Shown in pieces: positions 1 through 64,000 of a DNA stretch of 64,000 nt (position 1 is the stretch's first letter; the number at the start of each line of letters is the position of its first letter). The DNA is from Candidatus Omnitrophota bacterium (GTDB lineage Bacteria > Omnitrophota > Gorgyraeia > Gorgyraeales > Gorgyraeaceae). The DNA lies in assembly GCA_026387235.1 (NCBI GenBank), contig JAPLMD010000026.1:973-64972 (forward strand), given 5' to 3'. A program made the position numbers and the translations under genes. The notes beneath the pieces were generated by a model that was not told the DNA's origin, ran no database searches, and saw only the letters and a list, made by a program, of their open reading frames with translations.

Positions 1-544
1 GATAATCGTCGTATTTAAGCCCCATGCCCCCCAATATTATAATATCCACTTCCGCCTGCATCGCGATGCGGGCCAAAAGTTCATTGTAAGGCTCTCCTGG
101 CACTGAAAATATCGGAAGCTTCTGCGACTCTACGAGTGAATTAAATACATCTATCATTGGGATGCCGGTGCGGATCATTTTTCTGGGGATAATCCTCTTC
201 GCCGGGTTCACCGAAGGCCCGCCTATCTCCACCATGTTCTCTTCAAGCTTCGGCCCGTTATCCCTGGGAAGGCCGGCCCCGTTAAACAAGCGGCCCATGA
301 GATTTTCCGTAAACGAAACTCTCATGGGATGCCCCAAAAATCTTATTTTATCTCCCGTAGAGATGCCGCGGCTGCCGGCGAATACCTGCAGATACACCCT
401 CTCTCCGTCTATCCTTATCACCTGCGCCAGGGATTTTCCCGCCCCGGAATAAATCTCAGCCAGGTCGCTGTAACCAATGTCTCCCGCCTCAACGGTAATT
501 ACGTTGCCGGCTATCTGAATTATGCGGTTATATATTTTTTGCAT
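1..544 (-). CDS. atpB: V-type ATP synthase subunit B (second copy), 3'-truncated by window edge. The start at 544 overlaps the stop of the upstream A gene by about 25 nt.
   Basis: Manual reverse translation of 1-544 gives [22 protein letters not shown]...[22 protein letters not shown]...[16 protein letters not shown]...[23 protein letters not shown]. This is a typical V/A-type B-subunit N-terminus, located directly downstream of an A subunit. It is not in the ORF track because it runs off the window. Confidence 0.8.
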
Positions 545-2253
545 ATTTCTTTTACCTGGTTTTCCTTTTTGTAAAACCCGTCCGACTGCCACTCGGACGA
601 ATTCCATTCGATAAATACCTGCCTCAGGCCCTGGAAAAATTTTCTGGCGGAGTCCTTATCTTTGAAATTAAATCCGGATTCCATGATCCCATGCAGCGCG
701 TGAAACACGTATTTCTGCCTTTCTTCAATCGTGGCCGCGTCCACTTCGTCAAACGCATTCTGCTGGAGATACACGTCGTCTATAAACTCGCCTTTAAGGT
801 AAATCGCGAAATCCGAAAGAGATGTGCCTTCTTCTCCCACGACCTTCATCATCTGCTTCACTTCATAGCTCCTTCGTAAAACAGCCTGGGCCTTTTTTAT
901 TTCTTTCTCGTCTATGAAACTAGCGTATTTGCTCCAGCTCTCAAGAGGGTCTATCGCGGGATATCTTCTGGCGTCTGATCTTTCGCGCGAAAGCCCGTGA
1001 AACGCGCCTACGACTTTTAATGTGGCTTGCGTGACAGGCTCTTCAAAGTTTCCTCCGGCCGGGCTCACTGTGCCGCCTATCGTAACAGAGCCTGAACTTC
1101 CGTCGTGTAATCTTACCAGGCCCGCCCTTTCATAAAATGAGGCGATCCTATTTTCAAGATACGCGGGAAACGCTTCTTCTCCCGGAATTTCTTCAAGTCT
1201 TCCTGACATCTCGCGCATTGCCTGCGCCCATCTGGAAGTGGAATCAGCGAGCAGAAGCGCATTTAGTCCCATCTGGCGGTAATACTCAGCAATGGTAACG
1301 GCTGTATAAACGCTTGATTCCCTGGCGCTCACCGGCATCGAGCTGGTGTTGCAGATAATAACAGTCCGCTCTATCAGGCTTTTCTTTGTCCTGGGATCTA
1401 CAAGATGCGGGAATTCCCTCAATGTCTCTACAACCTCGCCTGCCCTTTCTCCGCACGCCGCTATGATAACTATGTCGACTTCCGCGTGTTTGCTTATTAA
1501 CTGCTGCAAAACTGTTTTTCCCGAACCAAAAGGCCCTGGTATGCAGTATGTCCCGCCCAAGGCGACCGGCATGAGCGTATCAATAATCCTGATTTTTGTA
1601 GTCAATGGTTTTACAGGCCTTAATTTTTCGGCAAAGCATGCTATGGGCACTTTTACAGGCCAGGACTGAGACATAGTAACAGGATAAATATTTCCGTTCT
1701 CGTCTTTCAGCTCCGCTATCAAGTGTTTTATGTTATACCTGCCTTTACCGGCTATCTTCGCTACTTCAACCTGGCCTTTTAAGATAAACGGCGCCATGAT
1801 CCAGTGCTCAAAAATACCTTCGGCCGTAAATCCTAATTTTTCTCCGGGTTTTATTTTCTGGCCGATTTTAGCGGCCGGCGTAAATTCCCATTCTTTTTTA
1901 GCGTCCAGCGCTTCCAAGTATAATCCTCTTTTTAAGAAAAACCCTGTCTTTTCGGCTAATTGCGGCAATGGATTCTGCAGGCCGTCGAATATCTGGCCCA
2001 ATAGCCCGGGCCCCAGTTCTACGGAAAGAAGCTCGCCTGTAAATTCCACTCTTTCTCCGAGCTTGAGGCCTTTCGTATCTTCATATATCTGGAGTTCAGC
2101 GACATTGCCCCTGACGCGTATCACTTCTGACTTAAGGCGCTCTTCATTATGCGCGATAAAAGCGACTTCATTCTGCATGACATGGTCTTTAAACTCGACC
2201 GTTGCCATGTTCCCGTTTATGCCGGTTAGTATCCCGATTCTTTCCGCGTTCAT
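520..2253 (-). CDS. atpA: V-type ATP synthase catalytic subunit A (copy 2, diverged paralog of 5904-7667)
   Basis: 577 aa. Walker A-like motif GPFGSGKT. A-subunit signature blocks are present ([45 protein letters not shown]). It is followed by a B subunit. Confidence 0.9.
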
Positions 2254-2750
2254 GTTTTTCCTGTCAATCCTTCTAAAATTTTCATGCCATCGCCTGAATT
2301 AATCCTGTCCCATCTCTCTAATATCTGAAGCTGTAAACCGTATGCCGCAAGATATTCCGTGTCGAAATAATGGCCGGATTTGATCTCTTCTATCTTCTCC
2401 CATCTTATCTTATCCAGATACATTTCCGCGTCCATGGGCGAATGTTGATTCACTGCCCAGTGCGCCAAAGGCGCGATAAAAGGATCAATGCCCTCGCTGC
2501 CGCGTAAATAACTATTCGGATCTTTGCCTTTTTTAACAGCCCTTGTTCTTGCGAGTTCGTTTCTGAGGCCTGTGTCAAAAATCTTCCATTTTTTCAGCAA
2601 AGGGTTTTTATCCTCTTTTAAAGCGCCCATTTCATCCTGGCTCAATTGCCGGCCGCACTCTTCAAGAAAATCCGAATAAGAGAACGCCGGCTTCATGCCG
2701 AAATGAAGCATAGGTAAACTTGCGATTAAATAATAGTAACTATTTTTCAT
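2250..2750 (-). CDS. Hypothetical protein sitting in the conserved E-x-A slot of Chlamydia/Treponema-type V-ATPase operons
   Basis: 166 aa with no recognisable catalytic motif. Its stop overlaps the atpA start (ATGA). The position between subunit E and subunit A matches the uncharacterised gene found there in chlamydial and spirochaetal V-ATPase operons. Confidence 0.4.
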   Translation of the reverse strand: MKNSYYYLIASLPMLHFGMKPAFSYSDFLEECGRQLSQDEMGALKEDKNPLLKKWKIFDTGLRNELARTRAVKKGKDPNSYLRGSEGIDPFIAPLAHWAVNQHSPMDAEMYLDKIRWEKIEEIKSGHYFDTEYLAAYGLQLQILERWDRINSGDGMKILEGLTGKT

Positions 2751-3349
2751 TTTATTACTTTAGCTAATTCCGGATTAAGATATACGCACAAAGTTTCCAG
2801 CAATCCTTCATCGCTGAAATCAAAATATGATTTGCCTTTATCAAAACTTATGGAAAATCCTGCGTTTATATTTGCCGACGGCCTGAATTCCACGCCGGCC
2901 TTGATCCTGTCCTTTAATTTAGACATGACAGAGTCTTTTATTTTTTCCAGGTCTTCTTTTTTTACCAGCACTTTTATGTCGCCTGCCTGGCTGTTTTTAT
3001 CAATATATTTATCTATCAGGCCTGCCAGTATGCCTGTCATCTCTTCATTGGACAGGGCCTTATTTATCTCGCCTGCTATAATCTTATTTAATATATTTTT
3101 TATATCTTCTTTCAAGGAAAGCAAAAGATCCCTGGATGCATGTTTTACGCTGAGATCGGCATTCGCTTTGGTTTTCTCAGCCTCAACCTTAGCCTTCTGA
3201 ACAATCTCATCAGCAAGTTTCTTGGCGTTTTCCAGTATCTTCCCTGCGTCTACCCTGGCCTTATCTTCTATGGCCCTGGCCTTTTCCTCCGCTGATTTTA
3301 TCCCTTCCTGGTTTATTTTTTCAAGAAGATCTTTTAAATTTTCTGACAT
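2747..3349 (-). CDS. atpE: V-type ATP synthase subunit E (copy 2)
   Basis: 200 aa. Lys/Glu/Ala-rich N-terminal coiled coil (EEKARAIEDKARVDAGKILENAKKLADEIVQKAKVEAEK) plus C-terminal globular part. Operon context. Confidence 0.7.
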   Translation of the reverse strand: MSENLKDLLEKINQEGIKSAEEKARAIEDKARVDAGKILENAKKLADEIVQKAKVEAEKTKANADLSVKHASRDLLLSLKEDIKNILNKIIAGEINKALSNEEMTGILAGLIDKYIDKNSQAGDIKVLVKKEDLEKIKDSVMSKLKDRIKAGVEFRPSANINAGFSISFDKGKSYFDFSDEGLLETLCVYLNPELAKVIK

Positions 3350-3354
3350 AATTC

Positions 3355-3425
3355 ACCTCTATTCTTCTCGACTTCGCTCGAAGAATATTGTTCGAGCGAT
3401 CCGCCGCAGGCGGAGAGTCGAGAAC
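3355..3425. repeat. Small hairpin-forming repeat element, copy 1 (intergenic between usp stop and atpE' start)
   Basis: attcttctcgacttcgctcgaagaata...tgttcgagc...gagtcgagaact is shared with 57003-57070. Arms are imperfectly inverted (TTCTTCTCGACTTCG / CGAAGxCGAGAAGAA). An internal palindrome ccgccgcaggcgg is present. Confidence 0.6.
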
Positions 3426-3432
3426 TCAGGTA

Positions 3433-3909
3433 TTATACTAACTCTTTATACAGCCTCTCTGCTTCTTGGGGATTTTTGAGTATTACTACAGGGCACGGAG
3501 ATTCTCTGAATATCCTTTCTCCCTCGCTGTAAAGCGCCTCTTTCCAGGACAAAACCTCTTTTAGATCTCCCATAACCAGCAGATCAGCCCCTAGTTCTCT
3601 TGCCTTGCCGGCTATTTCGCTATGAACCTCTCCCTTTAAAATCAAGTGTTCAAATTCCACTTTTTTATTTTCCGCCAAGGTTTTAACCCTTTGCATGAAA
3701 AGCCTGGACTGCTGTTCCATGTCTATCTCGTATTCCTTTGCCTCTATCTCCACAAATACCCTGCTTTTCAATAACTCCTGTATCGCGTTTTCGTCTATAA
3801 CATAAACGGCAATCAATTTTACCTGAAGAAGCTTCGCGAGATATATCGCGTACTTCGCGGTAATTATAGAAGCCGGCCCGCCTGCGAGCGGGGTAATAAT
3901 CTGCTTCAT
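3433..3909 (-). CDS. Universal stress protein (UspA family)
   Basis: 158 aa. Usp-type alpha/beta fold motifs (LIAVYVID..., GADLLVMGD...). Located between the two V-ATPase gene sets. Confidence 0.65.
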   Translation of the reverse strand: MKQIITPLAGGPASIITAKYAIYLAKLLQVKLIAVYVIDENAIQELLKSRVFVEIEAKEYEIDMEQQSRLFMQRVKTLAENKKVEFEHLILKGEVHSEIAGKARELGADLLVMGDLKEVLSWKEALYSEGERIFRESPCPVVILKNPQEAERLYKELV

Positions 3910-4523
3910 TACCTTATCCTTTCCTTTATAATCTTCAGCATTGAAAACGCTTCTCTTGAATCTTCGTCAAGCCTGTCGTTTATATATTTCACGCTGTCTT
4001 CATAAAAAGGCAGGTATATCTTTTCAAGGGCATTTACCTTTCTTATTGTTTTCTGGACCTCTTTGGCAATCCTGATAAGAGCTATCTTTTTTTCCGCAAG
4101 CTGGGTTATCAGCTTCAGGACTTCTTTGAACCTTATTATAACTTCATCCACATGAAAACTTACTTCATACGTGCTATAGTACGGAGGGTTTTCCTTTACG
4201 TTCATGTTTATTATAGGCAAGCTTACGCCCATGACTCTTCTTTCGGTAATAGAAAGGTTTGTTTTTATGTCTATTGAAAAACTCAATTCTTCTAATCTTT
4301 TTCTGCCCATTATGACAATGGTTTTATCTACGAGCCCATACGCGCTCTGCATGGCAGCATCCACCTCGCGCTGGAGCTTGTCCACGATATGGACGATAGA
4401 AGTCAGTTCATTTATAAGAATCCTTCTTTTCTCGTCTAAAAGATCGTGGCCTTCTCTTGTGAGAGACAATAGCTTCTTGGACTTTAAAAGATTTGTTTTT
4501 GTGGCGGCAATATTAATTTTCAT
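3909..4523 (-). CDS. atpD: V-type ATP synthase subunit D
   Basis: 204 aa. N-terminus [36 protein letters not shown] matches the subunit D consensus (..PTRMELL.LK.RL..A..GH.LL..KR..L). Follows subunit B. Confidence 0.85.
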
Positions 4524-5902
4524 TGTTTTTTCTTATAGTGCTTTTTCAAATCTTCTTCGCGTATCCTCACCAGCTCTTCCGCAGGAAGAGATGATACAAT
4601 ATCCCATCCCAGATCCAGCCCGTCTTCCATGGTCCTGCGCTCCATATGCCCCTGGCTCAGGAATTTTTTCTCAAAATCTTCTCCGAATTTCAGATAAAGT
4701 TTATCCAGGCTGGAAAGCTCTTCTTCTCCTATGATCGACGCGAGCGCCCTGACATCTTTCACGTGGGCGTAGCACGCGAATAACTGCGAAGCCAAAGGCG
4801 GATGATCGTCTCTGGTGAGGCCTTTTCCTATATTATCTTTCATGAGCCTTGACAGAGACGGAAGCCCTGCTATGGGAGGATATATCCCTCTATTGTACAT
4901 CTCTCTCTCGAGAACAATCTGGCCTTCAGTAATGTAGCCCGTGAGGTCAGGTATAGGATGAGTGATGTCGTCGTTAGGCATTGTGAGAATAGGAATCTGC
5001 GTTATAGAGCCTTTGATCCCTTTTATCATACCTGCTCTTTCGTATATGCTCGCCAGGTCGCTATAAAGGTACCCTGGATAGCCTTTTCTAGCCGGTATCT
5101 CGCCTCTTATCGTGGAAACCTCTCTCAACGCCTCGCAATAATTCGACATGTCTGTCATAATTACAAGGACGTGCATGTTTTTCTTGAACGCCAGGTATTC
5201 CGCGCAGGTCAATGCCAGCCTGGGGGTTAAAAGCCTTTCTGTTGACGGGCTGTCAGCCAGGCTCAAAAATATCGCTACCCTTTCAAGGACCCCTGATTCT
5301 TCGAAACTTTTTTGGAAAAATCTCGCCGTATCGTATTTAACTCCCATGGCCACGAAAATGACGCAGAAGTTTTCTCCCTTGACCTGCGACTGGCGCGCGA
5401 TCTGCGTGCCGAGAAGGTCGTGCGGCAGGCCGCTTCCTGAAAATATCGGAAGCTTCTGGCCTCTCACGAGCGTATTCATGACGTCTATTGAAGAAATGCC
5501 TGTCTCTATGATGTTCTCGGGATAATTTCTTGAAACAGGATTTATCGCCAGGCCGTTCACGTTTACCATTTCATCGTACACAGGCCTTGGCATGCCGTCC
5601 AGAGGATTGCCCAGGCCGTCAAAAACCCTGCCCAGGACATCTTCAGACACTCCCATTAAAAGCGGCTTTTCTTTAAAATTCACCCTGCAATTTTTTATAG
5701 CCAGGCCGCTTGTGCCTCCCAGGACTTCCACGATCGCGAAACCTTTGCCGACCTCAAGCGTAATCCCCGGCCTGGACCTGCCTTCGTCATCGACTATCTC
5801 CACAATCTCGTTATATCCTACGTTGTGGATATTGCGTATGATAAAAATAGGCCCTGTTATTTCTTCCAGTCCGACATATTCCCTTAGATTATATTCTTTC
5901 AT
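4520..5902 (-). CDS. atpB: V-type ATP synthase subunit B
   Basis: 460 aa. Non-catalytic P-loop remnant. Conserved [11 protein letters not shown] and [17 protein letters not shown] blocks. Stop/start coupling with A (5902/5904). Confidence 0.9.
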
Positions 5903-5903
5903 A

Positions 5904-7667
5904 TCAAAACTCCAATCCTTCGAGAGAGCTTTCTACTTCGGAAGGCAGCCCGGCTAATTTATCCATGTCTTCTTTTGACTCTGAATATTTAAACCTCATC
6001 CTTATAAGCTCCTGATAAATCTGGCTCTCTTTTATCTCGCTTATATTCATGCCTTTTTTAATAAGCCCGTCGCTTTTCTCGTAAAACTTGATTATGGATT
6101 TCAACATCAGAAATTGTTTGCGGCTCGAGGAATACGCGTCGATATCATCAAAAGCGCTCTGCTGCAGAAACGTATTCTTGAATATGGTGCACGTCTCAAG
6201 TATCAGCCTCTGCCTGTGGGGCAATATATCAGGCCCTACAAGCTTCACAACCTGGAGAAGCCTTTGCTCTTTCTGTAAAAGCTCCATTATGGCGTATCTC
6301 ATAGAAAGCCAGTCTTTATCTACATTTTTATGCCACCAGCCTTTCACGTCGTCCAGATATTCTGAATAGCTGTCTATCCAGCTTATAGAAGGATAATGCC
6401 TTGCGTTTGCGAGGTCCCTGTCGAGCGCCCAGAAACAGCGTATAAATCTCTTTGTGTGCGACGTAACAGGCTCTGAAAAATCTCCGCCCGGAGGAGAAAC
6501 AGAAGCGATAATCGTAATAGAGCCGTTTTCATTATTAAGGGTAGTGATTTTGCCTGCCCTTTCATAGAATTCAGCGAGCCTTGAAGGGAGATACGCCGGA
6601 AATCCTTCTTCAAGAGGCATCTCTTCCAGCCTTCCTGAAAGCTCTCTCAGCGCCTCTGCCCATCTTGAAGTAGAATCAGCCATAAGCGCTACGCTATAAC
6701 CCATGTCCCTGTAATATTCCGCGAGCGTAATACCCGTATAGATGCTGGCTTCTCTCGCCGCAACAGGCATGTTGGAAGTATTTGCTATGAATATGGTCCT
6801 TTCCATGATAGGCCTTTTAGTAACGGGATCGATAAGCTTCGGGAAATTTAAAAGAATATCCGTCATCTCGTTTCCTCTTTCCCCGCAGCCCACGTATATG
6901 ACTATATCCGCATTGCTCCACTTGGCAATCTGATGCTGGATAACAGTCTTGCCTGTCCCGAATCCTCCGGGCACGACAACGCATCCGCCCTTCGCGACAG
7001 GGAACAGCGTATCAATAACTCTCTGGCCGGTAATAAGAGGCTCGTCTACGGGAACCCTTTCTCCGTAAGGCCTGGGACGCCTGACAGGCCACTTTTGATA
7101 CATGAAAATTTCTTTTTCAGAATCCTTTTCTACTAATACCGCGATTTTTTCTTCTAAAGAATATTCGCCTCCCGCAGCAATCCATTTAATCTTTCCATGG
7201 GCATCCGGCGGAACTAAAATCTTGTGTTTTATCAAATTGGTTTCCTGAACTGCTCCTATAACTTCTCCCCGCTTTATATAATCGCCTTCTTTTTTCAAAG
7301 GCTCGAAATGCCATTTCTTTTTCCTGTCCAGGGCAGTGACGTGAACGCCTCTATTGATATAAAAGCCTTCTTTTTCTCTTAATATCTCAAGCGGCCGCTG
7401 TATCCCGTCGTAGATATTTCCCAATAGCCCGGGCCCTAATTCAACGTACAGAGGAAATCCCTGAGTATAGATAATATCTCCTGCTTTAAGAGAAGTAGTA
7501 TCTTCATAAACCTGGATATAGGCCTTGTCGTTTTTTAATCTTACAACCTCTCCGACAAGATGCTCCTGGCCTACCTCCACCATGTCCAGCATCCTTAAGA
7601 AAGTAACCTCTTCCGCTTCAACGACAGGCCCCATTACCCTATACACCTTACCCGCAGCCTTTAACAT
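5904..7667 (-). CDS. atpA: V-type ATP synthase catalytic subunit A (copy 1)
   Basis: 587 aa. Walker A-like motif [26 protein letters not shown] and [27 protein letters not shown] present. Confidence 0.9.
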
Positions 7668-8285
7668 CTAGAACACTCCCTTCAATAAATCCATGTATAT
7701 ATCATCATGCAGCCTTTTAAACCTGGCAGAAAACGTATTATCGTAAATAAGCCTGGAATCCTTTGATTGCACGATTACGCCTATATCCTTAAAATCGCAT
7801 TTTTTAAATTCAAGCGTAACGCCGTTTATATTTTTTATAAAATCCCCTTTTATTATTTTTTCATCGAGCGCTGAATACAGGACATCAACATCTCTCTCTC
7901 CTATAACCTCAACGCCTTCCGATATGGCTTTCTCCAGGAACGCTTTATAACCCTGATCTTTCCTGAATTCCGCGGCTATCTCTCTTACCTTTTCAAGCAC
8001 TGTTTCTATGAATCTGCTTTTTTCTTCCAGAAAAAGTTTTTTCTTTTCAAGATTCAAGGTAGAGAATATTTTTTGCCTCATCTTCTCCACCTCAATATCA
8101 TTTTTTTTAAGAGCTTCTTTCTTTTTATTTTCCGCCTCCTGGTTCGCTTCTTCCAGGATTTTGGATTTTTCTTTCCCGGCTCTTGTAAGTATGGAGCCGG
8201 CCTGAGCGGAAGCGTCTTCTATTATCTTTCTGCAGATTTCTCCCGCATCTTCTATCCTTGCTTTTGAATAAAGAGACTTGTCCAT
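7668..8285 (-). CDS. atpE: V-type ATP synthase subunit E (copy 1)
   Basis: 205 aa. Charged coiled-coil N-terminal half. Operon position between F and A. Confidence 0.7.
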   Translation of the reverse strand: MDKSLYSKARIEDAGEICRKIIEDASAQAGSILTRAGKEKSKILEEANQEAENKKKEALKKNDIEVEKMRQKIFSTLNLEKKKLFLEEKSRFIETVLEKVREIAAEFRKDQGYKAFLEKAISEGVEVIGERDVDVLYSALDEKIIKGDFIKNINGVTLEFKKCDFKDIGVIVQSKDSRLIYDNTFSARFKRLHDDIYMDLLKGVF

Positions 8286-8587
8286 CAGACGCTCACTCCT
8301 ATTATATCCTTCAGATAATCTCCGACGCTTCTCCTCTTAGCAGATCCTCCCCTTGAGGGAAGCTCGAGTATAAGAGGCATCTGGTTCTTGTACATAAGAT
8401 TATCCAGTTCCTGCCTTAAAAATAACGCTGCCTTTTCAGTCACCAGAATCACCCCTGCTTCTTCTGTTGCCAGCGCCACCTTTAAAGCCTCCAAGGCATT
8501 GGAACGGCTGGCAACCTCTCTTGTCTCTACGCCGGCCAGCCTGAAACCAAGGCCTGATTCCTTATCAGCTATGCAGAAAAACGTCAT
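8285..8587 (-). CDS. atpF: V-type ATP synthase subunit F
   Basis: 100 aa. GFRLAGVE...EEAGVILVTEKAA is typical of subunit F. Confidence 0.7.
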   Translation of the reverse strand: MTFFCIADKESGLGFRLAGVETREVASRSNALEALKVALATEEAGVILVTEKAALFLRQELDNLMYKNQMPLILELPSRGGSAKRRSVGDYLKDIIGVSV

Positions 8588-8922
8588 TATATTTTACCCA
8601 GGATCATTATAGCAATGATCAAGCCGTATATCGCGATACCTTCCGCAAGCCCTACGTATATCAGCGCTTTTCCTGCCATCTCCGGTTTCTCGCTTATCGC
8701 GCCTACTGCCGCCGCTCCTACGTGCGCCACTGCAATGCCTGCCGCAATCGCGCTAAGGCCTGTTGCGATCGATGCCGCTAAAAATGCCCATCCGACTATT
8801 GCCGGATCAGTTGCAGCCTGCTGCGCCTGCGCCCAAGCAGAACCGCAAAAAGAGATAAATAGAAAAAATATACAAAGCTTTACAACGCGCCACGACCATC
8901 TTATAATACGCTCCATGCCCAC
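8587..8922 (-). CDS. atpK: V-type ATP synthase proteolipid subunit K/c. Single hairpin with a signal-peptide-like N-terminal extension. The true start may be internal.
   Basis: C-terminal 75 aa form two TM helices with the conserved ion-binding Glu (GLAEGIAIYGLIIAIMILGKI). N-terminal 35 aa resemble a cleavable signal (LCIFFLFISFCGSAWA/QAQ). Confidence 0.75.
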   Translation of the reverse strand: MGMERIIRWSWRVVKLCIFFLFISFCGSAWAQAQQAATDPAIVGWAFLAASIATGLSAIAAGIAVAHVGAAAVGAISEKPEMAGKALIYVGLAEGIAIYGLIIAIMILGKI

Positions 8923-8925
8923 CTC

Positions 8926-10827
8926 CTAAATTTTGACCGGTTTATAAATCTCTTTGCCTGCCATGAAAAACTTTGAGAAAAACTCATAATAGTTCAGCCT
9001 CAGGGATTGTATGGTCACCACAAGCCCTTCTAGAAAAATTATAAGTATATTTCCTAAAATAACAACTAAAAAAGATAAAACCGCGCCGCCCGCGTCATTT
9101 ACGATCCGCGAGAGTTCGAATATAGCGATGAACAACCCCGCGTGCGCCAGCGCAAACGCGGCTATACGTATAAAGGATACTGTGTTCGCCAGATAGCTCA
9201 TGCCTACTTCCAGGATATCTATAGTGCTCTCCATGAGCGCTACCGGAATATTTTGTTTCTTTTTTTTAAAAATAGCCTCTATAAAAGGCTTCAGGAAAAG
9301 CAGGGTAACCCCGGCCGATATAATAGCGAAATAAATATTTATGCCCTGGGTTTTAGACATGGCCATTTTAGTAAAAAGCCCTATAGCTGACCAGTAGATA
9401 ATCCCGCCTATAAGGCCTGATTTGTCAAAAAGCGCTTTCAGATAATCCTTGTCCCTCATGGCATTTATTATATTTATCAGGATCCCGAGGCTTATAAAAC
9501 CCACGCCGAACATGATGCTAACTCTGAAAATCTCCATGATGTTCTCTATGGGCTTTATCCATAAAGAACGAAACTCTATCCCGAAAAAACTCCCGTAGAG
9601 CGCGCCGAATATGATCGAGCTTATCCCGCAGTATAGTAAAAGCGCGGATGCCTGCCTGACCTTTTCATTTTTACTAATTTTCAAAAACAGGCTCCCCAGG
9701 GACAATACAAGCCCGTGCCCTATGTCTCCGAACATGGCGCCGAACATGACGAGAAAGCCTATCGCGACGAATATCGTAGGATCAATGGTCCCATACCGCG
9801 GTATGCCGTAAGAATCTATTAATAATTCAAACGGCTTGAAAAACGCGTTATGCCTGAATCTCACCGGTATCTCTTCCTTCGGTATGTTCACTTCTTCCGC
9901 GTTCTTTGATTCAATGTAAGAGATTTTATCTATTCTTTTTATTTCTCTCACGACGTTTTCCTTTTCCTCCTTCGGGACCCAGCCTGAAAGAAGAACAGTT
10001 TTATCCGTTGTGCACAAATATTTTTTTGCCTCTAAAAGAGATTTTTTAAGCTTTATCAGGGATTGCATGCAGGACAAATCATCCCGGCGGCTTTCCCCTA
10101 CTTTTTTTATCTGATCTTGTACATCCTGGAGTTTCTTTTTTATGGCGCCTATTTCGCCTGACAACTTCCCTTCCACATCTTTGGAAATATCTTCCGTGTG
10201 CTTCGGAAATTCCATCTTTTCCCAAGCGATGTCCTTTAAAACCCTGTCTATAAAAACCCTGTCGCGCCTCAGCCCTATGAATAAAGCCGTGATCCTGTCG
10301 CCTTCTTTTTTAAAAGGATAAAATATATACGGGATATCCTTCAGGCTCCTTTCTAAAACTGAAATATTCTTCTCAACCGCCTTGCCCAGGGAAACCTCTA
10401 AAAAACTATACACCGATTCTCTTTTTAAAGAAAACAGCGGATAGGCTTTCAACTGCGAGAAGATGGAGTTTTTATTCTGCAGTTCTGAATCCAGCTCCTC
10501 TTTCTGGGCAAAAAAACGGGCTGCGTCATCCTCGATTCCGGTAAGTGTTTTTTTGATGTCATCGCAGGAAAAAGCCTTTATATCCTTGGCCGGCATAGGA
10601 GAAATGCCCAGCTTTTTTAAATTATCTCTTAATCTGGAGTCCAGCTCATCCCACTCAACGTATTCCTTGTCTATCTCATAAGGAGACAGCTCTCTCAGCT
10701 CATCCTCTATGTGACGTATATCAACCGGGTGAAATATCCCGAGTTTTAAAAGGTGATAGGTTACATCCTCTATCTTTTCTTTTAAAACAACCATGCTCAC
10801 TAATTCCATGCTTGATGCGGTCAGCAT
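8926..10827 (-). CDS. atpI: V-type ATP synthase subunit I (a-subunit)
   Basis: 633 aa. Cytoplasmic N-terminal half followed by a polytopic C-terminal half with the conserved ...RIAAFALAHAGLF... arginine helix. Confidence 0.8.
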   Translation of the reverse strand: MLTASSMELVSMVVLKEKIEDVTYHLLKLGIFHPVDIRHIEDELRELSPYEIDKEYVEWDELDSRLRDNLKKLGISPMPAKDIKAFSCDDIKKTLTGIEDDAARFFAQKEELDSELQNKNSIFSQLKAYPLFSLKRESVYSFLEVSLGKAVEKNISVLERSLKDIPYIFYPFKKEGDRITALFIGLRRDRVFIDRVLKDIAWEKMEFPKHTEDISKDVEGKLSGEIGAIKKKLQDVQDQIKKVGESRRDDLSCMQSLIKLKKSLLEAKKYLCTTDKTVLLSGWVPKEEKENVVREIKRIDKISYIESKNAEEVNIPKEEIPVRFRHNAFFKPFELLIDSYGIPRYGTIDPTIFVAIGFLVMFGAMFGDIGHGLVLSLGSLFLKISKNEKVRQASALLLYCGISSIIFGALYGSFFGIEFRSLWIKPIENIMEIFRVSIMFGVGFISLGILINIINAMRDKDYLKALFDKSGLIGGIIYWSAIGLFTKMAMSKTQGINIYFAIISAGVTLLFLKPFIEAIFKKKKQNIPVALMESTIDILEVGMSYLANTVSFIRIAAFALAHAGLFIAIFELSRIVNDAGGAVLSFLVVILGNILIIFLEGLVVTIQSLRLNYYEFFSKFFMAGKEIYKPVKI

Positions 10828-11867
10828 ATATTTAACAGGTTATTTGTCTCGTCCCTTTTCCAGCCAAAATTTTTGGCGTATAAAAGAGAAATAATATTTT
10901 TCGTCTCATTTCTCTTCAACATCACATATCCAAGGATCGCGCCTATTGTAAAAGGATATCCGGAAAGGGCTCTCTTGACTTCTTTCAACAAGACCTCATG
11001 AAGGAAATTTTCTATAAGGGACATGTTTTCTTCTATAAGCTCTCTGACTTTGGCGTACGGGCCTAGCGCTACGCTATCCACGATCTTTGTAAGCCCGTCA
11101 GTCGTATAAAGGCTCGCGACGTTCTCTTTATTAATCCTCGCTCCGCCCGGAATCATCCATTCCAGGATATCGCCGGCTGCCAGGCTGTAATACTTCCTCA
11201 TCCTTATGAGCCAGTTTATGTTTTCGGTATCTATCTCTATGCCTATGACCCTTCTAGCTATCTCTTGATCGCGGGGAGAAAGCGATTCCGCGCAGGAAAG
11301 AATCCTCTGGCAATAATCAATATCCAAGCTGGCTTCCAGATAAAAAACAGATCCTTTTTCTTTGAATCTGTCCCGAGCGCGTAAAATAGGTTTTCTGTAA
11401 GGCGTGTCGTCCAGAAGAAGTATTATTTCCTCTATATTGGGAGCGTACATGATTTTTTTATAGTCTATATCAAAACTTATCTTCTCTCCTAAAATAAAAT
11501 CATCGGCGTTAACCGGTGTTTTTTTATTCCATATCCTCAATGCCGTCTTTAACTGTTCAAGCTCATACTTTTCTATAAAAAGGCTCATGAGTTCTTTTTC
11601 TGTTTTTCCCGGAGCGGATCTATATATCCTTCTGTATATACCCAAGTCATTTTTTATGAACAGCTTTTCGATAATCCTGAGATCCGTGATTTCTTTGGGG
11701 ATGCTTTCTATTGCGGCTTTATGATACGGCGATTCCTTTAACAGCTCCATGGCCTTATAAACATCTTCCGCCTCCAGCATCCTGGAAAATAAATCCGGGC
11801 TTATCAGGAATGAGATCATGGCCCTTATCTTGGCGTTGATAAAAGAATACGTGGCGAGTTCTCGCAT
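10821..11867 (-). CDS. atpC: V-type ATP synthase subunit C (d-subunit)
   Basis: 348 aa. N-terminus YSFINAKIRAMISFLIS matches the subunit C/d consensus (Y.Y.NARVRAM...L). Operon context. Confidence 0.7.
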   Translation of the reverse strand: MRELATYSFINAKIRAMISFLISPDLFSRMLEAEDVYKAMELLKESPYHKAAIESIPKEITDLRIIEKLFIKNDLGIYRRIYRSAPGKTEKELMSLFIEKYELEQLKTALRIWNKKTPVNADDFILGEKISFDIDYKKIMYAPNIEEIILLLDDTPYRKPILRARDRFKEKGSVFYLEASLDIDYCQRILSCAESLSPRDQEIARRVIGIEIDTENINWLIRMRKYYSLAAGDILEWMIPGGARINKENVASLYTTDGLTKIVDSVALGPYAKVRELIEENMSLIENFLHEVLLKEVKRALSGYPFTIGAILGYVMLKRNETKNIISLLYAKNFGWKRDETNNLLNIC

Positions 11868-11869
11868 AT

Positions 11870-12187
11870 CTAATCTTCTATGGTTATTATCCGAGAGAAA
11901 ATCTTCTTGGAAACCTCGGAGATGTCCTTGTCTTTTCTCTCTTTAATGGCAAGGGTTTCTTCCCTGACTGCTTTAAGAACATTTTCTTTTTCAGACATAA
12001 ATCTTTTTTCTGATTTTTCTTTTTCTTTATGGCTGGAATCGTCTGCTTCTATAGCTGCTCTGTCTATTATATTTTCTTTTTCTTTTTTAGCGTCTCTCGC
12101 GATGCGCTCGGCCTCTTCTTTTGCGTCCTGAAGTATCTTACCGGCCCTTTCCTCTTCCTTCAGAATCTTTTCAATCGCGTCTTTCAT
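11870..12187 (-). CDS. V-type ATP synthase subunit G/H (small coiled-coil stator subunit)
   Basis: 105 aa. Entirely Lys/Glu-rich coiled coil. First gene of the operon, as in Thermus-type atpG. Confidence 0.5.
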   Translation of the reverse strand: MKDAIEKILKEEERAGKILQDAKEEAERIARDAKKEKENIIDRAAIEADDSSHKEKEKSEKRFMSEKENVLKAVREETLAIKERKDKDISEVSKKIFSRIITIED

Positions 12188-12190
12188 GAT

Positions 12191-12757
12191 TTAGCGGCTC
12201 CCCGGTTTTATTATCTCAACGCCCTTTTTGCATAAAGGGCAATCCTCAGGCTTATAGGCGGGAAAATCAAGCCTTACCAGACTTTTTAATTTTACACCAA
12301 AATCAAGGGTTTTTCCACTTCTATTTACCACGCAGCCCACGCCTATTATCCCGGCGCCTTTTGATCTCACTGCCTCCAATACCTCATTCGTAGAAAGGCC
12401 TGTTGTTATAACATCTTCAACCACAAGGACCCTGTCTTCTTTTTTTAATTCAAAACCTCTCCTTAAGGTCATTTTGCCTTCTACCCGCTCTGTGAATAAA
12501 GATTTTACTCTTAAAGCGCGTCCTGTTTCATAAGAAACTATTATCCCTCCCAGGGCAGGCGCCACTACGCAGGTAGGCAAATCATCTTTAAAATAATCCG
12601 CCAGTTCCCCGCATAATTCTTCAGCTATATCAGGATACTGCAATAAAAGCGCGCACTGAAAATAATTCCCGCTATGAAGCCCGCTCGAAAGCATGAAATG
12701 CCCTTTCAATAAGGCTCCTGTTTCTTCAAATAATTTTAAAATCTCTTGTTCTTTCAA
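12191..12757 (-). CDS. pyrE: Orotate phosphoribosyltransferase. Apparent TTG start with AAGGAG RBS 6 nt upstream.
   Basis: 188 aa. GHF.LSSG.HS.Y and PRPP-binding VLVVEDVITTGLS motifs. Confidence 0.85.
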   Translation of the reverse strand: MKEQEILKLFEETGALLKGHFMLSSGLHSGNYFQCALLLQYPDIAEELCGELADYFKDDLPTCVVAPALGGIIVSYETGRALRVKSLFTERVEGKMTLRRGFELKKEDRVLVVEDVITTGLSTNEVLEAVRSKGAGIIGVGCVVNRSGKTLDFGVKLKSLVRLDFPAYKPEDCPLCKKGVEIIKPGSR

Positions 12758-12768
12758 AAAAACTCCTT

Positions 12769-12824
12769 ACCTTGGTCCACCTGACAGGTGAGCCAAATGG
12801 CTCACCTGTCAGGTGGACCAAGGT
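12769..12824. repeat. Perfect 27-bp-stem palindrome (2-nt loop) between pyrF and pyrE. Copy 1 of a repeated palindromic element.
   Basis: accttggtccacctgacaggtgagcca|atggctcacctgtcaggtggaccaaggt. Every position 12769-12824 pairs with its mirror, as verified by hand. Core GGTCCACCTG(A/C)CAGGTGAGCC recurs at 58386-58436. Confidence 0.8.
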
Positions 12825-12826
12825 TC

Positions 12827-13519
12827 TCAAATTGTTCTAAATGCCTTGACCGGATCTTTGGCCTTTGTAACAGGCCTTCCTATCACAATATAATCCGCGC
12901 CCCGTTCAAACGCTTCTTTGGGAGTCGCTACCCTTTTCTGGTCCCCGGCCTCACTCCCTTCAGGCCTTACGCCAGGCGTAACTATTAAAAAATCTCTTCC
13001 TGTATTTTTTCTTACCGCGATTATTTCCTCCGGGGACGCTACCACGCCGTCTAAACCTGCGTCCCTGGCCAATTTCGCCAGATTCAAAACCTGCTCTTCG
13101 GGCGATTTATTTACTCCGGATCTTTTCAAAGCTTCTCCATCCATGCTGGTAAGGACTGTTACCCCTAAGATCTTCGGCCTTGATATCCCCAGTTTCCCGC
13201 TTTCTTCTTCCGCAGCCTCTACAGCCTTTTTCATCATGCTATCCCCGCCTGACGCGTGCACGTTAAACATAAACACGCCGAACCTGACAGCTGCTTTGCT
13301 GGCGGCATAAACCGTATTCGGGATATCGTGAAATTTCAGGTCCAGAAAAATATCCTTGTCGTATTTTTTGACAAGATCTATCGCTTTCGGCCCGCAGGAA
13401 TAGAATAACTCCATGCCTATTTTAAAAATCTGCGCCTCGGGGCTTAAAATATCCAAAAGCCGCTCTTCTTCTTTAAGGGTATTCACATCCAGCGCTATTA
13501 TAATTCTATCTTTTATCAT
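12827..13519 (-). CDS. pyrF: Orotidine-5'-phosphate decarboxylase
   Basis: 230 aa. IIALD...FKIG...DLKFHDIPNT motifs of OMP decarboxylase. Confidence 0.85.
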   Translation of the reverse strand: MIKDRIIIALDVNTLKEEERLLDILSPEAQIFKIGMELFYSCGPKAIDLVKKYDKDIFLDLKFHDIPNTVYAASKAAVRFGVFMFNVHASGGDSMMKKAVEAAEEESGKLGISRPKILGVTVLTSMDGEALKRSGVNKSPEEQVLNLAKLARDAGLDGVVASPEEIIAVRKNTGRDFLIVTPGVRPEGSEAGDQKRVATPKEAFERGADYIVIGRPVTKAKDPVKAFRTI

Positions 13520-14441
13520 TCAAGCCGCCTACAATGTCTTCGATTTTTTCTATTTTATGCTTCCTTAGATACGCTTCGATACCTTTTACTATTTTCCCGC
13601 ATATACCGGGCTCTACAAAATTAGCAGTGCCTACCTGTATAGCCATAGCGCCTGCCAGCATAAATTCAATAGCGTCATCGCTATTCATTATACCACCTGC
13701 GCCTATAACGGGGATATTAATATTCTTCGAGACTTCATAGACCATTCTCAGGGCTATTGGTTTTATGCATGGCCCGCTCAAACCGCCTGTAATATTGCCG
13801 AGTTTCGGCTTTCTCGCATCTATGTCTATAGCCATTCCCAAAAACGTATTCACCAGGCTTACCGCGTCCGAACCCGCGTTCTCCGCCGCCTCGGCAATCT
13901 CAACTATATCCGTCACATTAGGAGAAAGTTTTGTAATGAGGGCTTTATTCGTTACCTTCCTCACGGCCTTTACAACTTCATACGTTGCTTTAGCATCCTG
14001 CGCTACCAGCCTTTTGCTTTTAAGATTAGGGCACGATATATTCAGCTCTATGCCTCTTATATTCTTTATCTTATCAATCCTTCTGGCAAGAATAAAAAAT
14101 TCGTCTATATTATTCCCGGATATGCTCACTATGATAGGGGCTCCTATTTTAGAGAGATACGGCATTTTTTCCTTTATGAAATCATCTACGCCTTCGTTCT
14201 GAAGCCCTATCGCATTGAGCATCCCGGCTTGGGTCTCGCATATCCTGGGCATAGGATTGCCCTGTTTCGGGTTTAACGTTATGGTCTTCGTAATAATTGC
14301 TCCTATTTCTGCCAAGTTAACCAGTTCTTCGAATTCCTTAGCGTACCCGAACGCGCCTGACGCAGCCATCACAGGATTTTTAAGCCTTATCTTTCCTATC
14401 TTCACTCCCAACATTCCCATTTTTCTTCTCCCGCCATCCAT
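13506..14441 (-). CDS. pyrD: Dihydroorotate dehydrogenase, class 1B catalytic subunit
   Basis: 311 aa. NAIGLQNEG, ELNISCPN and GGI..G.DA motifs of the PyrD TIM barrel. Adjacent to pyrK. Confidence 0.9.
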   Translation of the reverse strand: MDGGRRKMGMLGVKIGKIRLKNPVMAASGAFGYAKEFEELVNLAEIGAIITKTITLNPKQGNPMPRICETQAGMLNAIGLQNEGVDDFIKEKMPYLSKIGAPIIVSISGNNIDEFFILARRIDKIKNIRGIELNISCPNLKSKRLVAQDAKATYEVVKAVRKVTNKALITKLSPNVTDIVEIAEAAENAGSDAVSLVNTFLGMAIDIDARKPKLGNITGGLSGPCIKPIALRMVYEVSKNINIPVIGAGGIMNSDDAIEFMLAGAMAIQVGTANFVEPGICGKIVKGIEAYLRKHKIEKIEDIVGGLNDKR

Positions 14442-14448
14442 TTGAGTT

Positions 14449-15255
14449 TTACCAAATTAACTCGGAGGCGTTAAACACCGGGCCGTCTTTGCAGGCAAGC
14501 TTACTGCCTGATTTCGTTTTGACGACGCACCCGAGGCACGCGCCGATCCCGCAGGCCATCTTTTCCTCTAACGACACCTGGCATTCAAAATTCCTTTCCA
14601 GGCATATATCCGCAATGCATCTGAGCATGCCGTGCGGCCCGCAAACATATACAATAGTTTCAAACTTGCTTTCCGTAGTCTTCAGGATTTTATGGAACAG
14701 CTTCGACACAAAACCCTTGCAGCCATAAGTGCCGTCGTCAGTGGAAACATAAACCTCAGGCGCAGCTTTTTTAAAATCCTTTTCGCATAAAATAAGGCTT
14801 CTTGTTTTCGCGCCTATCAAGACTATTGTTTTTATCTTATTCTTCTTTAGCTCCTCCGCCAGATATACAAGCGGCGCGGCGCCTATGCCGCCGGCAATTA
14901 TAATGGCCCTGGGTTCCAGATTGGAAGTTCCGGGCAGGATAAAACCGTTTCCCAATGGCCCGAGAACATCCACAAATTCTCCGTCTTTTTTCTTAGACAA
15001 AACCTCTGTGCCCTTGCCGACCACCTCATACAGAATCTCTATGCCCCTTTTTACCTTATGTATGCTGAAAGGCCTTCTCAAAAGCGGCTCCGAAGAATCA
15101 CTGCACCTGATCTCCACAAACTGCCCTGGTTTTACAATCCTCGCGATATAAGAGGCGTCGAGATGCATCTTATAATAAGCCGGGCCGACTTTATTATTCG
15201 AGTAGATTTTCGCTTTAATGTCTTTCATGTCAGAATAAATCCAATTGTTTTTCAC
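14449..15255 (-). CDS. pyrK: Dihydroorotate dehydrogenase electron-transfer subunit (FAD / 2Fe-2S)
   Basis: 268 aa. FNR-like FAD/NAD fold with C-terminal Cys cluster (CGPHGML...ACGIGACLGCVV). Confidence 0.85.
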   Translation of the reverse strand: MKNNWIYSDMKDIKAKIYSNNKVGPAYYKMHLDASYIARIVKPGQFVEIRCSDSSEPLLRRPFSIHKVKRGIEILYEVVGKGTEVLSKKKDGEFVDVLGPLGNGFILPGTSNLEPRAIIIAGGIGAAPLVYLAEELKKNKIKTIVLIGAKTRSLILCEKDFKKAAPEVYVSTDDGTYGCKGFVSKLFHKILKTTESKFETIVYVCGPHGMLRCIADICLERNFECQVSLEEKMACGIGACLGCVVKTKSGSKLACKDGPVFNASELIW

Positions 15256-16462
15256 CTGCGGAATCTTTTTCTTTTAATATCTCTATTTCGCCGTATTCCC
15301 CGTCAAAACCAGGCAGAATATTTACATTTCCGTTTCTAACGTTTACGATCGCCTTTGCTATTTTTATCGGCAATTCTTTCAAGAGTTTATCCTCGCTGAC
15401 TTCCATCAATACCTCAAGCTCTGTGCCAAGCCGCGGTATTATAGCGCGGTACTCCGCGCTAACCGCTTTAGAAGCATCGCCTACGCCCAGCGTGTCAGCT
15501 ATTATCTCTGCAAGCGGTATCATTCTTTTATAAGGGATGCTGTTCTCCGGGATAAAACCTTCCGGCCTGTCCGCAAGTTCTAAGACCCTGTTCATAACTC
15601 CTATTGTAAGAGGTTTTCCGCACTTAGGGCAAATATTTTTATTCTTTTTTGTTTCGCCGGGGCTGAGCCTGACATTGCACAAGCGATGGCCGTCGTAGTG
15701 ATACTTGCCCTCTTCAGGAAAAAATTCAATGGTAGATAAAAATTTCTTTTTATCTTTTTTCTTCAATGCGTCCAGTATAGCTTTATAGCTCATCTCAGTA
15801 TCAAATACATTCGCTTCTCTCCCTATTTTCTGAGGGCTGTGAGAATCAGAATTTGATAAGAGGGCGAATCTGTCCAGCTTGCTCCATTGCCAATTCATGC
15901 CGGGGTCTGAAGAAAGCCCTGTCTCCAAGGCGTAAATGTCTTTGGCGTATTCTTCAAAACATTCTTCTATTGAATCAAAACCTGACTTAGAGCCAAAAAG
16001 CGAGAACCAGGGGGTCCATATATGCCCCGGCACCAGAAAGACATCTTTACTGATGCCGAATAAAATCTCTGCCAGGTCTTTAGCGTCAATGCCTATGATA
16101 GGCCTCCCGTCATACGCAATATTCCCATAACCCGAAAGAGTAGAATTTATTTTATCGGCAATATCAAAACTCGGCACAAAAATAACATTATGAATTTTTC
16201 TGACCTTGCCGTTTTTCGAATAGATACTGGATACCTCTCCCGTGAGCATAAAATTCACGCCGTTATATTCAAATAAACCGTTTCCGGAATCTTTCAGGGT
16301 GTTTTTCAATTCTTCAAGCCACAGGTGGTGCGTGAAATCACCTGTGCCCAGCAAAGATATGCCTTTAAGCTTCGCGTATTCCGAAAGCGTCTTTATGTTC
16401 ATGTCAGGGCTTGTGGCGCGGCTGTATTTGGAATGTATGTGGAAATCAGCTATAAACTTCAT
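15230..16462 (-). CDS. PHP-domain protein with C-terminal zinc ribbon, endonuclease Q-like (TIGR00375-type)
   Basis: 410 aa. N-terminal PHP metal site ADFHIHSKYSRATS...GTGDFTHH. C-terminal CPKCGKPLTIGV zinc-finger-like element. Architecture matches the EndoQ family. Confidence 0.5.
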   Translation of the reverse strand: MKFIADFHIHSKYSRATSPDMNIKTLSEYAKLKGISLLGTGDFTHHLWLEELKNTLKDSGNGLFEYNGVNFMLTGEVSSIYSKNGKVRKIHNVIFVPSFDIADKINSTLSGYGNIAYDGRPIIGIDAKDLAEILFGISKDVFLVPGHIWTPWFSLFGSKSGFDSIEECFEEYAKDIYALETGLSSDPGMNWQWSKLDRFALLSNSDSHSPQKIGREANVFDTEMSYKAILDALKKKDKKKFLSTIEFFPEEGKYHYDGHRLCNVRLSPGETKKNKNICPKCGKPLTIGVMNRVLELADRPEGFIPENSIPYKRMIPLAEIIADTLGVGDASKAVSAEYRAIIPRLGTELEVLMEVSEDKLLKELPIKIAKAIVNVRNGNVNILPGFDGEYGEIEILKEKDSAGEKQLDLF

Positions 16463-17733
16463 GCCTTGTATATGACCTTTCCTTTATATATCGTATATTC
16501 TACAACGCCTTTTAATTTCCTGCCGATGAAGGCTGAATTTTTAGACCTGGATACAAAATCTTGTTTTTTCACCAGCCATTCTTTATCAGGAGAAATAATA
16601 ACTATATCAGCATCCTTACCCGGCCCTAAAGTTCCTTTATCTATACCCAGAACATTCGCGGGATTAAGAGAAATCTTTTTTACAAGCTCGCTCCAGGTTA
16701 ATATCCTGCGGTCTATAAGTTCGGTGATGCTTACCGCAAGCTCTGTTTCCAAACCTATGCTTCCGAATTCCGCATACTCGAATTCTATATCTTTTTCATT
16801 CTCAGTGTGAGGCGCGTGGTCAGACGCAATAACATCTATTGTGCCGTCTTTCAACCCCTCTCTTATCGCGAGAACATCGTCTTCTGCCCTTAAGGGCGGG
16901 TTGACTTTCATATTTGTATTATAGCCCAGCAGATCTTTTTCATTCAAAGTAAAATAATGCGGGGCGGTTTCCGCAGTCACTTTCACGCCTTTTTTCTTCG
17001 CCTTTCTTATTATCTCCACTGATTCGCCGCAGCTTACGTGGGCAATATGGACGCCGGCGCCTGATTTTTCCGCAAGCATAATATCTCTGGCCACCCTTTT
17101 ATATTCGGATTCTTTTGAAATACCCCTCAGGCCGAGCTTTGTGGACGTAAAACCTAAATTAACCACGCCTTTACCTGAAAGCGACTTATCCTCTGAATGG
17201 CATATTACAGGAATCTTTTCTTTTTTCGCCTTTTCAAACGCCCTTAACATTAACTCGTCATTGTCAACTGACGCGCCGTCGTCTGAAATAGCAACTATCC
17301 CTTCTTTTTTTAATGCCTGGATGTCGGTTAACTCCCGGCCGGCCCTTCCGATTGTAATTGCGCCGCATATAAATACATCCACGTTCGCAGTATTTTTAAC
17401 AATATCTTTCAGCGTTTTGATAATCTCTATCGAGTCAAGGCTGGGTAAAGTGTTCGGCATAGCCAGAACGCTGGTAACGCCTCCTTTACCTGCGGCTTTT
17501 GTGCCGCTACTGACAGTCTCCTTGTCTTCTCTGCCAGGCTCCCTCAAATGCACGTGCATGTCAACAATACCTGGCATGACTATTTTACCTGCGGCATCGA
17601 TTAAAGTATCAGCTTTAACGTCTATGCCCCTGGCCGCCTTGGATATCTTCCCGTCTTCTACGAGAATGTCCATGACCTCTTCTATCTTACCGGCCGGGTC
17701 TATCACGCGTCCATTTTTAATGAGTAATTTCAT
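16459..17733 (-). CDS. pyrC: Dihydroorotase
   Basis: 424 aa. VDMHVHLREPG metal-binding motif. Amidohydrolase fold. Confidence 0.9.
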   Translation of the reverse strand: MKLLIKNGRVIDPAGKIEEVMDILVEDGKISKAARGIDVKADTLIDAAGKIVMPGIVDMHVHLREPGREDKETVSSGTKAAGKGGVTSVLAMPNTLPSLDSIEIIKTLKDIVKNTANVDVFICGAITIGRAGRELTDIQALKKEGIVAISDDGASVDNDELMLRAFEKAKKEKIPVICHSEDKSLSGKGVVNLGFTSTKLGLRGISKESEYKRVARDIMLAEKSGAGVHIAHVSCGESVEIIRKAKKKGVKVTAETAPHYFTLNEKDLLGYNTNMKVNPPLRAEDDVLAIREGLKDGTIDVIASDHAPHTENEKDIEFEYAEFGSIGLETELAVSITELIDRRILTWSELVKKISLNPANVLGIDKGTLGPGKDADIVIISPDKEWLVKKQDFVSRSKNSAFIGRKLKGVVEYTIYKGKVIYKA

Positions 17734-18685
17734 CTTTTTTATCCTTATCCCGCGCCTGAGACACCCAGAATAAAACCGCCATCCTGACAGCTATGCCGTT
17801 AGTAACCTGCTCCAATATAACGGAATTCACGCCGTCCGCAACCTCGCTTGATATTTCAACGCCTCTATTTATCGGCCCGGGGTGCATTACAATAATGCCC
17901 TTCTTGGCCTTTTTCAGCCTCTCTTCTGTGATGCCGAATTTCTTAAAATATTCCAACTGGCTCGGAAACGCCTTCATGTCATCCCGCTCGAACTGCATCC
18001 TTAAAACATTTATGGCGTCTGAGCCGCTAAGCGCCTCATCTATATCGTTAGTAATTTTAACGTTCATATTTTCTATGCCCGGAGGGATCAGAATGCCGGG
18101 CGCGCAGACAGTCACATTGGCCCCGAACTTGGTCAATCCCCATATATTTGAACGCGCGACGCGCGAATGCGCAATGTCGCCCACTATGCTCACGTTCAGG
18201 CCTTCCAGCCTGCCTGTTTTCTTCCTCAAGGTAAACATGTCCAAAAGCGCCTGCGTCGGGTGCTCGTGCCAGCCGTCGCCCGCGTTTATTACGCTTATGC
18301 TTACATTCCGCGCCAGCATGTCAGCAGCGCCGGAACAGTTATGCCTCACCACGATAATATCTGCCTTCAGCGCCTCTATGTTTTTGCCTGTATCATTAAG
18401 CGTTTCTCCTTTTTTTACGCTGGAAGACTCTACTGCAATGTTTATGACATCAGCTGACAGTCTCTTGGCAGCCACTTCAAAGGATACCCTGGTCCTGGTG
18501 GATGGCTCATAAAAAAGATTGACTACTGTTTTACCGCGCAGGGCAGGGACTTTCTTGATCTTTCTATCCAGGATTTCCCTGAAAGATTCAGCCGTGTCTA
18601 AAAGCAGCTCGATGTCCTCTTTTGAAAGATATTCCAACCCCAGGAGGTCCTTATGAACCCATTTTGCTGTTTTCTTCTTTGTCAT
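17717..18685 (-). CDS. pyrB: Aspartate carbamoyltransferase catalytic subunit
   Basis: 322 aa. STRTR carbamoyl-phosphate-binding motif. HP.Q and VMHPGP motifs. Confidence 0.9.
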
Positions 18686-19221
18686 TCCCCGGTTTCCTCT
18701 ATGCCGACGCTATCCTCATTATCCGTCTCCTGCAATTTCACCTGCACAAGCTCTTTCTGCGAAGTAGGGATATTTTTCCCCACGTAATCAGCCCGGATAG
18801 GAAGCTCGCGATGGCCCCTGTCTATAAGGACCGCGAGCTGTATTGTCTTAGGCCTTCCAAAATCTATAAGGGCGTCCAACGCGCACCTGATAGTGCGGCC
18901 CGTATATAAAACATCATCCACAAGCACTATATTTTTATTCTCTATGTCAAAGTCTATCTCGGTATTATGAATCACGGGCTGTTCGGATATGGCGCTCAGA
19001 TCGTCCCTGTAAAAGGTTATATCCAAAGCTCCCACGTCTAATTTCGTGCCGTATAGATTATTTATCACTTTTGCGATGCGCTCCGCCAGGACATACCCCC
19101 TGGTTCTTATCCCTACTATGGCAAGGTCCTTGACGCCTTTATTGTTTTCTATAATCTCATGGCTTATCCTTGTAATCGAACGCTCTATTTCTTCTTTTGT
19201 GAAAACTTGTTTTAGAGGCAT
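18682..19221 (-). CDS. pyrR: Bifunctional pyr operon regulator / uracil phosphoribosyltransferase PyrR
   Basis: 179 aa. PRT-type motif [19 protein letters not shown] start with AGGAGA RBS. First gene of the pyr operon. Confidence 0.9.
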
Positions 19222-19237
19222 GCTATCTCCTGGTTAG

Positions 19238-19350
19238 ATAAAATGAAATGGGCTTAACCATTTCTGATTAAGCCCATTATATACTAAAATTATAAAATCC
19301 GCTATATTCACTTTTTACTCCCTTTCCAGCCTCTCTGTGCTGATTTAAAG
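19238..19350 (-). promoter_or_regulatory. PyrR-dependent transcription attenuator: PyrR binding loop plus intrinsic terminator in the pyr leader
   Basis: Leader RNA (minus strand) contains UUUAAAUCAGCACAGAGAGGCUGGAAAGG (19321-19350). This is a near-match to the Bacillus PyrR binding-loop consensus UUUAA.UCCAGAGAGGCU.GCAAGG. Downstream lies the hairpin GGGCUUAAUCAGAAAUGGUUAAGCCC (19250-19275), followed by AUUUCAUUUUAUCU and then the RBS/ATG of pyrR. Confidence 0.75.
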
Positions 19351-19365
19351 GTACTTACTAGTGTT

Positions 19366-19397
19366 AAATTATACCACCTATTTTTAGAATGTCAAGG
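19366..19397 (-). promoter_or_regulatory. Sigma70-type promoter of the pyr operon
   Basis: Minus strand reads TTGACA-(16 nt)-TGgTATAAT. The -35 is the reverse complement of 19390-19395 and the extended -10 is the reverse complement of 19368-19376. It lies about 15 nt upstream of the PyrR binding loop. The -35 overlaps the stop codon of the upstream radical SAM gene. Confidence 0.6.
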
Positions 19398-20843
19398 TTT
19401 TCCTAAAGAGATAAAAAACTTGTTTTTTATTATCACTGCAAATCCTTCAAATAACATCTTTATCTCGGGCAAGCAGGGATTTTTCATTAGGTGCATGATC
19501 CTGTGCATAAAGAATCTAGGATTGAAATAGACTTTCCTATATGCCTCTTTTATTGATTTCTCCAGAATAGGTAAATCCAATTGGTCTTTTAATATCTTTC
19601 CTTTCTTATTAAAATATTCGTCGTAATCGTATGAAAGTAATGTCTTATTTCTTTTCGCCTCATCGAATAACTGGCTGCCGGGCAGAGGGGTGAATATATT
19701 AAACGTCGTGTAGGTCGGGTTTAATTTTAGAGCAAAATTAATAGTTTTTTTAATCTCATCGACGGTTTCGCCCGGCATCCCTATCATGAATGATGCCTTG
19801 GCCGCAATTCCTATTTTCTTTGTGGAGTTAATTGCTTCCTCTGCCTGTTCTAAGGTCGTATATTTTTTTGCCTGCGTGTGCCACTTTTGTGTCCCGAAGT
19901 CTACTCCATATTTTATATTGCGGCATCCTGCTTTCCTCATAGCCAGCAACATCTCTTTGTCTACCGTATCCACCCTCGCATAGCAATTCCATGTAATCTT
20001 AATATCCTCGTGCAGCAATTTTTCGCAAAATTCCATTATCCTTTCTTTTGGCGCCGTAAGCACGTCGTCATAAAAACGGAAGTCGTGTATTCCAAAGTCG
20101 CGTATGCATGATTTTATTTCTTCAATAACGTTTGCGATTGAGCGGAATTTTACTCTATTTTTGAAACGACTGCCGGCTCTGCCGCAATACGTGCACTGGT
20201 ACGGACAACCTCTTGAAGAAAGGATGCCGGTTGACGGCAGTTGATAATAGTTACTTGGAATGGGGATATACCTACCCACATCTACTAAATGCCGCGCCGG
20301 AAAAGGCAAACTATCCAAATCTTCGATGGGTTCATGCAGGGGGTTTTGTATCACGGCGCCGGCCTCGCGCCAGACAAGGCCCCTGATATCAGGAACATCT
20401 ATTCCTATCACAAGGTCAGTAAACGACCTCTCTCCCTCTCCGTAAATTAAATAATCAAAGTTTTTGAACATCTCCAGGGTTTCTACCGGCAGGGCCGATG
20501 CGTGGGCTCCTCCGACAATTATCTTGGCCTTACTGTATTGCCGGATCAATCCTGCTATCCGATTTGCAGTTATAATGGAGTTAGTGTAGGCAGTCATACC
20601 GATAAAGTCAAAATTAGTATGCTGCAATGCATCTACTAAACGCTGTTCTGCGTCATTATGCAAGGCCATATCAATAAAAGAAACGCGCATCCCTTGCTTT
20701 TCTAAAAAAGAGGCGATATATAACAATCCCAGCTCTAATTCGTGACCACCGTAGTCTTTTCTAAAACTCCCTCCAAAATCTATGGATAAGCGCGCGGGAG
20801 GGCGGACAAGTAATATATTCTTAGTCATAGTCTCTGGATCCAA
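19392..20843 (-). CDS. B12-binding-domain radical SAM protein (class B radical SAM family)
   Basis: 483 aa. N-terminal Rossmann-like cobalamin-binding-type domain. CxxxCxxC motif SSRGCPYQCTYCGRAGSR. Confidence 0.8.
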   Translation of the reverse strand: MDPETMTKNILLVRPPARLSIDFGGSFRKDYGGHELELGLLYIASFLEKQGMRVSFIDMALHNDAEQRLVDALQHTNFDFIGMTAYTNSIITANRIAGLIRQYSKAKIIVGGAHASALPVETLEMFKNFDYLIYGEGERSFTDLVIGIDVPDIRGLVWREAGAVIQNPLHEPIEDLDSLPFPARHLVDVGRYIPIPSNYYQLPSTGILSSRGCPYQCTYCGRAGSRFKNRVKFRSIANVIEEIKSCIRDFGIHDFRFYDDVLTAPKERIMEFCEKLLHEDIKITWNCYARVDTVDKEMLLAMRKAGCRNIKYGVDFGTQKWHTQAKKYTTLEQAEEAINSTKKIGIAAKASFMIGMPGETVDEIKKTINFALKLNPTYTTFNIFTPLPGSQLFDEAKRNKTLLSYDYDEYFNKKGKILKDQLDLPILEKSIKEAYRKVYFNPRFFMHRIMHLMKNPCLPEIKMLFEGFAVIIKNKFFISLGKP

Positions 20844-23073
20844 TATCCTTTAATACGGCATTTGCTATGTTTTCAGCCAACAATTGATTGCCCTTCCTCG
20901 TGCAGTGACCAAAATCACTCCCAAAGTGATCAGTGAAATATTCGTCATAATTACCCTTCTCTAAGGCTGCTTTAAACACAGCTTCATTATCTACGAAGAT
21001 AATACCTTCTTTATCTTCAAAAATATTCTTTAGCGGCTCAAGCTTACGGCAAGGATACTGCACTACCACCAGTCTTATTTTTTTCTGCTCTAGGATTTCT
21101 CTAAGCTTTTGATAGTTATGAATTGTGTTCGCATAAGGCGATAACTTATCTGCCGTTTCCTCGTATCGTTTCTCACTCGACCCGGACTCTAATCTTTCTT
21201 GTGGTTGCGCATTGACTCTGTAATAGTCTCCCAATCCAAGATAGGTGCTGTAATTTCGCAGGCTTTTCTCAAGAGCCCCCTGTAACAATTCTTCCGCATC
21301 ATGCAATTTTCCCTGTTCTATATAAAGCCGGGCCAATTTAGCACATATCTCGTGATTCCCTGGGTTTATTTCTAAACCTTTTGTCCAGACCTGCTGGGCT
21401 TCTTGAAATCTTGTCGCTTCCTCATACAAGCTTCCTAATCTATAGTATGCACATGACTGCCTTGGGTTTATTGATATAGCCTTTACAAACATCTCTTCTG
21501 CTTCCCGGGATTTCCCTTTCGCTTCATAGCAACTACCGAGTCCAAGGCATAGCTCGTAATGTCTTGGATTCATTTTGAGCGCCTTTCGAAACATTTCTAC
21601 TGCTTCCTGGAATGCTGCTCCCCATCTATAATACAACGCAAATTGCTTATATATTTCATAGTGCCCCGGGTTTTGCTTAAGCGCTTTCCTAAGGATTCTT
21701 CTTGCCTCTAACCATCTTCCCATATTGATATAAAACTCACCCAGTGAAAAATACGCTTCATGACTCTTTGGGTTAATTGCAATAGCTCTTTTCAATATAT
21801 TTTCTGCGTCCTTGCTCCTTCCCGTAATTCTATAATGGCGCGCCAATTCATGATACGTATTAATCTTCTGAGGGTATAGTACGATAGCCCGCTGTAACAG
21901 CTCTTCTGCTTCTTTATACCTTCCTGCATCATGATAACCCGATCCTATTGCAACGCATGCTTCATCACTCTCCGGTTTTACAGCGATGAGCTTGTCGTAC
22001 ATCTCTTTTGCTTCCCGGGATTCTCCTCTTTTTACATAATAGAGCCCCAAGGTACAAATTGCTTTGTAATTTTCCGGATTAAGCTCAATAGCCCTCTGAA
22101 GTATATCCTCTGCTTTTTTGTACCTTCCTACTTTCATATAGTACTGACCACATAAAACATAAGCTGCATCGTTTGCGGGAGATATCTCTATGGTCTTTTG
22201 GATCAGCTCTTCTATATCCTGGAGGCGCCCCTCATTGAGATAATATCCACCCAATTCGTAATACGCATCAGTGTTTTGAGGGTTTATTGCAACAGCCTTT
22301 TGGAATAGTTCTTCTGCTTCTTTAAATCTCGCTGTCTCTGCATAGCACTTTCCTAATTCGAAATAGGCCGTATCATCTCCGGCGTCAGCCATGATAGCTT
22401 TTTTAAACATTTCTTCTGCTTCCAGGAATCTTGCTGAATCCAGATAATAACTGCCTAATTCAAGATAGGCTTTGTTATCGCCAGGGTTTATTGCAATGGC
22501 CTTTTGCAGCTTCTCCTCTTCTTTCTTAAACCTTACCGCCATAGAATGCGTTGTTAAAAAGAGGCCTTTTTCTCGCAGTTCTCCAAGTTTATTGGCGCTA
22601 TGCAGCCATAGAAGGTTCACAAGTTTATAGACTCTATATCCCTTCAAAAAAGATAATATTCGAGGAAAAGGCATACTCTCATAAGGAAGAATATCTGAGT
22701 CATTTATCCCCATCATCGTAATTACCATATCAGGATGGTATTTATTCAACTGATCGGGTAATCGTCTTAAAATATCTCTTGTGGTGATTCCGCTGACTCC
22801 TCCATTGATAACAACGAACTTAACCCCAATATTATTCTTATTCAGTATCTGCTGAAGCTGAGAAGGATAGGAGCCCTTTTTTGTGTGCGCTGTCGTAGAC
22901 TCACCTAAACAAAGAATACGATATGCCTTTCCTTCGCGAATAACCTTTTCATTTCTGTATTGCTGCAAAGATATGAGTGCCCAGCCCCCCAGTCGCAATC
23001 CTAGCTCAAGGATAATCACACATACAACTAACCCAATAAGTATTAAAATTACTTTTTCTCTAAGTCTCAGCAT
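20821..23073 (-). CDS. Membrane-anchored SGNH/GDSL-type hydrolase split by a ~450-aa TPR-repeat array
   Basis: 750 aa. N-terminal TM helix. SGNH block I CLGESTT, blocks II/III GGVSGITT / MMGINDSD. About 12 TPR repeats follow. The catalytic block V DFGHCT sits at the extreme C-terminus. Confidence 0.65.
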   Translation of the reverse strand: MLRLREKVILILIGLVVCVIILELGLRLGGWALISLQQYRNEKVIREGKAYRILCLGESTTAHTKKGSYPSQLQQILNKNNIGVKFVVINGGVSGITTRDILRRLPDQLNKYHPDMVITMMGINDSDILPYESMPFPRILSFLKGYRVYKLVNLLWLHSANKLGELREKGLFLTTHSMAVRFKKEEEKLQKAIAINPGDNKAYLELGSYYLDSARFLEAEEMFKKAIMADAGDDTAYFELGKCYAETARFKEAEELFQKAVAINPQNTDAYYELGGYYLNEGRLQDIEELIQKTIEISPANDAAYVLCGQYYMKVGRYKKAEDILQRAIELNPENYKAICTLGLYYVKRGESREAKEMYDKLIAVKPESDEACVAIGSGYHDAGRYKEAEELLQRAIVLYPQKINTYHELARHYRITGRSKDAENILKRAIAINPKSHEAYFSLGEFYINMGRWLEARRILRKALKQNPGHYEIYKQFALYYRWGAAFQEAVEMFRKALKMNPRHYELCLGLGSCYEAKGKSREAEEMFVKAISINPRQSCAYYRLGSLYEEATRFQEAQQVWTKGLEINPGNHEICAKLARLYIEQGKLHDAEELLQGALEKSLRNYSTYLGLGDYYRVNAQPQERLESGSSEKRYEETADKLSPYANTIHNYQKLREILEQKKIRLVVVQYPCRKLEPLKNIFEDKEGIIFVDNEAVFKAALEKGNYDEYFTDHFGSDFGHCTRKGNQLLAENIANAVLKDIGSRDYD

Positions 23074-23156
23074 AAACGACTTGCGGCAGTTAGATGTAAG
23101 GTGGAATTCTAAAATTACGATTATTCACGCTAGACCACATTTCCCTGGAGAGACAC

Positions 23157-24272
23157 TCACTCATGCGGCCAAATTTCATCCCAGTGTTGGCTTAGGTACT
23201 CGGCAATTGCTTCATTCCCCTGAGGAGTTAAATGTATTTGATTAAACAGGTTAACAAGATTCTGGCCGATGCGCTTATTTAAATCTATATATGGTACGCG
23301 CTCTTCTAACGCAACTTCTTCTAGAATTTTTCCGGCGTCGCTCATTAATTGCGGCAGCCTCTCCGCAGGCACCTTCACTAGCCTGTAAGCAATCCGCCTT
23401 TTCTCCTCGCTAGAATTTCTAGAATGCACCAGGGTAAGCGGGTTTATAAGCAAAACCTGCACGCCATTTTTTTTGGCCACGGTAACGATATTCCTGATAT
23501 TCCTTTTATAGACTAATTTTCCGTAATCTGTATCGCCCCCTTCGTTTGGCCTTAAGGTTTTCTCAACGACAGAGGCCATTTCTAGTTCTTCGGGAAAAAA
23601 TTCACGCAGATGGCGCCGCAAGGGTTTCATTGCTAACCAGAGATACGAATGGTTAGCCAGTGTTGCGAGTGCATTATGAGTCTCGAATTGAGAATATATT
23701 CTTTGCCATGATTGTCCATAAGAGGCCTTTCTGTTCAGATATGGCCAGGCCTTAATATCATTCCACGAATGATAAACAATAATCGCATCGGGATTGTAAT
23801 CTAATATCCGAGTGGACAAGTTTATGAGAGAATGGAACGTGGTGTATCCTGACACGCCGGCATTAACTATCTCAATATCACGGTCGGGGTATTTCGCTTG
23901 TAACTTCTTCTCAAGGATTGCACAAAAGCCAATATTATCATTCCCCGATCTGTTGAATACAGACGAACCACCCAATACAAAAACCCTGAAAGGGCGCGCG
24001 TCATCCGGATCGAATTCTTTCCCGCGGAAACCCAAAGAGTTTATATGAAGCTTTATCTTGCCGCAATTGATTTCTACGTTTGGCCGGAGGGTGTACTCTA
24101 GGAAGGGATGCCTTTCATACAAAAGCAGGTCTGGGCTGGTCCAGGCAAGAATATTCTTATGGCTTAAAAAAAAGAAGGCCCTCAATGCCAGCTCACACAA
24201 CAACAAGGTCAGAAATAATGCTACGCAAAACTTGATACATATCTTCCTGTTCAGCATATACTTAATATCCAT
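23157..24272 (-). CDS. SGNH/GDSL-like hydrolase (probable glycan O-acyl esterase/transferase), N-terminal TM anchor
   Basis: 371 aa. FVLGGSSV (block I), NAGVSGYTT (II), YHSWNDI (III), IHLTPQGNEAIAEY (V-like). Confidence 0.55.
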   Translation of the reverse strand: MDIKYMLNRKICIKFCVALFLTLLLCELALRAFFFLSHKNILAWTSPDLLLYERHPFLEYTLRPNVEINCGKIKLHINSLGFRGKEFDPDDARPFRVFVLGGSSVFNRSGNDNIGFCAILEKKLQAKYPDRDIEIVNAGVSGYTTFHSLINLSTRILDYNPDAIIVYHSWNDIKAWPYLNRKASYGQSWQRIYSQFETHNALATLANHSYLWLAMKPLRRHLREFFPEELEMASVVEKTLRPNEGGDTDYGKLVYKRNIRNIVTVAKKNGVQVLLINPLTLVHSRNSSEEKRRIAYRLVKVPAERLPQLMSDAGKILEEVALEERVPYIDLNKRIGQNLVNLFNQIHLTPQGNEAIAEYLSQHWDEIWPHE

Positions 24273-24315
24273 AGAAACCAGTATTGATAATTATACTACA
24301 AAAGGTTAAAACACA

Positions 24316-25233
24316 TCAATCTTTAAACGCAAAAACTTTTCTCAGCCCTTCTTCTATGTCAGCGGGATGATAGCCGATATCTCGCGCGGCCTCTTCGAAA
24401 TTGAAATTTGCATCCATTGTTACGCCCAGGATAGTATCCCTGTTCAAAATAGGATTTTTTACAAATAGAGCTATTATAGCTGTGATAAAGTTACAAAGCC
24501 ATAGCGGGATCCCGACCAGCGGCTTATTGATCCCGAAAGTACGACATATGAGCCTGGTATATTCCCACATGCTCATATCAATACCACCGCTGAAATTGTA
24601 TGTCTTTCCGTAGGTTACAGGTTTGTCAATGATCATCTCCAAACCATCAACAATATCTTCCACCCATACAGGGCGCTTTCTGGCTTTGCCCATGCCTATG
24701 ACGGGCGCAATAAAGGGAAATCGGCGAAGATAATTTGCGTACAAATTGAACTCCTGGCCACCTCCCGCGCCATATAAGAGTGTCGGCCGAATAATAGTGA
24801 ACCTTGTTTTCCCGGGCCTCTTCATTAAGGCTTCCGATCTAAGCTTAGATTCGCCATAGGTAGTCCTTTTGATATATGCTGCGGCTGCTGCGGAAATATA
24901 AACAAAATGCTCCACCCCAGCCTCGACGGCTGCATTGACGAGATTTTCCGTCCCTTGATAATTTACTTTGTGAAAAAGTTCCTTATTGCCGGAAACAAGC
25001 ACGGCTGCCAGATGGAAAACCGTCTTTACTCCTTCTAAACAAGGCCGCAATGTCCCCGGCGCCGTGATATCTCCTTTCACCATCTCGCAGTTTACCCCAT
25101 GCAATTTAGAAAGCAACGGATCATCATCGATGACCATTGCCCGAACGCTGTATCCGGATTCGCACAGCCTTCGTACCAATCTGTTACCGATAAAGCCGGT
25201 AGCGCCAGTGACTAAAATTATTTTTTCACTCAT
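24316..25233 (-). CDS. NAD-dependent sugar epimerase/dehydratase (extended SDR)
   Basis: 305 aa. VTGATGFIGNRLVRRL Rossmann motif. YxxxK-type region. Confidence 0.7.
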   Translation of the reverse strand: MSEKIILVTGATGFIGNRLVRRLCESGYSVRAMVIDDDPLLSKLHGVNCEMVKGDITAPGTLRPCLEGVKTVFHLAAVLVSGNKELFHKVNYQGTENLVNAAVEAGVEHFVYISAAAAAYIKRTTYGESKLRSEALMKRPGKTRFTIIRPTLLYGAGGGQEFNLYANYLRRFPFIAPVIGMGKARKRPVWVEDIVDGLEMIIDKPVTYGKTYNFSGGIDMSMWEYTRLICRTFGINKPLVGIPLWLCNFITAIIALFVKNPILNRDTILGVTMDANFNFEEAARDIGYHPADIEEGLRKVFAFKD

Positions 25234-25249
25234 CGTGATATTAAAGTTT

Positions 25250-26866
25250 TTATTCCCTCGGGCTGAAACGGTATATATTAATGCCCCTTACTTCCTTAGC
25301 AAGTGTAAGTTTATAATGGGTATTTAACTTGTCGATAAACACCCGTTTGCCATAGGCAATACCTGCCCACCGACTTATGAGCACCCAAATCTGCCGATGT
25401 GATTTTATAATATCTTCACGTTGCATAACTTTTTTATCAAAATCGCTCACAATATAGTCTAAGTTATGCATCATGTTCAAACCAGAACCGGGATTCCGGT
25501 ACTCGTCTTTTCCTGTGTCGCGTTCGCTACCAAGAGTTATAATAAAATGATCTTTGTACAGGAACGATTCCTGCCAGCGGTCGGCTTCAAATTTACCAAA
25601 AATGAGTATATCCTTTAAAGCCGCCTGGTCAGCGTCGCCTAAATAATACATAAACGAAACTACTTCTTTTGTTGTAGCTATAATGAAAATATCATCGACT
25701 TTTAACTCATGCCCCTTGACGAAATGCACGGCCTTTTCCCAATCGACATTGATTTTGGCGCTGTACATCGTCCTTAAAGGGACGATGTTTAACAATAGGA
25801 TAGCGACAAGAATGACCCCAGAAATCAATTGGCGCCTATAGTAAATCCCTCTGGCAACGATCAGATAGAATGCGGGTAAGAAAAATAAGAAATTCTTGAT
25901 AAGATACACAGGGGAAAAAAGATAAGAAAATACTAAACTCAAGGCAATAGGCAGGGCTAACCATATAACCACAAATGCTTGACGACTATTAGGTTCCTGA
26001 CTCATAATGATAAAGAGGCCCCGTACGAAAAAAATCCCAAACATCAGCATTAATGCGCCAGCAATTACCGGCGGGAAAGATGTATTTTCTAAAGAACTAA
26101 GGCCGTAGGCCGGTCCCCCGTAAGTAAATGTGCTGAATGTGTCTATTAAACTCTGCATAGCAGGCGGCCGTACCCACCATAGTATTGCCTTAAAATTATT
26201 TCTCCCCGCAAACAATATCCATACCCATAATCCTAAAAAAAGTACTAAGGGTAATTGAAAGGAGAGCCATTGCTTTAATTGCTCGATCTTGATCGAGCGA
26301 CGCGCGTAGATGACATAAAAAAATTGCACGAGGACAGCAGAGATACCGAATGGATGCGTGCAGACGGCCAAGATATTGAGCAATAAGTTGGCGCCCAGCA
26401 TACATGGCTTCTTCTTTTCAAAAAAATCAATAAAGAAAATAAAGGAAAGAAGAACCAAAATAGTAAGCAGGCCGTAGTGTTTGACCTGCTGAGAATGATA
26501 AATGTCAAAACATGAAATTGATAAAAGAAATGATGCGATCAGCGCTGAGCCGGTATTAAACAACCTTTTACCCAATTTATAGGTCAAAAAAATGGCCAAG
26601 ATCCCAAGCATGACTGACAATAGCCGAGTGGCAAAAATCCCCATCCCAAAAGCCGCTATCCAAACCTTCAATAAAATAATATACGGTATCTTATAATTAG
26701 CGACTGAATGAAGCATAAAATCAAACCCTTTGAGCGCATGCGCAAAGAAGCCTATTTCATCATACCAGAGCGGTTTTGCAGTAAGCCCATATAATCGCAG
26801 TATCGCGCCCAGGAGCATGACCGAAAAAAGGATAACAGGAACCCTGATTTTCAATAATTTAGCCAT
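25250..26866 (-). CDS. GT-C fold membrane glycosyltransferase, ArnT/PMT (GT39/GT83)-like
   Basis: 538 aa. Polytopic. N-terminal region LYGLTAKPLWYDEIGFFAHAL resembles the ArnT/PMT loop-1 Asp/Glu motif. Confidence 0.6.
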   Translation of the reverse strand: MAKLLKIRVPVILFSVMLLGAILRLYGLTAKPLWYDEIGFFAHALKGFDFMLHSVANYKIPYIILLKVWIAAFGMGIFATRLLSVMLGILAIFLTYKLGKRLFNTGSALIASFLLSISCFDIYHSQQVKHYGLLTILVLLSFIFFIDFFEKKKPCMLGANLLLNILAVCTHPFGISAVLVQFFYVIYARRSIKIEQLKQWLSFQLPLVLFLGLWVWILFAGRNNFKAILWWVRPPAMQSLIDTFSTFTYGGPAYGLSSLENTSFPPVIAGALMLMFGIFFVRGLFIIMSQEPNSRQAFVVIWLALPIALSLVFSYLFSPVYLIKNFLFFLPAFYLIVARGIYYRRQLISGVILVAILLLNIVPLRTMYSAKINVDWEKAVHFVKGHELKVDDIFIIATTKEVVSFMYYLGDADQAALKDILIFGKFEADRWQESFLYKDHFIITLGSERDTGKDEYRNPGSGLNMMHNLDYIVSDFDKKVMQREDIIKSHRQIWVLISRWAGIAYGKRVFIDKLNTHYKLTLAKEVRGINIYRFSPRE

Positions 26867-27942
26867 AGCATTCTTGGTACAAGTGAAAGTAGCGCTTTCA
26901 AATTAAAAAATGTGGCGATTTGCAAGCTACACTCATAGGTACAACAGCATCTGGTGTCTTTGATTTCTTTTCTGAGCGACTCAGCATCCCGAGAAAACCA
27001 TAGCTTGCGAAAATCATAGCCGTAGGCCCTTATGCTGCCAAAGCCTCGCCCCATTATTTCACAAGGGTAAACGTTTAATGAACTATCGATTATGCACAAC
27101 AATCTTCCTGCGTAGCAGGGAAATAGATACCGGTTTTGATTTGTGATTTGCGCAATCATTTCTGAGATCTTGGATTTGTAGGCGGAGTAAAATCTATAAT
27201 ATAGATTCGTCTGTTTATTTTTTTTAGCCAATAAAAAAGAGAGGACTCTTCTATATAATTTAAGATAATTCACTGCATCTACTTCTTTAATTTTTGGGTC
27301 TCTGACGTTGCCTCTTGCGAAGCTTAGGCTAATCATATCGGGGTTAAGTTTTTCTTCTATGTAATCCAGCGTTTCAGGTAAATCTTCTTGGTTAAGAGCG
27401 GAATAGGTAATGATTATTCCAACTTTGAAATAGGGATTTGTCTTTTTTAATTTCACCAGCCCATGGTAGGTATCAACAGCTTTTAAGAACGCCCCTCGCG
27501 CGCCTCTTATCGCATCATGTTTTTCTTCCAGGCCGTCGAGCGATATTTTTACGGCGAGATCGACGTTCCTGATATTTCTTAATATGTTCTCGGTAGTCCT
27601 CAATATCCGTTCTGTAAAAAATCCATTTGTGGGGATACTTACGTTTGAGACAGAGTTGTTCTTATTGAAAATTTTTATTATCTCCGGGATGTCGTCCCTC
27701 AAAAAAGGCTCTCCTCCGGTCAGCGTCAAGAAACTAAAGCGCCCTAATGACTTTGAAAACCTGTCTATTTCTTCCAGAGTAGCTTCATTAGTTTCTTTGT
27801 TGAGATTGGCCCAATAAAAACAATGCGCGCATGCTAAATTACACTTATCGGTTATAAAAAATATAACTTGTTCGGGCATACGCCATGCGCATATAGGAAA
27901 TAAAATTTTACCAGCCCATCTAATTTTTTCGCGAAATCTCAT
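26851..27942 (-). CDS. Radical SAM protein with C-terminal SPASM/twitch-like Cys cluster
   Basis: 363 aa. ITDKCNLACAHCFY (CxxxCxxC). C-terminal ...YPCEIMGRG...RCCCTYECSLQ. Confidence 0.7.
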   Translation of the reverse strand: MRFREKIRWAGKILFPICAWRMPEQVIFFITDKCNLACAHCFYWANLNKETNEATLEEIDRFSKSLGRFSFLTLTGGEPFLRDDIPEIIKIFNKNNSVSNVSIPTNGFFTERILRTTENILRNIRNVDLAVKISLDGLEEKHDAIRGARGAFLKAVDTYHGLVKLKKTNPYFKVGIIITYSALNQEDLPETLDYIEEKLNPDMISLSFARGNVRDPKIKEVDAVNYLKLYRRVLSFLLAKKNKQTNLYYRFYSAYKSKISEMIAQITNQNRYLFPCYAGRLLCIIDSSLNVYPCEIMGRGFGSIRAYGYDFRKLWFSRDAESLRKEIKDTRCCCTYECSLQIATFFNLKALLSLVPRMLWLNY

Positions 27943-27951
27943 TGTGAATTA

Positions 27952-29043
27952 TCAATATTTTTTCTGAAAGATGAAAAAATCGATCCCCCCGTGAAGCAGC
28001 CCGAAAAAGGCGAATAACATGTCTAGATAAAAAATGCCTATCCATGCGGAACAAAACGGCCAACCTTTAATCTTCGACAGTGACAACAGGTATTTTAAAT
28101 TTATTAATATGAATACAAGCATGAGTGATAAAAATAAGGCTAGATAATGCATCTTAAAATTCAAAAAAGTATAAATACCGAAGCTAAAAATAACAAACGA
28201 CAGGACAAAACTTATAACAAGAGATGGATTGGCCTTTTGCCCCGAACTTACGGGAATAAATGGAGCCCGCCCGGGGTTCCTTGGGCGGAATTTTGTAAAT
28301 CTGATTCTTAAGAAGAATTTAACCATATTGAAACTCACGATATAGGCGCGCTTTAATAGGGATTTTAAGGAATATCTTTTCAGGTGCATTGCGGTCAAAT
28401 TCCTGTTTAGCACTACCAAATTCCCTGACTCAAAAAGCCTATATCCCAAATCGTTATCTTCAACTGTCGCTCCCGGAATTTTAGCGTCAAATCCACCGAC
28501 CTCAAAAAAAGCCTGCCTTCTTATCGCAAAACAATAGGTTGCTATTATATTTACGCAGTCACTTTCATCCCATCGGTTTTTATAATTATTAAAATAATCC
28601 TTGTACTGGGTAATGATATTCTTGGGCATGCTCTCTTGGAAATACCTGCCCTGGACCGCTTGCGCGGCAGGATGATCCTGGAGCATCTTTAGTATCTCTG
28701 ACAACGCATTATCTGCCACTATTACATCTGAGTCCAGAAAGAATAGTATGTCTCCGGAGGCCTGCTCAGCACCGCGATTTCTGGCAAAAGCAGCCCCTCT
28801 ATGCTTACCTAGCTTAATCAACTGACAGGGAAACCTCTCTGCAATCTCGGCTGTCCCGTCTTGCGAACAGTCATCGATCACAATCGCTTCATAATTATCA
28901 TTGTCTAGTTTTAGGATCGACTCAAGACACGTTGCAATAGTATCCTTCTGGTTATAGGTAATAACTATTACTGAAATTTTATGTTTTTGGCTCTGCATAT
29001 AGGTCTTGTTTTCATACTGCCTTGCGATCTCTGCGTGTTGCAT
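27952..29043 (-). CDS. Family 2 glycosyltransferase with C-terminal membrane domain
   Basis: 363 aa. SVIVITYN...VIDDCSQDGT (GT-A DxD region). FFLDSDV. C-terminal TM helices. Confidence 0.75.
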   Translation of the reverse strand: MQHAEIARQYENKTYMQSQKHKISVIVITYNQKDTIATCLESILKLDNDNYEAIVIDDCSQDGTAEIAERFPCQLIKLGKHRGAAFARNRGAEQASGDILFFLDSDVIVADNALSEILKMLQDHPAAQAVQGRYFQESMPKNIITQYKDYFNNYKNRWDESDCVNIIATYCFAIRRQAFFEVGGFDAKIPGATVEDNDLGYRLFESGNLVVLNRNLTAMHLKRYSLKSLLKRAYIVSFNMVKFFLRIRFTKFRPRNPGRAPFIPVSSGQKANPSLVISFVLSFVIFSFGIYTFLNFKMHYLALFLSLMLVFILINLKYLLSLSKIKGWPFCSAWIGIFYLDMLFAFFGLLHGGIDFFIFQKKY

Positions 29044-31003
29044 CGTTCCGTGTTTTGTACACCGTAAAATAGTAGGCTAAAAGTAATGATATTATGCTTA
29101 TCGCAAGGCCGCGATAAAATTCCACAGGAACATATGTCAATTGAATCATGTAATCCCCAGGGTCATCTAGGACTACCGCCAACCGACCACCGTCACCGCG
29201 TTTAGGCAGCTTTCCGACATTCGTTCTCCAGCTCTGATGATAATTCTGATTAATAATGAGCGTATCGGCACGTTGTAGATGCACACTGACCCGGATCTTA
29301 TTTGGGCTGAAATATTGAAGCTGCGCCTGGTTCTCTTCATTCTGGAAAAATACCTCTCCCCGATAAGCAGGATTAGCTTCTAATTTATCGAGCTCGGAAG
29401 GCAGAAATCGCGAATCTCTCTCTCTAACCATATATTTAGGCGTAACGTTTGTCTTAATCGCCAGATTGCCGAAGAGCCAATCAATGAGGCCGATATTACT
29501 CTGCGCATAGTAATACTGGTCAATTTGGTAGGGTTCCGGAAACCCGATGTAATCTTTAATCTTGACATGAAAAAACTCTTTCTGAAACGAAAACTCAGAC
29601 CTATCCTTGAGATGTATCCGGTTTTCTAAAAAACGCTGGTTCAGCCAGAACATATTGTTCAGGCTGAATATTGCAACCGGAATCAAAAGCCAAAGAAACT
29701 TCCTCCTTTCCCGGAGATCCAATACAGAGAAAAAGCGCCCCGAAATGACAGAAATTAGAAAAAAAATCTGGAATGTGAAATATTCATCCATCCGCCAAAT
29801 GCTGTGGACATACGGGTGAAGATGCCATATCCACTTAAATATATCAACCGGGCTATGCGGCCCAAAGGAGATAATAATAGAAATGATCGAAAGAATTATA
29901 TAACGCCAGATCTTTTTCCAATAAAAAAAGCAGCCAAGTGCGGCCAGTATGACGGGTATATAGCCAAAATACATCTGTGTATAATCATCCTGGTCTGGGG
30001 TAACGGTAAAGGAACCAGTTTTGAATGACCGGTTATACGGTTTTTTTGAATTAATATCCCTTGAATAACCGTATTCGAATGGAAAATGACAAGATTTGAT
30101 AAATCGAAAAGAATCGGTCCTAAATAGCCAGCCATGCAACTTCTTCGGATTGACGTCTCTTCCAGTTGCCACAATTGTTTTCGCTATCTTAGAATAGTCG
30201 TTTTCGTAGGGAAAATGAATAAATGGGATATCTTTGCGCGCAAGTAACTGATGCATAGGCAGGATTTTAACCATAGAAATAAGCAGCGTAATCAGCATGA
30301 TAAGCGCAAACACTACCGGAAACCTGGTATTAACTTTAATCCTGCGGGATTTTTCACGGTAGACAGCGTGAAGGCAGGCAAAGAGGAATAAGAAAATGAC
30401 GATGGGTATAAGAATGCTGCCGGTAGATACGGCTATGATACTCATCACCACAGAAGTAAAAAATATAAACTTCTTATCTCGTATAGATTTAATAAAAAAC
30501 ACGATCAGCAGAGGCAGAAAATAAAAGTATAGCTTTTCATAGTTCGACTGCATGTATTGGCAGGGACCCCAGCTGCAGAAAAGAAAAGCTAGCGTGGAAA
30601 AAAGGGAGCCCGCCAGATTATAGCGAAGCTGGTAGCGGGTTAAATAGAATAAGCTCAAGGCCCCGCATAAAACGATTAAAAAGATGGTAATCTTAGTCCC
30701 TTCTATGGCTCCAAACGCCAGGACGATCAGCATTAAGGGGCTTAAGGATATGTCATAGGGAAAACCTATAAAGGGATAGCCTCCTTCAAAATGAGGGATC
30801 CTTAAAGGAAACTGATGATATTTGATAATGGATATTCTAAAAAAGTCGATATAAGGATATATCCCGCACCAATCAACTCGGGGAATGCCATGACTTATAT
30901 CTCTAAAAAGCGGCAAATAAAACAAAATCGCCGATATTGTGATGAGCGCAATGGCAACAGAATCTTTAAAATGGCTCCGTATAGTATTAATCAAAGTTTT
31001 CAT
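29012..31003 (-). CDS. Large polytopic membrane protein, putative GT-C glycosyltransferase/polymerase (YfhO-like)
   Basis: 663 aa. More than 10 predicted TM segments with a large C-terminal extracytoplasmic domain. No confident family match from sequence alone. Confidence 0.35.
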   Translation of the reverse strand: MKTLINTIRSHFKDSVAIALITISAILFYLPLFRDISHGIPRVDWCGIYPYIDFFRISIIKYHQFPLRIPHFEGGYPFIGFPYDISLSPLMLIVLAFGAIEGTKITIFLIVLCGALSLFYLTRYQLRYNLAGSLFSTLAFLFCSWGPCQYMQSNYEKLYFYFLPLLIVFFIKSIRDKKFIFFTSVVMSIIAVSTGSILIPIVIFLFLFACLHAVYREKSRRIKVNTRFPVVFALIMLITLLISMVKILPMHQLLARKDIPFIHFPYENDYSKIAKTIVATGRDVNPKKLHGWLFRTDSFRFIKSCHFPFEYGYSRDINSKKPYNRSFKTGSFTVTPDQDDYTQMYFGYIPVILAALGCFFYWKKIWRYIILSIISIIISFGPHSPVDIFKWIWHLHPYVHSIWRMDEYFTFQIFFLISVISGRFFSVLDLRERRKFLWLLIPVAIFSLNNMFWLNQRFLENRIHLKDRSEFSFQKEFFHVKIKDYIGFPEPYQIDQYYYAQSNIGLIDWLFGNLAIKTNVTPKYMVRERDSRFLPSELDKLEANPAYRGEVFFQNEENQAQLQYFSPNKIRVSVHLQRADTLIINQNYHQSWRTNVGKLPKRGDGGRLAVVLDDPGDYMIQLTYVPVEFYRGLAISIISLLLAYYFTVYKTRNDATRRDRKAV

Positions 31004-31012
31004 GTTCCCCTA

Positions 31013-32401
31013 TTAATCGGCAACTGAATACAATAAAACCATGAAGGCCTCTTGCAAACTTCTAATTTTATTCGGCAGTATTTTCCATATTCGCCACATC
31101 TGGCGCGGCCGGAGGTAAAATTCCCTGAATAACTTCGCATGCATCCTTTTTAATTCCCGGTCGGAAAGCGATGAGGCATTCGTGGAAAACTTATGATAAT
31201 CGTGGGCACTGAATTTCTTTAATTTAACATTCTCTCTGTCAAGCTCATTAAATATCTCCGTCTTCGGCTGTGGAATAAGATAAAAAAAGTCTGCTATGTG
31301 AAATCCTGCATCTTTTGCAAATCTAAGAGTCTGGAGCACCTCTTCCTTTGTTTCACCGGGGAATCCCAGCATAAAATAGCCGCAGGTAACTATGCCCTGT
31401 TTGATGGTTTGAGCGATGATGTGTCTGGCCTTATCAAGATCAAGGTTCTTCTTGACAATCTTCTGGATCCGTGGCGAGGCTGACTCAATGGCATAAAAGA
31501 TCACGCGTGCCCCCGCCTGCTTTAGCTTTACGATAAGCTCTTCATCCATCCTGTCGACGCGAAGGCCGTTGGGAAAAGAAAGGGCTATCTTGATGCCGCG
31601 GCGGATTATCTCATCGCAGATGCGCTTGGCCCGAGGAAGGTCGAAATTAAAGCAGTCATCGATAACCTCTATCTCCTGAACCCCATAGTTTTTGATCAAG
31701 GCCTCAATCTCTTCAATGACATTCTCAACACTCCTGAACCTGATCTTTTTGCCAAAGATATTATGGCAGTAGGTGCATTGGTAGGGACAACCCCGGGAGG
31801 TAAATAAAGACGCGATCCTGTTAGAGGTGGGAATGGGGTTCTGTGAATGGTTGCGAATGTCCTTAAAATATCCCTCCATGTTGATAATATCCCATGCAGG
31901 AAAAGGAATGACGTCAAGGTCTTCGATCGCCGACTGCACAGGGTTGACTACACAGGTCCCGTTGTTTTTAAAGGCCATGCCATCGATTTCCGAGAAATCT
32001 TTTCCTTCTTGTAAAGCGTTGATAAGCCTGGCGGCTGTCCTTTCCCCCTCCCCGATGACCACGAAATCTACGTTCTGGTCTTTCATGATGTGTTCGGGGC
32101 TGGAGGTAGCGTACGGGCCGCCTACGATTACTTTGCAGTTAGCGTCAATCTCCTTGGCTAACCTGGCAAGCCTATGGACATGGGCAGACTCCATGCTCAT
32201 GCCGGAAATGCCGACCACATCGGGGGAAAGAGCTTTTATGCGCCGGGAAACGGCCTTATCGCTGAGACGCTCATGCCGGGCGTCAATAATGGTTATATCG
32301 TGATATCCCTGGCTTCTGAGATATGAGGCGAGGTAGAGGGGACCGAGCGGAATAAGGTGTTTGACCTCAGGTGAATTCGCTATGATGAAAGCTATTTTCA
32401 T
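31013..32401 (-). CDS. B12-binding-domain radical SAM protein (tandem duplicate 1)
   Basis: 462 aa. TSRGCPYQCTYCHNIFGKK motif. About 80% identical to 32422-33813. Confidence 0.8.
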   Translation of the reverse strand: MKIAFIIANSPEVKHLIPLGPLYLASYLRSQGYHDITIIDARHERLSDKAVSRRIKALSPDVVGISGMSMESAHVHRLARLAKEIDANCKVIVGGPYATSSPEHIMKDQNVDFVVIGEGERTAARLINALQEGKDFSEIDGMAFKNNGTCVVNPVQSAIEDLDVIPFPAWDIINMEGYFKDIRNHSQNPIPTSNRIASLFTSRGCPYQCTYCHNIFGKKIRFRSVENVIEEIEALIKNYGVQEIEVIDDCFNFDLPRAKRICDEIIRRGIKIALSFPNGLRVDRMDEELIVKLKQAGARVIFYAIESASPRIQKIVKKNLDLDKARHIIAQTIKQGIVTCGYFMLGFPGETKEEVLQTLRFAKDAGFHIADFFYLIPQPKTEIFNELDRENVKLKKFSAHDYHKFSTNASSLSDRELKRMHAKLFREFYLRPRQMWRIWKILPNKIRSLQEAFMVLLYSVAD

Positions 32402-32421
32402 ATTAAGATAAAGTTGATTGA

Positions 32422-33813
32422 TTATTTACCTATCAGGATACGGCTTAGGACAACAAGCCCATTCCTTAAAAGTATCCTCTTGTCCGGAATCGCCTTCCAT
32501 ATCCGCCACATTTGTCCGGGTCGAAAATAAAATTCTCTGTGCGCCATCGACCAAATATTTTGCAGCTCATGATCCGTAACCGCCGAAGCATTATAGGTTA
32601 ACCGCTGATAACAATTAATCTTGATATTTCTTAGGTCGCCATTCTTTCCGAAAAGATCATTGAACATCTCTGTATTCGGCGGAGGAGTTACATAAAACAT
32701 ATTTATTATATGAAAAGGCATATCTTTAGCGAATCTGACCGTCTGAAGCATCTCTTCCTTTGTCTCCCCGGGAAATCCCAGCATGAAATAACCGCAGGTA
32801 ACTATGCCATGGTCAGCCGTGTAGTTGATGATTTTCTTGGCCTTCTCTAAATCGAGGTTTTTCTTGATTCTCTGCTGTATTGTGGGCGATGCGGACTCTA
32901 TAGCGTAAAATATTATATACGTACCCGCCTGCTTTAACTTTATGATAAGCTCTTCATCCATCCTATCGACCCGAAGGGCGTTGGGAAAAGAAAGGGTTAT
33001 TTTGATGCCGCGCCTGATGATCTCATCGCAAATCTCTTTTGCCCTGGGAAGGTCGAAATTAAAGCAGTCATCAATGATCTCTATCTCCTGGACCCTATAG
33101 CGCTTAACCAAGGCCTCGATCTCTTCCATGACATTCCCGACACTCCTGAACCTGATCTTTTTGCCGAAGATATTATGGCAGTAGGTGCATCGGTACGGAC
33201 ACCCCCGGGAGGTAAATAAAGGCGCGATCCTATTGGATGTAGGAATGGGATTATTCGAATGATTATGAATATCCTTAAAATATCCTTCCATATCGATAAG
33301 ATCCCAGGCAGGGAAAGGAATGGCGTCAAGGTCTTCGATCGCCGACTGCACAGGGTTGACTACACAGGTCCCGTTGTTTTTAAAGGCCAGGCCATCAATT
33401 TCCGAGAAATCTTTTCCCTCTTGTAAAGCGTTGATAAGCCTGGCGGTTGTCCTTTCCCCCTCACCGATGATCACGAAGTCCACATTCGAATCTTTCAGGA
33501 TGCGTTCGGGGCTGGAGGTAGCGTATGGGCCGCCTACGATTACTTTGCAGTTCCTATCAACCGCCTTGGCTAACCCCGCAAGGCTATGAATCTCTGAAGA
33601 CTCCATACTCAAACCAGAAATACCGACCACATCAGGGGAAAGGTCTTTTATGCTCCGGGAAATACCCGCATGGCCCAGGTGTTTGTGCCTAGCGTCAATA
33701 ATGCTTATATCGTGATATCCTTCTCTTCTTAGATAAGAAGCGACGCAAAGAGGACCTAGCGGAATACTGCGTATGACCTCACGTGCATTGGGTATGACGA
33801 AAGTTATCTTCAT
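32422..33813 (-). CDS. B12-binding-domain radical SAM protein (tandem duplicate 2)
   Basis: 463 aa. TSRGCPYRCTYCHNIFGKK. Shares stretches of more than 55 bp of identical DNA with the neighbouring copy. Confidence 0.8.
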   Translation of the reverse strand: MKITFVIPNAREVIRSIPLGPLCVASYLRREGYHDISIIDARHKHLGHAGISRSIKDLSPDVVGISGLSMESSEIHSLAGLAKAVDRNCKVIVGGPYATSSPERILKDSNVDFVIIGEGERTTARLINALQEGKDFSEIDGLAFKNNGTCVVNPVQSAIEDLDAIPFPAWDLIDMEGYFKDIHNHSNNPIPTSNRIAPLFTSRGCPYRCTYCHNIFGKKIRFRSVGNVMEEIEALVKRYRVQEIEIIDDCFNFDLPRAKEICDEIIRRGIKITLSFPNALRVDRMDEELIIKLKQAGTYIIFYAIESASPTIQQRIKKNLDLEKAKKIINYTADHGIVTCGYFMLGFPGETKEEMLQTVRFAKDMPFHIINMFYVTPPPNTEMFNDLFGKNGDLRNIKINCYQRLTYNASAVTDHELQNIWSMAHREFYFRPGQMWRIWKAIPDKRILLRNGLVVLSRILIGK

Positions 33814-34532
33814 GGCTTTTTCAATCGCCCGCTTACTATTCGGTATTTAAGTTTTACGAGGTCCATCAGATAAACGCTGCAGAGCCTCAATAAATAAAAA
33901 CCAATCATGCTGGTTTTTCCCGTCTTCCGTTCAAAATGAACAACGGGCACCTCAACTATTCGATATCCTTTCAACTTGGCTATAATATATATAATGATCG
34001 GCGTTGCAGAAAAATTCTGGGGCATATCGCTCATGATATCGTTTAATACGCTGGCCTTGATAAGCTTAAACGGAGCATTCACGTCTCTTAAAGATACGCC
34101 GAAAAGAATTACGTTTATCCATCGAAGAATCAATGAAAGGATCTTACGATGCAGGCGATCATGCCGAGGGCTGCGATAGCCTGCCGCTATATCACTCCCT
34201 TCTATATGCCTATATAACTGCCAAAAATCTTTTATGCTGAATTGGTTGTCGCCGTCAATATGAAATACAAGAGGCTTGCACGCCTGATCAAACGCCGCAC
34301 GGAGCGCCTTACCGTGTCCGCTATTCTTCTCTAAATGAATTACCTTCAATTGTCCGAACTTCTGCTTGAGGCGCTTAAGAATCTTGAATGTACCGTCGGT
34401 AGATCCGTCATTGACGACAATAAGCTCAGAGTCGGGTATTTTTTCGATAATCTCGCTATAGCAGTCATTCACCACCTTCTCGATTATTGCTTCCTCATTA
34501 AACACTGGAATAGTCACTGAGACAGCCATCAT
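33810..34532 (-). CDS. Family 2 glycosyltransferase (polyprenyl-phosphate sugar synthase-like)
   Basis: 240 aa. VTIPVFNEE...VNDGSTDGT...DGDNQ GT-A motifs. Confidence 0.75.
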   Translation of the reverse strand: MMAVSVTIPVFNEEAIIEKVVNDCYSEIIEKIPDSELIVVNDGSTDGTFKILKRLKQKFGQLKVIHLEKNSGHGKALRAAFDQACKPLVFHIDGDNQFSIKDFWQLYRHIEGSDIAAGYRSPRHDRLHRKILSLILRWINVILFGVSLRDVNAPFKLIKASVLNDIMSDMPQNFSATPIIIYIIAKLKGYRIVEVPVVHFERKTGKTSMIGFYLLRLCSVYLMDLVKLKYRIVSGRLKKP

Positions 34533-34543
34533 AGTCTTTTGGT

Positions 34544-35659
34544 TTACCTGACTTTAGTTAGTAATTCCATTCTCTCTTCGAGGTTTAGCGCCGGATAATT
34601 CTCAACCGCATTGATATTATCAAGGCACCATTCCGTTGCTTCGTCCATATCATAATAGCGGAAGAGCCCCAATCTCCCTATACTGAGGAGATTTTTTATC
34701 CGTACGAGGCACGCAAGATATTTATTGAAAAGTTTTTTGTTTTCAGAGGTATAGACGGGATACATGCTGCTATTGTTACCCGGAAAATCATAGCCAACGA
34801 TGCAAGAAGTAACTGGGCCATTTGGATAACAAAGGCTATAGTTGCATTTTCTGGTGTAGGCAACGTCGCTATCAGGAAAATTGATGCAGCCGTATTTGAC
34901 ATCTTCCCATTCAGCTTCTTCAAAGTTTATCTCAAAGCGAAGTCCTCTATAGGCTAGACGCCCATAGCAAAAACTAAACAACTCATCTATGGGAATAGTA
35001 GCTATCACCAAATCATACTTCAAATCTCTATAGTCTTTTATTTCGACATTATAATGAATTGGTATGCCTTCTGTCATCTTTTCAAGCATATGCGAATAAC
35101 CACAGTGAGGTACTCCCTGCCATTCATGCTTAAAATATCCTAAGCTATTATCGCGCCTTATCTCTATCCTTTTCGGCGCCCATTCTGCTTCCATATTTGC
35201 CGGCAGTATTCCCCAGAATTTCATTGTATAGTTTTTAATGAACTTTTTATATAATTCCTTTCCAATCATAGAAACGACACAGGTTTCAAAATTCGCCATA
35301 TTAATCTTCTTCGGAAGACGTCTAAGCTCTTTTAATATTTGATCTCTTTCCTGCAACATCTCTATCGTCTCATAGCTAATAGGATACGGTAAAACCCTGC
35401 CATCGACAAAGGTCCCTACATAGTGAGTATATTCATTGAACTTACTAAATCTACAGAGGAACTCGATAACCGACTCATTGTCGGTATGAAAATTATGCGG
35501 CCCAAACAATTGATAAAATCTCCCTCTATGGACGTCGGTAGCGCAAAGACCGCCTATCCTTTTCTCCTTCTCAAAGATAACGACATCATGTCCCCGATCC
35601 TTAAGGAGCCGCGCGATAGTACAGCCAACTAATCCTGCGCCGACAATTGCGATTTTCAT
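34544..35659 (-). CDS. glf: UDP-galactopyranose mutase
   Basis: 371 aa. FAD motif IAIVGAGLVGCT. UGM blocks FGPHNFHT, MKFWG, GRLGLFRYYDMDEA align to E. coli Glf (GAHIFHT, TEKQWG, GRLAEYKYYDM). Confidence 0.85.
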   Translation of the reverse strand: MKIAIVGAGLVGCTIARLLKDRGHDVVIFEKEKRIGGLCATDVHRGRFYQLFGPHNFHTDNESVIEFLCRFSKFNEYTHYVGTFVDGRVLPYPISYETIEMLQERDQILKELRRLPKKINMANFETCVVSMIGKELYKKFIKNYTMKFWGILPANMEAEWAPKRIEIRRDNSLGYFKHEWQGVPHCGYSHMLEKMTEGIPIHYNVEIKDYRDLKYDLVIATIPIDELFSFCYGRLAYRGLRFEINFEEAEWEDVKYGCINFPDSDVAYTRKCNYSLCYPNGPVTSCIVGYDFPGNNSSMYPVYTSENKKLFNKYLACLVRIKNLLSIGRLGLFRYYDMDEATEWCLDNINAVENYPALNLEERMELLTKVR

Positions 35660-35675
35660 TTATCCCTGCCTAAAA

Positions 35676-37070
35676 TTATATAAGCGCGCACGCGGAACCA
35701 ATAATGCCCTTCAACTCTTTAAACGACTTCACCTTCATTAGCGTCCTTACGATATATCTTGGTCTAAAGTAAAAACTTTGATAAGCATTTTTTAGCCAAT
35801 AAATAAGTTCGTCCGAAGAAATGCTTAAGTTAACCGATTTGAGATTTTCTAAATCTTCTTTGCCTAACGTGTAATCTCGCAAAAAATCGCCTCCAATCTT
35901 CTCTTGCACCATGCGATACAACTCAGTATGAGGTGAAGGAGTAACCTTGGTAAACTGTACGTAATCAAGATCGAGTTCTTTCGCCAATTTTATTGTTTTC
36001 TTAATGCTTTCCTTGCTTTCACCAGGCGATCCTATCATAAAAAAACCGAACGCATCTATATTTTCTTTTCGTGTCCACCTAACAGCATCTCTCATTATCG
36101 CTATAGGAATATCCCTTTTTAATATTTTCAATATCTGAGGATCTCCCGATTCAAAACCATAATTAATCCTTATACAACCGGCCTTAGCAAATAACTTTAT
36201 AAGGCTCTCATTGACACAATCAGGTCGAGTCCTTATCGACCAGCTAATATCGAGTTTTCTTCTTAGAATCTCTTCACAAATTACCATTGCCCTTTTTTTG
36301 TCTAATGAAAAAATCTCATCATAAAACAAAATTTCTCTTATTCCGTATTTGGTAGTACATTGCTCCATTTCGTCAACAACCTTAAGAGGATCTCTGAAAA
36401 CAACGTCAGGATTAGCGCTGCAATAAATACAATTGAAAGGACATCCTTCACTGGACATCATAGTTGTGATCGGTCTTTTTTTAGAAAGAATTGTGCTATA
36501 TTTTTCATTTGGCAATAAATGCCTTGATGGAAATGGAACATTATTTATCGTAACTTTGCTCTGCCGTATTCCAGTTACTATTACCTCGCCATTCTTTCTA
36601 TACGCGATTCCTTTAACACCTTCAAAATAGCCTTTTGTCTCTATGCAATCTATAAGTTCAGGCAAAGTCTCCCATCCTTCTCCTATTACACAAAAATCAA
36701 TACAATGATAAGTTAAAATCTCAGCTGGGTAGAGAGTAGCTTGAGGCCCTCCAACTATAATAGGCGCATTTATATGCTTTTTTAGCTCTTTTATCCAGCG
36801 TAGATCGCTCTGAAAATTAGCCGTTAGCATACTAAATAGAAGTATATCCGGCCGGAAAATTCTTAACTCAGCAATAACTTCATTGACATTTAAACGAAGG
36901 GCATTTCCCTCTACTACTTTTACCATATGCTTTTTTTCTAGAATAGCCGCTAGATAAGCGATTCCTAGAGGAGGTAATATGGCGCCAACGTTGCTGTAAT
37001 GTTTATAGATTTTTTTTGTAAAAGCTATGGGGCATATCTCTTGTGGAGGATAAACAAATGCCAGCCTCAT
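35676..37070 (-). CDS. B12-binding-domain radical SAM protein
   Basis: 464 aa. SSEGCPFNCIYCSA motif. N-terminal Rossmann-like domain. Confidence 0.75.
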   Translation of the reverse strand: MRLAFVYPPQEICPIAFTKKIYKHYSNVGAILPPLGIAYLAAILEKKHMVKVVEGNALRLNVNEVIAELRIFRPDILLFSMLTANFQSDLRWIKELKKHINAPIIVGGPQATLYPAEILTYHCIDFCVIGEGWETLPELIDCIETKGYFEGVKGIAYRKNGEVIVTGIRQSKVTINNVPFPSRHLLPNEKYSTILSKKRPITTMMSSEGCPFNCIYCSANPDVVFRDPLKVVDEMEQCTTKYGIREILFYDEIFSLDKKRAMVICEEILRRKLDISWSIRTRPDCVNESLIKLFAKAGCIRINYGFESGDPQILKILKRDIPIAIMRDAVRWTRKENIDAFGFFMIGSPGESKESIKKTIKLAKELDLDYVQFTKVTPSPHTELYRMVQEKIGGDFLRDYTLGKEDLENLKSVNLSISSDELIYWLKNAYQSFYFRPRYIVRTLMKVKSFKELKGIIGSACALI

Positions 37071-39400
37071 CTTGCGTCCCTCGTCCCTCTATAAAAATAA
37101 GACCTATAATCCAAAGGAATTTTCCCTGCCTCATGAACCCATCCCTCTGTCTCATAATTATATCTTCTCATCACTCCTACTCCTAACCCCTCATATATAT
37201 AAGGCCAAAATATTTGATCCGTATACCTTATAAGCTTTGTGCATCCCTCAATGTTGTAGGCAAACCTCCACCCAATACCGGTCCCTAAACCTCTGTAGAG
37301 ATACGGACGATACTCCTGGTCAACCGCCCTTAAAAATAAAACGTATTTTGTTACATCATGGATAAATCTCCACCCTACTTCGATACCAAGGCGCTGGTAA
37401 CATAGAGGCTTATATTTTTCTTCTATCTTACTCATAATCATTTTCCATGTGCCGATATTATAACCAACCTTCCCAATACCGAACCCAAAATCATCATAAA
37501 TGCACCGATAATATTCTTTTCCCTGAGCCAATCCTGCATATATCACGGGTTCAAATCTTTTATCCACCGCATTCATGAAACGAAAGAATTTTTCCGGTTG
37601 GTCAACTAAAACGTCAAATAGCTCAATCCCCATCCCGCTATAAAAAAATGGCTCATATTCCTCATCAATCTTTTTCCGAAAATCCATGAGCGCATGCTTC
37701 GGATTGTCGTGCACCTCACGGGCGGCCTGGCGGCCCACGCCGCTATAAAAATAAGAAGCCAGTTTGGGGTCAAGATAGTTCTTTAATTCGGCACCGGTTG
37801 CTTTATCGTACCTGAGTTCCCTCTCTAATGCCTCCCCCATCCACTCGTATGCATAAGGCCAGTAATTCCTCTCGATCTTATGTATCCAGGTACTAAGATA
37901 TAAGCGATAATCATTATCAAATTTATCTTCAGCGTATCCCCAACCCATACCGGAATAACAATACCGCCTGGCCTCTCCGTCCTTAATCCCTTTTATGGAA
38001 TCGACCCATCTGGAGGAACCGTCAAACCTCCAGGCGATCACTCTGCCTAGATCATAATAGTTGTAACCCCGGTAGATCCCTGATAAGGCAGCCTTATGCA
38101 AGGGATCTTTAGAAATGAAATTAAAATTAGAGACTAACCCCAGCCCCAGCAAAAACGCCATAATACAGAAATTTAAATACGGCGCGAAAAAACTCCTGAA
38201 TTGCGTGCGTTTTCCGTACAGGAATATGACTATCATAGCAGGAATAAAAAGACCGACAGGCGCGACATGCCTGTAACGGAACACGCTGCTTTCATAATAA
38301 CTCATATTAAATTGTATACCGGAAAGGCTGAGGGTAAAAACGAACACTGCAAAAAACACAAGCAAGAATACCTCTTTGGATATCTCTTGAGGCAATACGG
38401 AGAAACGCGGCAAAGGAATAATGCCTCGTATGATCTTTAGCAAAGACCTGCGGTTGAGCCACGATAGGGCGCAGAAAGAAATCACAAATACAAAGTAATA
38501 AATACGGGACAAAAACCAGTGGCCGAGCAATGCCTGAGGCTCAAACTCCAAAATAGGATCGGAAAAAGTAAAAATTCCTGGCATATCAATGGTAAAAAAA
38601 TTCTTAAGCCTTAAAAAGAAATTAACAGGGTTATTACCTGCGAACCAGTGAGAAAGGAGGTGATCGCATACGATTAATCCTTGAAAATTATGGGTGAGAT
38701 TATACCAGATCCAGGGAGCAAGGCCGGTTAAAAAGGCGGCGGCAAAGATAAAGAATTCGCTTTTGAGAAAAAACTTCTTATCGAAAATATACCAGAATAA
38801 AATAATAGTCAATAATGTCGGTAAAAAACTGTAATGAAAGAACATGCCAAAACCGCAAACTACTCCTAAGAGCCCGAACAGGACTTTCTTTTTTCTTACA
38901 AAAAAAATCTGGTAAAAGATTAATACCGCCATCATGGTGAAGAAATTGACCTCGTAAAGCGCGCCGTAATTGGAAACGCTGGCCTTTATCCAGCCAGGCT
39001 GCGGGAAAATCAAAAGTAAACTTGTCCAAACTGCTACCCTCCTATTGAAAAACCTATCTAAAAATAAATACCACAAAATGAATAAGCCTGTTCCTGTCAA
39101 TAGCCCCACAAATTTGAGAGATATCAACTTATCTCCAAAAAGCAAAAAAAACGGCACCGCCAAGATGCCGCTTACCAATGAACCGCCTTCATATTCACTC
39201 CTTTGGTAATCAAAGAAGGGAAAGGCTTGACCCGAAATCAATTCCTTGGATATGTTACCGCGGTATAATTCTTCATCCAGACTCACCAGGTCTATTGCGC
39301 AAAACAAAACCAGCAGCCTAACCAATAAATACAGCAGGGTTAAGCCTACCAAATACGCATACCTGCTATTGACAATCCGGATTGCCCTGGACATATTCAT
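37067..39400 (-). CDS. GT-C fold membrane glycosyltransferase (PMT_2/ArnT-like) with C-terminal Tyr/Gly-rich tandem-repeat domain (paralog 1). The start is probably at the internal Met (MNMSRAI), so the CDS spans 37067-39400.
   Basis: The ORF track shows 813 aa to 39508; the trimmed start avoids an 85-nt overlap. N-terminal polytopic domain aligns to paralogs at 43072 and 47595. C-terminal ~380 aa consist of about 10 repeats of ...YRPxxYxGxGxxxGWRF... Confidence 0.55.
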   Translation of the reverse strand: MNMSRAIRIVNSRYAYLVGLTLLYLLVRLLVLFCAIDLVSLDEELYRGNISKELISGQAFPFFDYQRSEYEGGSLVSGILAVPFFLLFGDKLISLKFVGLLTGTGLFILWYLFLDRFFNRRVAVWTSLLLIFPQPGWIKASVSNYGALYEVNFFTMMAVLIFYQIFFVRKKKVLFGLLGVVCGFGMFFHYSFLPTLLTIILFWYIFDKKFFLKSEFFIFAAAFLTGLAPWIWYNLTHNFQGLIVCDHLLSHWFAGNNPVNFFLRLKNFFTIDMPGIFTFSDPILEFEPQALLGHWFLSRIYYFVFVISFCALSWLNRRSLLKIIRGIIPLPRFSVLPQEISKEVFLLVFFAVFVFTLSLSGIQFNMSYYESSVFRYRHVAPVGLFIPAMIVIFLYGKRTQFRSFFAPYLNFCIMAFLLGLGLVSNFNFISKDPLHKAALSGIYRGYNYYDLGRVIAWRFDGSSRWVDSIKGIKDGEARRYCYSGMGWGYAEDKFDNDYRLYLSTWIHKIERNYWPYAYEWMGEALERELRYDKATGAELKNYLDPKLASYFYSGVGRQAAREVHDNPKHALMDFRKKIDEEYEPFFYSGMGIELFDVLVDQPEKFFRFMNAVDKRFEPVIYAGLAQGKEYYRCIYDDFGFGIGKVGYNIGTWKMIMSKIEEKYKPLCYQRLGIEVGWRFIHDVTKYVLFLRAVDQEYRPYLYRGLGTGIGWRFAYNIEGCTKLIRYTDQIFWPYIYEGLGVGVMRRYNYETEGWVHEAGKIPLDYRSYFYRGTRDAR

Positions 39401-39423
39401 TTTAGCCAACACCCATTTTCTAA

Positions 39424-49478: not shown

Positions 49479-50717
49479 CTAATGAGCCTGTTTGCACCGT
49501 GTGCTTGTGCATTCCCGGGTTAAAATCCCGGCTATATACCTCATATCCGCTTCCTTGAGTCTCGGATAATTCGGGATCTGCAAGCTTACCCTGACCGCTT
49601 CAGAGGCAGATACGCAGTCACTCTCCTTGCCGTCGATCGCCGAACAATCGCGCATAATATGCTTACCCGTATCTATACCTTTACGCAATAGCTTTTTAGC
49701 CAGGCCTGATGCATCCCGGGTTAAGACCACAAAAAAATAATACGTCGGCCGAAGAGCCTCTCTGTCTTTAAGCGTATCTATCTTGCCTTCGATAAGGCTC
49801 ATCAGCAAGCCGGCATTGCGCCTGCGGCTTTCATTTTCCGTATCGATATTGCTTAGCTGCCTGATCCCCATCAATGCCTGCATGTTCGTATATTTTACCC
49901 CGGATGCCCCGGATTTGGCTACAGGTTTCACAGTCTTGTTGTAAATATTTATCAGATCCTTATCAAAAAAAGACAAGAATAAGAGCCAGGGGAAAACGAT
50001 CATTAAGAAAAATGGAGGTGAAGTCAACAAAAATAAGCCGTAAGAAATAAGGGCCTTCTTCAAGATTGCGGCAGGAACCGGATAATCAAAATGCGCTGAT
50101 CTTTCTTCGATCTTGGCATACAACACCGGGTCATTGGTTGTGATCATGCCTCCTCCGAACGTATTAAAAGGCTTGGTTATCCCAAAGCTGAAATAGGCAG
50201 CTGCGCCGAATGAACCGACCCGCCGTCCATTATATTCTGCTCCGATCGCATGGGCACAGTCTTCAATAACAACCAGGCTGTGCTTCTTTGCTATTTCCGT
50301 TATTTTTGCCAAATTGCAAGGCCGGCCGAAAATATGGGTAGCCAGGATCGCTTTGGTCCTGGAGTTGATTTTCCCTTCAATGAAGTTAGCATCGATATTG
50401 TGGGTATCTCTCTCAATATCTATAAAAATTGGCGCCAAGCCTAAGCTCTGAATCACTTCCGAAACACTTTCATCTGTGTAGGCAGGGAGCATAACTTCAT
50501 CATTCTTATTCAGCGATAACGCATCGAGTATCAGAAACAAACCCAATCTACCCGATGCTACCGCAATAGCATACTTGGTTCCAATATATTTACTAAACTG
50601 TTCTTCAAATTGTTTGATATAAGGCCCTTCCTTGATTCTCCGTTGAAAAATTAAGATTAGAATGTCTTTCAATTCCCCTCTATAATGAGCAATATTTCTT
50701 CGCGCTATTACTCTCAT
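49479..50717 (-). CDS. DegT/DnrJ/EryC1/StrS-family PLP-dependent sugar aminotransferase, with an unusual ~60-aa hydrophobic insertion
   Basis: 412 aa. ...AAAYFSFGITKPFNTFGGGMITTND (active-site Lys region) and ...KYTNMQALMGIRQL... The TM-like insert LFLLTSPPFFLMIVFPWLLFLSFF lies between them. Confidence 0.65.
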   Translation of the reverse strand: MRVIARRNIAHYRGELKDILILIFQRRIKEGPYIKQFEEQFSKYIGTKYAIAVASGRLGLFLILDALSLNKNDEVMLPAYTDESVSEVIQSLGLAPIFIDIERDTHNIDANFIEGKINSRTKAILATHIFGRPCNLAKITEIAKKHSLVVIEDCAHAIGAEYNGRRVGSFGAAAYFSFGITKPFNTFGGGMITTNDPVLYAKIEERSAHFDYPVPAAILKKALISYGLFLLTSPPFFLMIVFPWLLFLSFFDKDLINIYNKTVKPVAKSGASGVKYTNMQALMGIRQLSNIDTENESRRRNAGLLMSLIEGKIDTLKDREALRPTYYFFVVLTRDASGLAKKLLRKGIDTGKHIMRDCSAIDGKESDCVSASEAVRVSLQIPNYPRLKEADMRYIAGILTRECTSTRCKQAH

Positions 50718-50726
50718 ACAAATCCT

Positions 50727-52214
50727 TTATAAACTGACTATCGCTAAAAAACCCTGCCAGCACCTATATACGTCAGAGAAGTTTCTGATCTGACGCAGCT
50801 GGCTTAAGATGTAACTCGGCCTAAAATAAAAAGATCTGTGCGCCCGCGAAGAAGACTTGCGAATCTGATTTTCTCCCAACCCCTTTGATACAAAAGGCAA
50901 GCGCATATATTTTGGCAGATTTAATTGGCAATAATGCTGGTAGTTTCTATGCAAAAGCAGGCCTTCGGCGCTAATTTTGTGAAAAAGTTCTGTGCCGGGA
51001 AAAGGTATAAAAATATGAAAGTTAACGATATCTGCGGGGAGCGTCTTGGCGAAATCAATTGTTTTTTGGATAGTCTTCTCTGTTTCTCCCGGGAGGCCAA
51101 ACATAAATGATACCTTAACGTCCATGCCGCATGCTTTTGCGCATAGCACGGCGTCTTTGCATTCCTCCGGTGTTATATATTTCTTAACTCTTTCCAATAT
51201 GGCAGCCTCTGCGCTTTCGATACCGAATCCAATCTGCCAACAGCCAGAGCGTTTCATTATCTTCAAAAGATCAAAAGAAAGGTTTTTTACATGAACACGG
51301 CACGTCCAAGGGATTTTCATATTTCTCTTCGATATCTCTTCACAAATATCTATAACCCGCTTTGGGTCCGCATTGAAGGTATCATCGTTAAACTTTACTT
51401 CTTTTACACCGAACCGCCTCATCAACATTTCTATTTCATCTACTACATTTTTTGGAGAACGCGCACGAAATAACTGGCCAAAAACTTTTCGGTCACAAAA
51501 TGTGCATTGATAAGGACAGCCTCTGGAGGTCATAATCTGAGCATAGGGCATTTTTCTGACATTCCCTGGCATTGGACGGTATATGGATAGGGGTGGAAAT
51601 AAATGAAATGCGGGAAAAGGCAAAGAATCTAAATTATCTATGTAAGCCCTCCTGCCGGTAGAAATTAACTCGCCATTTTTTCTATACATTAATCCACTAA
51701 TGCCGGAAAAATCTTTTGATGCGTTTCTAACCCGTTGCACAATTTCTAGAAATGAATACTCCCCTTCTCCTAAAACTACCACATCAAAGGGACCGTTACG
51801 CATTGTCTCTTCAGGTAAAGCCGTAACATGCGGTCCACCTATCACAATCAAGGAATGCGGCAGGACAGCCCTGGCATTCCGGGCGGCTTTTATGGCGCTA
51901 TCAATAGAAATGGTGGTAGCCGTAAAACCGATGATCTGCGGCTTTTCTATCGCCAGATCCTTGCACAAATCATCGTGGGTCAGGCTTAACGGAGGGCAAT
52001 CAACTATCTTTACAACAAAACCCTCTCTTTCCAGAAGCGCAGCGATATACCCAATCCCTAGCGGAGGGAGAAGGCTAGCAATTCTCTTCATCTTCCCCGC
52101 TGCTTCCTGTCTCGTAAGAGGAGGGTTAACGAGAAATATCTTCATATTTGTTGAAAACACTCTTTCATTTAAGTTGTACCAGTTTTTAAGAGAGCGCAGC
52201 CGCATTTTTGTCAA
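50727..52214 (-). CDS. B12-binding-domain radical SAM protein
   Basis: 495 aa. TSRGCPYQCTFCDRKVFG motif. Confidence 0.75.
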   Translation of the reverse strand: MTKMRLRSLKNWYNLNERVFSTNMKIFLVNPPLTRQEAAGKMKRIASLLPPLGIGYIAALLEREGFVVKIVDCPPLSLTHDDLCKDLAIEKPQIIGFTATTISIDSAIKAARNARAVLPHSLIVIGGPHVTALPEETMRNGPFDVVVLGEGEYSFLEIVQRVRNASKDFSGISGLMYRKNGELISTGRRAYIDNLDSLPFPAFHLFPPLSIYRPMPGNVRKMPYAQIMTSRGCPYQCTFCDRKVFGQLFRARSPKNVVDEIEMLMRRFGVKEVKFNDDTFNADPKRVIDICEEISKRNMKIPWTCRVHVKNLSFDLLKIMKRSGCWQIGFGIESAEAAILERVKKYITPEECKDAVLCAKACGMDVKVSFMFGLPGETEKTIQKTIDFAKTLPADIVNFHIFIPFPGTELFHKISAEGLLLHRNYQHYCQLNLPKYMRLPFVSKGLGENQIRKSSSRAHRSFYFRPSYILSQLRQIRNFSDVYRCWQGFLAIVSL

Positions 52215-53356
52215 AGAAAATCATAGGAGAAATAAGCTATGCCGTCCGGATTCAGAGACTCTATTATCTTCTCCTGCTCGGATAGGATCTGGGGGTCATT
52301 TTCCATTAAAAAATTACCTATACCTATGTAAACCCTGCCCTTTCCTCTCTGAGCAAGGGCTGAGCGCGTTATCTCTTTTGCAAGCTGATTATTCTTTGTG
52401 TAATTCATTAGCACCACATAATCAACTGTGCCGTTTTCCAGCCACCCGGGCCAATCCTGAAACGACGCGGAAAAAGCAGTATCAGGCGAAGGAAGCACTG
52501 CGCAGGACATAAGCATCCCCGGGTATTTATTTTTTATATCCTTCGCCAGCTTATCCACGAGATTCGTGACCTGGCTTCTTTTCCAGTCGTCCCATATGAG
52601 AGAATTTTCATTATTGTCCGGCATGGATAAAGAGTCCAGGCCTGTTTTTTCCTTAAATCTTTTTACATTTTCCTCTCCGTATCCGTATGTCAGGCCATAT
52701 TTATTGAAGCTTGAACGCGGAAGAAAAGGCACGGGATACGGATAACGCACGTAATCAAGATGCAGCCCGGATAAATCAGGGTATCTGGTTATAATTTCAT
52801 CTATTACGGACGCCATATATTCGCTTACCCGCGGGTCTCCGGGCTCAAGAAAAAGCTGATCGTCCCTGAGATAATATTTATCGGATTCATTTACGTCCTC
52901 TGTCCTCATTGAGACCCTCTGATGCTGGTCCCGCGTCAATACGGAATTCCCGAATTTTTTTATTATATCGGCGTTTTTATTTTTCCCCGCGCAAAGGACA
53001 TTTACCCAGGCAAATACTTTTACGCCGCACCTCTTCGCCTCTTTCAGCAGGCAATCTATCGCATCAGCTCCGGATGCTTTAAGCATAGCCTCATATTTTG
53101 ACCTGCCGCCGAGTTTAGTATCGTAATAAGCTTCGCCGCTTCTATAAAACTGAAGGTATACTTCGTTCAGGCCTTTTTTCCTGCAAAATTTAATAAGCTC
53201 AAATGCGGACTTTTCGGAATATAGGACTTCTTTGTCTGAAAAACAAGTTACCCACACGCCTTTCGCAGGGATATTTTTATCTTTTCCATGCGCGGATAAA
53301 GGCATTATTAAAAAAATAATTATAAAAAATAGAAGAAATCTTTTTATGCCTTCCAT
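52211..53356 (-). CDS. Secreted glycoside-hydrolase-like family 10 (GHL10/DUF187-type) protein
   Basis: 381 aa. N-terminal signal peptide. GVWVTCF..., ...KVFAWVNV... and LHLDYVRYPY blocks typical of GHL10 TIM-barrel proteins. Confidence 0.5.
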   Translation of the reverse strand: MEGIKRFLLFFIIIFLIMPLSAHGKDKNIPAKGVWVTCFSDKEVLYSEKSAFELIKFCRKKGLNEVYLQFYRSGEAYYDTKLGGRSKYEAMLKASGADAIDCLLKEAKRCGVKVFAWVNVLCAGKNKNADIIKKFGNSVLTRDQHQRVSMRTEDVNESDKYYLRDDQLFLEPGDPRVSEYMASVIDEIITRYPDLSGLHLDYVRYPYPVPFLPRSSFNKYGLTYGYGEENVKRFKEKTGLDSLSMPDNNENSLIWDDWKRSQVTNLVDKLAKDIKNKYPGMLMSCAVLPSPDTAFSASFQDWPGWLENGTVDYVVLMNYTKNNQLAKEITRSALAQRGKGRVYIGIGNFLMENDPQILSEQEKIIESLNPDGIAYFSYDFL

Positions 53357-54029
53357 TTTTCTCCTTTTATAACAATAACAAACTCGCCGCGCGGCTGATT
53401 TGAAGTAAAATGCTCTATTGCTTCTGAAACCTTCAGGCGGAGGGTTTCTTCAAAGACCTTGGTAAGTTCGCGCATAACGCTGATATCCCTGTCTCCCATG
53501 ACATCTAACACATCCTTTAGAGTCTTTAAAATCCTGTGAGGCGATTCATAGATCACTATGGTCCTTTTTTCCTGATTTAAAGCCTCTAATTCTTTGCGCC
53601 GCTTGCCCGGTTTCTGCGCCAGGAATCCTTCAAATACAAAACTATCCGTAGGCATGCCTGATAAAACAATGCCCGCTATAATAGCGCTTGGCCCCGGGAT
53701 GACTATAATCAGAATATTGTTTTCTATCGCGAGCCTTACTATGTTAAATCCCGGATCGCTTATGCCGGGAGTCCCGCTATCTGACACGAGCGCAATTGCC
53801 CTGCCTTCTTTTAGTAATTTCAATAAATGTTCGCCTTTTTGGATCTTATTGTATTCAAAATAGCTTGTGGTAGGAGTATTTATTCCGTAATGCGAAAGGA
53901 GTTTTTTCGTATGCCTGGTATCCTCGCACGCGATAAGAGCAACTGCCTTCAGCGTCTCAATAGCCCGAAACGTTATATCCTTAAGATTCCCTATCGGCGT
54001 GGCAACTACAAAAAGTTTTCCTGTCATAT
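53344..54029 (-). CDS. rsmI: 16S rRNA (cytidine1402-2'-O)-methyltransferase RsmI. Start is probably at MTGKLFVV; the ORF track extends to 54108.
   Basis: GKLFVVATPIGNLKDIT...ACEDTRHTKKLL tetrapyrrole-methylase-fold motifs typical of RsmI. Confidence 0.8.
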
Positions 54030-54056
54030 GCGCTATATTATAACACATTTTTGAAT

Positions 54057-55886
54057 TTATTCCACTGTAACGCTTTTGGCTAGATTTCTTGGCTGGTCGA
54101 CGTCGCATCCGCGTTTTACCGCGATGTAATACGCGAGAAGCTGTAACGGGACTACCGTGACTATCGGGGAAAAGACCTCGTCTATCCTGGGGATGTATAT
54201 TATTTCTTTTGTAAAATTCTCTATGCCTTTATCGCCTTCTGTAGCGATAGCGATTACCTTGCCTTTTCTGGCGCGGATCTCTTCTATGTTCGAGACCATT
54301 TTTTCATACACAAACGACTCGGGCGCGATGCACACTACAGCCCTGTATTCGTCTATAAGAGCTATAGGCCCATGCTTCATTTCTCCCGCGGCGTAGCCTT
54401 CAGCGGGTATGTAGGAGATTTCTTTTAGTTTCAGCGCGCCTTCAAGCGCTGTTGGGAAATTCAGGTTCCTGCCTAGATACAAAAATGAGCCAAAATTCAG
54501 GTGTTTAGCGGCAATCTTCTGTATGCGGTTCTTTTTGCCTAAAATATTCTCTATAACACCCGGCACATTTTTAAATTCTTCCAATAAAGATTTTTTCAAA
54601 TCGCTTTTTAATAATCCTTTTTTATCCGCAATATAAAAAGCCAGCGTATAAAGGACCGCCAACTGAGCTGTATACGCTTTTGTAGACGCAACCCCTATCT
54701 CAGGCCCGGCGTAAGTATACAAAACGCCGTCAGAAACCCTGGCAAGGCTTGACCCGACAACGTTGCATACAGATAAAATCTTAGCTCCCTTTTGCTTCGC
54801 CTCTTTAACAGCCGCCAGGGTATCAGCTGTTTCGCCTGACTGGCTTATGGCAATGACTAATGTATTTTTATTTACAATAGGGTCCCTATACCTGAATTCA
54901 GACGATAAGTCAATGGATACCGGTATCTTTGTAAATTTTTCCAGCACGTATTTGCCGACAAGTCCGGCGTGATACGCAGTGCCGCACGCTACTATAATGA
55001 TGTCGGAAATACCTTTTATATCCATGTCCGGGATATTTATGCCTTCCAGATTGAATTCGGAATCGCCTATTATCCTGGAAGAAATAATCTGTTTTAGGAC
55101 CTTCGGCTGCTCGTGAATTTCTTTCAGCATGAAATGCTGGAAACCGCCCTTTTGCGCTGAATCGAGGGTCCACTTTATAACATCTGCATTTTTGCGCCTT
55201 TGGCTGCCGTCTGAGTCAAAGACCGTAACGTTATCTTTCGTCAAAACAGCTATTTCTCCGTCTTCAAGATAAATTACTTTCTTTGTATATTTCAATATAG
55301 CGGGCACATCTGAGGCAATAAAATTCTCGCCCTCTCCGATGCCCACTATCAGGGGGCTTTCCTTCCTTGCCGCAACAATCCTGTCAGGTTCCTTTTTAGA
55401 TATGACTCCCAGGGCAAAAGAGCCTTTAAGATCTTTGATTGTTTTTAGAACAGCTTCTCTGAGGCAGCCATTGTAATATTTTTCCACAAGATGGCTTATG
55501 ACCTCTGTGTCTGTCTGGGATTTAAATTTATGGCCTTCTTCTATAAGCTGTTTCTTTAACTCGCTGAAATTTTCTATGATGCCGTTATGGACTACCGCTA
55601 TATCGCCTGAACAGTCCTGGTGAGGATGGGCGTTTATATTCGTGGGCGCGCCGTGCGTTGCCCATCTATTATGCGAGATGCCAATATGGCTTTCAGAAAT
55701 ATCTTTCGAGCCAAGCAGCTCCTCTAAGTTTTTTATTTTGCCCTTGCATTTCTTAATAACAATTTTATCTTTCGGGATAATAGCTATGCCCACAGAATCA
55801 TATCCTCTATACTCAAGCCTTCTCAGGCCTTCTATTAAAATAGGCAGGGCGTTCTTATTCCCGACATAACCGACTATCCCGCACAT
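54057..55886 (-). CDS. glmS: Glutamine--fructose-6-phosphate aminotransferase
   Basis: 609 aa. MCGIVGYVG N-terminal nucleophile Cys. Two SIS domains. C-terminal ...KSVTVE. Confidence 0.95.
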   Translation of the reverse strand: MCGIVGYVGNKNALPILIEGLRRLEYRGYDSVGIAIIPKDKIVIKKCKGKIKNLEELLGSKDISESHIGISHNRWATHGAPTNINAHPHQDCSGDIAVVHNGIIENFSELKKQLIEEGHKFKSQTDTEVISHLVEKYYNGCLREAVLKTIKDLKGSFALGVISKKEPDRIVAARKESPLIVGIGEGENFIASDVPAILKYTKKVIYLEDGEIAVLTKDNVTVFDSDGSQRRKNADVIKWTLDSAQKGGFQHFMLKEIHEQPKVLKQIISSRIIGDSEFNLEGINIPDMDIKGISDIIIVACGTAYHAGLVGKYVLEKFTKIPVSIDLSSEFRYRDPIVNKNTLVIAISQSGETADTLAAVKEAKQKGAKILSVCNVVGSSLARVSDGVLYTYAGPEIGVASTKAYTAQLAVLYTLAFYIADKKGLLKSDLKKSLLEEFKNVPGVIENILGKKNRIQKIAAKHLNFGSFLYLGRNLNFPTALEGALKLKEISYIPAEGYAAGEMKHGPIALIDEYRAVVCIAPESFVYEKMVSNIEEIRARKGKVIAIATEGDKGIENFTKEIIYIPRIDEVFSPIVTVVPLQLLAYYIAVKRGCDVDQPRNLAKSVTVE

Positions 55887-55954
55887 ATAAGCTCCTTTTT
55901 GCTTATTATATATTATCCGCCCGCTTGTGCCAATAGAAAAAATATGTTAAACTT

Positions 55955-58273
55955 ATGATAATGAAACTAAGCCTGAAATTAAACGCCGGCGCTTTTATAC
56001 TAGGCCTTACTTCAATGATAGGCCAGATAATCATTATAAGAGAGCTTGTCAGCGCATTTTACGGCAATGAGCTTTCTTTAGGGATCATCCTCGCATCGTG
56101 GCTCTTTTGGGTTTCGTTCGGCAGTTTGATCCTCGGGAGGCTAGCGGACTTTATCTCTTCCAAAGAAAAACTGCTGTCGCACATACAACTTGCCTTATCA
56201 ATACTTATACCTTTGGATATATTCTTTATCCGCGTTATAAAATCAATTTTAAAGATCCCTGCAGGGAAAATCATCGGCTTGGCGCAGATGCTGGGCGCGT
56301 CTTTTGTATCCCTATCCGCCGTGTGCGCATTATTGGGCCTTAGTTTTATATTGATATCAAAGATTGCCGCAAAAGATAATAACCTGCCGGCTAAGCAGGT
56401 AGGAAAGATTTATCTATTGGAAGGGCTGGGGGCTTCTGTCGGAGGCCTCATATATACGTTTCTCCTTATAAAAGCGTATACGCCTTTTCAAAACGCGCTC
56501 ATTCTCGGGAATCTGAATCTGATCGCGTCGATATTATTCAACAGGAACATAGTCCAGCTGGTATATCTTGTAATATTTTCAACCACGGTCATGTTCAACT
56601 GGCCAAAACACATAGATGGATTCACGAGATCTCTTCAGGTAAGGCCTCTTAAACTCATAGAAAATGCAGACTCAATATACGGAAACATCACTGTAGCAAA
56701 ATTAGAAAATCAATATAGCTTTTATGAAAACGGCGCGTTGATGTTTACCGGAGGGGACATATCAACCAGCGAAGAATCTGTTCATTACGCGATGCTTGAA
56801 CACCCGCAGCCTAAAAAGATACTGCTCGTCGGAGGCGGGATAGGAGGCGCAATAAACCAGATTTTAAAACATAAGCCCGCCAGGATTGATTACGTGGAAT
56901 TAGATCCGTTAATGATAAGCCTTTCCCAAAAATACCTCCCTCCGATAACAGATGACAGGGTAAACATCATACACACAGACGGCAGGCTTTTTGTGAAAGA
57001 TTATTCTTCTCGACTTCGCTCGAAGAATAATAGCGATACTGTTCGAGCAAGCGAAGCGAGTCGAGAACTATCAGGCTACGATGTAGTAATACTAAACCTT
57101 CCTGACCCTTATACTGCAAGCCTCAATAGATTTTATTCCCTGGAATTCTTCCAGGAGGTTAAAAAAATACTGGAGCCAGGGGGTTTATTTTCGTTCGGCC
57201 TTCTTTCTTCCGAGAATTACATAAGCCCGGAACACGCCATGTATCTGAGCTGTATTTATAATACGCTTAAAAAAGAATTCTCTGATGTGAAAATACTCCC
57301 CGGAGATAATATGACGTTTATCGCGTCGCAGGACTCCGGCAGCCTTACTGATGACGCAAACACCATAATAAAAAGGCTGAAGGAAAGAAATATCAAAACC
57401 AAGTTCGTAAGAGAGTATTACATACCTTTTAAATTAGACCCCCTGAGAATCAAATATGTAGAAAGCGCTATCCAAAAATTTAATAATACTAAAATCAATA
57501 CTGACTTCAGGCCTATCGGTTATCTTTATCACGCCATATTATGGGTGAGCTTTTTCGACGCCACGAGAAATTTCCTGCCTTACGTTGATAAGATAAATAT
57601 AGGCATTTTTATCCTGCTGGCATTTGCTTTTTTTATCATAACCCTGTTGACGCAGAAATTAACCATGGCAACTTTAAAATTCCCTGTTCTGATATCCGCC
57701 GGCGCGACAGGCATGAGCCAGATATGTTTTCAGGTAATCATCATGCTGGCGTTCCAATTTATATACGGCTACATGTATTATCAGTTAGGATTTATCCTTA
57801 CCTCATTCATGATAGGGCTCACGCTCGGAAGTTTTTTAATAACAAGCTTCATGGAAAAGATAGAGGATGAAAAATCATTGTATATTAAAACTCAGGCGTG
57901 GATGTCTGTTTATCCGCTGATTCTCGCTATAACCTTGATGGCTGTAGCAAAAATAAACCGGGCCTTTCCTGCCGCGGGAAACATGCTTCAGATAGTTTTT
58001 TTAATAATGCCTGTATTGGGCGGTTTTATAGGCGGATTCCAATTCATTCTCGCGAATAAAATATGGCTCAAAGATTCCAAAGACGTCGGAAAAACAACAG
58101 GCCTTCTCTACGGCATTGATTTAATCGGTTCATGCATAGGCGGGCTGGCAATAGGCGTGATACTCATCCCTCTCCTGGGGATCATTCAGACATGCGCGCT
58201 CTTGAGCGTTATAAATATCTTTATTTTTATATTAATCTCGAATTCCAGGCCTTGTTTTATCCAAAAAATGTGA
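55955..58273 (+). CDS. Polytopic membrane protein fused to a spermidine-synthase-like (aminopropyltransferase-fold) domain
   Basis: 772 aa. About 6 N-terminal and 6 C-terminal TM helices flank a central SpeE-like domain (LLVGGGIGGAINQIL...DYVELDP...HTDGRLFV...YDVVILNLPDP). The only plus-strand gene in the window. Confidence 0.65.
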   Translation: MIMKLSLKLNAGAFILGLTSMIGQIIIIRELVSAFYGNELSLGIILASWLFWVSFGSLILGRLADFISSKEKLLSHIQLALSILIPLDIFFIRVIKSILKIPAGKIIGLAQMLGASFVSLSAVCALLGLSFILISKIAAKDNNLPAKQVGKIYLLEGLGASVGGLIYTFLLIKAYTPFQNALILGNLNLIASILFNRNIVQLVYLVIFSTTVMFNWPKHIDGFTRSLQVRPLKLIENADSIYGNITVAKLENQYSFYENGALMFTGGDISTSEESVHYAMLEHPQPKKILLVGGGIGGAINQILKHKPARIDYVELDPLMISLSQKYLPPITDDRVNIIHTDGRLFVKDYSSRLRSKNNSDTVRASEASRELSGYDVVILNLPDPYTASLNRFYSLEFFQEVKKILEPGGLFSFGLLSSENYISPEHAMYLSCIYNTLKKEFSDVKILPGDNMTFIASQDSGSLTDDANTIIKRLKERNIKTKFVREYYIPFKLDPLRIKYVESAIQKFNNTKINTDFRPIGYLYHAILWVSFFDATRNFLPYVDKINIGIFILLAFAFFIITLLTQKLTMATLKFPVLISAGATGMSQICFQVIIMLAFQFIYGYMYYQLGFILTSFMIGLTLGSFLITSFMEKIEDEKSLYIKTQAWMSVYPLILAITLMAVAKINRAFPAAGNMLQIVFLIMPVLGGFIGGFQFILANKIWLKDSKDVGKTTGLLYGIDLIGSCIGGLAIGVILIPLLGIIQTCALLSVINIFIFILISNSRPCFIQKM
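57003..57070. repeat. Hairpin repeat element copy 2, inserted in-frame inside the spermidine-synthase-like CDS
   Basis: Shares a 27-nt left arm (attcttctcgacttcgctcgaagaata) and right arm (tgttcgagc...gagtcgagaact) with 3355-3425. It encodes ...SSRLRSKNNSDTVRASEASRELSG..., placed in the loop between the DGR and YDVVI motifs of the SpeE fold. Confidence 0.6.
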
Positions 58274-58345
58274 TATAGTATTTATAGAAGGTACTTAAAC
58301 AAGGAGGCGCGTAATAGCGGTAAGCTTCAAGGTTTATAGCCTATA

Positions 58346-58376
58346 AAAAAAGCCCTAAATTTAGGGCTTTTTTTAT
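58346..58376. terminator. Bidirectional Rho-independent terminator
   Basis: aaaaaaaGCCCTAAATTTAGGGCttttttt is a symmetric GC stem flanked by an A-run and a T-run. It lies between convergent genes (+ gene ends 58273, - gene ends 58437). Confidence 0.8.
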
Positions 58377-58385
58377 TTTAACCAT

Positions 58386-58436
58386 GGTCCACCTGCCAGG
58401 TGAGCCATTTGAATTGGCTCACCTGGCAGGTGGACC
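58386..58436. repeat. Palindromic element copy 2 (22-bp stem, 7-nt loop)
   Basis: GGTCCACCTGCCAGGTGAGCCA tttgaat TGGCTCACCTGGCAGGTGGACC. It differs from copy 1 (12769-12824) by A->C in the left arm with the matching T->G in the right arm. The element abuts the stop codon of the Memo-AMMECR1 gene. Confidence 0.8.
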
Positions 58437-59906
58437 TTATAGTGTATCGCCAAATATTTCTGCGCTGAAAATGTAGATTTCTGTAGCTTTATCCTTCCAT
58501 GCGTCTTGAGGAAGGCCTGCTTTCCTGCAGGTTTCTTTTAAGAAAGTCTCTTTGTCCCAATTATATTCCGTGGCTACCTGAGGTAAAAGTAATCCTGAAT
58601 TAAAACCCTTTTTCATGTAAAGCCCATGCCTGCCGACCTCTATCTCGCTTATATCTTTTATTTTCTTTAGAGGCGTCAGGACCGATATCTCAAGTTCCAG
58701 CTTATCCAATTCATCCTGAGTAACAGGATTAAATCTATAATCGTTAACCGCAGCTGATTTAGCAACGTCTTTCACTGTTTCATAAAGCGGTTTTACTGCC
58801 TGTATATAGCCAATGCATCCGCGAAGCTGGCCGCGTTCGTTCAGCGTGACAAATGCCCCGCAATTTTCTTTGAGCTTTTCTTCTGTCACATTGGGATAAA
58901 ATTGTCTTTTGCCGGTAACTGCCTCTATTATTGAAAATCTCGCTATCTCAAGAAGCTTCTTCTTTTCCTCTTTATTAAGATATTCGTCTTCCATGATAAG
59001 CCCTCCCTTCTCTTCCGCTCCTTCAGGCACATATATCAAAATGCTTGAATATCCCACCACCCTGGATTTATCGCCTGTAACATCGCCTGAATTTGCGTAT
59101 TTTAAAAGGACCGCCTTTGCATTATGCCTATTCGCAAACATAATACCGGCAAGAACAGCTACAGGCGCGTCTATCTCTGTGTTTTTGCTGTCAATCTGCT
59201 GCATAAGCCATTCCGCGTCCAGTTTTTCAATAGCGCTTATGCCGCTTGTATCAAGCTTTACTGCCTTATCGTAAGGATAATAATGCGACAGGTCCACGCT
59301 TATGATTACCAGAGTATCCTTGTCCGCAACATCGTAAAGCGCATCGCTTAGTATCTTCATATCCTCGGACGCAGGGATTCCCATAACGATAGGGACTATT
59401 CTAAAATCCCTGTCTTTATACGCTCTTTGCAAAAATGGCAGTTCCACCTCTATCGCGTGTTCTTTTAAATGCGCTTCAGGATAAAAAATAAATCTTTTAT
59501 CCTTTGCCATTATTCTATCGGCAAGCCCTTCGTCTATTTTCACGATTCCAAGCGGGGTTTCAAACGAGCCTTTATTATAAACTGAAATGCCGTCAAAAGC
59601 CACGTAATGGCTCGGAGATATTATGATAATCTTTTTGAAATCTGTTCCTTCCAGCTGTTTAAAACTATGAGCCGCGACCTGGCCGGAATATTCATAGCCC
59701 GCGTGCGGCACAATGATAGCCAAAACCCTGCCTTCTATATCAGATTTTTCGGCATTGGCTAAAAAATCATCTACCTTCCCGGCAAGCTCTCCTTTATTTC
59801 CGGGATAAAACATGCCTGCTACAGCCGGCTTCCTTATGTCTTCAGAATAAGACCTCAAGCAAAAACATAATAATATGGCTATAAAAAATATAACGCCTTT
59901 CATCAT
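58437..59906 (-). CDS. Memo1-family (AmmeMemoRadiSam system protein B) fused to C-terminal AMMECR1 domain (system protein A)
   Basis: 489 aa. N-terminal signal-like helix. Memo/extradiol-dioxygenase-like block AGMFYPG...VPHAGYEYSG...ISPSH. C-terminal ~190 aa carry the AMMECR1 motif CGAFVTLNERGQLRGCIGY. Confidence 0.75.
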   Translation of the reverse strand: MMKGVIFFIAILLCFCLRSYSEDIRKPAVAGMFYPGNKGELAGKVDDFLANAEKSDIEGRVLAIIVPHAGYEYSGQVAAHSFKQLEGTDFKKIIIISPSHYVAFDGISVYNKGSFETPLGIVKIDEGLADRIMAKDKRFIFYPEAHLKEHAIEVELPFLQRAYKDRDFRIVPIVMGIPASEDMKILSDALYDVADKDTLVIISVDLSHYYPYDKAVKLDTSGISAIEKLDAEWLMQQIDSKNTEIDAPVAVLAGIMFANRHNAKAVLLKYANSGDVTGDKSRVVGYSSILIYVPEGAEEKGGLIMEDEYLNKEEKKKLLEIARFSIIEAVTGKRQFYPNVTEEKLKENCGAFVTLNERGQLRGCIGYIQAVKPLYETVKDVAKSAAVNDYRFNPVTQDELDKLELEISVLTPLKKIKDISEIEVGRHGLYMKKGFNSGLLLPQVATEYNWDKETFLKETCRKAGLPQDAWKDKATEIYIFSAEIFGDTL

Positions 59907-59909
59907 AGC

Positions 59910-60059
59910 TCACCCTGCTAATTTCTTATAATACTTCGCTTCTTTGTATGATTTTTTGAACAGGCTCAATTTCTTCAAACCCGGCAAAAGAAAAACCGCA
60001 AATACCCCAAAACCCGCCATCCTCAAAAATTCTCTCCGCGTCATCTTTCTATCCATCAT
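59910..60059 (-). CDS. Small ORF (49 aa) with twin-arginine-like motif, wedged between the radical SAM and Memo-AMMECR1 genes
   Basis: Manual translation gives MMDRKMTRREFLRMAGFGVFAVFLLPGLKKLSLFKKSYKEAKYYKKLAG. TRREFLR matches the Tat consensus S/T-R-R-x-F-L-K and is followed by a hydrophobic h-region. The TGA stop is in-frame, 3 nt before the ATG of the downstream gene. Confidence 0.35.
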   Translation of the reverse strand: MMDRKMTRREFLRMAGFGVFAVFLLPGLKKLSLFKKSYKEAKYYKKLAG

Positions 60060-60068
60060 AAATCCCCT

Positions 60069-61043
60069 CTACTCCCAGCGGCCCGGGATTTTGTTGCTGC
60101 AAAACTTACACTTGCTGTCCACTATATAGTTCTGAGTAACTGTATAGCCGAGTCTTTCAATAATCAGCTTTTTGCACGCCTGGCAATAAGTATTATTGCC
60201 TTCGTGTTCCGGGATATTGCCTACGTACACGTAATTCATGCCTTTTGACATAGCGATATTCCTCGCCAAGATCAGCGATTCTTCAGGCGTGGGCGGCAGG
60301 TTTTTTAACTGATATATCGGCCAGAATTTTGAAAAGTGCATCGGCACATCCGGCCCGAGATTTCCTACAACCCAGTCGCATAGTTTCGAAAAATCATCCT
60401 TGGTGTCATTGTAAGTAGGCACGACGAGATTTACAAGTTCAAGCCAGATCCCTTTTTCTTTTATCAATTTTATGGAATTCATGACAGGGCCGATACTGCC
60501 GCCTGTAACATTCTGGTAAAAATTTTCTGTTATGCCTTTAAAATCCACCTTCACGGCATCCAGAAACTTGCACGCGTCTTCAAGAGGCTTCTGGTTTATA
60601 TACCCTGCTGTAACCCAGATATTCAACAGATTATTTTTATGCGCGATATCCGCTATATCAGCCGCATATTCAAAAAATATAATAGGCTCGGAATAAGTGC
60701 AGGCAATGGTCCTGCATTTATTTTTTATTGCCTCGCTGACAACCTGTTCCGGAGACATGTCTATATTTACGGTATCTTCAGGGTTAGATTGGGATATTTC
60801 CCAATTCTGGCAATACAGACAATGCATATTGCATCCTGCCGTAGCCAAAGAAAAAGACAGCGTCCCGGGCAAAAAATGATAAAAAGGCTTTTTCTCAATA
60901 GGGTCCACGTGCGCGGTGCAGGGTTTTCCGTAAACAAGGGTTTGGAGTTTCCCGTTTATATTCATGCGCGAGCGGCAGTTTCCCCTCTCTCCCTCTTTTA
61001 ATTCGCAGCCCCTGGGACACAATAAACACTTTACTTTTTTCAT
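60069..61043 (-). CDS. AmmeMemoRadiSam system radical SAM enzyme (PFL-activase-like)
   Basis: 324 aa. CLLCPRGCEL N-terminal Cys pair plus CNMHCLYCQNWEIS CxxxCxxC motif. Adjacent to the Memo/AMMECR1 gene. Confidence 0.8.
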   Translation of the reverse strand: MKKVKCLLCPRGCELKEGERGNCRSRMNINGKLQTLVYGKPCTAHVDPIEKKPFYHFLPGTLSFSLATAGCNMHCLYCQNWEISQSNPEDTVNIDMSPEQVVSEAIKNKCRTIACTYSEPIIFFEYAADIADIAHKNNLLNIWVTAGYINQKPLEDACKFLDAVKVDFKGITENFYQNVTGGSIGPVMNSIKLIKEKGIWLELVNLVVPTYNDTKDDFSKLCDWVVGNLGPDVPMHFSKFWPIYQLKNLPPTPEESLILARNIAMSKGMNYVYVGNIPEHEGNNTYCQACKKLIIERLGYTVTQNYIVDSKCKFCSNKIPGRWE

Positions 61044-61216
61044 TCTTCTATAACCCTGTAATATTTTGCTTCCCTTGGATGTAAGCCTTTTTTTTCTATG
61101 CTGTTCAGATTGGTTTTTAGAATGCTTGGCCTTGGTTTATTAGCGCGCATAATTGCCGCTCCTATCATTACAAGGATTAATATAATGACTAGATTAAAAA
61201 TTATTTTTTTAACCAT
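61040..61216 (-). CDS. Small single-TM protein (58 aa), translationally coupled (ATGA) to the downstream radical SAM gene
   Basis: Manual translation gives MVKKIIFNLVIILILVMIGAAIMRANKPRPSILKTNLNSIEKKGLHPREAKYYRVIEE. Absent from the ORF track (<60 aa). Start overlaps the lgt stop by a few nt. Confidence 0.35.
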   Translation of the reverse strand: MVKKIIFNLVIILILVMIGAAIMRANKPRPSILKTNLNSIEKKGLHPREAKYYRVIEE

Positions 61217-61925
61217 GCCTTCTCTTTATGTATAAAATCGTCGCTATTATAAACATCAATATACTCGTGAGGCCTGCCAAAGTCAACGCCGTATTCCATA
61301 GATAAACATTATCCGCCCTGAACTGGGAAACAATAATCCTGATGACTCCGTACGCCATAAGGTATAATAAAAATAACCCGCCAACAAATTTCACCTTTTT
61401 TCTTAAGTTCCATAATAGTAAAAATCCTGCGAAATCTAAAATAAGCTCATAAATCTGGGTAGGATGATTCTCCATGCCGAATAATGGTTTTATCGGCATG
61501 CCAAAACAGCACCCGTTTAAAAAACAGCCTATCCTTCCGATCGCTTGGCCCAGTATTATGGAAGGCGCTATCAAATCAGCCAATGCCCAGAAAGAAATCT
61601 TTCTGGCCTTTGAAAATATAATGCCTGCTATTACGCCTCCAAAGATCCCTCCGTGTATAGCAAGTCCTCCCTGCCACACCTTAAATATAGACACAGGATC
61701 TTCTGAAAAATCCTTAAGGCCGAAAAAAAGGATGTAATAAATCCTCGCGCCTATTATCGAACCTATCAGCAGATAAAAACCAAGGTCATATACCAGGTCC
61801 GGCTTTATATTTTTTCTTACAGCCTCGCGCCTGGCAATAAATATCCCAAACAAAAAAGCTATGGCGACCATCATGCCATAGCTATAAATTATAAAAGGCC
61901 CGATTTTAGCTATTATAGGATGCAT
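61209..61925 (-). CDS. lgt: Prolipoprotein diacylglyceryl transferase
   Basis: 238 aa. Polytopic. Conserved GARIYY and GRIGCFLNGCCFG signature regions of Lgt. Confidence 0.8.
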   Translation of the reverse strand: MHPIIAKIGPFIIYSYGMMVAIAFLFGIFIARREAVRKNIKPDLVYDLGFYLLIGSIIGARIYYILFFGLKDFSEDPVSIFKVWQGGLAIHGGIFGGVIAGIIFSKARKISFWALADLIAPSIILGQAIGRIGCFLNGCCFGMPIKPLFGMENHPTQIYELILDFAGFLLLWNLRKKVKFVGGLFLLYLMAYGVIRIIVSQFRADNVYLWNTALTLAGLTSILMFIIATILYIKRRHG

Positions 61926-61929
61926 AAAA

Positions 61930-62679
61930 TTATCTTATCTCTAAATCCGCCTTACCTGTCCTTTGTTTTGCGAAATCCCAGGAGTAATCGTAAAGATGGA
62001 GCCCTTTGCTGGCAGCTATAATTTCCCCATTCTCAACGCCTATTTCTTCTGCCATATATTGCTTCACAAGCTCCAGCCCGCCTAAATTTGAAGGGAAGCC
62101 TCCCCATAAATCCCATGACCTGAAATAAAGGAAGAAATGCAGTTTCCCGTAACGAATCCTTGTATCTATAAGCCGCAGGCACGGCGGATCAATCAGCTTT
62201 ATGTCAGAAGGCATGCCTATCTCTATTATAGCCTGATTAGTGCCATGCCCATGGGTTTTGTACATCTTTATAACTTCTTCAACCTGATTTACTTCTAAAG
62301 GCATCTCCCTGACCATTTCCTTGCCGTCTACTGTTTCCTTCAGCCTGACCTTTGCGTCCACCATTCTTTCGCCATAGGTATAGTCTTCGGTATTTGTTTT
62401 CTGGCCTGTCAATAAATACGAAAGGTAACCGTTTATGTATTCCATGCTCGTAGGCGCAGGAATGCTTGAACCTTCGGGTATTATAGGTATCATCTGATGG
62501 CTTGGATTTTTTATCCTGATGGTAACAAAATCAAATTCAAGCCTTTTCTGGCCGGCGTAACTGCCTCTCGTGATCGTATACACGTGCCCGCATTCTAAAA
62601 TCTTTGAAAGGCACCTGAACCACGCGTCGTCTAAATCAAACGCCTCTATGTGAACCGGTTTAAGCTCGTTTCTCTCCAC
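61930..62679 (-). CDS. Thymidylate synthase-family protein (short, archaeal-like ThyA fold)
   Basis: 249 aa. DPPCLRLIDTRIRYGKLHFFLYFRSWDLWGGFPSNLGGLELV aligns to the ThyA active-site region [40 protein letters not shown], including the catalytic Cys. Confidence 0.55.
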   Translation of the reverse strand: MERNELKPVHIEAFDLDDAWFRCLSKILECGHVYTITRGSYAGQKRLEFDFVTIRIKNPSHQMIPIIPEGSSIPAPTSMEYINGYLSYLLTGQKTNTEDYTYGERMVDAKVRLKETVDGKEMVREMPLEVNQVEEVIKMYKTHGHGTNQAIIEIGMPSDIKLIDPPCLRLIDTRIRYGKLHFFLYFRSWDLWGGFPSNLGGLELVKQYMAEEIGVENGEIIAASKGLHLYDYSWDFAKQRTGKADLEIR

Positions 62680-62680
62680 T

Positions 62681-63175
62681 TTATTTCACTCCCCAATATT
62701 TTTTGAGTTCGTTTGTAATAGCATCCTGATCTTTATTCCCGATATCTTTTTCTATTATTTTACTCCTCTGGGCTTTCTTCTTCAAGCTAATTAAATCCTC
62801 TAATTCTCTAACGCTCGTTATCCCGCAGCCAAACGCCCTCGCGTGATTTTTTATGAAATTGTCATCTGAGGCGACGGTTATCTTGTTCTTTCCGGATGAT
62901 ATTTTAAGTATGTCTACTATTACCTTGTCAGCGTCTTTGTCCTTATTGGAGAATAAAACCTCTATGTCTCCGTATGTCTGCCTGCCTAATCCCAGGCCTT
63001 CGCTCTTGCCGTCAAAAACAATTATTATCTTATCAAACGAGCTGTTCCTATGCCTGAAATCCGCTAGCGCCTTAATAAATGACAGGCGCGAAGACTCAAG
63101 GTTTATGTCTTTTTTTGCGTCAAATTCTTTGATCTTGCTTATCGCGTTATAGCCGTCGATAATTAAACATCTCAT
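62681..63175 (-). CDS. NYN-domain (YacP/LabA-like) predicted ribonuclease
   Basis: 164 aa. LIIDGYNAI...IIVFDG...VASDD acidic-residue pattern typical of YacP-like NYN domains. Confidence 0.6.
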   Translation of the reverse strand: MRCLIIDGYNAISKIKEFDAKKDINLESSRLSFIKALADFRHRNSSFDKIIIVFDGKSEGLGLGRQTYGDIEVLFSNKDKDADKVIVDILKISSGKNKITVASDDNFIKNHARAFGCGITSVRELEDLISLKKKAQRSKIIEKDIGNKDQDAITNELKKYWGVK

Positions 63176-63786
63176 GAGAGCTCGGATTTTATTTTTTTAA
63201 AAGCCCCTTCTCCGTTAAACGCCACTCCTTTTATGCCAAGCTTTGACGCCGCTTCAATCAAATCCGCCCTGTCATCTATATAAAATGCGCCCGAGTTCTT
63301 CGCGCCGACTGCCCTAAGCGCTGCATCGTAAATCTCAGGGCTAGGCTTTCTAAAACCTATCTCATAAGAAAGTATAAGTTTATCAAACTCGCGGAAGATA
63401 GGCATTTTCTCTTTAAGAAATCCGTAATGCGTTTCATTTATATTGGATATCATCGCTATCTTATATCTATTTTTTATTTTCTTTAAAAAATCCTGTATTT
63501 TTTTATTAAGCGGGGTTTCAAAAAATATGTCGTTCCAAATCGGTAAAAACACGCCATAATCCATATCCAGCTTAAGAGAATCTTTTACTCTTTTGAAAAA
63601 ATCCAAAGAGGAGATTTTCCCTTCTTCGTAATCCTTTGTAATGCCTGAATCAAAGAAAAGCTGATAGATATCCTCTTCTTTTTTAGGGGTGAAGGCCAAA
63701 ATCTTTTTTACCGCTATCCTGTGGTCAAAATTGACAAGGACATTCCCCAGGTCGCAGAATATAGCATCGTATTTATTTTTAACCAT
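63172..63786 (-). CDS. HAD-superfamily hydrolase (subfamily IA-like)
   Basis: 204 aa. Motif I AIFCDLGNVL (DxG). Motif III/IV FYIDDRADLIE. Confidence 0.6.
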   Translation of the reverse strand: MVKNKYDAIFCDLGNVLVNFDHRIAVKKILAFTPKKEEDIYQLFFDSGITKDYEEGKISSLDFFKRVKDSLKLDMDYGVFLPIWNDIFFETPLNKKIQDFLKKIKNRYKIAMISNINETHYGFLKEKMPIFREFDKLILSYEIGFRKPSPEIYDAALRAVGAKNSGAFYIDDRADLIEAASKLGIKGVAFNGEGAFKKIKSELS

Positions 63787-63810
63787 AGATTTCAGCGTTG
63801 CGGGATATAT

Positions 63811-64000
63811 TCAGTCAACCTTTGGCAGACATTTTATCGCTTTTTTTATTGCCTCTTCGGGATGCTCGTAATCCTTCAGCTTGCCTCCGATGTATGCGTC
63901 ATAAGCAGCCAGGTCGAAATTACCGTGGCCGGAATAGTTAAAGACTATGCATTTTTCTTTATTTTCTTTTTTACATATCAATGCCTCGTCTATTGCCGCC
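63811..64000 (-). CDS. TrpB-like PLP-dependent enzyme, C-terminal fragment (5' end outside window)
   Basis: Manual translation ...[46 protein letters not shown] resembles the C-terminus of TrpB2/TrpB-like proteins (..LSGHG..DL.AY). Confidence 0.45.

Follow-up and report, generated by a model that had tools for sequence, protein, structure and literature searches.

Memo and AMMECR1, two proteins with a conservation that reaches from archaea to humans and with links to human disease, belong to the three-gene AmmeMemoRadiSam system. This system combines protein A (AMMECR1, TIGR04335), protein B (Memo, TIGR04336) and a radical SAM enzyme (hereafter rSAM, TIGR04337). Its gene neighborhood was described earlier (PMC2034487; Burroughs et al., 2019, as cited in PMC7159879), and AMMECR1-dioxygenase-like gene fusions were reported in 2007 (PMC2034487), so that a Memo-AMMECR1 fusion is not new.

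Within the window, i.e., the whole 64,000-nucleotide stretch of DNA analyzed, a preliminary description had recognized an AmmeMemoRadiSam locus with such a fusion, accompanied by two small open reading frames (ORFs), here called P58 and P49. All three components are indeed present and adjacent, each above its model cut-off: the rSAM reaches 374.6 bits (TIGR04337 cut-off 220 bits), and the fused protein scores 275.7 bits on TIGR04336 and 198.3 bits on TIGR04335, with Pfam Memo at residues 26–289 (7.8e-63) and Pfam AMMECR1 at residues 320–485 (7.8e-60) of a single polypeptide. Compared to the described system, however, the rSAM consists here of the core only, with its N-terminal strand on two separate small membrane proteins, and Memo-AMMECR1 bears a putative lipoprotein-type signal. 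The features of the locus are as follows:

55955–58273, plus strand: MFS/spermidine-synthase-like fused membrane protein, 772 aa, convergent with Memo-AMMECR1; candidate further component
58343–58436, minus strand: 3' end of the operon, with a 22-bp perfect palindrome (58386–58436), then a terminator-like hairpin
58437–59906, minus strand: Memo-AMMECR1 fusion, 489 aa (MCX5692543.1; GenBank name AmmeMemoRadiSam system protein B), from Pfam and NCBIfam
59859–59906, minus strand: signal/lipobox-like segment of Memo-AMMECR1, MMKGVIFFIAILLCFC, hydrophobic and Cys-containing, from orthologue comparison
59910–60059, minus strand: P49, 49 aa (MCX5692544.1; NTX47_02490), putative Tat-type signal/anchor plus a second copy of the strand motif
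59916–59945, minus strand: P49 tail motif KEAKYYKKLA, from its top PSSM score and a chimera with rSAM
60021–60041, minus strand: P49 Tat-like motif TRREFLR, residues 7–13, with T7, R8 and F11 invariant in alignment A1
60069–61043, minus strand: core-only AmmeMemoRadiSam rSAM, 324 aa (TIGR04337), starting MKKVK just before CLLCPRGC
61040–61216, minus strand: P58, 58 aa (MCX5692546.1; NTX47_02500), single-pass, with anchor helix, linker and strand motif
61046–61075, minus strand: P58 tail motif REAKYYRVIE, matching the N-terminal motif of unsplit rSAMs (PSSM and chimera)
61148–61204, minus strand: P58 hydrophobic helix, residues 5–23, IIFNLVIILILVMIGAAIM, from translation; conserved in alignment A2
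61258–61286, minus strand: promoter-like site TTGACT-17-TATATT, located within lgt (3' end) and ~40 nt upstream of P58

On the minus strand, the order is lgt, P58, rSAM gene, P49 and fused Memo-AMMECR1 gene, in tight packing, and ORF translation recovered the last four at the coordinates that the preliminary description had given. The start of P58 overlaps the end of lgt by 8 nt and its stop overlaps the rSAM start as ATGA, P49 starts 9 nt past the rSAM stop, and Memo-AMMECR1 starts 3 nt past the P49 stop, i.e., 160 nt downstream of the rSAM gene. The promoter-like site, found in a consensus scan, agrees with 10 of 12 consensus positions, a pattern match alone and not evidence of function. At the 3' end of the operon, the predicted RNA fold reaches -71 kcal/mol (z = -12.8), the hairpin (58343–58376) is terminator-like in both directions with U-tracts, and Rfam gave only sub-threshold hairpin matches in this region.

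Both small ORFs had been called unannotated, which does not hold: GenBank lists each as a "hypothetical protein", entries that had been overlooked along with a motif common to both ORFs and the N-terminal truncation of the rSAM relative to its family. The check suggested at the time, i.e., whether homologous loci contain similarly placed small ORFs, returned 17 database homologues of P49 and 12 of P58. Both ORFs keep their positions in independent assemblies; the location of P58 upstream of the rSAM gene and the ATGA junction are each kept in at least 15 assemblies and, since this junction is conserved while its flanking bases vary, an assembly error or a slippery frameshift site is ruled out. 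Evolutionarily, dN/dS ranges from 0.08 to 0.28 for P58 and from 0.09 to 0.32 for P49 (0.08–0.32 across both), with synonymous sites near saturation, which indicates purifying selection. Even where rSAM identity has dropped to 50–65% (L003–L005, L010, L062–L066), the two ORFs are retained together and in place, and 18 of 18 true P49 relatives from metagenomes adjoin rSAM and/or Memo genes. One could still regard these ORFs as spurious or as functionless, decaying leftovers of a rearrangement (a fragmented rSAM or the relic of a second copy), as they are short, have no Pfam family and look like pieces of a longer gene; the dN/dS ratios, the joint retention in divergent lineages and the conserved, translationally coupled junctions all argue against this already disfavored reading, which we consider extremely improbable. 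P58 and P49 are instead real, conserved genes that show a strict linkage to the rSAM gene, and the earlier designation of P49 as a candidate partner of the system is supported.

The rSAM of the window covers only positions 11–334 of the TIGR04337 model, and the N-terminal segment is absent. Full-length enzymes display the motif [HK]EAxxYxKL there, ~14 residues before the first CxxCxxxC, and an in-register alignment of 30 unsplit rSAM genes gives x[HK]EAxxYxKLxxxxVx for the 16 residues that precede the first Cys. No such motif occurs in cis in the window rSAM, nor in the in-frame sequence upstream of it. The C-terminal motif common to P58 and P49, [KR]EAKYY (alignments A1 and A2), corresponds in these alignments to the native N-terminal motif of the full-length AmmeMemoRadiSam rSAM. 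When all 80,451 six-frame 10-mers of the window were scored against a PSSM built from 21 unsplit enzymes, the P49 tail ranked first (19.5 bits, the next 10-mer reaching 11.8 bits) and the P58 tail fourth (10.2 bits). Joined to the rSAM, each tail extended the TIGR04337 match to model position 2 (+3.6 bits for P58, +3.1 bits for P49), against +0.4 bits and no extension for a shuffled tail. This HMM gain is small, ~3 bits, which we count against a split enzyme.

In the AlphaFold2 model of the full-length homologue P0105 (pLDDT 95.1), the motif lies on a strand (residues 11–14) followed, after a two-residue gap, by a second strand (17–20), which we read as a beta-hairpin. The window core begins in the hairpin turn (alignment A3), and both tails stop 10 residues past the Glu, also in the turn. 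Strand 1 would thus be the missing segment, encoded twice, at the C-termini of P58 and P49, and strand 2 would lead into the first CxxCxxxC cluster motif.

Broadly speaking, related loci hold the same pieces in fused form. A Tat-type leader and the motif occur in cis with the rSAM in >100 protein clusters (at least 120 at 90% identity), and six of the eight fused leaders tested pass TIGR01409 (16.8–27.0 bits). Full-length Tat-leader rSAMs (for instance P0030 from a Woesearchaeota MAG, P0067 and P0097; ~385–420 aa) share the leader type and the core of the window, arranged as K-I-[ST]-R-R-[ED]-F-[LI]-K, h-region, linker, KEAYHY.KLG and core, but hold leader and core in one polypeptide, whereas the window has a separate 49-aa protein downstream of the core. 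The leader region of P0030 (locus L067), where a P49-like leader and the rSAM form one ORF, is 40% identical to P49. Elsewhere, a transmembrane anchor is followed by GLSMHEAMWY.. and the rSAM (L019), FMN_bind, a NapH-like membrane domain and one further helix precede the rSAM (P0154 and P0162), or the leader is of the RK type with a lipobox (P0155); in leaderless enzymes, the N-terminal motif stands right at the start of the protein. Judged from sequence, P49 is the counterpart of the rSAM-fused Tat leader seen in many archaea and bacteria, and P58 that of the last transmembrane helix with its motif in relatives that fuse an FMN-binding or NosR/NapH-like electron-transfer module to the rSAM; that these pieces are homologous, colinear, conserved and linked is, at that level, established. 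No discussion of the forms with export signals or anchors and electron-transfer neighbors was found in the searchable literature.

The reading we favor, and consider rather likely, is that this locus encodes a three-piece split AmmeMemoRadiSam rSAM, with small proteins that would anchor or target the core in trans. As detached copies of the missing front end of the rSAM, P58 and P49 probably serve as subunits by which the enzyme is tethered or targeted, and not as peptides that it modifies. Each tail would dock on the core and donate the missing strand (beta-strand complementation in trans), a physical interaction toward which we lean slightly on the basis of the alignments and the structure model, and P58 would tether the core to the membrane.

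The preliminary description had also put P49 forward as a candidate substrate. P49, perhaps along with P58, would then be a ribosomal peptide substrate or cofactor precursor (RiPP-like or PqqA-like), with a Tyr-containing motif that the rSAM would modify first, followed by Memo and AMMECR1. Small ORFs beside an activase-like rSAM, a conserved Glu/Tyr motif and a strict co-location with the system would fit this idea, as would the binding of a phosphotyrosine peptide reported for human Memo (cited in PMC7694686). However, the conserved part of both peptides is the rSAM's own N-terminal motif, found in cis in leaderless and in >100 leader-bearing clusters and modeled confidently as a structural strand, which leaves a substrate role unsupported. 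With RiPP precursors and PqqA, P49 and P58 have in common their small size, a neighboring radical SAM gene and conserved Glu and Tyr residues, but in P49 and P58 these residues are part of the enzyme fold, and neither a leader/core organization nor a hypervariable core was found in these peptides. Moreover, the locus and the related loci contain no protease or exporter (transporter) genes that could serve in processing, and most of the homologous AmmeMemoRadiSam loci compared are without such a small peptide, so that we hold the substrate reading to be improbable.

Since P49 and P58 end in the same strand, their tails would be rivals for a single site, which speaks against a split enzyme. Two proteins with one strand for a single site, along with the position of P49 3 nt upstream of Memo-AMMECR1, would rather suit regulators or decoys, with tails that compete for the core or dock on Memo-AMMECR1 and thereby control assembly instead of simply completing the fold. 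Yet nothing was found that pointed to a binding site on Memo or AMMECR1, and all fused forms have the motif colinear with the rSAM fold, which makes such a role very improbable.

Returning to the split enzyme, P49 is built of TRREFLR, a Gly-rich h-region, a basic c-region and the strand motif, and a multicopper oxidase, a molybdoenzyme and a solute-binding lipoprotein have signals similar to its first 23 residues. The near-consensus twin-arginine motif noticed earlier (Tat consensus [ST]-R-R-x-F-L-K) is present inasmuch as TRREFLR precedes a hydrophobic stretch, but its second Arg is not conserved and, unlike in the full-length Tat-leader rSAMs, is often a Lys (19 K, 7 R and 1 Q among 27 stand-alone P49 relatives), and with 13.1 bits P49 falls short of the TIGR01409 cut-off of 16.7. 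No tatA or tatC gene lies in the 64-kb window, which is uninformative for either view. In Tat hitchhiking, as for hydrogenase-2 (HybO/HybC) and formate dehydrogenases, a signal-bearing subunit carries a signal-less, cofactor-loaded partner (PMC10924467). By analogy, P49 could be a detachable Tat signal/anchor that targets the folded, Fe-S-loaded core, and the enzyme would end up beside the lipoprotein-type Memo-AMMECR1 on the outer face of the membrane. P49 resembles TIGR02811 ("formate dehydrogenase region TAT target") in its very small size and its combination of a Tat-type signal with a short conserved C-terminal region; in contrast to known hitchhikers, it would contribute only ~10 structured residues, i.e., a single beta-strand, and its Tat score is sub-threshold. 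We regard Tat-dependent export of the core as possible, if somewhat less than even.

The single hydrophobic helix of P58, as previously read from the translation, is conserved in alignment A2. P58 has no Pfam match and thus no FMN_bind, whereas the protein at its position in L003, L004, L005 and L065 carries FMN_bind ahead of the same tail (E-values of 2.3e-17, 2.8e-16 and 8.1e-17 for the first three). As in proteins of the NosR/NapH/PceC type, with their extracytoplasmic FMN_bind (PF04205), P58 relatives combine this domain with a flavinylation-type motif (D.ITGATIS), and some, which have CX3CP motifs, are of a NosR/NapH-like kind and occur as rSAM fusions or next to the rSAM. Compared to these, the P58 of the window has lost the FMN domain, with anchor and tail left, and no NapH-, NosR- or DsbD-like gene lies in the window.

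For the side of the membrane faced by the tails, which we infer, the Lys-rich C-terminal flanks of both helices have to be considered: the positive-inside rule would allow the opposite topology, with tails and core cytoplasmic. P58 and P49 would then still be detached rSAM modules, with both tails holding the core on the inner face of the membrane (helices N-out/C-in, or the Tat-like motif of P49 decayed), where SAM and reductant are available, and the lipoprotein Memo-AMMECR1, on the outer face, would act on a membrane-crossing substrate such as a lipid. The C-terminal flanks are indeed more basic than the N-terminal ones (8 Lys after the P49 helix, RANKPRPSILK in P58), 20 of the 27 stand-alone P49 relatives have RK or RQ instead of RR, P49 misses the TIGR01409 cut-off, locus L021 pairs a leaderless rSAM with a lipoprotein-type Memo-AMMECR1, and to our knowledge radical SAM chemistry is known only from the cytoplasm. 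On the other hand, basic c-regions are typical of Tat signals, T-R-x-x-F is invariant, and the homologous fused leaders pass the Tat signal model. Furthermore, the equivalent of P58 in relatives comes after an FMN_bind domain, which is normally outward-facing, and in the NosR/NapH-like fusions one extra helix separates the second CX3CP motif, cytoplasmic in NapH and NosR, from the rSAM. Altogether, a cytoplasmic-face tether seems doubtful to us.

The signal-like start of Memo-AMMECR1 was confirmed as a hydrophobic segment that contains a Cys. Its LCFC (..AILLCFC..) is atypical at position -1 relative to the lipobox [LVI][ASTVI][GAS]C, and orthologues show LLSC, LISC, LFSC, LCSC or ITGC, the L-[LIF]-S-C types being followed by a Ser-rich linker. 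The signal is present in leader-bearing and split lineages and absent from six of seven leaderless ones, and hints at a system located outside the cytoplasm. The pairing in L021 implies that rSAM and Memo-AMMECR1 need not share a compartment. The convergent 772-aa MFS/spermidine-synthase-like protein (NF037959, 52.9 bits, cut-off 40) has homologues that adjoin leader-bearing rSAM genes in four other arrangements (L016, L018, L067 and L071/72), and none beside the leaderless rSAM genes of the compared loci.

It is tempting to speculate that, in this and in the Tat-leader, FMN_bind-fused and NosR/DsbD-associated lineages, a Memo/AMMECR1/rSAM pathway operates on the outside of the cytoplasmic membrane. 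P49 would take the leaderless Fe-S core through Tat and also donate its first beta-strand, and the core would sit on the outer face beside the lipoprotein Memo-AMMECR1; P58-type anchors and FMN_bind, NapH/NosR-like and DsbD-like modules would supply electrons, and the MFS/spermidine-synthase-like protein might supply or bind a SAM-derived cosubstrate. Taken whole, this scenario remains tentative and rather unlikely. An extracytoplasmic rSAM would need SAM and intact Fe-S clusters there, and we know of no precedent for a radical SAM enzyme outside the cytoplasm.

For the family as a whole, these results suggest that the N-terminal hairpin of the rSAM can be split, with strand 1 deliverable on small membrane proteins, of which one is a bare Tat-type signal. 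Export signals or anchors occur in a large share of the rSAM family, in forms that lie beside transmembrane electron-transfer modules and a signal-bearing Memo-AMMECR1, which provides testable leads on the site of action of the system, on the reductant of the enzyme and on the full set of proteins involved. If Tat hitchhiking proved true, P49 would represent a minimal natural trans-acting signal peptide, along with a radical SAM enzyme outside the cytoplasm. Should the complete extracytoplasmic pathway hold, it would be the first such radical SAM system and would suggest that the Memo and AMMECR1 families have a substrate in the cell envelope.

The sequence derives from a metagenome-assembled genome of Candidatus Omnitrophica/Omnitrophota (locus tags NTX47_). 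As the preliminary description had observed, the locus considered here belongs to the AmmeMemoRadiSam family, and the interpretation given there is partly supported. The following genes are referred to below:

61930-62679, minus strand: thymidylate synthase, member of a conserved upstream block (best match the methanogen-type TIGR03283, 104.5 bits, under its 174.55 cut-off)
61209-61925, minus strand: lgt, prolipoprotein diacylglyceryl transferase, 238 aa
61040-61216, minus strand: P58, single-pass membrane protein, 58 aa
60069-61043, minus strand: rSAM, the radical SAM enzyme, 324 aa
59910-60059, minus strand: P49, small protein with a Tat-like motif, 49 aa
58437-59906, minus strand: Memo-AMMECR1, 489 aa
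55955-58273, plus strand: fused MFS/spermidine-synthase-like membrane protein (NF037959), 772 aa, convergent with Memo-AMMECR1

The family assignments are secure, with NCBIfam scores of 374.6 bits for the rSAM model (TIGR04337), 275.7 for Memo (TIGR04336) and 198.3 for AMMECR1 (TIGR04335). A single chain matches both Pfam Memo (7.8e-63) and AMMECR1 (7.8e-60), which bears out the proposed fusion, itself already known (PMC2034487). The genes are tightly packed: the lgt end and P58 start overlap by 8 nt, the P58 stop and rSAM start overlap as ATGA, and spacers of 9 and 3 nt separate the rSAM stop from the P49 start and the P49 stop from the Memo-AMMECR1 start. A promoter-like site (consensus match only) lies within the end of lgt, and at the 3' end of the operon a perfect palindrome of 22 bp precedes a hairpin with a U-tract (-71 kcal/mol, z = -12.8). 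The window contains two copies of the palindromic hairpin (GGTCCACCTGCCAGGTGAGCCA with its reverse complement), at 58386-58436 and 12774-12819, where chance predicts 0, and the element resembles a REP-like repeat. One of the copies takes in the final base of the Memo-AMMECR1 stop codon and precedes the terminator. Upstream of the system sits a conserved HAD / NYN / ThyA-like / lgt block, and the lgt-P58 adjacency is retained across Omnitrophota loci, where Memo-AMMECR1 bears a lipobox-type signal; this may be plain synteny.

Homologues, conserved positions and dN/dS all agree that the two small ORFs are real. They had been described as unannotated, but GenBank holds both as hypothetical proteins (MCX5692544.1 for P49, MCX5692546.1 for P58), with 17 database homologues for P49 (71-100% identity) and 12 for P58 (63-93% identity). 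When species-representative genomes were scanned with the rSAM as query, 49 loci were returned. The similarly placed small ORFs that the preliminary description had proposed to look for occur, with their positions unchanged, in L001-L004, L006 and L007, all from Omnitrophota, and also in the more distant L005 (rSAM 62% identical) and L010 (50%). Scanning metagenomes with a P49 alignment yielded 21 loci, of which 18 matched over all or nearly all of P49, every one of them adjoining an rSAM gene, a Memo-AMMECR1 gene or both, and three matched the first 23 residues only. Pairwise dN/dS is low (0.09-0.32 for P49, 0.08-0.28 for P58, the synonymous sites being saturated or nearly so), which corresponds to purifying selection at the protein level.

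P49 ends in ...SYKEAKYYKKLAG and P58, in like manner, in ...HPREAKYYRVIEE. When the in-frame sequence 5' of the rSAM match was read for other loci, the same motif was found ~14 residues ahead of the first CxxCxxxC of unsplit rSAM genes: leaderless archaeal and bacterial enzymes start with it (MHEAILYKKL....V.C..C), many others carry it behind a leader, and the 16 residues preceding the first Cys align in register across 30 loci. The window rSAM begins with MKKVK directly ahead of CLLCPRGC, its TIGR04337 match starts at model position 11, and no motif was found in its own upstream reading frame. Joining either tail to this protein extended the match to model position 2, with a gain of 3.6 (P58) or 3.1 (P49) bits; a shuffled-tail control gained 0.4 bits and left the match unextended. 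For another core-only rSAM, P0278, the gene table of its locus shows an upstream ORF overlapping the rSAM start.

A PSSM from 21 unsplit enzymes, none of them of the split clade, was also scored on every six-frame 10-mer of the window that contains no stop (80,451 in all). Among these, the P49 tail ranked first (19.5 bits; next 11.8) and the P58 tail fourth (10.2 bits), the hits between them falling in non-coding frames or within unrelated genes. Hits at 5681-5710 (plus) and 14775-14804 (minus) were set aside as chance, one being antisense to an ATPase subunit gene and the other within an unrelated gene. A tail motif acting as a nucleotide element (a ribosome-binding site or RNA motif before the next gene) was rejected because copies and orthologues differ synonymously, the protein PSSM derived from unrelated enzymes matches, and an Rfam search gave no family match inside either ORF. 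The suggestion that a small peptide here may be an rSAM substrate is unsupported, as the conserved motif is the enzyme's own N-terminus, and a PqqA-like Glu-Tyr cross-link substrate was dropped for this reason.

We considered whether P58 and rSAM are one gene broken by an assembly error or joined by a programmed frameshift, given that their junction contains an A-run (ATGAAAAAAG). The P58 stop codon comes before this run. Moreover, the ATGA overlap recurs in at least 15 independent assemblies with varied following bases (ATGACAAAGG, ATGAATAAGG, ATGACCAGGG), and L003 and L058 have a spacer in its place, so that neither an assembly error nor a conserved slippery site can account for the junction. 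Structurally, the only solved match was PFL-activating enzyme, over core residues 78-285, with none spanning the rSAM N-terminal domain. The leaderless homologue P0105 was modelled at full length with AlphaFold2 (50-sequence alignment, mean pLDDT 95.1, pTM 0.93); here residues 11-14 (YTKL, the motif end) form a beta-strand, followed after a two-residue gap by a second strand at 17-20 (NVQC); in this model the pair is read as a hairpin. By alignment the window rSAM starts exactly in the predicted turn, and the P49 and P58 tails terminate at the same point, 10 residues past the conserved Glu. The gene is thus split at the hairpin turn, with strand 1 on P58 and again on P49.

Equivalents of both small proteins occur fused to rSAM elsewhere in the family. 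For P49, the annotated AmmeMemoRadiSam rSAM enzyme of a Woesearchaeota MAG (P0030, locus L067) has a P49-like sequence as its N-terminus, in the order KKITRREFLK, hydrophobic region, linker and VKEAYHYSQLAGG-LVECQVCPNHC. Searching with P0030 gave at least 120 clusters at 90% identity, most ~380-420 aa and with at least 93% query coverage, from sources named as Woese-, Aenigm-, Alti-, Nano- and Theionarchaea, among others; those inspected bear K-[IM]-[ST]-R-R-[ED]-F-[IL]-K-K ... WKWSKE[AG]YHY.KLG. For P58, the equivalent in L019 is a non-Tat hydrophobic anchor, a linker and GLSMHEAMWYKKIVDGSVQC that share one ORF with rSAM. A longer gene takes the P58 position in L003 (3492-3974), L004 (3385-4008), L005 (3299-3979) and L065 (1360-1881), encoding an anchor helix, an FMN_bind domain with the flavinylation-type motif D.ITGATIS (PF04205, with E-values of 2.3e-17, 2.8e-16 and 8.1e-17 in those scanned) and, behind it, the EAKYY-type tail again (e.g., GLEPREAKYYEIVE), so that the window P58 is a form without the flavin domain, which it has lost. 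In L064 a NosR/NapH-like protein (FMN_bind plus multi-pass membrane domain) lies upstream of an 85-aa P58-like gene.

An exhaustive profile search with the window rSAM gave 150 cluster representatives, the best hits being fusions. P0154, P0162 and P0166 comprise FMN_bind, NapH-like helices with two CX3CP motifs, one more helix, the motif and rSAM; P0152 and P0169 have multi-pass membrane domains ahead of rSAM in the same chain; P0163 and P0164 are FMN_bind-rSAM fusions; P0151 has a large signal-peptide domain N-terminal to rSAM (..ISPREAKYYLQLSGGKVQC); and P0155 combines an RK-type leader with a lipobox (YMTRKEFLKLV...LSPREAEHYVHLGG). Read directly, P0171 and P0180 are single-chain fusions in the order Memo-AMMECR1-rSAM with the same motif at the domain junction (e.g., KTKYYTKLDNNKVRC), and the set P0190, P0201 and P0204 includes ~1000-1100-aa chains with rSAM at the N-terminus.

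N-terminal types among the 150 representatives (rough regex and hydropathy census)
Leaderless start: 76
Tat-RR leader: 21
RK leader: 2
Other transmembrane leader: 6
Long N-terminal fusion: 13
Short extension without helix: 18
Could not be parsed: 14

P49 itself has Tat-like features (TRREFLR, a Gly-rich, moderately hydrophobic h-region and a basic c-region), and over the first 23 residues it is similar to the signals of three other proteins, namely a multicopper oxidase, a molybdopterin oxidoreductase and a solute-binding lipoprotein. Against the Tat signal model TIGR01409 it scores 13.1 bits, under the 16.7 cut-off that six of eight fused leaders pass (16.8-27.0 bits), and the second Arg is Lys in 19 and Gln in one of 27 stand-alone relatives. 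Approximate E. coli queries matched no tatA or tatC in the 64-kb window, a weak result that is uninformative either way. Export of a signal-less partner that "hitchhikes" with a signal-bearing subunit is a known mechanism (PMC10924467).

Several observations suggest that the system is extracytoplasmic. In the split clade Memo-AMMECR1 has a lipoprotein-type signal (L-[LIF]-S-C in orthologues, the window's LCFC being atypical), and in L018 and L067, which are Tat-type loci, it likewise bears a signal or anchor; in six leaderless loci it has none. FMN_bind domains usually face outward, and the second CX3CP motif is cytoplasmic in NapH and NosR; the NosR-like fusions insert one helix between this motif and rSAM. 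DsbD_2/Fer4_5 or DsbD_TM membrane proteins neighbour fused forms in L071 and L073. The main rival is a tether at the cytoplasmic face, with P58 and P49 in a C-in topology: their lysine-rich C-terminal flanks are compatible with it, and a radical SAM enzyme outside the cell would have to find SAM in that place. The L021 arrangement is a counter-example to strict co-localisation of rSAM and Memo-AMMECR1; in this other Omnitrophota locus a DUF1015 protein (L021:4335-5591) separates a leaderless rSAM from a Memo-AMMECR1 of lipoprotein type, and the small ORFs are absent. Radical SAM chemistry outside the cytoplasm is, on the extracytoplasmic reading, an unusually interesting possibility.

Other neighbours recur as well. 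Transmembrane electron-transfer proteins lie beside or are fused to leader-bearing rSAM at L071:1658-3016 (DsbD_2+Fer4_5), L073:6443-7099 (DsbD_TM), L064:567-1727 (NosR-like FMN_bind with CX3CP helices) and L067:4158-4907 (NapH-like); the window has no DsbD-, NosR- or NapH-like electron-transfer gene. Flavin enzymes are found near split systems, namely a nitroreductase-family protein with a signal peptide (L003:2085-2732), a nitroreductase-like ORF judged by eye (L004:28-642) and, immediately upstream, an NADPH-dependent FMN reductase (L010:3027-3581). Homologues of the 772-aa protein, which has a SAM-binding fold, directly adjoin leader-bearing rSAM in four unrelated arrangements (L016:5069-7105, L018:4975-7023, L067:7-1707, L071:4787-6952; 23-33% identity, E-values as low as 2e-99), and none was found among ~25 leaderless rSAM loci. 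This protein may also belong to the membrane variant, as an additional component.

P58 and P49 are thus conserved, selected and rSAM-linked, and each is colinear with N-terminal modules fused in other lineages. The most likely mechanism is that each tail would dock onto the rSAM core and donate strand 1, with P58 as a membrane tether (in relatives, a link to a flavin or NosR-like electron-donor module) and P49 as a detachable Tat-type signal or anchor. Under such docking the two tails would rival each other for one site, and the retention of both counts against this reading.

An earlier proposal for AmmeMemoRadiSam was RNA base modification (PMC2034487). In the searchable literature no functional study of the system was found, and neither the three-piece split nor the family-wide pattern was discussed; Burroughs et al. 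2019, whose abstract reportedly proposes nucleotide-base or isoprenoid modification, may mention some contexts. What appears new is the three-piece rSAM split, in which strand 1 sits both on a Tat-type leader and on an anchor, each a protein by itself, and apparently also the pattern that leaders, electron-transfer modules and signal-bearing partners form across the family. The locus offers a clear, testable structural hypothesis.
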